Of a DNA stretch of 35,436 bases, positions 1-35,436 are shown piece by piece. Every line of letters begins with the position of its first letter. Position 1 is the stretch's first letter. The position numbers and the translations under genes are program-made. The notes beneath the pieces are model-generated. The model made no database searches, was not told the DNA's origin, and saw only the letters and a program-made list of their open reading frames with translations. The stretch spans positions 1 through 35,436 of IMG/VR virus record IMGVR_UViG_3300012172_000010; one strand, 5' to 3'. Source of the DNA: a virus. Its lineage: Duplodnaviria > Caudoviricetes.

Positions 1-1
1 A

Positions 2-454
2 CAAAAAAAACCATATTTAAGAGTATCTGATTTAAATCCAATAGTAACACAAGAAATTGGTAGAGCTTCTCATTACGATTTAGTATTCACTAATGCTAAT
101 AAACAAGATAAAGAAGCAACTATTAATAAAATCAGGATGATGCTTTCTAATCATAAGATTTATATTAATCCTAGATGCGTCACCTTAATACGGCAACTTC
201 GTAACACTAGATGGGCTTCTAATACTAGTAATACAAAGAAGATATTTTCCCGTAGTGGGGGCGAGCATGGAGATGCAATAGATGCACTAATTTATTTAAT
301 ATCTTCAATTAATTACACCAAAAACCCTTACCCAGCTTTTTATAATATGGATACAAGGGATTTGTTTATAAAAAATCCAAATGGTCCAATTCAAAATAAT
401 AACAACTATATAGAGACTTATAAAAAGATTTTTAATATTAAACCAAAAGAATAG
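2..454 (+). CDS. terL: Terminase large subunit, C-terminal nuclease part (5' truncated by window)
   Basis: Frame is open from position 2 (QKKPYLRVSD...) into the listed 137..454 ORF; contains INPRC..LI.QL and HGDAIDALIY (H-x-D-x-x-DAL-x-Y, typical TerL nuclease C-terminus); directly upstream of portal. Confidence 0.85.
   Translation, partial: QKKPYLRVSDLNPIVTQEIGRASHYDLVFTNANKQDKEATINKIRMMLSNHKIYINPRCVTLIRQLRNTRWASNTSNTKKIFSRSGGEHGDAIDALIYLISSINYTKNPYPAFYNMDTRDLFIKNPNGPIQNNNNYIETYKKIFNIKPKE
400..407 (+). promoter_or_regulatory. TAACAACT motif copy (putative late promoter for portal)
   Basis: TAACAACTATATAG inside the terL 3' end, about 55 nt before portal ATG; 8/9 match to the recurring TTAACAACT motif. 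Confidence 0.4.
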
Positions 455-460
455 AGAAAA

Positions 461-2503
461 ATGGACACATCTAAAGTATATTTTGGGGCTAAACCGGCTG
501 AAGAAACCGCTGCTGATTTAATGCAAAGAGCTAGAAGCTTTTATATTACTTTAGAAGCCAATGCCTATCTTATTAAAATCCAACGCATGTGGAGTGCTTA
601 TCATGGTATTTACACTGCTAATTATGGTTTTAATCATCATACCACACAATTCGTAGGAGAACAAGGAGAACTTGTTTTCGTTCCTGTAAATCATTTTCGT
701 AACTTAGCTCAACATATTCTTGTTCTTATTACGGCAGATAGACCTGCCCTTAAAGCTAGAGCGATCAATACTGATTATAAAAGTCTTTCACAAACTGTTT
801 TAGCTGATAGTATTCTTGATTATTATATGCGTCAAAAGGGATTGGAAACAATCATCAGACGCGCCGTAGAATATGCAGTTGTTCTTGGTAGTGGTTTTAT
901 TAAAGTTGAATGGAATGCTACCGCTGGTGAACCTTACGATGTAGATGAAGAAACTGGTGAATTTACTCGTGAAGGTGATTTAGAATTTTCCAATCTTTCC
1001 CCATTTGATGTTGTTGTTGATGGTACTAAAGAATACTACAATGACGACTGGATGCTTTGCCGTACTTTCAAAAATAAATATGATCTTATAGCAAAGTATC
1101 CTGAGTTTGCTGATAAAATCCATGCTTTACGTACTAAAGATGGTAATGATAACTATCGCATTCGTATGTTTACGAATGATGTTACGGATGATATTCCAGT
1201 TTATGAATTTTTTCATAAACCCACAGAAGCCCTTCCCGAAGGTAGATATCTTCTATTTCTAGATGCTACAATTATTCTTTTAGATACTAAAATGCCTTAT
1301 AGACGTGTTCCTGTATTCAGAATTGTTCCTGCTGAAATATTAGGAAGTCCTTATGGTTATAGTCCAATGTTTGATGTTTATCCAATTCAAGAAAGCATCA
1401 ATGCGTTGTATAGTACTATTATGACAAACCAGAATGCATTTGGTGTTCAGAACTTATATATTCCCCGTGGGGCCGATATTAATATTGCTTCACTTCCTGG
1501 TGGATTAAATATCATTGAAGCCAATGGTAAACCAGAACCTCTTCAAATGACTTCAACACCCAAAGAAGTATTTGATTTCTTAGAGATGATGATTCAAACT
1601 GCTGAGACACTTACTGGTATTAATAGTGTTGTTCGCGGTAATCCTGAAACTAATCTACGAACTGGTAATGCATTAGCCCTTGTACAATCAAATGCTATTC
1701 AATTCTTATCTGGTCTTCAAGGTAGTTATATTAAACTATTAGAAAATGTTGGCACTGGTCTTATTGAAATATTAAAAGATTTTGCTAACACTCCTAGAAT
1801 GGTTGAACTTGTTGGTAAAAATAATCGTCCCCTTCTAAAAGAATTTCAAGCCGGTGACATTTCTGAAATTGCTAGAGTAGTAGTAGATGTTGCTAACCCT
1901 CTTTCTAAAACTACCGCTGGTAGATTAGAAATGGCTAATAATCTTACTCAAATGAAACTTGTAGATAGTCCTCAACAATATCTTCAAGTATTAAATACTG
2001 GTAATTTAGATGTTATGTATGAAGGAGAAATGAATGAACTTCTTCTTATTAAATCTGAAAATGAAAAACTTGTTTCTGGACAAAATCCCATTGTTTCACC
2101 ATTAGATAAACATATGCTTCATATTAATGAACATCGTGTTGTAATTGGTGATAGTGAATTAAGAAATAATCCTGAACTCATTAAAATAGTTATGGATCAT
2201 ATTGAAGCACATCTTAATGCCCTACGTAGTACTGATCCTGCTCTATTACAACTTGTTGGTGAACAACCTTTACCTCCACTTCAACCAATGATGCCTCCAG
2301 GAATGACACCTCCACCTGGTATGCCTGGTCCTGAAGCTGGCGGTCCTCCTGGTGTAAATATTCCACAAATGATGCAAGCTCAACAAGGTAATGTTCAAGT
2401 TGGAGAAACTGTTGTTGGTCCTAATGGACAAGGTGTTCAATTACCTAATTTACCAAACCCACCTGCACCATTTCAAATGCAACCAGTAAAACCGGGAATG
2501 TAA
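461..2503 (+). CDS. Portal protein (P22/podovirus-like)
   Basis: 680 aa after terL; P22-like portal signatures (VNHFRNL..H....IT..RP, GSGFIKVEW, SPFDVVVD, YGYSPM.D..PIQE.IN, TGINSVVRG); Pro/Gln-rich tail. Confidence 0.9.
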   Translation: MDTSKVYFGAKPAEETAADLMQRARSFYITLEANAYLIKIQRMWSAYHGIYTANYGFNHHTTQFVGEQGELVFVPVNHFRNLAQHILVLITADRPALKARAINTDYKSLSQTVLADSILDYYMRQKGLETIIRRAVEYAVVLGSGFIKVEWNATAGEPYDVDEETGEFTREGDLEFSNLSPFDVVVDGTKEYYNDDWMLCRTFKNKYDLIAKYPEFADKIHALRTKDGNDNYRIRMFTNDVTDDIPVYEFFHKPTEALPEGRYLLFLDATIILLDTKMPYRRVPVFRIVPAEILGSPYGYSPMFDVYPIQESINALYSTIMTNQNAFGVQNLYIPRGADINIASLPGGLNIIEANGKPEPLQMTSTPKEVFDFLEMMIQTAETLTGINSVVRGNPETNLRTGNALALVQSNAIQFLSGLQGSYIKLLENVGTGLIEILKDFANTPRMVELVGKNNRPLLKEFQAGDISEIARVVVDVANPLSKTTAGRLEMANNLTQMKLVDSPQQYLQVLNTGNLDVMYEGEMNELLLIKSENEKLVSGQNPIVSPLDKHMLHINEHRVVIGDSELRNNPELIKIVMDHIEAHLNALRSTDPALLQLVGEQPLPPLQPMMPPGMTPPPGMPGPEAGGPPGVNIPQMMQAQQGNVQVGETVVGPNGQGVQLPNLPNPPAPFQMQPVKPGM

Positions 2504-2504
2504 T

Positions 2505-2915
2505 ATGGAATATTTAAATAAACCATTTTTTAAATTTCTTATTGGAATAGCGTTAGTATTTGCTCCGGTTAAACAAATGTTAATTACAGCATTTTGTTTA
2601 GTGTTAGCAGATATGCTTTTTGGTATTTTTGCTGCAAGAAAACGTAAAGATCCTATTACATCTGCTGGTTTAGGACGTACTCTTGTAAAAATATTTGTTT
2701 ATAGTATGAGTATTTGTTTAGGATTTTTAACTGAACATTATCTTACTGGTGGAACTTTCCCAATATTAAGTATTATAACTAGTTTAATTGGTCTTACTGA
2801 AATTAAAAGTATTTTAGAAAATCTTAATGAAATTAGTGGTACAGATTTATTACGTTCTATATTAGATAAATTATCTAGTGTTAATTATAAAAAGAAAGAT
2901 GAACCAAATGCCTAA
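2505..2915 (+). CDS. Holin (phage holin 4-like)
   Basis: 136 aa, several hydrophobic segments, D..FG..AARK...ITS.GL.RT..K and E.KSILENL motifs, charged C-terminus. Confidence 0.8.
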   Translation: MEYLNKPFFKFLIGIALVFAPVKQMLITAFCLVLADMLFGIFAARKRKDPITSAGLGRTLVKIFVYSMSICLGFLTEHYLTGGTFPILSIITSLIGLTEIKSILENLNEISGTDLLRSILDKLSSVNYKKKDEPNA

Positions 2916-3084
2916 TTTAGCTGATGGAATTAGACAAAGTTTTCTTAATAACCTTGGTAAAGAAGGTATGGAAAAAGCTTATAATAGGGTTTCTGGTGCT
3001 TCAGAAGATGATGAAGAACGTAAACGTAAGATTAGATTAGCTGCTTTAAAAAAACATATTGACAATTATACTGTAAGAGAGTAA
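2908..3084 (+). CDS. Small hypothetical protein (58 aa, MPNLADGIRQ...)
   Basis: ATG at 2908 overlaps holin end; preferred over the 2878 start. Confidence 0.6.
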   Translation: MPNLADGIRQSFLNNLGKEGMEKAYNRVSGASEDDEERKRKIRLAALKKHIDNYTVRE

Positions 3085-3092
3085 GATGTAAA

Positions 3093-3251
3093 ATGGATGA
3101 TAATCTATTTAAAACAATTGCACCAATATATAAAGAAATTAAAGCTAGTAAACGCCTTACAAAAAAGCGCATTGCTAAGTCTTTGTCTAATTTTACCGAC
3201 CAGTCAAAAAATCCCAACAAATTACTCAAAAAACCCCTCAAAAATGGATAA
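3093..3251 (+). CDS. Small basic hypothetical protein (52 aa, MDDNLFKTIAPIYKEIKASKRLTKKR...)
   Basis: Manually translated ORF filling the gap and overlapping the next ATG at 3244; not in ORF track. Confidence 0.6.
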   Translation: MDDNLFKTIAPIYKEIKASKRLTKKRIAKSLSNFTDQSKNPNKLLKKPLKNG

Positions 3252-3714
3252 TAATACAGAAAAATTTCTTAATATCATCAAGCAAATTGAGAGTAGTGGG
3301 GGTAAAAACGTCAATCATCCCACTATGCAACAAGGAATTCATGCTGGAGATACGGCCTACGGGTCTTATGGACTCATGCCTAATACTGTTATTGATGTAA
3401 CTAATCGTTTACAATCACTAAATAAACTTTCTGATAAGACAAGTCCCATAGTTGGCTTACCAAAAGAACAAATTAATGATTATTTACGTCAAAATCCACA
3501 AGCAGAAGAAGAAGTTGCTGATTTTTTAGCTAGAAATCTACTTGCAAGAATGAAGGGTAATGAAGAATTCGCAGCAAAGGCTTGGAATGCTGGAAGTAAT
3601 CTTCAACCAGAACAAATGGATCAACAAAAATTAATAAATGATCCATATGTTAGCAAATATCGTGAGATTGCCCGTAGACAAGCATTGCAACGATTAGCTC
3701 AACATGTACAGTAA
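3244..3714 (+). CDS. Lytic transglycosylase / lysozyme-like protein (SLT fold)
   Basis: IESSGG catalytic Glu motif, AYGSYGLMPNT and AAKAWNAG resemble SLT motifs; start reassigned to MDNNTEK at 3244. Confidence 0.75.
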   Translation: MDNNTEKFLNIIKQIESSGGKNVNHPTMQQGIHAGDTAYGSYGLMPNTVIDVTNRLQSLNKLSDKTSPIVGLPKEQINDYLRQNPQAEEEVADFLARNLLARMKGNEEFAAKAWNAGSNLQPEQMDQQKLINDPYVSKYREIARRQALQRLAQHVQ

Positions 3715-3817
3715 ATGGCTTTATCTCTCTGGCCATGTATTTTACAGAGCAAATCAAGATAAATACTTCATTCATATAATAAATTTTTCAAGTTATAGTG
3801 TTAAAATTGAAATTTAA
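3704..3817 (+). CDS. Microprotein, 37 aa (MYSKWLYLSGHVFYRANQDKYFIHIINFSSYSVKIEI)
   Basis: Overlaps upstream stop; TAATG-coupled to next ORF; similar to 33282..33455. Confidence 0.55.
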   Translation: MYSKWLYLSGHVFYRANQDKYFIHIINFSSYSVKIEI

Positions 3818-3924
3818 TGAAGATCGAACATATTATCTATTCAGATCGTGTATATTTTAGATATGATAGTTCTGGATTTTTTATTTCAATTATAGAATTC
3901 AATCTTTTTAAATGGTATGAATAA
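3817..3924 (+). CDS. Microprotein, 35 aa (MKIEHIIYSDRVYFRYDSSGFFISIIEFNLFKWYE)
   Basis: TAATG coupling upstream, ATGAATAA overlap downstream; shares VYxR...FIxIIxF pattern. Confidence 0.55.
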   Translation: MKIEHIIYSDRVYFRYDSSGFFISIIEFNLFKWYE

Positions 3925-4063
3925 GAAAGACGACTTTTTATTTTGTTCCTTTACAGAAAAAGCCGGATGGTATTTTTTTAAGGGAAGCTATACTCAAATT
4001 GTTCCCAATCTTGTGTTTTATATTGTCATTGATCCTGTAAAATTTGAAATTAGAGAATATTAA
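3917..4063 (+). CDS. Microprotein, 48 aa (MNKKDDFLFCSFTEKAGWYFFKGSYTQIVPNLVFYIVIDPVKFEIREY)
   Basis: Overlap-coupled third ORF; ends VKFEI like VKIEI of 3704 ORF. Confidence 0.5.
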   Translation: MNKKDDFLFCSFTEKAGWYFFKGSYTQIVPNLVFYIVIDPVKFEIREY

Positions 4064-4100
4064 TAGTATTTAAAAAAATCAAAACAAATAATATAACATT

Positions 4101-4111
4101 TTTTAACAACT
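4101..4111 (+). promoter_or_regulatory. TTTTAACAACT motif (putative late promoter)
   Basis: Intergenic, upstream of scaffold; recurring motif. Confidence 0.6.
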
Positions 4112-4135
4112 ATTACTATTATTACTATAAATCAG

Positions 4136-4191
4136 TGATATACCCTTCATTGTGTTGGGCTATCAACTTTTTTCTACCCTAAATGGGCGAA
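4136..4191 (+). promoter_or_regulatory. Twin hairpins in scaffold mRNA leader
   Basis: TGATA-TA-CCC...GGG-C-TATCA (4136-4165) and TTC-TA-CCC-TAAAT-GGG-C-GAA (4172-4191), just before SD AAAGGA. Confidence 0.45.
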
Positions 4192-4206
4192 TATAAAGGA
4201 TAAATT

Positions 4207-5151
4207 ATGGCTACCGAAAATACTGCTCCCGTTGCTGAAACTGCTTCAGAAGATACCTCTAATAATACCGAAAATCAAGAACAAAGTCAAGAAAATACCG
4301 AAGCTGCACCTGTTGTTGCTGAAACAATACAACAAGCTGCGAAAAAAGAACAAGCTAAGTATTTAAAATCATTAAAACTTAAGGTTGATAAAGGTGAAAT
4401 TGAAGAAGCCCTTCCTTTTGAGATTCCTGATACTGAAGAAGCTCGGGAATATATGACTAAGCATCTTCAACTTTCTAAAATGGGCAATAAACGTGCTCAA
4501 GAGTTTAGTACTCTTCAAAAGGAAGTTGCTGAATTCATTAATATTCTTAAAACTAATCCAAAAGAAGCCCTTCGCAATCCAAATATTGGAATTGATGTTA
4601 AAAAGCTTGCTGCTGATATTTTGGAAGAAGAAATCGAGAATAGTAAGAAGTCCCCTGAACAAGTTGAAAAAGAAAAACTCGAACTAGAACTTAAAGCTAT
4701 TAAAGAAGAACGTGAACGTGAAAAGAAAGACTTCGAAACTCGTGAATTAGAGCGTCTTACTGACTTAGAGTTCCAACGTTATGATGATATGATCAGCAAA
4801 GCTATTGAAAAGACTAAGGATTTACCAAAAAGTCCTTATGTTGTTAAGAAAGTTGCTGAATATATGATGCTCGGACTTCAAAACAATATTGATGTTACTC
4901 CAGATGATGTTATGAAGTTAGTAAAAGATGAAATTCAGAATGATATTAAGGAGATGTTTGGTGCTATGCCTGATGAAGTAGTCGAACAATTCTTAGGGAA
5001 AGACCGTATGTCTAGTATGCGTAAGAAAAATTTAGCTAAGGCTAAAAGTAATCCTACTACTCCAACAAAAGTAGTTGATAGTGGTAATACTACAAAGCCA
5101 AGTAAAAAAGCTGATAAAAAACAAACATATAAAGAGTTTTTTAAATTATAA
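4207..5151 (+). CDS. Capsid scaffolding protein
   Basis: Acidic disordered N-terminus, LKLKVD.GE, QL.K.G.KR.QE, coiled coil, basic C-terminus; between portal and capsid; SD AAAGGA. Confidence 0.75.
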   Translation: MATENTAPVAETASEDTSNNTENQEQSQENTEAAPVVAETIQQAAKKEQAKYLKSLKLKVDKGEIEEALPFEIPDTEEAREYMTKHLQLSKMGNKRAQEFSTLQKEVAEFINILKTNPKEALRNPNIGIDVKKLAADILEEEIENSKKSPEQVEKEKLELELKAIKEEREREKKDFETRELERLTDLEFQRYDDMISKAIEKTKDLPKSPYVVKKVAEYMMLGLQNNIDVTPDDVMKLVKDEIQNDIKEMFGAMPDEVVEQFLGKDRMSSMRKKNLAKAKSNPTTPTKVVDSGNTTKPSKKADKKQTYKEFFKL

Positions 5152-5200
5152 CCCATTGTTTTATTTAATATTTTTATTTATTAAATTTAACTGTTAATAA

Positions 5201-5211
5201 TTTTAACAACT
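5201..5211 (+). promoter_or_regulatory. TTTTAACAACT motif (putative late promoter)
   Basis: AT-rich intergenic, followed by TAGTATAGT. Confidence 0.6.
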
Positions 5212-5282
5212 TAGTATAGTTTTTATTTAATACGCGTTTTTTCAATTAATTGGGTAATACCCTAAGTATAAAGGTATATAGA

Positions 5283-6392
5283 ATGGCTTATGATGCAAAA
5301 AATTCACCTGTCGATGGGCGGCAACTAGAAGTACAACAAATGGTTATTCCAATTGCCTTTACGGGTAGTGCTTCTCCCTCTAGTGTTTCACTTTTGAGTG
5401 ATGAACCCTCAATGGTATTTTTTCGTTCAACGAGTGTTGACCAAATTACAGATGCTCTTCGGGTAGATGAAGTTGCTGATTTCAGTGCGGCGGCGAGTGA
5501 TGAATTTGGTATTGTTCAGTGTTTAGTTAGAATTGGAGAAGATTTAGAAAAAGTTCAAAAAGTTAGTTTAGTTAATCGACATGGATCTAATGTAGGATTT
5601 GCTGCATATTTAGGCAGTGATACTGGTATTACTACTGGCGACGGCGGTGGACAAGATATTATGGTGCTCTTAAATGTTGCACCTGAAGGTGGTGGTAGTT
5701 CTGTTGAATTAGGAACTGCTAGAAGTTATGGTATTTTAGGAGCATCTGCGGTAACTAATACAGGTAATACAGTTGTAACTGGTAATTTAGGGTTATATCC
5801 TGGAACCAGTGTAACGGGATTTCCACCTGGAGTAGTTTCTGGTACACAAGATGTTGCCAATGCTGCTGCTCAAACTGCTCAAACTGCTGCTCAAGCTGCC
5901 TATACTTCACTCTCTGCATTATCAGGTTCAGCAACAGCAATTAATGCAATTCTTGATGGACAAACTTTAAATCCTGGTGTTTATAAAGAATCAAGTGGAA
6001 CTTTTAATCTAGCAACATCAAGCGCCGGAACTTTAACATTAGATGGTGCTGGAGATTATATTTTCATAGCTTCAAGTACTCTTACCACTGGTGCCGGTGG
6101 AATTCCTACAATTACTCTTTCTAACGGAGCGACTGCTGCTAGAGTATATTGGATTGTTGGAAGTTCTGCTACCATTAATGCTGGTAGTGCTGGAACTTTT
6201 CCGGGAGTTATTATCGCACAAGCAAGTGTTACAGATACTTTAGGTGGTATTGTAAATGGAAGTCTTATGGCTCTTACAGGAGCAGTGACTTTAAGTGCTG
6301 CAACTGAAATTAATGCTCAATCGCTTTCTGGCGGTGGTGGATTACCTTCAGCCGATTGTTGTTTAGAAGTAAATTATATTGTTGCTGAATAA
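5283..6392 (+). CDS. Putative capsid decoration/minor head protein with inserted DUF3494 ice-binding-like domain
   Basis: N- and C-terminal parts align with 6541..7005; insert about 5703-6311 has DUF3494 motifs (LGTA.SYGILG.SAVTNTG.TVVTGNLG.YPGTSVTGFPPG, A..AY..L, L.GQTL.PGVY, TLTLDG, YIF..SSTLTT, L.NGA.A..VYW.VGSSATI, F.G.IIAQ.SVT, G.L.A.TGAVTL); ATG 5283 matches paralog start. Confidence 0.85.
   Translation: MAYDAKNSPVDGRQLEVQQMVIPIAFTGSASPSSVSLLSDEPSMVFFRSTSVDQITDALRVDEVADFSAAASDEFGIVQCLVRIGEDLEKVQKVSLVNRHGSNVGFAAYLGSDTGITTGDGGGQDIMVLLNVAPEGGGSSVELGTARSYGILGASAVTNTGNTVVTGNLGLYPGTSVTGFPPGVVSGTQDVANAAAQTAQTAAQAAYTSLSALSGSATAINAILDGQTLNPGVYKESSGTFNLATSSAGTLTLDGAGDYIFIASSTLTTGAGGIPTITLSNGATAARVYWIVGSSATINAGSAGTFPGVIIAQASVTDTLGGIVNGSLMALTGAVTLSAATEINAQSLSGGGGLPSADCCLEVNYIVAE
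5603..5638 (+). repeat. 36-bp perfect direct repeat, copy 1
   Basis: TGCATATTTAGGCAGTGATACTGGTATTACTACTGG identical to 6861-6896. Confidence 0.9.
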
Positions 6393-6540
6393 AAAGGTTT
6401 AAAAATTTTACTTGTTTCTTTCCTGATCGATTGGATCTTACCAGCTAGGGGATCGATACCGAAAAAGAAAATGAACACGTATAGTATAAAGTTTGGAAAT
6501 AATTCCAAATTTAACAAAATAAATAAGAAAGAAAACTAAA

Positions 6541-7005
6541 ATGGCTTATGATGCAAAAAATGCCCCGCAATCAGGTCGCCAGTTAGAAGTTCAAAGATTG
6601 GTTATTCCTGTTCTATTAACAGGCGCGGCTAGTCCTGCAAGTGTTAGTCTTATGTGTGATGAACCAGAATTCGTATTCTTCCGTTCATCTAGCGTAGATC
6701 AAATTACTGCACAATTGGATACTAATGAAACGGCGACTTATAGTGCTTCACCATCTGATGGTTCTGGTGTTGTTCAATGTTTAATTCGAATCAGCGAACC
6801 CCTAGCAAAAATATGTAAGGTTAGTCTTGTTAACCGTAAAGGTGTCAATACTAATATTTATGCATATTTAGGCAGTGATACTGGTATTACTACTGGTACC
6901 GATGGTGGTCAACAAATAATGGCTATCCTAAATGTGGCTAATGCTCTAAACAGTGGTTCTTCAGTGAACGATTGCTGCTTAGAAGTTAACTATATTGTGG
7001 AATAA
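6541..7005 (+). CDS. Putative capsid decoration/minor head protein (insert-free paralog of 5283..6392)
   Basis: 154 aa immediately upstream of major capsid; clear paralogy; function inferred from synteny only. Confidence 0.6.
   Translation: MAYDAKNAPQSGRQLEVQRLVIPVLLTGAASPASVSLMCDEPEFVFFRSSSVDQITAQLDTNETATYSASPSDGSGVVQCLIRISEPLAKICKVSLVNRKGVNTNIYAYLGSDTGITTGTDGGQQIMAILNVANALNSGSSVNDCCLEVNYIVE
6861..6896 (+). repeat. 36-bp perfect direct repeat, copy 2
   Basis: Identical to 5603-5638. Confidence 0.9.
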
Positions 7006-7028
7006 CAATAAATAAAGGAAATAAATAA

Positions 7029-8282
7029 ATGGCTACAGCTAATACGTTTGGTACCCCGAATAATACGGTAGGTAACCTAAATGGTCTATTTAAAGAAGTG
7101 TATGCGGATAAACTTGAAAATCTAATTCCAGACGGAGTTAAGGTTCTTAAAGAGGTCAAGTTCGTCCCTAAGGAAAAACAACCCGGTAACCTCTACCATC
7201 AACCTGTGATTCTTGGTATGGAACACGGTATTACCTTCGCGGCTTCAGATGAAGATGCTTTTAATCTTCAACCTGCCGTTGCTGGTCAAATCAAAGATGC
7301 TCAAGTACGTGGAAATCCTGCGTTACTCCGATCAATCCTTGGTTATAATGCTGCGTCCCGTTCACTAGGAAGTGCTCAGGCGTTCGAATCTGCTACTAAA
7401 TATCTAGTTGCTAATATGATGCGTTCAATGTCCAAATCATTGGAAATTGAAATGTTCTATGGGCAAGTTGGTTATGGTGTGGTTGGTGCTGCTGTCGGTG
7501 CAGATGTTACGGTTTCCACTCCTGAGTGGGCACCTGGTATCTGGGCTGGTGGTGAAGGAATGCCTATTGAAATTCGTAATGCTGCTGGTTCGCTTTCACG
7601 CGGAACTTTCACTATTACCAATGTCAATATGGATACTCGGGTTCTAACCCTTGATTCAAGTGCCTCTGGTGCTGGTGTGGTTGCAACTGATGTTATCTGG
7701 CATAAAGGTGCATATGGTAATGAGTTTCCTGGTATTCACCAGATTCTCACCCAATCATCTGGAACGCTATTCAACATCAACGTTGCTCAATTCAATCTAT
7801 TCCGTGGTAACCAATTCTCAGCGGCTTCTGGTGCGCTAACGTTTGACAAGCTAACGCTTGCTGCGGCTCGCCCAGTGGAAAAAGGTCTAGATGGTCCTCT
7901 ATATACGCTCGTTAACGTGCGTGCATGGGCTGGTCTTCTAAACGATCAAGCTGCTCTCCGATTATATGATAGTTCATATAGTCCTGCTCAGTTAGAGAAT
8001 GGTAGTCAGAAACTAAAATTCTTCTCACAAAATGGAGAACTCATTATCGAGCCTTCCATCTATGTGAAAGAAGGTTACTGCTACATGCTCTCTAAAGAAG
8101 AGTGGATGCGGGTTGGTAGCTCAGACCTAACGTTCCGTGTTCCTGGTCAGGGAGATGAATTCTTCCGCCATCTAACGGATGCGGCTGGTTATGAACTACG
8201 CCTCTGGACTGACCAAGCGCTATTCACGTATGCGCCTGGACATTCAGCGATTGTTACGAATATCGTTAATCCTACTGCTTAA
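7029..8282 (+). CDS. Major capsid protein
   Basis: 417 aa; LNGLFKEVY, G..YHQPV N-terminal motifs of podovirus-type MCPs; strong SD; visibly more C-ending codons (high expression); followed by terminator. Confidence 0.85.
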   Translation: MATANTFGTPNNTVGNLNGLFKEVYADKLENLIPDGVKVLKEVKFVPKEKQPGNLYHQPVILGMEHGITFAASDEDAFNLQPAVAGQIKDAQVRGNPALLRSILGYNAASRSLGSAQAFESATKYLVANMMRSMSKSLEIEMFYGQVGYGVVGAAVGADVTVSTPEWAPGIWAGGEGMPIEIRNAAGSLSRGTFTITNVNMDTRVLTLDSSASGAGVVATDVIWHKGAYGNEFPGIHQILTQSSGTLFNINVAQFNLFRGNQFSAASGALTFDKLTLAAARPVEKGLDGPLYTLVNVRAWAGLLNDQAALRLYDSSYSPAQLENGSQKLKFFSQNGELIIEPSIYVKEGYCYMLSKEEWMRVGSSDLTFRVPGQGDEFFRHLTDAAGYELRLWTDQALFTYAPGHSAIVTNIVNPTA

Positions 8283-8306
8283 TAACCTAAATAGTTATTA
8301 TAATTA

Positions 8307-8350
8307 AAGAACCCTAGAAAAGCCTTAAGAAAGCTTTTTTGGGGTTTTTT
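8307..8350 (+). terminator. Rho-independent terminator after major capsid
   Basis: AAGAACCCTAGAAAAGC / GCTTTTTTGGGGTTTTTT stem with U-tract. Confidence 0.8.
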
Positions 8351-8394
8351 ATTATTAAAATACACATTATTAGAGAGGAGGGGGGAGTCCTTTA

Positions 8395-8403
8395 TTAACA
8401 ACT
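8395..8403 (+). promoter_or_regulatory. TTAACAACT motif (putative late promoter)
   Basis: Directly after the terminator, 25 nt before ATG 8429. Confidence 0.6.
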
Positions 8404-8428
8404 TAAGTAAAGACTTTTGTGAACTATT

Positions 8429-8803
8429 ATGTCATTTAGAAACATACCATCTGCCGGAAGCGAATCTTGGAAAGATCCTGTATCTACTTTTTTTTCTCTG
8501 CCTTTAGTTAATAATACAATCGGTGATGCAAGGGTTACTGAAGATACTTCTCGAATATTTATTTGGGATGGTGATAGTTGGAATAGTGCTTCTCCTTCAC
8601 AAAGCGATAGTTTTATTATAATACAAACACCAGAAGGAACTTTTCCAACAGCAAGTAGTCCTTCAGATGCTCTAACATTCGAAACTGATAATAATAAATT
8701 ATCTATTATCGGCGATGCTAGTACAAAAACTATATTATTTCGAGTAAATGATAATGTTGCCACTCAAGAGGATGCTATTATAAAAGCAATTATTTTCGGC
8801 TAA
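8429..8803 (+). CDS. Short fibre-like structural protein
   Basis: N-terminal module shared with 14539 ORF (RNIP.AGS.SWK.PV...LP...N..GDAR...DT.....WDG..W); C-terminal AIIKAIIFG. Confidence 0.55.
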   Translation: MSFRNIPSAGSESWKDPVSTFFSLPLVNNTIGDARVTEDTSRIFIWDGDSWNSASPSQSDSFIIIQTPEGTFPTASSPSDALTFETDNNKLSIIGDASTKTILFRVNDNVATQEDAIIKAIIFG

Positions 8804-10218
8804 TGAAAACTATTATTACACAACCTATTTTTAATCCAGGAGCACAAACCCTAGATTTTTCTACTTTTCCTGGATTTGACATTGTAAATCTTTATGCTGT
8901 AATAAATACAAATGATAGTACGATTATATATGCAACTGCTCTTACTGGAAAAGGATATACTAGTGTAGTTGGAGATTTAGTAACATTAGAATTTGATACT
9001 TCTTCAATGAGTGCTTCTGATGATCTTCAAGTATTATATGATGATCCAAATGCTACAGTACAAATAATAGGCCCTTTATCTGTTTCTTCTCTTCCTAATC
9101 TTAATATAACAAATTTTCCAACCGTTCAATCTGTTAATGTAATTAATTCTCTTTCCATAGCTTCATTACCTAGTATTACAGGAAGCGTTGCTATTGTTGG
9201 AAATCTTTCTGTTTCATCTTTACCAAATGTCGTGATTAGTAATTTTCCAGCCACACAACCAGTTTCTTTAACTGGTGTAGTAGATTCTGGAAATTCAACT
9301 ACAACAAATTTAGGAGTTAGTAGTGTTTTTACTGGAGTATGGACTGATGTTCTTTTATATAATAATATTGTTATAACAATTCTAGCTAGTAGTGCTTCTG
9401 CAACTAATGGATTACAAGTTCAATGGTCAAATGATGGATCAACAATTCATTCAACAGATATATTTAATATTTCAGCAAATTTAGGAAAACAATTTTCTTT
9501 TGGTCGATTAAGTCGTTATTATCGTATAGTATATACTAATGGAGTTATTGCTCAAACATCTTTTAGTTTACAAACCATTCTTTGTATAGGAAATCTTAAA
9601 CCTTCTAGTCATAGAATTAATGATTCAATTATTGATGAAGATGATGCAGAACTTATCAAAGCTGTTATAACTGGAAGAACTACTGGTGGTATTTATAAAA
9701 ACGTTAATGTAGATGCAGATGGTAATCTTCAAACTATACCAGTTTCAGGAAGTAGTATTATTCCAACTCTGGGAACCAATCTTGTTTATGATGATATGAA
9801 TGTTGCTAATAATGGAATAGCAAGAGGCACTTCTATTGTTGCAGGGGCGGGTTGGACTCAGGTTTATAGTTATACGGGAAGTGGTATTCTTATGGGAGTT
9901 CTTCAAACTCTTGAAACAATAGAAGGAACTGCGGCAAGTGGTTGGTTTGTTAGACTGGTTATAGATAGTAATGAACTTTTTACTGCAACAGGAATAGCAA
10001 CAAGGGATCTTGCAACATCCACTATTTATAATTTTAATATTGGAACAACTCCATCCCCAACATGGGGAGGTCTTAACATAGTACAAGATACTTTTCGATG
10101 GGATTCTCCTAATAATTTACCAGTATCTTTTACAACAAATGTTACAGTATACGTTAGTAGAAGTGGTGCCGTGAATAAACTTTGGCGTGCTGGTGTGGTT
10201 TGTATAGCAAAGGTTTAA
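8803..10218 (+). CDS. Fibre/spike-like structural protein
   Basis: S/T/V-rich, LS(V/I)(S/A)SLP x3 and NFP.xQ.V repeats, beta-rich domains; TAATG coupled. Confidence 0.6.
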   Translation: MKTIITQPIFNPGAQTLDFSTFPGFDIVNLYAVINTNDSTIIYATALTGKGYTSVVGDLVTLEFDTSSMSASDDLQVLYDDPNATVQIIGPLSVSSLPNLNITNFPTVQSVNVINSLSIASLPSITGSVAIVGNLSVSSLPNVVISNFPATQPVSLTGVVDSGNSTTTNLGVSSVFTGVWTDVLLYNNIVITILASSASATNGLQVQWSNDGSTIHSTDIFNISANLGKQFSFGRLSRYYRIVYTNGVIAQTSFSLQTILCIGNLKPSSHRINDSIIDEDDAELIKAVITGRTTGGIYKNVNVDADGNLQTIPVSGSSIIPTLGTNLVYDDMNVANNGIARGTSIVAGAGWTQVYSYTGSGILMGVLQTLETIEGTAASGWFVRLVIDSNELFTATGIATRDLATSTIYNFNIGTTPSPTWGGLNIVQDTFRWDSPNNLPVSFTTNVTVYVSRSGAVNKLWRAGVVCIAKV

Positions 10219-10219
10219 A

Positions 10220-10990
10220 ATGATACAAATAAAAAATTGGTTAAGTTTTAAAAAGTTTATTGATGATAAATCTCTTTCGATTCAATTCATTGAATTTGAA
10301 GAAATGTATCATATATACGCATTTGATAATATTTTTAGTCTTCAATATATAATGGATAAATATTCATCAGATACAACAGATCTTATTGATTTTGAAACAA
10401 ATTATAAAAATCAAGCAAATAAGAAATTAGAAGAACCTAAAGATTCAGATGGAACACCACTAACAAGAACAAAAATTACTCAATCTGGTTGGATTTATCA
10501 TCTTCATTCAATAGAATTTGAAGTATCTAAACTTAATTCTGTTATAGAAAAAAAATCAGATAATACTGATTGGAATTTTACAAACTTTTATTTTTATGAA
10601 TTAATAGATAATGTTGAAACTCTTATGGTTAATCCATCACAAGAAGAAATTACTAGTAAATGTATTAAAACTATCGTTGATTGGGAACCAGACTTTGATT
10701 ATGACGTAATAGGCGGATTTTTTAAACAACAAACTTTACCAACAGAAGATATTCGTATGTGGATAGTTGGAGTACCAGATGTTCCAGAAAACTACGGTGG
10801 AAGTAAATTATTTGTATCTTCTCTTAATTTAAAGTTTATGGGAACAGATGGTATAAAAGTTAATGCTCATGCTCCTAAATATTTATCTTATGATCCTATT
10901 TATCATACAAATAAATTAAGAATGATTTTTAGACATCCTGCTGGATTTACACATAAAATGTGTTTAATTTTAGAAATTTTTAAAGAATAA
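10220..10990 (+). CDS. Hypothetical protein (possible fibre accessory)
   Basis: 256-aa ORF tightly coupled to neighbours; DFETNYK..AN motif. Confidence 0.6.
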   Translation: MIQIKNWLSFKKFIDDKSLSIQFIEFEEMYHIYAFDNIFSLQYIMDKYSSDTTDLIDFETNYKNQANKKLEEPKDSDGTPLTRTKITQSGWIYHLHSIEFEVSKLNSVIEKKSDNTDWNFTNFYFYELIDNVETLMVNPSQEEITSKCIKTIVDWEPDFDYDVIGGFFKQQTLPTEDIRMWIVGVPDVPENYGGSKLFVSSLNLKFMGTDGIKVNAHAPKYLSYDPIYHTNKLRMIFRHPAGFTHKMCLILEIFKE

Positions 10991-11241
10991 TGAATAAATT
11001 AAAACAATATTTTTGGAATTGTTTAATAGCTTTTGATCAATTTGTTAATACTATTTGTGGTGGAGATCCTGACGAAACTATTAGCTCACGAATGGGTAAA
11101 TGGGCAAGAAACGGTGAAAATAATAATGGTTTAAAAAAGCCTTTATATATGATTGCACATTTTGTTGTTGAATTATTTGAAAAAAATCATTTTTCTAAGT
11201 CTATTGAAGAGGATGAAGGAAAAAACGAAATACTAGATTAA
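10990..11241 (+). CDS. Conserved small phage protein (DQxxN...GGDPDETISSR family)
   Basis: Motif IAFDQFVNTICGGDPDETISSRMGK, commonly seen near phage fibre genes; function unknown. Confidence 0.7.
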   Translation: MNKLKQYFWNCLIAFDQFVNTICGGDPDETISSRMGKWARNGENNNGLKKPLYMIAHFVVELFEKNHFSKSIEEDEGKNEILD

Positions 11242-11242
11242 T

Positions 11243-11449
11243 ATGAAAAAAGTTATTATATTTCATAATGGTTCTTCTCCAAGAATATATTATAATATTG
11301 ATATTTCTAAAATAACCGAACCTTATTTAATAAACCCCCCTATTCCCAAAAGAGTCCCCCCTCATTTATGGAAAATAAAAAATAATAAAGTGGTCGTTAA
11401 GTTCAATTTTCGTTATTTTTGGTCATTTCTTAAATCTAGGTTACTATAA
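11243..11449 (+). CDS. Hypothetical protein
   Basis: 68-aa ORF, INP....VPPHLWK motif, 1 nt after the previous stop. Confidence 0.55.
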   Translation: MKKVIIFHNGSSPRIYYNIDISKITEPYLINPPIPKRVPPHLWKIKNNKVVVKFNFRYFWSFLKSRLL

Positions 11450-11473
11450 TATATTCTGTGGTTTATTATTCAG

Positions 11474-11484
11474 TTTTAACAACT
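11474..11484 (+). promoter_or_regulatory. TTTTAACAACT motif (putative late promoter)
   Basis: Intergenic, followed by ATATAA. Confidence 0.6.
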
Positions 11485-11513
11485 ATATAAAGAAAGTTTA
11501 TTTAAGGTGTTAA

Positions 11514-11546
11514 ATGGCATATACTGTTACTAAAGGAAATAAATAA
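11514..11546 (+). other. 10-codon leader ORF MAYTVTKGNK duplicating next gene's N-terminus
   Basis: Own SD-like AAGGTG; TAATG overlap with 11546. Confidence 0.45.
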
Positions 11547-12031
11547 TGGCATACACCGTAACAATCCAAGGAAACAGCTTGTCCCTACCAGAAGTTAGTG
11601 CTTCTCCAAATTGGGCACCTGGTCAAGTTGCTTTTAATAAAGCGGTTGCTAATGCTCTACAATTTACTGTTGGAACCTTCGATATTCCACCCACTACCTA
11701 TCAAATGGTTAGTAATGTTAATAATGATGTTGAAATTGGTGGATTAGCATTTCCTACTAGTCAAATTCGTGCAGTATTTTTATATTATTCAGTTTTTCGT
11801 ACTACTAGTACAAATAATCAAGCCGAAGCTGGCATGATTACAATGGTTTATAATCCAAATAATTCAGTAAATAATAAATGGGAAAAAGTTCAACAATTTT
11901 GTGGAAGTAGTACTGTTACTTTTTCTATTACGGATAGTGGTCAGGTAACTTTTTCTAGCACAAGTTTGGCTGGTAGTAATCATTCTGGAACTATCGGTTA
12001 TTATGCAAAAGTATTACAACAACTTTATTAA
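11546..12031 (+). CDS. Virion structural protein (beta-rich)
   Basis: 161 aa, SD AAAGGA, S/T-rich, within structural cluster. Confidence 0.6.
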   Translation: MAYTVTIQGNSLSLPEVSASPNWAPGQVAFNKAVANALQFTVGTFDIPPTTYQMVSNVNNDVEIGGLAFPTSQIRAVFLYYSVFRTTSTNNQAEAGMITMVYNPNNSVNNKWEKVQQFCGSSTVTFSITDSGQVTFSSTSLAGSNHSGTIGYYAKVLQQLY

Positions 12032-12044
12032 AGGAAATAATTAA

Positions 12045-14519
12045 GTGGCTTTTTCATTTACAAAATTTTTAAAAGGTATTAATTTAGTTCCAAAAAGTGC
12101 ATCTACAGTTTCTTCTCTAGGAGATTTAGATGTTACAACAGATGGTCAACTTCATTTTTATAACGGTACTATTGATACCACACTTACTAATGCTAACAAT
12201 GTTCAAACTTTTACAAATAAAACCATTGATGGTAATGTAAACACTATTATAAATGTTTCTGCTTCTTCTTTACCTTCAGATATTGTTTATACTAATGCAA
12301 CTCAAACATTAACAAATAAAACTTTAACCAGTCCTATTTTAAATAGTCCTAGTTTAAATACAGCAAATGTTGGTTCACCAATGACATTTGTTGAAGGTGC
12401 TGCTCCTTCTAATCCATCTGCTGGTAATAGAGCTTTTTATGCTAAATCTGATGGTTTTTATGAAAAAGATTCAGCGGGAGTTGAAACACAATTTGGTGCT
12501 GCAAGTGGTGATGTTGTTGGACCAGGTTCCAGTACTGATAATGCGATTGCTAAATGGGATGGAACTGGTGGAAATACTCTTCAAAATTCAAATATATTAA
12601 TCGATACGGATGATGTAAGTTTTATTAATATTTTACCACCTGATAATGTTGCTGTAGATGCTGATCCTGGGATGGATGTTGAATTACGTGGTACAGCAAA
12701 ACTTGCTGGAACTGGTGATGGTGGTGGACTTTTTCTACGCGGTGGAGAATCTACTGGTGGAAATGGTGGTCCTGTTACAATTGCCCCCGGTTCTGCTTTG
12801 GTTGGAAATGATGGATATATTTCACTTCAAGGTCGAGTTCGTGTTCAAAGACAATCTTTTGCAACATCCGGAAATGTTAATACTAATGTTTATTATGTTG
12901 CTGTAACAGATACATCAGCCCCACGTACTTTAACTTTACCAACCATTACAACAGTTGGTCAAGGAACTATATTAGTAATTAAAGATGAAAGCGGCAGCGC
13001 AGCAGCAAATAATATTACCATTGCTGCTGGTGGATCAGATATATTTGATGATGGTGGTACAACCAAAATTATTAATGCTAATAATGGTTCATTTACTATT
13101 ATTGGTAGTAGTTCTTCTCACTGGAGAACAGTTAGTGATACAAATAGTTTGATTACAGGACCAGGTTCTTCTGCATCAGGTAGACTTGTTTCATGGAGTG
13201 GTACAACTGGAAAAATTATAACCAATTCTACTATTTCAAATGCAACTGCTGGGGTTTTAAGTTCACTTTCTGGAACAAATCTTGGTTTACAAACCGCAGC
13301 AAGTACTGATAGTGTTCAAATTGGATTTCCTCCCAATGCATTGTTAAATGTTACACCATATACTGGTTCTACTGGAGTATCTTTAACTCCTTCTGCTGGA
13401 AATTTTAGTATTAAAAGTGGGTCTGATGAGCGTCTTCTAATTGATAGTTCTGGAAATTTTTCTGTAAAAAGTGGTTCTTCTGTTAGTAGATTGAGCATTG
13501 ATAGTACCGGAGCAGTAACTTTTAGAAATGGTTCTTCTGATAAACTTTCTATTGATACGGGTGGAAACGTTGTTATTGGTTCTGCTGCATTAGCTACAAA
13601 TGCTACAAATGGATTTTTAAATATTACATCTAGTGCTGGCGCTCCTACTGGAGTTCCTACAGCTTTTACTGGTAGAGTTCCAATTCATTATGATAGTACA
13701 AATAATATTTTATATGTCTATGATGCTGGTTGGGTAAGTATTGGTGCTCCTGTAGGAACAATTGTTAATGGTGGTAATACATTAGGTTCTAATATTTCAA
13801 TTGGAACTAATGATGCATTTACATTAGGTTTCGAAACAAATAATATCGAAAGATTAACATTATCCTCTTCAACTCCATTATTAAGCGTTCCTGATTCAAA
13901 TACTAATCCAAAAGATTTTGAATTACGTGCTGGTAAAGGTGTTAGTGGTAACGTTGCTGGTGGTGATGCAATTTTAACTGCCGGAGATGGAATTGGAACT
14001 GGTGCTGCTGGTGATGTTGTTTTAAAAGGTGGAACTCCTGTAAGTGGGAATATTGGACAAGTTCAGGTAGAATTGGCTGGCAGTCCAATGGCTCATTTTG
14101 AGTATAACAATCAAGGAGCTTGTACTTTTAAAATAACGAATGTCGCATATGGTAGTAATGATCCAAGTATTATGGCCTCAAATTTTAGAGTAGATCATGC
14201 TCTTGCTGATACTAGTGATAATACACCAACATCGGCATTTAGTTATTCATTAAATGATGGGGCGCAAATTTGGGATATTAAAATAAATGCTTTTGATGGT
14301 ACTGATAGTGCCGCTTTTCATTGGGTTGCTAGAGTAAAAACTGTTGGTGGAGTTCCTGATGTAAATACACTTTCAACTTCTACTAATGCTGATGCTGGTG
14401 CATCTACATGGAATATTAGTATAGATCAATCAACTCCACCCATTGTTTCAATTCTTGTTACAGGACAAATTGCTAAAGATATTAGTTGGAATGGTGTTGT
14501 TACAATTACTGGATTTTAA
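12045..14519 (+). CDS. Tail fibre-like protein
   Basis: 824 aa G/S/T-rich; QT(F/L)TNKT repeats, GP.SS modules, RL.ID.SGN repeats; GTG start with SD AAAGGA. Confidence 0.75.
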   Translation: MAFSFTKFLKGINLVPKSASTVSSLGDLDVTTDGQLHFYNGTIDTTLTNANNVQTFTNKTIDGNVNTIINVSASSLPSDIVYTNATQTLTNKTLTSPILNSPSLNTANVGSPMTFVEGAAPSNPSAGNRAFYAKSDGFYEKDSAGVETQFGAASGDVVGPGSSTDNAIAKWDGTGGNTLQNSNILIDTDDVSFINILPPDNVAVDADPGMDVELRGTAKLAGTGDGGGLFLRGGESTGGNGGPVTIAPGSALVGNDGYISLQGRVRVQRQSFATSGNVNTNVYYVAVTDTSAPRTLTLPTITTVGQGTILVIKDESGSAAANNITIAAGGSDIFDDGGTTKIINANNGSFTIIGSSSSHWRTVSDTNSLITGPGSSASGRLVSWSGTTGKIITNSTISNATAGVLSSLSGTNLGLQTAASTDSVQIGFPPNALLNVTPYTGSTGVSLTPSAGNFSIKSGSDERLLIDSSGNFSVKSGSSVSRLSIDSTGAVTFRNGSSDKLSIDTGGNVVIGSAALATNATNGFLNITSSAGAPTGVPTAFTGRVPIHYDSTNNILYVYDAGWVSIGAPVGTIVNGGNTLGSNISIGTNDAFTLGFETNNIERLTLSSSTPLLSVPDSNTNPKDFELRAGKGVSGNVAGGDAILTAGDGIGTGAAGDVVLKGGTPVSGNIGQVQVELAGSPMAHFEYNNQGACTFKITNVAYGSNDPSIMASNFRVDHALADTSDNTPTSAFSYSLNDGAQIWDIKINAFDGTDSAAFHWVARVKTVGGVPDVNTLSTSTNADAGASTWNISIDQSTPPIVSILVTGQIAKDISWNGVVTITGF

Positions 14520-14538
14520 TTAAAAAAGGAAAATATAA

Positions 14539-15804
14539 ATGGCTGAAAGTTATAGAAATATTCCCGATGCAGGAAGTCCTAGTTGGAAAGAACCTGTTGC
14601 AACAGTGGGTGATTTACCTACATCGGGCAATGGAAATGGTGATGCCCGTGCCGTTATAGACACAGGAGTTGTTTATGTTTGGGATGGAAGTGCTTGGGTA
14701 TCTCAAGGTGGCGGGGGTGGTACGGGTGATGTAACAGGACCAAGTTCAAGTACATCAGGTACTATTGCTGTTTTTTCTGGAACAAGTGGTAAAATAATTG
14801 CTGATGCAACTAATTTAATTGCAACGGCAACTAACATAACTCCAGCGACGGCTGGAACTTTTAGTATAAATGGATTTGTTAATACAAGTGGAGCAGGAAG
14901 CAGTTTAACTCTTAGAGGGGGAAACTCTACTGGTAATTTAGGCGGCGCTATTTCTGTTACCGCAGGAAGTACCCAACAATCTGGTAATGGTGCTACAACA
15001 ACTATAACTGGTGGTTCTAATACTGTTGGAGGCGGCGGAACTACTATTGTAGCTGCTGGAACTAGTAATGCGGCTTCACAATCTGGCGGCAATCTTTCGC
15101 TTCGCGGCGGACAGCCTGGTTCTGGTGGAACTGCCGGTTCTATTGGTATGACTACAGGAACTTCTGCTGGTGGTAGTACACGTTTAACAATTGATGGTAG
15201 TGGTAACATTATCCCTGGAACTGCCGCTTTGGCTACTACAGCTACCGATGGATTTATATATAGTCAAAGTTGTGCAGGAACTCCAACAGGTGTTCCAGCA
15301 GCTACAGCAACTGGTAGAGTACCATTAATAATTGATTCAACTAATAATCGTTTATATAGTTATATATCAGGATGGGTTCAACCAGCATTAAATGCACTAT
15401 TAACAGGATTTTCAGCCGCAGCAGGAACAGTTTCATCATCTGATAGTATTTTAACTGCTATTAATAAAATTGTTGGTAATCTTGGTTTACTTGCTACTCC
15501 AGAAGTAGATCATGGTGATATGGGTGCCACTGAAACGATTGATTTTGCAACTGGTCCAGCACATTATGGAAATATAAGCGCGGCTTGTACTGTAACATTA
15601 TCAAATGTTGTTAGTGGAAGTGCTTATAGTGTTGTAATTGAAGCAAATGGGACAGATGATATTACATGGGCCGGACCCACAATTGATTGGGGTACTGATG
15701 GTCAACCAGATTTTACGGCATTAGCCGATGGTGATTTAACTTTAATTAATTTTTATTATAGTGGTACAAAAACGGTTGTGCTTGCTAGTTATAAATCGTA
15801 TTAA
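14539..15804 (+). CDS. Tail fibre-like protein
   Basis: 421 aa, Gly-rich repeats, modules shared with 8429 and 12045 ORFs. Confidence 0.75.
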   Translation: MAESYRNIPDAGSPSWKEPVATVGDLPTSGNGNGDARAVIDTGVVYVWDGSAWVSQGGGGGTGDVTGPSSSTSGTIAVFSGTSGKIIADATNLIATATNITPATAGTFSINGFVNTSGAGSSLTLRGGNSTGNLGGAISVTAGSTQQSGNGATTTITGGSNTVGGGGTTIVAAGTSNAASQSGGNLSLRGGQPGSGGTAGSIGMTTGTSAGGSTRLTIDGSGNIIPGTAALATTATDGFIYSQSCAGTPTGVPAATATGRVPLIIDSTNNRLYSYISGWVQPALNALLTGFSAAAGTVSSSDSILTAINKIVGNLGLLATPEVDHGDMGATETIDFATGPAHYGNISAACTVTLSNVVSGSAYSVVIEANGTDDITWAGPTIDWGTDGQPDFTALADGDLTLINFYYSGTKTVVLASYKSY

Positions 15805-15813
15805 AAGAAATAT

Positions 15814-16590
15814 ATGTCTCAACGTTATTTAGCACCAATTAAAACAAATGCAGCACCACCTCCAGGTTGGGTTCCATCTGATAAAGCCGGACTTATTGCG
15901 TGGTTTAGAGCGGATACTGTTAGTGTTGATGGTGGTAATAATGTTACATCTTGGACAGATCAAAGCGGTAATGCATATAATGCTACACCAACTGGTACCG
16001 CACCTAAAAAAGTAAATAGTGTTATAAATGGAAACCCTGTTATAAGATTTGTGGCTGCGGATAACGGTAGATTAACTTTTGCAAGTGGAATATCTTTATT
16101 AGATAAAGACACAGCCAACACTGTTGTTTTTATAACAAAAGCAACGGCTCAATTAACTGGTGGTAGTTTTGGTGTATTTTTAGGTTTAGGAACATCAAGT
16201 ACAACAAGAACTTCTTTTTTTAATGCTGAAACAGCAACTTATGGTCAATTAAATGCTGGTGGTGGAACTGCTGGAACTGATACAAACGTTGGTTTAACTA
16301 CTTTTAATTATTATTCAGCATTTTATTCTTTAATTTCTCAATATAACGGTGGAGGAAGTTTTAGTACCGCAGCAAATTATTCTTGGTTAACTAATGGTAG
16401 TACTAATAACCCGACTAATTTTGCTGGTGCAGTTAATACAACAACAGGAGAAAACTGTATAGGAGCATTTGGTCCTTCTGCTCTTAATTACGATGGGGAT
16501 ATTGCCGAGATTATTGTTTGGAATAGTACATTAAGTGGGGGAGATCAAACATCGTTGTTAAGTTATATTTCTAGTAGGTATGGTATATAA
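15814..16590 (+). CDS. LamG/concanavalin-like lectin-fold protein (putative receptor binding)
   Basis: WFRAD...V.SW.DQSGN, ING.PV.RF, Y.GDIAEII.WN..LS motifs. Confidence 0.7.
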   Translation: MSQRYLAPIKTNAAPPPGWVPSDKAGLIAWFRADTVSVDGGNNVTSWTDQSGNAYNATPTGTAPKKVNSVINGNPVIRFVAADNGRLTFASGISLLDKDTANTVVFITKATAQLTGGSFGVFLGLGTSSTTRTSFFNAETATYGQLNAGGGTAGTDTNVGLTTFNYYSAFYSLISQYNGGGSFSTAANYSWLTNGSTNNPTNFAGAVNTTTGENCIGAFGPSALNYDGDIAEIIVWNSTLSGGDQTSLLSYISSRYGI

Positions 16591-16755
16591 ATGATAAATG
16601 AATGGTCAGTTGTAGGAGATGATGTGGTTCTTACTTTAACAGAAGGTGAACCAGTAGAGGGTGCTGTTGAGACATGGACTTCCGCTGGTATAACTTTAGA
16701 AGGTGATAATTTTTATTCTTGGATTGTAATTACAAATTGGGAAATTATCCCATAA
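16591..16755 (+). CDS. Small acidic hypothetical protein (54 aa, MINEWSVVGDDVVL...)
   Basis: Manually translated, starts right after previous stop; not in ORF track. Confidence 0.6.
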   Translation: MINEWSVVGDDVVLTLTEGEPVEGAVETWTSAGITLEGDNFYSWIVITNWEIIP

Positions 16756-16770
16756 ATGAAAGGTAAATAA

Positions 16771-17112
16771 ATGTTAAATGTCGCATATAGTCTTGATACT
16801 CTTTTAGATGGAGTATCTTTAAATGATGAACAATCTACAAATCCTTTAAATATTAAAAATATGATAGGATATTCTGCTGAATTTATTTGGTCTGCTGGTA
16901 GTGTAAGTAGATCTGTAACATTAGAATTAAGAGCTTCTAATACTGAAGATGGTGGATTTACTGTTATTGATAGTTACACTATTGATGGTAATGAAGGAGT
17001 TCGTTTAATAAATGTAGAATATCCACGTTATAACTGGATTAAAGTGACTAGTTCTAATGCTAGTGCTGGTGGTGGTACACTAACAGTTACAATAGCTGGT
17101 AGAGGTATATAA
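16771..17112 (+). CDS. Small beta-sandwich structural protein
   Basis: 113 aa, SD AAGG, TLEL.ASN / YNWIKV / GTLTVTI pattern. Confidence 0.55.
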   Translation: MLNVAYSLDTLLDGVSLNDEQSTNPLNIKNMIGYSAEFIWSAGSVSRSVTLELRASNTEDGGFTVIDSYTIDGNEGVRLINVEYPRYNWIKVTSSNASAGGGTLTVTIAGRGI

Positions 17113-17133
17113 CAAGGTTTTATAATTTTTAAA

Positions 17134-18027
17134 ATGAAACCTAATAAGAAAATTCTAAAAGATCTTGCTGAACTTGCTTCTAAAAAGAAATCTTTAGAAG
17201 TAATGGATCTTGCTGACGAAGGTTATCTTAAAATCCGTGGTCCTCATGGCAGTGCTAGTGGGCAACTTATTGATCAAGATTTAGCAGAACAATATTTAGA
17301 TAAGTTAGCTCCTACTATGAAAGGTAATGAAGCTATGTATCTTGAGGATCTTTCTGTAGATCCAAATTTACGTGGCCAAGGTCATGGTAGTGAAATATTA
17401 AAAAAATTCTTAGAAGAAACTAAGAAAAAAGGCATCAAAGAAGTATATGCAAATGCTTCTCCTTATGGTGCAATGAATAGAGAAGAAGCCCTTCCTAAAT
17501 TATTAGAGTTTTATAAAAAGCATGGCGCTCAAGTTTTAGAAAAAGATAAAGAAAATGCCATGATTAAATGGCTTTTAGGAATGGGTGGAATTGGTGCTAT
17601 AGCTTCTGGTGGTAATGCTGAAGCTGCCACTCATGCACTTAATAACCCATTATCTACTGGTGTTGGTGAAATTGGTGGTAATGCTCTCACTCAATTAGAT
17701 AGAATTACTGGAAGACCTATTAGAGCAGGAGTTAATGCTTTATTACAACATCAAAACCCTTTACAAGCAGCTAAAGAAGCTGTAGTAGATGATAAAGATG
17801 TTACAGGTTCCGATGTGGCACATTCTTTGATGCAAGCTAACCCTCAACTAGGATTTCCCACTGTAGATGGTGGTAGAGACTATCCTCTTGAATCTGGTGT
17901 TGGTTTAGCAGCCGATTTAGCTTTTGATCCCACTAATTTAATAGGAATGGGTGCTGGTGTAAAAGCGGCTAAGACTCTTGGTAAAGAAGGTTTAGCATTA
18001 AGAGCTTTGCAAAGATTTATGAAATAG
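17134..18027 (+). CDS. GNAT acetyltransferase domain fused to Gly/Ala-rich virion-protein-like tail
   Basis: YLEDLSVDPNLRGQGHGSEIL (motif A), VYANASP, LLEFYKKHG (motif B); C-terminal GLAADLAFDPTNLIGMG. Confidence 0.75.
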   Translation: MKPNKKILKDLAELASKKKSLEVMDLADEGYLKIRGPHGSASGQLIDQDLAEQYLDKLAPTMKGNEAMYLEDLSVDPNLRGQGHGSEILKKFLEETKKKGIKEVYANASPYGAMNREEALPKLLEFYKKHGAQVLEKDKENAMIKWLLGMGGIGAIASGGNAEAATHALNNPLSTGVGEIGGNALTQLDRITGRPIRAGVNALLQHQNPLQAAKEAVVDDKDVTGSDVAHSLMQANPQLGFPTVDGGRDYPLESGVGLAADLAFDPTNLIGMGAGVKAAKTLGKEGLALRALQRFMK

Positions 18028-18061
18028 TAACAAAAGAATAATATTTGTTAAGATAATGGTA

Positions 18062-18072
18062 TTTTAACAACT
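18062..18072 (+). promoter_or_regulatory. TTTTAACAACT motif (putative late promoter)
   Basis: Intergenic, followed by ATATATT. Confidence 0.6.
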
Positions 18073-18108
18073 ATATATTGAATATTCTTTTATAAAAGGA
18101 CCACTTAA

Positions 18109-18561
18109 ATGGATGATAAATTAAAGAAACTTATGAAAGCTAAGGGTGATAAAAAGATTCATCCTATTGAAAAAGAAGCTAAAATGCGTTCTTTGGGTGA
18201 GCTTCATAGTATGGCTAAGAATATGCTTGGGGATAGATTGCAAGGGCTTAAGAAAGTCACTGTTGCTTCCGATAGCAAAGAAGGATTAGAAAAAGGTCTT
18301 TCTAAAGCTAAAGAAATTGTCGATGGTAAATTATCTGGAAATAACGTTTCAGATGTTTCACCTGAAATGGCCAATGCAATGGCTGAAGAAACTCTTGAAA
18401 CTTCAGAAGAAGAAGCGGAAGAATCTCCTGCTGAACAAGAATTAGAAGCTAAAGAAGGTATTGAAATGCATAATCCTGATATGGAAGAAATGGATGAGCA
18501 TGAAATTGATGAAAAAATCCAAAAATTAATGGAGATGAAGAAGCGATTAGCGAAGAATTAA
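18109..18561 (+). CDS. Hypothetical protein, basic N-half / acidic C-half
   Basis: 150 aa, SD AAAGGA, flanked by own motif and terminator. Confidence 0.7.
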   Translation: MDDKLKKLMKAKGDKKIHPIEKEAKMRSLGELHSMAKNMLGDRLQGLKKVTVASDSKEGLEKGLSKAKEIVDGKLSGNNVSDVSPEMANAMAEETLETSEEEAEESPAEQELEAKEGIEMHNPDMEEMDEHEIDEKIQKLMEMKKRLAKN

Positions 18562-18586
18562 TCCTTTCGTCTTTATGTCACCGATT

Positions 18587-18626
18587 AGGGGAAGTTGCTT
18601 CGCAAAGGCGCTTCCCCTCTTTTTTT
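18587..18626 (+). terminator. Rho-independent terminator
   Basis: AGGGGAAG...CTTCCCCT stem followed by T-tract. Confidence 0.8.
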
Positions 18627-18639
18627 AAGGAAATAAAAT

Positions 18640-19893
18640 ATGGCTAAAACTCCTTGGTTAACAAGCGATGAAATTGTTGACACTGTAAAAAAACGAATTA
18701 TGGTTCCTTTATCAGAATCAACTTTTACTGTTGACGATATCCTAGATTTTTGTAATCAAGAATTAATGGGAAGTCAGGTTCCATCTGTTCTTCAATATCA
18801 TGAAGAATATTTCATTCAAAGGATTTCTGTACCTCTTGAACAAAATATTCTAAGATATCCTATTCCCAATAGAGCATTGGGAATGAAATTGCGTTATATC
18901 TTTTATCTTGATACTAATAATCAAAGTTATGATATGACTCGTATTAATCCCAATGATCAGAGTTACTTTTTAAATAATTCTGATAGTAATACAAATCCCT
19001 ATCGTTATTATGTAGAAAACAATGAAATAGTTCTTTCAATTGGTAGTATGACACAGCCTGTTGGTAGTTTACTTATGGGATTTTTCATGCGACCAAATCA
19101 GCTTGTTCAAAATGCTCAAGCTGCAACAATTCAAAGTTTTGGTCAAACTATCACTATAGATAATACTACATTGGCAGTTGGTGATACTGTTGTTATTGAT
19201 AATGGTCTAAATCAAGATGATAGTGAAATTACATTTACAATTGTTGCATCTAGTCCTGGTGACAATGAATTTGTAATCGGTAGTACTAGTATTAATACTG
19301 CTTCTAATTTAGTAAATGCTATAAATGATAATGGTACTTATTCTGCTTCAAATAGTACACCAGCAACAAATGTTGTAACATTAGTTTACTATAATATTCA
19401 ACTATCAATCACGCCATCTAATAGCGTTTCAATGATTGTTCCAACCACTCAAACCATTAATTGTGATAATGTTCCTAGTACATTTAGCAATAATACTTTT
19501 TATGATATATTACAAACAAAACCTGGGCATAGAATTATAAATTACGACGTATTAGTTGGAAATAATGCTATTTCAGGTACTACAATGACATTCCCAGCGG
19601 GAAGTTTACCTGATGCAGTAATTATTGGAGACTATGTTTGTTTAGCTAACGAATGTATAATTCCGCAATTACCTCCAGAATTACACAATATTTTAGCTGA
19701 ACGTACTTGTGCTCGCGTTCTTTCTGCAATTGGTGACACTGAAGGGTTACAAAATTCTCAAAAGATGATTGCTGATATGGAACTAAGACAAGGAAATATG
19801 GTGCAAAATCGGGTTGACGGAAATACTCAAAAAGTATTGGCAAGGCGCAGTTTGCTCCATTATGGAAAAGGCATTCGTCGAAATATTCTTTAA
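18640..19893 (+). CDS. Head-to-tail adaptor-like protein with inserted beta domain
   Basis: N-terminal helix pattern (EIVD.VKKR...DILDFCNQE), RYPIP.RA, IPQLPPELH.IL; precedes nozzle-like gene. Confidence 0.6.
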   Translation: MAKTPWLTSDEIVDTVKKRIMVPLSESTFTVDDILDFCNQELMGSQVPSVLQYHEEYFIQRISVPLEQNILRYPIPNRALGMKLRYIFYLDTNNQSYDMTRINPNDQSYFLNNSDSNTNPYRYYVENNEIVLSIGSMTQPVGSLLMGFFMRPNQLVQNAQAATIQSFGQTITIDNTTLAVGDTVVIDNGLNQDDSEITFTIVASSPGDNEFVIGSTSINTASNLVNAINDNGTYSASNSTPATNVVTLVYYNIQLSITPSNSVSMIVPTTQTINCDNVPSTFSNNTFYDILQTKPGHRIINYDVLVGNNAISGTTMTFPAGSLPDAVIIGDYVCLANECIIPQLPPELHNILAERTCARVLSAIGDTEGLQNSQKMIADMELRQGNMVQNRVDGNTQKVLARRSLLHYGKGIRRNIL

Positions 19894-19906
19894 TATTGGC
19901 AAATAA

Positions 19907-22900
19907 ATGGCAAATCCACCAACATCAACAGTTAATCTGAAAGCCCTTGGGCTCAATACCCAACCTAATGAATTATCGGTTGAACCCGGAAGTTTGTCCG
20001 AAGCCTCAGATATTGTAATTAGACGTGATAATGTCATTGAACCTAGACGCGGATTTAAATTATTTGGTGAAGATTTTGGAACATCTACCGATAGAATAAC
20101 TCAACTCTTTCAATATAAAGAAAGAATTTTACGTCATTATAATACAATTCTTCAATTTGAAACTGATACTACTAACATCAATGATGAAGTGATATTTGAT
20201 GATTTTTGTGGTAGTTATTCTCCAGTAGAACCCGGTATTAGAATAAAATCAATTGAAGCTAATGGTAATTTTTATTTTACTACGTCTACTGGTATTCAAA
20301 AAATTTCTGCTCGCACTGCTGCTGATTTTACATCTAATTGTGGTTTTGTAACCCAAGCTGGTGGTATAAAAGCATTAGATATAGAAGCATTTTTAAATTT
20401 TACATATGGTGTTGAAGGATTTCTTCCCCCAGATAGTGCAGTTGCTTATAGAGTTGTTTGGGGAACTAAGGATTTAAATGGAAATTTAATTCTTGGTGTT
20501 CCAAGTGCTAGAGCTATTGTATATAATTCTCTTCAAGAAATGATAGTTAGAGATTATATGGTAGCATTGGAGAATTTAGATAATTTAGATATTACAGCAC
20601 AATCCAATTTTACTTCTGCCGATTTCGTTGAAACTTTGGGTCTTTCTCTTAATGCACCAGCGACTGATATTCAAGCTAACCTTATTGAACTTGCCACAAA
20701 GCTTGATGAAGAACGTGGAACTTTAATTCCCACTGGTGATATCTTATCTGCCAGCGTAGATACTTTAGGAATTTGTACTGTAACACTTACTGCGTCTAGT
20801 GTTGGTTTATTAGGAAAAATGCAAATAGGTGATAAAATTTTTCTTGAAGGGACTTGGAATGATATTGATGGACAAAATATAAGTGGTGTTTTTACTGTAA
20901 CTAATTTAGGACTTACTGGACCAAATAATACTATACAATTTTTAACCACATCTAATCCTGGTACAATGACACTCACGGGAGCATCTATTGAATCTGGTTG
21001 GTTTAGATCTATAGTTCAACCTCCTATCCCATCTATTCCAGCAACAAACGCCGAACTTGTTGCTTTACAAACATATTTAGAAAATATTTTATTTGAATTA
21101 CAATCAGATAGAAATATTGTAATTAGTGCTAATACCACAAGTATAGATCCATTTCCTTTATTAATTTCTTCCGTGTCTGTTACAACAACAACAAATTTAC
21201 AAATTGATTTTGATGCTTCAAACAATGTTAATGATGTATATTTACCAGGAGATAAAGTATTTTTGGCTGGTACTTGGGATGGAACAGGTGGGGATTTAAG
21301 TGGTTATTATACGATAACATCAATTCCTTCTGATACACAAATTAATATTACTATCCCAACTACTACGGTTGGTCCTGTTACCACTTCCACAGACACACAG
21401 ATTCAACTAATTCAACGATTTTCTATAAATCTACAAACAGAATTTGTTAATTTATTAAATGTGGAAGCCTCAGCAAATGTTACCATAATTATACCAATAC
21501 CAGAACAAGTTGATAGTAATTACTTTTTTCAAATTTATCGTTCAAATATTACAACCGCTTCACAAACCGATGTATTAGCGGATTTAATTCCCGATGATGA
21601 AATGCGGCTTGTTTATGAAGCGTATCCAACTCAAGCAGAATTAGATGCTTTAAGTATTACAGTGGTAGATATTACTCCTCAAAGTTTTTTTCAAGGCGGG
21701 GCATTTTTATATACTGATGAAACAAACGGAGATGGAATATTACAAGCTAATGAAATTCCGCCCCTTGCTTACGATATAAATACATTTAAAAATGTAACTT
21801 TTTATGCCAATACTAGAACTAGGCACAGATTATTTTTATCTTTATTGGGAATTAGTAAAATTATAACTGATTATGATAATGGCGATGAACCCACTTTTTC
21901 TATAGCATCATCTTTAGGTTTTAATAATTATAAATTTGTTAAGGGTGTAAATCAAATTACAGAAATTACTATACCGGCTGGTAGTGTTTTTTCACCCACA
22001 ACAAGTAATTATTTCTTAATTAATGGTGGAAATACCACACACCAATATTATGTTTGGTTTAATGTGTTCGGTGGAACAACCGTTGACCCAGCATTAGCTG
22101 ATAAAATTGGTATAGAAGTTGTTATTAATAGCGGCGATACTAACGTTCAAGTTGCACAAAAAGTAACTAATGCTTTTAATGTTAGCGTTGATGATTTTTC
22201 AGCAACTATAGTCGGAAATATTGTTACAGTTACAAATACCGTTGCTGGTCCATCAGATGATATATCTCCTACCGCTCCTACTGGTAGTATGGCAGGAGTC
22301 ACTGGATATTCTGCTTCTGTTTTAACACCTGGAGATGGTGAAAATGTTAAAAAACAAATTACTGAAATAACTACAATTGCTGGAAACTTATTTACTCCAA
22401 CAGGTTCAGCCGATTATTTTAGTATTAATAGCGCTTTTAATAGACAAAATTATTATTTTTGGTTTAATGTTGATGATGGTAATGATAATCCTGGTGTTAA
22501 TGGTCTTACTGGTGTAGAAGTTAATATTGATAGTACTGATACTGCATCTCAAGTTGCTGTAAAATTAAATGATAGTATAAATCTTTTTACTGATATTTTT
22601 TCATCTTCTGTGAATAGTAATATTGTTACAGTCACAAACTTTAGTCCAGGACCAGCAACAAATGCAACTGAAAACGTTGTTGATGTCGGATTTACAATTT
22701 CTACTACTCAACAAGGATTGTTAAATGTACTTCTCTCTAATAGTATATCTCCATCTTTAGCAGTACAAGAAACCACTCAAAGTTTAATTAATGTTATAAA
22801 TAAAAATAATGCTGAAATTGTTTATGGTTATTACTTATCTGGTATTACAGATGTTCCTGGTAATTTTTTATTAGAAGAAAGAACAATTGAGAATATTTTC

Positions 22901-25423
22901 TTTTATGTTTTAACTAATAGTGTTAATACTGGAAGTAGTTTTAATCCCGATCTATCACCATCATTTACAATTAATAATATAACTCAAGATAATCCGACCA
23001 CTGTTACAACGGTTTCCCCGCATCAATTGGGTAATCAAGACCAAGTTATGATATTAAATAGTAATAGTTTTCCACCAATTGACGGCATTCATGAAGTAAC
23101 GAATGTTTCCGGAACCAATTTTAATATTCCTGTTAATGTTATAGTATCAGGTAATGAGGGGTATGGAATAAATTTATTAAATGCTACAATATCTTCAGAT
23201 GAAAGAAAACCCAATAGAGTTTATTATTCTAAATATCTTCAACCAGAAGCGGTTCCTTTAGTAAATTTCTTAGATGTTGGGGCTCAAGATAAAGCAATTT
23301 TAAGAATTATTCCACTAAGAGACAGTTTATTCGTTCTTAAAGAAGACGGTGTATATCGTATTTCAGGAGAAACGGCACCATTTAACTTAGCATTATTTGA
23401 TACTAGTTATATATTAATTGCTACCGATAGTGTTGCAATTGCTAATAATATTATATATGGTTGGACCACTCAAGGAATTATGACACTTACTGAAAGTGGT
23501 AGTCAAATTATTTCAAGAGCAATCGATGTTAATCTTTTACCATTAGCTAGTGACTTATATCCTAATTTTTCAACAGCAACATTTGGTGTTGGTTATAATA
23601 GTGAATATTCCTATCTTGTCTGGACAGTAAAAGAAACTATTGATGATGTAGCAACTCAAGCATTTATTTATAATAATTTAACATCTACATGGGTTAGATG
23701 GGACAAATCAAATACTTGTGGTTTAGTTAAAGATGAAGATAATAAATTATATCTTGGTGATGGAGAAGAAAATTATATTCAACAAGAAAGAAAAGATTTC
23801 ACTCGCACCGATTATGCTGATAAAGAGTTTATTTTAAATATTGCAGAAGGAAATTACCAAGTTGAACAGGCTCAATTGAAATTTTTTCAATTAAATAATG
23901 TTAATTCAGTTGCACCTGGAGATGTGATTACACAAAACCAAAAAATTAGTATTTATGATATGAATAAATTACTAATGAAATTGGATAATGATCCCTCTGT
24001 TAATAGTGTTTATAGTATTTCTAGTATTAGTTATGACACTGGTACCGGATTAGCTCATATAATTATAAATGAAGATATTGATTCTCACATTGTAACGGGT
24101 AATCATGTTGTTGTTGATAATATAAATCCGATTGGTTACAACGGAATTGTTGAGGTCACCACAGCAACTAGTGGAGTAACGAGTGATATTTATTATGAAA
24201 TAGATGAAGATCCTGGTACTCATATAAATGATTCAGAAGGAACCGTTACATATAGTTATTTTAATACATTAAATCCTCAACCCGGCGAATCTTTAAGAAC
24301 TACATTGGAAGATCTTGCCGCAAAATTACAAATCGATTTACCAATAACAATTGATAACTTAACTAATTATGTAAATGATATTGCTGAAATTAATCTATTC
24401 GGACTATCAGTTAGTGCAGAAAATCCTGCCGTTTTTACCATGTCAGCACATAGTGTTACATCTATTAGTGGAACAACAATGACCGTTACCGGCAATCCAT
24501 TTATTGATGGAAATATTGTTTCTTTTGATTCTACTGGAACTTTACCATTTCCTCTTTCAGAAAATACTAATTATTATGTATTAAATACATCTGGTGATAC
24601 CTTTAATATAAGTGAAGATAACAGTAATTTAGTTTCAATGTCTAGTAGTTGGATTGGAAATCTTAGTATTTATTTAAATCATGGATTAAAAACTGGAAGA
24701 TATATTAATGTGAGTAATAGTACAACAACTCCGAATATTAATAAAAATTATGAAGTAACTTATATAAATGGACATCAATTTAGTATAGAAGCTGATGTTT
24801 CTACTGCCGGAACTGCTGATATTATAACATTAATCAACAACTTTAACGATATTAGAGGTTCTTATAATATTATTATTGATGGTTTAAATATGGGCGATTC
24901 TGGAACTACATTTAAAAATTATGAACATATAAATAGTGACACGCTGTTTGAAACTCCTATAACAAATGTAAATTATTCATTAAAAGAAATTCAAATTGAA
25001 ACGGTATTACCATTTATCATTGGTCCTATAACAATTTATAAAGCAATACCTAGTACATTTGAATATAGTCCAATTTCTATGAATGATGGATTGAGTTTAA
25101 AACATTTTCGCGAAGCAACAATTATGTATTTAAATAGAACTTTCAGTTTTGCTGAAGTTGGTTTTGCTTCAGATTTATTACCTGAAATTATCACTATTGA
25201 TGTTCCTGGGTTTGGTGCCGGTTTACAAGGAAATCAAGCAAATGGTGAAGGATACTATGGTGGAAATAGTAATAGTAGTCCTTTTAGAACTTATATTCCA
25301 TTAGAAAAAGCCCGATGTAGGTTCTTAAGAGTATCTCATGAACATTCAGTTGCGAGAGAAAAATATAGTATTTTAGGCACTAGTTTAACTGGTAGAATTG
25401 TAAGTACGAGAGGTTATAGGTAA
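19907..25423 (+). CDS. Large tail nozzle/stabilisation protein (P22 gp10 / T7 gp12-like) with multiple inserted domains
   Basis: LKALGL.T.PN...GSL..A.DIVI....IEPRRGF start; NRVYYSK..QPEAVP, LRDSLFVLKEDGVYRISG propeller motifs; K.F motif near the end; 1838 aa. Confidence 0.7.
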   Translation: MANPPTSTVNLKALGLNTQPNELSVEPGSLSEASDIVIRRDNVIEPRRGFKLFGEDFGTSTDRITQLFQYKERILRHYNTILQFETDTTNINDEVIFDDFCGSYSPVEPGIRIKSIEANGNFYFTTSTGIQKISARTAADFTSNCGFVTQAGGIKALDIEAFLNFTYGVEGFLPPDSAVAYRVVWGTKDLNGNLILGVPSARAIVYNSLQEMIVRDYMVALENLDNLDITAQSNFTSADFVETLGLSLNAPATDIQANLIELATKLDEERGTLIPTGDILSASVDTLGICTVTLTASSVGLLGKMQIGDKIFLEGTWNDIDGQNISGVFTVTNLGLTGPNNTIQFLTTSNPGTMTLTGASIESGWFRSIVQPPIPSIPATNAELVALQTYLENILFELQSDRNIVISANTTSIDPFPLLISSVSVTTTTNLQIDFDASNNVNDVYLPGDKVFLAGTWDGTGGDLSGYYTITSIPSDTQINITIPTTTVGPVTTSTDTQIQLIQRFSINLQTEFVNLLNVEASANVTIIIPIPEQVDSNYFFQIYRSNITTASQTDVLADLIPDDEMRLVYEAYPTQAELDALSITVVDITPQSFFQGGAFLYTDETNGDGILQANEIPPLAYDINTFKNVTFYANTRTRHRLFLSLLGISKIITDYDNGDEPTFSIASSLGFNNYKFVKGVNQITEITIPAGSVFSPTTSNYFLINGGNTTHQYYVWFNVFGGTTVDPALADKIGIEVVINSGDTNVQVAQKVTNAFNVSVDDFSATIVGNIVTVTNTVAGPSDDISPTAPTGSMAGVTGYSASVLTPGDGENVKKQITEITTIAGNLFTPTGSADYFSINSAFNRQNYYFWFNVDDGNDNPGVNGLTGVEVNIDSTDTASQVAVKLNDSINLFTDIFSSSVNSNIVTVTNFSPGPATNATENVVDVGFTISTTQQGLLNVLLSNSISPSLAVQETTQSLINVINKNNAEIVYGYYLSGITDVPGNFLLEERTIENIFFYVLTNSVNTGSSFNPDLSPSFTINNITQDNPTTVTTVSPHQLGNQDQVMILNSNSFPPIDGIHEVTNVSGTNFNIPVNVIVSGNEGYGINLLNATISSDERKPNRVYYSKYLQPEAVPLVNFLDVGAQDKAILRIIPLRDSLFVLKEDGVYRISGETAPFNLALFDTSYILIATDSVAIANNIIYGWTTQGIMTLTESGSQIISRAIDVNLLPLASDLYPNFSTATFGVGYNSEYSYLVWTVKETIDDVATQAFIYNNLTSTWVRWDKSNTCGLVKDEDNKLYLGDGEENYIQQERKDFTRTDYADKEFILNIAEGNYQVEQAQLKFFQLNNVNSVAPGDVITQNQKISIYDMNKLLMKLDNDPSVNSVYSISSISYDTGTGLAHIIINEDIDSHIVTGNHVVVDNINPIGYNGIVEVTTATSGVTSDIYYEIDEDPGTHINDSEGTVTYSYFNTLNPQPGESLRTTLEDLAAKLQIDLPITIDNLTNYVNDIAEINLFGLSVSAENPAVFTMSAHSVTSISGTTMTVTGNPFIDGNIVSFDSTGTLPFPLSENTNYYVLNTSGDTFNISEDNSNLVSMSSSWIGNLSIYLNHGLKTGRYINVSNSTTTPNINKNYEVTYINGHQFSIEADVSTAGTADIITLINNFNDIRGSYNIIIDGLNMGDSGTTFKNYEHINSDTLFETPITNVNYSLKEIQIETVLPFIIGPITIYKAIPSTFEYSPISMNDGLSLKHFREATIMYLNRTFSFAEVGFASDLLPEIITIDVPGFGAGLQGNQANGEGYYGGNSNSSPFRTYIPLEKARCRFLRVSHEHSVAREKYSILGTSLTGRIVSTRGYR

Positions 25424-25425
25424 TT

Positions 25426-25839
25426 ATGCGACTTCCTTCGATAAAAAGATTATATACAGAAGATTATCCAAAAGAAGATCAAGCTTTAGTTGATGGACTT
25501 TCATTTCCTATTAATAGCGGATTTGAAAGTTTATATGCACTAAGCAACAAACAGATATCTTTTAAAGATAACATAGCATGTACTTTTTCTAGTATCCAAG
25601 TGACTGTGGATAGTAATGGTTTTCCAACAAAAACAACAACTTATCCTTTATCATTGCCGTCTTCAGTAGATGGGACTTTGGTAATAAGTGCAATTTGTGC
25701 AACAAATCCAAATATTTATCCATCTTCAACTCCGTTTATAACCGGGTCAAAGAATCAGAATAGTTTTATTATACAACATATTTCCGGGTTACCAGCAAAT
25801 GTTCCTTTTAATTTAAACGTAATAACTATTCAAAATTAA
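25426..25839 (+). CDS. Small tail-associated hypothetical protein
   Basis: 137 aa directly after nozzle gene. Confidence 0.6.
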   Translation: MRLPSIKRLYTEDYPKEDQALVDGLSFPINSGFESLYALSNKQISFKDNIACTFSSIQVTVDSNGFPTKTTTYPLSLPSSVDGTLVISAICATNPNIYPSSTPFITGSKNQNSFIIQHISGLPANVPFNLNVITIQN

Positions 25840-25844
25840 CAACT
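25836..25844 (+). promoter_or_regulatory. TTAACAACT motif (putative late promoter)
   Basis: Overlaps stop of 25426 ORF, followed by ATTATAAA; upstream of the ejection cluster. Confidence 0.6.
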
Positions 25845-25866
25845 ATTATAAAGGTTTTATATACAA

Positions 25867-27321
25867 ATGGCTAATGTTCGTCAATCAAATCAAGCAGGTA
25901 GTAACTCAGCTTCCAGACCAGTTAAAAAGGTTGGCACTGGTTACACCAATTTACAATCTCTATTAAATGCAAGCAATGCTGGTGCATTGGGAAATACTCT
26001 TTCTCAAAATGTTTCTCAGAATGTTGGAAAAACAGTTGGAAATATTCAAGGGGCTCAGCAAGAATTTAAACAGGGAGCACAACAAGAACAAGGTAGACTT
26101 AGTGGATTGCAATCTGGTGCCGAAGGTGCTTTAAATAAAATTATAAACGCTCCATCAACAACTTCATATTCTGTTGATGAACAAGGTAATCCAGTTCAAA
26201 ATTTAATTGGTCAACCAGAAGTTCAAAATTATGCCGATTATGTTGGTTCTAAATATCAAGGACCAAGTGATATTAATAATGCTGCAAATTTACAAAAACA
26301 AGCAAATACATCACAACAATATGCAAGAATGTTGGGTTCACAACCCGGTCAACAACAACTACTAAGAAGCTTTGTTAGCAATCCCAAATATACAAACACA
26401 TTACAAAATTTAGATAGTCTTCATTTAGGTAAACAAAATATTCAATCTGGGTTAAAAAATGCTCGTTCACAAGCATTACAAAGATTGGCCGGTTCTAATG
26501 TTGGTGATATGTCTGCTTCTGCACAACAACAAGCTAGACAGAATATGGCAAATTTATCTCAACAACAACAGGGATTACAAAGAGCCACTCAAGGTGCTGT
26601 TGGTGGAATTAATGAACAACTATCAAATAGATTATCACAACTTCAAGATCAAAGTCAAGTACAAGAAGCATTGGGTCTTAAATTAAGACAAGGTGATTTT
26701 TCTGCTTTAACTCCAGAACAACGTGGTGTTGCTGAAGCTTATGGTAAATATAATATTCTCGATCCTCAAACTTTAATTAATATTCAAAATGCACAAAATC
26801 TTTCACAAGAAGGTGTTGCAAATCAACAACAAGCTGCACAATTAGCCGCTTTAGGAAAATTAATGAATGATCCTAATCTAAATCTTGGTGGAAATGTTGG
26901 AACGGCACAAGCTGCTAATGTTAACATTGGTGATTTCGTTGGTGATGCACAACAACGCGCTTCTGCTGATAGAGCAATAAAAATGAACAATATGTTAAGT
27001 GGTTTAAATCTTAATTTAGCAACTGGAGTAACCCCAGGTCAACAAATACCTGCTTATATGAATACACAACAAAGAGATCAATTATTACAAGCTGGTAGAT
27101 CATTACAACCATTGGCTGGTGGTAAATACTATGGTATGTCAGCAGATCAGTTAGCACAAGAATTACAAGGAATGAGTCCATGGGGAAGTGGTCAATCAAA
27201 TCAATCTATTGCATATAATCCCATTAAACAGTATGTAGATACTCTTAATTCCATATTAAATACAAAATACGGATTAACCTCTGGTGGAGGTTTATCTGGT
27301 GATTCGGGTTATAGAAGTTAA
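25867..27321 (+). CDS. Putative internal virion/ejection protein (Gln/Asn-rich)
   Basis: Q/N/G/A-rich helical composition, no Cys; synteny after nozzle. Confidence 0.55.
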   Translation: MANVRQSNQAGSNSASRPVKKVGTGYTNLQSLLNASNAGALGNTLSQNVSQNVGKTVGNIQGAQQEFKQGAQQEQGRLSGLQSGAEGALNKIINAPSTTSYSVDEQGNPVQNLIGQPEVQNYADYVGSKYQGPSDINNAANLQKQANTSQQYARMLGSQPGQQQLLRSFVSNPKYTNTLQNLDSLHLGKQNIQSGLKNARSQALQRLAGSNVGDMSASAQQQARQNMANLSQQQQGLQRATQGAVGGINEQLSNRLSQLQDQSQVQEALGLKLRQGDFSALTPEQRGVAEAYGKYNILDPQTLINIQNAQNLSQEGVANQQQAAQLAALGKLMNDPNLNLGGNVGTAQAANVNIGDFVGDAQQRASADRAIKMNNMLSGLNLNLATGVTPGQQIPAYMNTQQRDQLLQAGRSLQPLAGGKYYGMSADQLAQELQGMSPWGSGQSNQSIAYNPIKQYVDTLNSILNTKYGLTSGGGLSGDSGYRS

Positions 27322-27332
27322 GGAAAAATAAT

Positions 27333-28361
27333 ATGCCTATTGGAACACTTATTGGTGCCGCTGGTGGTGGATTAATTAATACCATTGGTGGTATTCTTGG
27401 TGGTATTCTTGGAAATCAAGATAGACAGAACGCTCTTGATGCATTAACTAAAGCCAATGAACTTATTCAAGCTTTAAATTTACCTGAAAGTCAAGCGCTT
27501 CCAATTATCATGGCTCAGTTTCAACAAGCTGGTATATATGATCCTAAAATACTTCAGCAGGTAGAACAGGCTGCTAGTTCTTTTTCAAATATAGCCCCCG
27601 ACACTGCTAACATAGAAGCACAACAACAAGCCCTACAAGCATTACAAGAACGCGGTACTGTTGGTTTAAATGCTGAAGATCGACTTGCGATGCAAAATAT
27701 TCGCAATCAGGTCGGCGCTGATGCTGAAGCTAGACGTAGATCAATATTGCAAAATATGCAAGCAATGGGTCAGGGTGGTGGAGGGGCCGCTTTAGCTGCT
27801 CAATTACAAGCAGCCCAGGCTTCTTCTAATACCGAATCTCAACAGGCTAACCAACAAGCAGCAATTGCCTCTCAACGGGCTTTACAAGCAATTCAATCTG
27901 CTGGTAATATGGCCGGTGATATTCGTAATCAAAATTTTAATGTTGCATCAAGTAGAGCGCAAGCAGAAGATCAAATGAATAGATTTAATGTTGGCAATCA
28001 AATGGCTGTTAATCAAGCAAATCAACAAGCTCAAAATGCGGCGCAATTATTTAATGTTCAAAATCAACAAAATATTTCTAATCAAAATGTTGGTCAAACC
28101 AATCAAGAATTATTGCGTCAACGTCAAGGTCAACAACAAGATTTTGCTAATCAATATAATTTAGCACAGGCTAAAGCTGGTGGTCTTAGTAATATTGCAA
28201 ATGCCTATCAAGATAAAGCAGCAAATACGGGCTCACAAATTGCTGGTGTTTCTGGTGGACTTGCTGGTGTTGCTGGTGGAATTGGTCAGTATTATAATAA
28301 TAAAGAAAATCAAGATTTCTTAAATAATTTCTTAAAGAAAATGAACCCCGGTCAAGTATAA
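27333..28361 (+). CDS. Putative ejection/DNA pilot protein
   Basis: Gly-zipper hydrophobic N- and C-terminal segments, Q/A/N-rich coiled-coil core. Confidence 0.65.
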   Translation: MPIGTLIGAAGGGLINTIGGILGGILGNQDRQNALDALTKANELIQALNLPESQALPIIMAQFQQAGIYDPKILQQVEQAASSFSNIAPDTANIEAQQQALQALQERGTVGLNAEDRLAMQNIRNQVGADAEARRRSILQNMQAMGQGGGGAALAAQLQAAQASSNTESQQANQQAAIASQRALQAIQSAGNMAGDIRNQNFNVASSRAQAEDQMNRFNVGNQMAVNQANQQAQNAAQLFNVQNQQNISNQNVGQTNQELLRQRQGQQQDFANQYNLAQAKAGGLSNIANAYQDKAANTGSQIAGVSGGLAGVAGGIGQYYNNKENQDFLNNFLKKMNPGQV

Positions 28362-29890
28362 TGGATGATAATATCTTAAATAAAAAATTTAATCAACCTG
28401 AATGGGAAGCTTTAAGAAATGCAATGCTTTCTCAAGAAGGCGGCGGTTTATCTGGCGGTAGAGACGAACAAGGGCTTTATAATATTGATCCTGTTAATAT
28501 GTCTTTTGAACAAATGGAACAAGCCAGAAATTTTCTTTTAAATAAAGACGCCACTAATAATCTTTTAGGACTAACCCGCCAAAGTGCTGGGGTAGATCCA
28601 GTAGAAGCACAACAATCAAGCGATTTTGCTGCTCAAATAGCACAAAATCGCCCACAAGTTGGTGGTAGTATGCTTGATGCTGTTAGACAGCAAAATGGAT
28701 TTCCGGCTAGCCTTCAAAATCGTAATGTTATTAACAGATTTCAAAAACCAACAAAAGAAGAAAAAAAGGCAATTAATAAAGCAGCTAAAACAAAAGATGA
28801 GGCAGTTCGTACTCCACAAGGTGAAGAAAACACTTTAGAAGCAATACAACCAGAACAACCCCAAGTTGATCCAAATGAAGCATTGAATGCTGCGATGGGC
28901 ACTGAAAATGAAAATCAACTTATTAATAATATTCTACGTGGAACAGAAAGAATTAATGCCGGTTTAAATCTTGTTAAACCTAATTTTTCTGGTATTGAAG
29001 CCTTAGAAAAAACCGCAGGTCAACCAGTTTCTAATTATCAAAAGTTACAAAAGAATGTTGAAGATGTTGCTAAATTAGATAAACTTAAGATGGAAATGGC
29101 AAATGAAAAATCGTTAAATGATCCTAATAGTATGATTAGTCAATTATCTAGAAATACTATGAATTCTCTTGGTATTCAAATACCAGAAGGGGTTTCTGCT
29201 GGTATTCTTAAGCAATCTGGAGTTAGTATCGGAAGTCTTTTAGGTATTAAAGAAAGTATTGAAGGACGTAAAGAAATTGCCAAGATTTATGGTGCTCAAA
29301 AGGCTGATGCTAAAAAAGAAACTGATGATCTTAAACGTGAAAAAATGGAAAGGCTTTCAGATAAGCAAGTTGAAAATGTCACCGGAATTAATAAGGCAAT
29401 TAGTCATATTGAAAGTATTATTGGGGATAAACCTAAGTTTGAAACCGGACCTAAAGCAGATTTAAGAAATAAAGCTGCTCATACTATCGGTAAAGATGAT
29501 CCTGAAATTAGTGCTTTTCGTTCTAGGGTTGGAGAACAATTAGCCACTTATATTAAATCAATATCTGGCGCTGCTGTTAGTGAACCAGAAGCTCAACGTT
29601 TGATTGCCAACATGCCAACTATGTATGATAGTGATGAAGTGTTTATGGCAAAAGCAAAAAGATTATTAGAAGATTTAAAAAAGGATAAAGAAATTTATCT
29701 TAAAGATTTACAAACACAAGGTAAAAAAACTGTAGGATTTCAAGGTGGATTAGATGAAAAAAGATCCCCGGCTGGAGAAAATGCTCATCCAAATGATAAT
29801 GATGCTATTGATTGGGCAAAAAAGAATATTCAAAATCCTCAATATGCACAAGATGCTTATGATATTTTAAAAGTTAATGGTATATTATAA
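28361..29890 (+). CDS. Putative internal virion/ejection protein
   Basis: Helical, ISGAAVSEPEAQRL...MP...DS motif; TAATG coupled on both sides. Confidence 0.55.
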   Translation: MDDNILNKKFNQPEWEALRNAMLSQEGGGLSGGRDEQGLYNIDPVNMSFEQMEQARNFLLNKDATNNLLGLTRQSAGVDPVEAQQSSDFAAQIAQNRPQVGGSMLDAVRQQNGFPASLQNRNVINRFQKPTKEEKKAINKAAKTKDEAVRTPQGEENTLEAIQPEQPQVDPNEALNAAMGTENENQLINNILRGTERINAGLNLVKPNFSGIEALEKTAGQPVSNYQKLQKNVEDVAKLDKLKMEMANEKSLNDPNSMISQLSRNTMNSLGIQIPEGVSAGILKQSGVSIGSLLGIKESIEGRKEIAKIYGAQKADAKKETDDLKREKMERLSDKQVENVTGINKAISHIESIIGDKPKFETGPKADLRNKAAHTIGKDDPEISAFRSRVGEQLATYIKSISGAAVSEPEAQRLIANMPTMYDSDEVFMAKAKRLLEDLKKDKEIYLKDLQTQGKKTVGFQGGLDEKRSPAGENAHPNDNDAIDWAKKNIQNPQYAQDAYDILKVNGIL

Positions 29891-31584
29891 TGGCATTTGA
29901 CCCTAAAAAATATTTAGCTGAAAAAACAGGAATTAAACCTAAAGAACAACAAATGGATGAATCTTTGGGTATTGGTGATATAGCTAGACCTTTAATACAA
30001 GGTGGAACTTTAGGATTTTCAGATGAAGCTGTTGGTGGAATGGGTACTATTAGAGATCTAGTTTCTGGTAATGCTGATTTAAATTGGGAAGCTATAAAAC
30101 AAGCTTATGAAGCTAATAGAGATCAAGAACGTCAACTAAATGAAGAAACTGAAAAAAGAAATCCAACTCTTTATAAAACTCTAGAAATTGCTGGTGGATT
30201 AGCTTCTCCCATTGGAACAATAGGAAGTGCTGCAAAAGGTGCTAGTTTAGCTGCTAAAGCTGGTAAATTGGCTTTAGGTGGTGGTTTAGTTGGTGGTGCT
30301 GCTGGTGCCGGTTTCTCTGAAGGTAAAAATATTGAAGAAGTTGGTGGTGATATTTTAGGTGGTGCCGCATTGGGAGCGTTGCCTGGTGTCGTTTTGGGTG
30401 GTGTTGCAGGTGCTGCAAAATTGGGAGAACATATTCCAATTTTAGGCATCGGCAAAACCGCTCAAGGGTTAGAACAGGGTCTAAAGGGAAATCTTCCTAG
30501 TAATCTTAAATTTACCGAAAAAGTGGAAGAACTTTTGGGTAAACTTGGTAGTAAGAAAAAAGAACTATCCCAATCCTATGAAGCCATTTTAAATAAAGCT
30601 GCTAGTGAAAATCGTAAAATTGATGCTAGTGATTTTATTGAATTCAGTAAAAAACTTGAAGATGAATTACGTTTTGCTAAAAGTCCAGAAGTTCGTGCTG
30701 ATATACAAAATGTATTAGATGATGTTCGTGCTTATACTACTAGGAAATTACCCGGTGGTGATGTTCTTGAAACTCCAATGTTAGATCCTAGGGAAGCTCA
30801 ACATCTTAAATCATCTTTAGGTGAAAAAGCTAGATTTTCCGTTACCCCAACTCTTAAAACTGGAGAAGGACGTGGAATGGCTGGTAGTCTTAAAGGTAAA
30901 CTGGCCGATGATTTAGGAGAAAATCTTCCTGGGTTTAAAGAAACAGACGCTCAATATGCTGATTTGGAGAATGTTTTACGTCAACTTGGTATCAAACCGG
31001 ATAAACTATATACTAAAAATTCACTCACTGGTAAATTAGAAATCAATCCTAAAACTTTAAACGTCGTTCAAACTCTTTTAAAACGTTCAGTTAATGAAAA
31101 GGCATCTGGAGATGTTGCCAAACGCGGTGTAGATCTATTGGGTCAAGGTATGGAAAAACTTGGTTTAGATAGTGAAATGACCACTTTATTAGATAAAGCT
31201 AAAAGCAGCAACGTGTTTGATAGACCTTTAAGTAAATTAGGTGCGTACCTTGGATATGGGGCACAAAAGACATTAACCGCACAACCAACTGTTAGATCAT
31301 TAGCAATGGCTCCTGAAACATTAGATGCATATGATCGAAAACCTCACAACAGCTATGAACTAAGCAGAAACACTAAGAACGCAACTAAAGAAGAAATTAA
31401 TCAATTGGCCGATACTGCTATGCAAATACCAGGATTAAGTCAAACTGGACAAAAATTAAAACAAGCTGTTAATGAAGGAAATATTAGAGCCACTAATCAA
31501 TTGATGTTTGATTTATTACAAAGACCTAAATTTAGAAGTAGTGTTGAAGGTGTGGTAAGTGATAAAGAAGAAACAGAAGAATAG
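29890..31584 (+). CDS. Putative ejection protein with membrane-inserting Gly-zipper region
   Basis: MAFDP.KYL start, QGGTLGFSDE motif, long G/A hydrophobic stretches. Confidence 0.6.
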   Translation: MAFDPKKYLAEKTGIKPKEQQMDESLGIGDIARPLIQGGTLGFSDEAVGGMGTIRDLVSGNADLNWEAIKQAYEANRDQERQLNEETEKRNPTLYKTLEIAGGLASPIGTIGSAAKGASLAAKAGKLALGGGLVGGAAGAGFSEGKNIEEVGGDILGGAALGALPGVVLGGVAGAAKLGEHIPILGIGKTAQGLEQGLKGNLPSNLKFTEKVEELLGKLGSKKKELSQSYEAILNKAASENRKIDASDFIEFSKKLEDELRFAKSPEVRADIQNVLDDVRAYTTRKLPGGDVLETPMLDPREAQHLKSSLGEKARFSVTPTLKTGEGRGMAGSLKGKLADDLGENLPGFKETDAQYADLENVLRQLGIKPDKLYTKNSLTGKLEINPKTLNVVQTLLKRSVNEKASGDVAKRGVDLLGQGMEKLGLDSEMTTLLDKAKSSNVFDRPLSKLGAYLGYGAQKTLTAQPTVRSLAMAPETLDAYDRKPHNSYELSRNTKNATKEEINQLADTAMQIPGLSQTGQKLKQAVNEGNIRATNQLMFDLLQRPKFRSSVEGVVSDKEETEE

Positions 31585-32010
31585 TTATTTCTTTTTATTA
31601 TAATCCCCAGATAAAATCGTCTCCCTATTTACCCCATTATATTTAATATCATATTCTAGTATCATTTTGTCTTGTGGATTTTCTGCACCATCGCTATGAG
31701 TTTTATCTTCATCTATATAATTTAAAGTTCCAGTTGCTTTTGCTTTAGTAAAACTATCACGATTTCTTGCATTATTCTTATCGTAAATAATCTTTCTATC
31801 TTTCTTAGAACGATGAAATTTCTTACCTTTATGATTTAAACTAGCATTAATCCATTCTTCATTAAAGTTATTAAGCCATTCTTTTTCTTTATCATTTAAT
31901 TTAGCAACATAATCAATATCATTAATTTCTTCTAATCTAGTTTTTAAATTTAAAGACGGTTTAAATGATGGATATTTTGTACTATCTCGTTGATTTTTTT
32001 TCTTTTTCAT
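31585..32010 (-). CDS. Basic hypothetical protein
   Basis: 141 aa Lys-rich, overlaps upstream ORF. Confidence 0.65.
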   Translation of the reverse strand: MKKKKNQRDSTKYPSFKPSLNLKTRLEEINDIDYVAKLNDKEKEWLNNFNEEWINASLNHKGKKFHRSKKDRKIIYDKNNARNRDSFTKAKATGTLNYIDEDKTHSDGAENPQDKMILEYDIKYNGVNRETILSGDYNKKK

Positions 32011-32623
32011 TTCTACTTAGTTCTCCTAATAATTTTTCTTGAGCTATTATATTTTTTATATTATTATTCATAAGATAAAAACGGTTATTTTTGGTTTGTA
32101 CTTTTTTAAAATTAATTCCTAACATATTTTTTAAATGTTGTTTACTTTTAGGTTTTTTATTTGTATAAAAACACCATTGATTATATAAAAATAATAAATC
32201 TTCTTCACTAATGGTAACATCACCAGCTTTTATTAAATAATAATCAAAAAATTTAATAAAATGATTTTCTATAATTTTATCTGAAACAATCTTATTATCT
32301 TTTTGTATATAGTTTAATAGATGTTCACTAATTCTAAATTCGTTTAAGTTTAAATAAATACGTTTCTTTTTAATTAGATTTAACTTAATTAACAAACTTC
32401 TAAATTCTTGTTCATTAATGGGCTCTTTTGACCAATATTTATAAAGTTTAAAGAATGAATCAAACTTTACATATTGTCTACCAGGCTTAATATTAAAATT
32501 ATTTAAAAAAAACGTAAGTTCGGTATTTGTCTTCACATCGTGATCTATAACTTGCTTTTCATTTAATAATGAAATAAGTTCTTCATAGCTACTATTTTTG
32601 TATTTTTGAGACAAGTAAACCAC
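31982..32623 (-). CDS. Hypothetical protein with two winged-helix-like repeats
   Basis: F...F.IKPG...V......LY.YW and F...Y.IKAG...I......LY.QW; start codon uncertain. Confidence 0.55.
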   Translation of the reverse strand: MVYLSQKYKNSSYEELISLLNEKQVIDHDVKTNTELTFFLNNFNIKPGRQYVKFDSFFKLYKYWSKEPINEQEFRSLLIKLNLIKKKRIYLNLNEFRISEHLLNYIQKDNKIVSDKIIENHFIKFFDYYLIKAGDVTISEEDLLFLYNQWCFYTNKKPKSKQHLKNMLGINFKKVQTKNNRFYLMNNNIKNIIAQEKLLGELSRNEKEKKSTR

Positions 32624-32963
32624 CTAAAGAAACAGCTAACACCCCTAATCCAATATATGCAATTTTTTCCCAAGTATGCATTTCTTGAGCGGACTGTAAG
32701 TTTTTACTTAATAGATCATTTTGTTGAGTTAATATTGTAATTTTTTCAGCATCTATATCGCTATTCTTTTGATAAAGAACATTTAACTTATTTAAAAATT
32801 CGATTTCGATTAGATGGTTCTTAACTTTATTAGCTTCTTCATTATCAAGAAGAACCCCATCAAAAGGGGCTTTACTATCTTTAGTTAAAGAAATAGTCTT
32901 TCCTAAAGAATTATTTGGGATTACCATTAAAATAATCATTAAGCCATTTAGCCAACTCTTCAT
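32592..32963 (-). CDS. Exported coiled-coil protein with C-terminal TM (spanin-like)
   Basis: MKSWLNGLMIILMVIP signal-like N-terminus, APFDGVLL, coiled coil, TM IAYIGLGVLAVSLGGLLV; start reassigned to 32963. Confidence 0.5.
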   Translation of the reverse strand: MKSWLNGLMIILMVIPNNSLGKTISLTKDSKAPFDGVLLDNEEANKVKNHLIEIEFLNKLNVLYQKNSDIDAEKITILTQQNDLLSKNLQSAQEMHTWEKIAYIGLGVLAVSLGGLLVSKIQK

Positions 32964-33177
32964 TACTAATCGTCCCTTCCTTAGTTTTACTATGCAATTC
33001 TTGAATTTGTTTCTTAATATTTTCCATTTCAACATTATTTTTTAATTGTTCTTCTGTTTTTTCTAAAAGTTTTTCTTTAGTCGCTAGATTTTTTAATAAA
33101 GCCATCGCATTTGAATACTTATTTTTAAAAAAGATTAATATCGCACCAACAACAATTCCAATTATATAAGGTAACAT
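32911..33177 (-). CDS. Membrane-anchored coiled-coil protein (i-spanin-like)
   Basis: N-terminal TM then coiled coil; overlaps downstream partner by 53 nt. Confidence 0.5.
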   Translation of the reverse strand: MLPYIIGIVVGAILIFFKNKYSNAMALLKNLATKEKLLEKTEEQLKNNVEMENIKKQIQELHSKTKEGTISNEELAKWLNDYFNGNPK

Positions 33178-33178
33178 T

Positions 33179-33301
33179 TTACACCACGTAATAAGATTTT
33201 AAATAATAATCATCTACAGAAAATAATACAAGATTGATATACTTTAAATAAACTTCACTAGTACTTTGATTTACAATATAACTATTTTTTTCTTTTTCCA
33301 T
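33179..33301 (-). CDS. Microprotein, 40 aa (MEKEKNSYIVNQSTSEVYLKYINLVLFSVDDYYLKSYYVV)
   Basis: Manually translated; overlaps upstream ORF, stops just before next ATG. Confidence 0.5.
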   Translation of the reverse strand: MEKEKNSYIVNQSTSEVYLKYINLVLFSVDDYYLKSYYVV

Positions 33302-33455
33302 AATAATCGTTAAGATTAAAAAACTCTTTTACAAATAACTCCCAATTTATTGATATATGAAAATTTATTATATGAATGTCTTTATAATAAACATGCTTAC
33401 CGTTAATACCCCATTTTTTAGAAGGTTTTCTTTTTTTCTTTTTTGGCTTTAACAT
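33282..33455 (-). CDS. Microprotein, 57 aa (MLKPKKKKRKPSKKWGINGKHVYYKDIHIINFHISINWELFVKEFFNLNDYYGKRKK)
   Basis: Manually translated; KW..HVxY..IHIINF shared with 3704 ORF. Confidence 0.55.
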   Translation of the reverse strand: MLKPKKKKRKPSKKWGINGKHVYYKDIHIINFHISINWELFVKEFFNLNDYYGKRKK

Positions 33456-33630
33456 GAGGAATTATTGGTTGTGTATAAAATACGCTCATTAAATCTTTTG
33501 AATATAGTTTTTTAAACATTGCATTTAATTTTTTAATTGTTAATACCGGATTATCAAAGGAAACAATATTAGTTTCTTTTAATATAATATTTTTTTCAAT
33601 TACCTTAAAGTTTGAGTTTCTTTTTCGCAT
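33418..33630 (-). CDS. Hypothetical protein
   Basis: 70 aa, overlaps both neighbours in operon fashion. Confidence 0.5.
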   Translation of the reverse strand: MRKRNSNFKVIEKNIILKETNIVSFDNPVLTIKKLNAMFKKLYSKDLMSVFYTQPIIPHVKAKKEKKKTF

Positions 33631-33952
33631 CTCTATGAAACTTTCTAAGTCCTGCTTCTATTTTACTTTTCATCTTGTGATGAGGCTTACATAATACTTG
33701 AAACTTCGTATGATCCTCAACAAACAATCTATCTATAAAATCATCAAAATTTGTCCAACCGTGAAATGGTACAACTGGTTCAATGTGATCAAGTTGGATT
33801 TCTCGTCTACCGAATATTTGCTTACATTCAGCACATCTATATTGGTTTCTACCAATCTTAGCGGCTCTCAAAGCATCGGTTCTAGAACGAAGTCTATATG
33901 AAGCGCGGCGAAGTGTTGCTATTGCAAAGGCTTTTTTATTAAAGTTTCCCAC
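33605..33952 (-). CDS. HNH endonuclease
   Basis: CAEC...QLDHIEPVV...QVLCKPHH.MKS zinc/HNH pattern. Confidence 0.85.
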   Translation of the reverse strand: MGNFNKKAFAIATLRRASYRLRSRTDALRAAKIGRNQYRCAECKQIFGRREIQLDHIEPVVPFHGWTNFDDFIDRLFVEDHTKFQVLCKPHHKMKSKIEAGLRKFHRDAKKKLKL

Positions 33953-34199
33953 TGGTATCTATCTGTTTCCAATCACAGACAGAACAACTAGAAAACACTC
34001 TATTTAATATGATAGTGTGCTTTATATGACCCTTAGTACAGCTAGGACACATTTCCCTATCATCTTGGTCTAACTCTTCAATTAAGTGCTTCCTATAGCC
34101 CTTGGAAGCCTTTTTAAGCTTCTTTTGAAGAGATCTAATGATAGCTTTAAGCTCTCTAATCTTATTCTCTAATTGATCTATGTCTGTATGTTTAGACAA
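33939..34199 (-). CDS. Coiled-coil protein with C-terminal zinc ribbon
   Basis: Heptad N-terminus; CPSC...CSVC. Confidence 0.65.
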   Translation of the reverse strand: MSKHTDIDQLENKIRELKAIIRSLQKKLKKASKGYRKHLIEELDQDDREMCPSCTKGHIKHTIILNRVFSSCSVCDWKQIDTSGKL

Positions 34200-34209
34200 T
34201 CTATATATA

Positions 34210-34220
34210 AGTTGTTAAAA
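34210..34220 (-). promoter_or_regulatory. TTTTAACAACT motif (putative late promoter, minus strand)
   Basis: AGTTGTTAAAA on +; oriented with the minus-strand genes. Confidence 0.6.
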
Positions 34221-34229
34221 AATGTGTTA

Positions 34230-34379
34230 CTATAAATAAATAATTTTTACATAACCAGGAGTTGGATTACCTTTATAAGCTATAAATATTAAAATATTAA
34301 TACCAAAAGATTTAGAACTTATATATTCAATAATTAAACAGTTATGTGACACATCAATAGCAAATTGTGTGTTGCGCAT
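34230..34379 (-). CDS. Microprotein, 49 aa (MRNTQFAIDVSHNCLIIEYISSKSFGINILIFIAYKGNPTPGYVKIIYL)
   Basis: Manually translated, overlap-coupled. Confidence 0.45.
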   Translation of the reverse strand: MRNTQFAIDVSHNCLIIEYISSKSFGINILIFIAYKGNPTPGYVKIIYL

Positions 34380-34491
34380 TTTTTAAAAATCCATAATCAC
34401 ACAGATCAAATTCTAATAAACCAATTAAACCAAGCAATCCCATATAATCTGCATAATTTAAATCTTTATATATAACAAATTTATATTTCAT
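34354..34491 (-). CDS. Microprotein, 45 aa (MKYKFVIYKDLNYADYMGLLGLIGLLEFDLCDYGFLKNAQHTICY)
   Basis: Manually translated, overlap-coupled. Confidence 0.45.
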   Translation of the reverse strand: MKYKFVIYKDLNYADYMGLLGLIGLLEFDLCDYGFLKNAQHTICY

Positions 34492-34648
34492 AATAATCTA
34501 CTACTTTTAATAAAATATAATCAGTTTTACTAAAGTTACCAGTACATTTTATAAAATCTAATAAAAATATTCCAAATTTATGATCTTTACTATCCAGATT
34601 TACATCTTGAGGACGGTTCTTTGGAACAATAAAAATTATATTTTCCAT
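34481..34648 (-). CDS. Microprotein, 55 aa (MENIIFIVPKNRPQDVNLDSKDHKFGIFLLDFIKCTGNFSKTDYILLKVVDYYEI)
   Basis: TAATG-coupled to dUTPase stop. Confidence 0.55.
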   Translation of the reverse strand: MENIIFIVPKNRPQDVNLDSKDHKFGIFLLDFIKCTGNFSKTDYILLKVVDYYEI

Positions 34649-35100
34649 TATCGGCCTGATGAACCAAACCCTTTATCACCACGTTCACTATCCCAAAGTG
34701 AAATAACTTGACAAGGTTGATAGTTTTCTACTTTATAAATAAGAAGTTGAGCTATGCGATCCCCCGCTTTAATTTGATATCCAGGTTGTAGTTTATCATA
34801 AACCCAACCATCATGTTGATTGAAGGTAAGATTATTTAATATAACACTTAATCTACCAGTATACCCAGCATCAACAACTCCACCAGAAACTTTTAATCCT
34901 TTAGCACCCAAAGAACTTCTATCTTCAATCTTACCAACACAACTAGGCGGAATTTCAATTGCAAGTCCTAAATCAATTTTAACAGTAGTTCCTAATGGAA
35001 TAAAAACATCTTCCATTGCGAAAAGATCTAACCCCGCATCTCCAGGTGTATTACGAGTTGGAATTTTAGCACGTTCATCATATTTATAAACACCGATCAT
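34648..35100 (-). CDS. dut: dUTPase (trimeric)
   Basis: All five motifs: AGLDL, RSSLG, GVVDAGYTG, GDRIAQL, RGDKGFGSSG. Confidence 0.95.
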   Translation of the reverse strand: MIGVYKYDERAKIPTRNTPGDAGLDLFAMEDVFIPLGTTVKIDLGLAIEIPPSCVGKIEDRSSLGAKGLKVSGGVVDAGYTGRLSVILNNLTFNQHDGWVYDKLQPGYQIKAGDRIAQLLIYKVENYQPCQVISLWDSERGDKGFGSSGR

Positions 35101-35436
35101 TTAACTTTCCTTTTTATATTTATCTTTAATATAAGCAGATAGAATAATACTATAGTTTGCTAAATCAAGTAAAGTATCTTCTACACTCTCATCTTTAACT
35201 TGTAGTTCGCCATTCTTAATAAAACTACTAATACGTGCTAGTTTATCAAGCATTCGGGTTACAATACCAACTTCAGCAGAACAAAGTCCCAATGATTCAA
35301 TTTGACGAAAATTATGAAAAGGATCTATTTCTTTACTACTTGAAGCAGAACAATAATCGTTATTCTTTCGTTTCATAGTATCATTCATATCTTGACACTT
35401 TTGTTTGTGATAAGCTAAAAGTTCTTCTCTAGTCAT
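35101..35436 (-). CDS. DUF1599 / nucleotide modification-associated domain 1 (Nmad1)-like protein
   Basis: KNNDY, F.NF, GI.TRM.DK..R, DESVEDTLLDLANY. Confidence 0.75.
   Translation of the reverse strand: MTREELLAYHKQKCQDMNDTMKRKNNDYCSASSSKEIDPFHNFRQIESLGLCSAEVGIVTRMLDKLARISSFIKNGELQVKDESVEDTLLDLANYSIILSAYIKDKYKKES

What the first reader, a model, noticed from the sequence alone, without database searches (positions are those of the whole stretch)
5283..7005. Natural phage display: DUF3494 ice-binding domain inserted in a duplicated capsid-adjacent protein
Seen: two tandem paralogs between scaffold and major capsid align from MAYDAKN to LNVA and again at DCCLEVNYIV. In copy 1 the short loop NALNSGSSVN is replaced by PEGGGSS-[about 200-aa domain]-SLSGGGGLPSA. 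There is no signal peptide. Established: the insert's motifs match DUF3494 (IBP-1) beta-solenoid ice-binding proteins, whose N and C termini lie close together, suiting loop insertion; they are usually secreted or cell-tethered in cold-adapted microbes. Inference: the head carries a mix of plain and IBP-bearing decoration subunits, giving a multivalent ice-binding (or other surface-binding) virion for cryoprotection, retention at ice interfaces or host encounter. Copy 1 has its own promoter motif. Not all DUF3494 domains bind ice.
Basis: partly seen in the sequence, partly recalled or inferred. Interest (0 to 1): 0.9.

Follow-up and report, generated by a model that had tools for sequence, protein, structure and literature searches.

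The report
Ice-binding fold on phage head trimer
A phage found in freshwater sediment keeps two copies of a small gene beside its capsid gene, one plain and one with a complete ice-binding-type domain spliced into a loop, and related phages have made the same splice at five different loops, so the virus head likely displays a flat sticky face that would grip ice or another surface, although binding is untested.

Summary
Observation confirmed. Copy 1 (5283-6392) is copy 2 (6541-7005; 67% identical) plus a complete PF11999/DUF3494 domain (E 9e-39) in the loop before the last strand; contigs of other runs bridge both junctions. The plain protein is a beta-sandwich of no known family, predicted to trimerise (0.93 against 0.00 for the best control), and sits between scaffold and capsid genes across the phage family. 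I found 41 distinct fusions of this family, inserted at five different loops and scattered over the tree; their inserts do not form one clade, and the window's is closest to inserts in tail and baseplate proteins. All 6 fusions with known context lie just upstream of a plain copy. The ice-binding face is intact (25 of 27 outward residues small; both residues proven in AnpIBP kept). Capsid binding, mixed trimers and ice binding are inferred; the DNA comes from freshwater sediment, not ice. The 'own promoter' is the family's ordinary operon motif. It works like Hoc-type Ig display with a different passenger. Not found in print; this scan noted DUF3494 in virion proteins before, on other DNA (26 findings).

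The parts
4207..5151 (+). Scaffold-like gene (314 aa), upstream landmark of the slot
   Evidence: Position between portal and capsid genes, conserved in relatives; no Pfam or PHROG match, so the name rests on synteny and composition
5203..5211 (+). Promoter-like motif TTAACAACT, likely the late promoter of the copy 1 - copy 2 - capsid operon
   Evidence: 7 matches against 0.74 expected; present 116-157 nt before the single gene in 40 of 49 relatives; function inferred
5283..6392 (+). Copy 1: fusion gene, 369 aa (P0001)
   Evidence: model with complete host fold; 15 of 19 listed strain-variant codons synonymous, 4 conservative
5283..5681 (+). Carrier domain, residues 1-133 (N-terminal helix and seven strands)
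   Evidence: Alignment to copy 2; same secondary structure in both models
5703..6317 (+). Inserted DUF3494 / PF11999 beta-solenoid, residues 141-345, flanked by Gly/Ser/Pro linkers (5682-5702, 6318-6353)
   Evidence: Pfam E 9.3e-39 on residues 151-341; best solved relatives 6eio, 7bwx; B-face rows mapped
6354..6389 (+). Last strand of the carrier domain, after the insert (residues 358-369)
   Evidence: 10 consecutive residues identical to copy 2; strand 356-367, pLDDT 96 in the last block; equivalents of trimer contacts 146, 148, 150
6429..6460 (+). Conserved hairpin with two internal loops in the 148-nt leader of copy 2; likely a translational control element
   Evidence: Pattern met by 23 of 43 leaders against a shuffle mean of 1.4, with varied pair types; absent before copy 1; no Rfam match; role inferred
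6541..7005 (+). Copy 2: plain carrier, 154 aa (P0002), predicted trimer, likely head decoration/cement protein
   Evidence: Model pLDDT 91; trimer score 0.93 against 0.00; family of about 125 representatives
7029..8282 (+). Major capsid protein gene (417 aa)
   Evidence: phrog_14242 major head protein, E 1.2e-11

Best explanation
A phage gene for a small protein that is predicted to form trimers and likely decorates the head was duplicated, and the upstream copy took in a complete DUF3494 domain at a surface loop, so the head likely carries plain trimers plus some trimers with a flat Thr/Ser face that would bind ice. Steps: (1) shown: duplication within this lineage, insertion between strands 7 and 8, intact reading frame under purifying selection. 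(2) Predicted: the carrier still folds, the strand after the insert completes it, and the insertion loop lies outside the trimer interface. (3) Inferred: the trimer docks on the capsid, as most decoration proteins do; the plain copy is kept because bulky 20-kDa passengers cannot fill every site or because it does the cementing. (4) Inferred: the fusion gene is parked between the operon promoter and the long structured leader, which stays with the plain copy, so the two are transcribed together but translated at different rates and the fusion is the minority. (5) Inferred: many copies of the face give avid binding to ice in seasonally freezing water or sediment, retaining or protecting the particle. 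I put head display (steps 1-3) at about 0.8 and ice as the real ligand, given display, at a little over one half.
For: PF11999 full-length match; closest solved structures are all ice-binding proteins (24 of 24 sequence hits; all 12 Foldseek matches at E<=0.001 of the fusion model belong to that list's top). B-face rows defined for AnpIBP (PMC7277481, passages) map without gaps in six of seven rows: 25 of 27 outward residues are A/G/S/T, column 4 is Thr in 6 of 7 rows, and S153 and T156, whose mutation cut activity to 17%, correspond to S294 and T297; T297 and T336 are invariant in 67 of 67 aligned phage domains (68 examined, one gapped). Trimer: score 0.93 in three runs against best control 0.00, contacts agreeing at least 85%, pLDDT at least 91; the mark was reached by 20 of 30 solved pairs and 1 of 23 solved single chains, calibrated on two copies, not three. 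Insertion loop 134-141 is not in the interface list. Synteny: 90 of 102 distinct scaffold-capsid slots hold a member of the family. 41 distinct fusions at five inter-strand loops; 16 changes of fused/plain state on the carrier tree, at least 10 forced by strong branches; fusion upstream of a plain copy in 5 of 5 relatives with context, against 1 tandem among 85 slots without a fusion. The same cassette lies inside tail sheath, baseplate wedge and fibre-like proteins (6 of 27 DUF3494-bearing viral proteins scanned have a virion-structural PHROG label), which points to the particle surface. Trimers are the commonest state of decoration proteins, and 25% of tailed phages carry Ig-like passengers in the same protein classes (PMC7602432, passages).
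Against: The carrier has no match to a known decoration protein by sequence and binding to the capsid was not modelled. The runs that hold the DNA are labelled freshwater sediment (3 with a share over 0.2, one possibly the source, all 2017 and possibly one campaign); nothing names ice. A Thr/Ser column 4 is also typical of DUF3494 domains from rock and subsurface samples, and the mixed S/A/T column 2 seen here resembles those more than the Ala-rich column of polar marine and glacier sequences (PMC12337378, passages). DUF3494 occurs in hundreds of bacteria with no link to ice and may bind other surfaces (PMC11645318, introduction). Interface residues are no better conserved between the copies than the rest (28 of 42 against 75 of 111), and include C92Q, K100H and Y107A, so mixed trimers are not favoured over separate ones. 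The first coil of the insert (146-192) was poorly modelled, on a shallow alignment. Three of the five tandem relatives (L140, L181, L198) are kin, so the tandem rule rests on about four independent cases.
Confidence: 0.47

Rival explanations
1. Same display on the head, but the ligand is not ice: the flat face binds hydrated mineral surfaces, biofilm polysaccharide or a host surface layer, as a general adhesin in sediment and soil, the way Ig-like domains serve mucus binding.
For: Holders are freshwater sediment; face composition fits rock/subsurface/frozen-sediment DUF3494 types; non-ice roles are expected for many members; the cassette is grafted on head, sheath, baseplate and fibre proteins alike.
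Against: The face is smaller-residued and more regular than that of AnpIBP (93% against 70% A/G/S/T), has no aromatic or charged residue such as sugar- or mineral-binding sites usually have (established knowledge), and keeps both residues proven for ice binding.
Confidence: 0.32
2. The carrier is not a head-surface protein (for example a neck or tail trimer, or an assembly factor), or the fusion acts off the particle: made late, released at lysis or kept in the cell as a trimeric cryoprotectant, the auxiliary-gene reading given to viral PF11999 genes in print.
For: Weak fold likeness is to tail-fibre and tailspike end domains and to WSSV envelope trimers (Z 6.5 and below); PMC11515562 (passages) reads three viral PF11999 genes as host cryoprotection.
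Against: Fixed position directly before the capsid gene under the same promoter-like motif; a soluble helper would not need 41 careful loop insertions that spare the carrier fold; no signal peptide.
Confidence: 0.14
3. The insert is a tolerated passenger of a recombination-prone phage cassette, with little function; the fused copy survives only because the plain copy covers for it.
For: Inserts are swapped between unrelated virion genes, occur as permuted and partly doubled forms, and in this family the fusion never stands alone.
Against: No mobility enzyme or terminal repeat at the insert; strain differences in the carrier part of copy 1 are synonymous in 15 of 19 listed codons; the binding face is near-invariant while flanking faces vary.
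Confidence: 0.07

Closest known systems
EfcIBP (PDB 6EIO) and AnpIBP (PDB 7BWX/7BWY), capless single-domain DUF3494 ice-binding proteins
   Same: Same Pfam family and fold, best sequence and Foldseek hits (E 3.7e-30 and 4e-23); B-face rows and the two tested AnpIBP residues are kept.
   Different: Those are free-standing microbial proteins; most characterised members are secreted (PMC9957290, passages). Here the domain is inserted inside a phage protein, has no signal peptide and belongs to a phage clade 60-74% identical among itself.
Ig-like decoration proteins T4 Hoc, T5 pb10, N4 gp17, and Ig-like passengers in tail, baseplate and head proteins
   Same: An adhesive domain displayed on the particle and shuffled among the same classes of virion proteins (PMC7602432, passages).
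   Different: The passenger is a beta-solenoid, not Ig; it is inserted into loops of a predicted trimer rather than appended to a monomer; a plain paralogue is kept alongside.
Trimeric cement proteins (lambda gpD, P74-26 gp87, phage L Dec, T4 Soc, phi29 gp8.5)
   Same: Small, capsid-adjacent gene; predicted trimer; conserved N-terminal arm.
   Different: No sequence or fold match to any of them; the carrier is a beta-sandwich whose best structural neighbours are weak.
Viral 'ice-binding-like' auxiliary metabolic genes (Arctic vOTUs, PMC11515562)
   Same: PF11999 encoded by phages.
   Different: Read there as host cryoprotection; the passages seen give no gene context. Here the domain is part of a structural-module protein.

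Membership tests
DUF3494 / PF11999 (IBP-1 fold) | Profile match above the curated cut-off over the whole domain | tested here: met
   133.7 bits against 28.7; profile positions 1-206 of 208
DUF3494 / PF11999 (IBP-1 fold) | Discontinuous beta-solenoid braced by one long helix | tested here: met
   Helix 193-216 followed by solenoid strands; top Foldseek hits are DUF3494 structures; the first coil has low confidence
DUF3494 / PF11999 (IBP-1 fold) | [quoted passage not shown] | tested here: met
   25 of 27 outward residues A/G/S/T; S294 and T297 match AnpIBP S153 and T156; the beta-2 row was placed by eye next to an alignment gap
DUF3494 / PF11999 (IBP-1 fold) | Measured ice binding (thermal hysteresis, ice shaping, recrystallisation inhibition) | not testable with these tools
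   Needs recombinant protein
Capsid decoration / cement proteins | Small gene next to the major capsid gene, co-expressed | tested here: met
   90 of 102 slots hold a member; shared promoter-like motif
Capsid decoration / cement proteins | Oligomer, most often a trimer | tested here: met
   Predicted only: 0.93 against best control 0.00; mark reached by 20 of 30 solved pairs and 1 of 23 single chains
Capsid decoration / cement proteins | One of the known folds (beta-tulip, OB, tadpole, Ig-like, jelly roll) | tested here: inconclusive
   No Foldseek match at E<=0.001; best Z 6.5
Capsid decoration / cement proteins | Binds the outer surface of the mature capsid | not tested
Hoc-type Ig-like display proteins | Passenger domain with an Ig fold | tested here: not met
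   The passenger is PF11999; works like, but is not a member

The most novel reading that the evidence does not exclude
Phages make ice-binding virions by natural phage display: a phage-adapted DUF3494 cassette is grafted again and again into surface loops of a new trimeric head protein, always as a second gene placed ahead of a conserved RNA leader that sets the ratio of armed to plain subunits, so that the head is a tunable multivalent ice-binding nanoparticle; many 'ice-binding auxiliary genes' in viromes would then be virion coat parts.
Probability: 0.33. Interest if true: 0.9.

Novelty: new variant of a known kind. Interest (0 to 1): 0.72.

Why it matters
No virion is known from the searched literature to carry an ice-binding domain. 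If the particle binds ice, it gives phages their own way to survive or stay put in freezing water and soil, and it changes the reading of PF11999 hits in viromes from host-helping genes to coat parts. Whatever the ligand, DUF3494 turns out to be a second widespread display passenger beside Ig-like domains, and this family shows it unusually cleanly: 41 natural fusions mark five loops of a new trimer fold that accept a 20-kDa domain, with a plain twin as built-in control. The central test is cheap: express 205 residues and measure ice activity.

Tried and rejected
Assembly chimera: rejected. Promoter special to copy 1: rejected; the sigma-70 scan gave no more sites than shuffles (17 against 16.0). 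Single origin of the fusion: rejected, AU test p 3.7e-45 for one clade of 16 carrier-borne inserts among 68 non-permuted domains (19 permuted or part-doubled domains and P0081 left out). Naming the carrier fold: no clear match in PDB, BFVD or by VIA; the Atlas gave only unnamed viral clusters; absence is no evidence of a new fold. The search for longer homologues with a word index found only the window's own fusion; the exhaustive profile search found 14 more; two of its long hits, P0104 and P0133, are Ig-repeat false positives and were dropped. Host: none found; the only cultured match to the capsid is a Silvanigrella phage at 31% and the three genome hits are MAG contigs. No cultured phage record matched the insert (low-complexity filter on). 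No RNA holder listed. Alignment A5 misplaced the plain proteins on the insert and was not used. RNAalifold found no pairs on the MAFFT leader alignment, whose 3' arm is out of register, so model R1 was not used; the leader was tested by pattern instead, and the pattern missed the leaders of L025, L140, L181 in its strict form (L140 passes with a 6-pair stem; L025, L181 look like variants by eye; L198, L241 give no convincing match). Loci of P0036 and P0135 could not be fetched. Two metagenome scans with carrier alignments returned errors. The 33-nt stretch shared with another contig has no match in viral contigs. The second capsid-adjacent family is not detectably related to this one (hhalign probability 0.5%).

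Full report
Setting. The window is a linear virus record, estimated 41% complete, with terminase end, P22-like portal, holin, scaffold-like gene, major head protein and a long structural block. No host was found. Runs that hold the DNA are labelled freshwater sediment: 7 were listed, 3 with a share over 0.2, one of them possibly the source, all three from 2017.

The observation. Copy 1 (5283-6392, 369 aa) and copy 2 (6541-7005, 154 aa) are 67% identical; copy 1 has 224 residues where copy 2 has a 10-residue loop, then resumes with a last strand of which 10 residues are identical. The insert matches PF11999 over its whole length (E 9.3e-39) and is the only such domain in the record. Contigs from three other runs cross the junctions. 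A strain in run X2 differs at 29 places over 5236-5740; the 21 listed differences inside the gene fall in 19 codons, 15 synonymous and 4 conservative (the list was cut, 30 rows not shown). The gene is real and maintained.

The carrier. AlphaFold2 on 126 sequences gives a confident beta-sandwich with an N-terminal helix (pLDDT 91). It has no Pfam or PHROG family and no clear structural match; the best are WSSV envelope proteins and tail-fibre end domains at Z 6.5 and below. Three copies are predicted to form a trimer: 0.93 in each of three runs against 0.00 for the best of three controls, contacts agreeing at least 85%, pLDDT at least 91; the mark was reached by 20 of 30 solved pairs and 1 of 23 single chains, in a calibration on two copies. 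In the model of the fusion the carrier keeps the same elements and the strand after the insert is well placed; the insertion loop is not among the interface residues. Of 102 distinct scaffold-capsid slots in relatives (window's own records dropped; loci lacking either landmark not counted; some near-duplicates remain), 84 hold one plain member, 12 none detected, 5 a fusion followed by a plain copy, and 1 two plain-type members. Position, size and trimer fit a decoration or cement protein, for which trimers are the commonest state (PMC7602432, passages). Binding to the capsid itself is inferred.

A recurrent splice. An exhaustive profile search found 14 further fusions, loci gave 5, and a search with the insert 21 more (23 of 117 new proteins, two identical to locus proteins): 41 distinct fusions, 32 groups at 70% identity. 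In copy-2 numbering they sit at about 26-31 (5), within 47-76 (21), about 103 (6), about 120 (2) and 134-141 (7, including the window): five loops between predicted strands, with linkers rich in Ser, Pro, Gly and Ala (positions are uncertain by several residues because of the linkers). On the carrier tree (17 fusions, 127 plain; quick IQ-TREE) the fused state needs 16 changes, at least 10 forced by strong branches. Copy 1 groups with copy 2 and one plain relative (support 96), and the fusions of L025 and L140 group with their own plain neighbours (support 100), so duplication and insertion happened separately in each lineage. The inserts do not form a clade (AU p 3.7e-45); the window's is closest (68-72%) to domains inside large tail and baseplate proteins of other phages, while secreted-type cellular proteins among the top hits are 46-49% identical. 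The viral collection holds 269 stretches like it (80 kept), inside tail sheath, baseplate wedge, fibre-like and other virion proteins (6 of 27 scanned with a structural label), several per genome, some circularly permuted or partly doubled. The closeness of the domain's two ends explains why it fits into loops (PMC11645318, abstract).

Why two copies. All six fusions with context lie directly upstream of a plain copy (L140 was fetched through the insert, the others through the capsid; L140, L181, L198 are kin, so about four independent cases). The promoter-like motif before copy 1 is the family's normal one. In single-copy relatives 116-157 nt of leader follow it, with a conserved two-loop hairpin: 23 of 43 leaders meet a fixed pattern against 1.4 in shuffles, 146 of 161 stem positions paired against 60-88 when slid, with several pair types per position (the pattern selects for pairing, so these counts lean in its favour). 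In the window the hairpin lies at 6429-6460 before copy 2, and copy 1 sits 71 nt after the motif with no hairpin; L140 and L181 have the same short-then-long spacing (67 and 176 nt), and in L198 the plain copy has the motif again. I infer one transcript with unequal translation and the fusion as the minority. Autoregulation of capsid-assembly genes through mRNA leaders is recalled from P22, not from a call. Whether chains mix within a trimer is open. A second, unrelated family encoded after the capsid gene in other phages also takes the insert, there mostly without a plain copy in the fetched stretch (2 of about 15 distinct loci show one), so the plain twin is not a universal need.

The face. 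Using the ice-binding rows of AnpIBP (PMC7277481, passages), copy 1 has 25 of 27 outward residues A/G/S/T, a Thr ladder in 6 of 7 rows, and Ser294 and Thr297 at the two positions whose mutation cut activity to 17%. These positions are near-invariant across 68 phage domains. This is what an ice-binding site looks like, but the same Thr/Ser column is typical of rock and subsurface sequences too (PMC12337378, passages), and many members live away from ice (PMC11645318, introduction).

What is known. Searches for DUF3494 with phage, for PF11999 with phage or virus, and for ice-binding with phage, virion, capsid or structural protein gave no paper that describes the domain inside a virion protein; I saw listings, and passages of PMC11515562, which treats three viral PF11999 genes as host-helping genes (supplement not read), PMC12923769 (term only in the reference list) and PMC9957290 (no mention of virus or phage). 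Subscription papers are mostly outside the library. This scan has noted DUF3494 in virion proteins before on other DNA: 26 findings in at least 24 genomes, one of them in a capsid-adjacent protein; none resembles this carrier by sequence. I had reached the cassette reading before those look-ups and tested it here.

Verdict. A real, selected, recurrent graft of an ice-binding-type domain onto a likely head trimer: a new variant of Hoc-like surface display. Display about 0.8, ice as the ligand a little better than even given display. Interest 0.72.

Noticed in passing
window 6634-6676: In runs X1 and X4 other contigs match only this 43-nt stretch inside copy 2 (1-2 differences), with unrelated flanks that share a short word on both sides, about 84 nt apart: spacer-like, perhaps a CRISPR or mini-array unit aimed at this gene. 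The flank word is not enriched in the window and the shared 33 nt have no match in viral contigs.
   Followed up: partly
window 6429-6460; leaders in L004, L007, L022, L027, L075, L077 and others: Conserved structured leader before the carrier-capsid genes, with two similar internal loops in pseudo-dyad about 7 pairs apart, like a site for a dimeric protein; not in Rfam.
   Followed up: partly
window 4103, 5203, 8395, 11476, 18064, 25836 (+) and 34210 (-): Seven copies of the promoter-like motif TTAACAACT, at gene boundaries and in the direction of transcription; shared by the whole phage family.
   Followed up: yes
L116, L128, L141, L151, L155, L093; protein P0081: Circularly permuted and partly doubled DUF3494 domains inside tail sheaths and other virion proteins, with tandem full copies in L092: intermediates of permutation by duplication.
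   Followed up: partly
L087 4842-6128, L099, L105, L119, L120, L124, L144, L150: A second, unrelated protein family encoded right after an SU10-like capsid gene carries the same insert (44 of 117 top hits); L099 and L124 have plain and fused copies in tandem.
   Followed up: partly
proteins P0099, P0114, P0074: Other passengers in the same carrier: P0099 has about 65 extra residues without a Pfam match in the same last loop as the window; P0114 has a second insert of about 85 residues besides DUF3494 (by eye).
   Followed up: no
L022, L027, L030, L037, L040, L043, L044, L046: The capsid gene of many relatives is interrupted, with 190-260 aa ORFs between the pieces, as expected of introns with homing endonucleases.
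   Followed up: no
window 17134-18027: A GNAT acetyltransferase domain fused to a further 160 residues lies in the middle of the structural block.
   Followed up: no
window 2505-3714: A holin and a weak SLT-like lytic gene sit between portal and scaffold genes.
   Followed up: no
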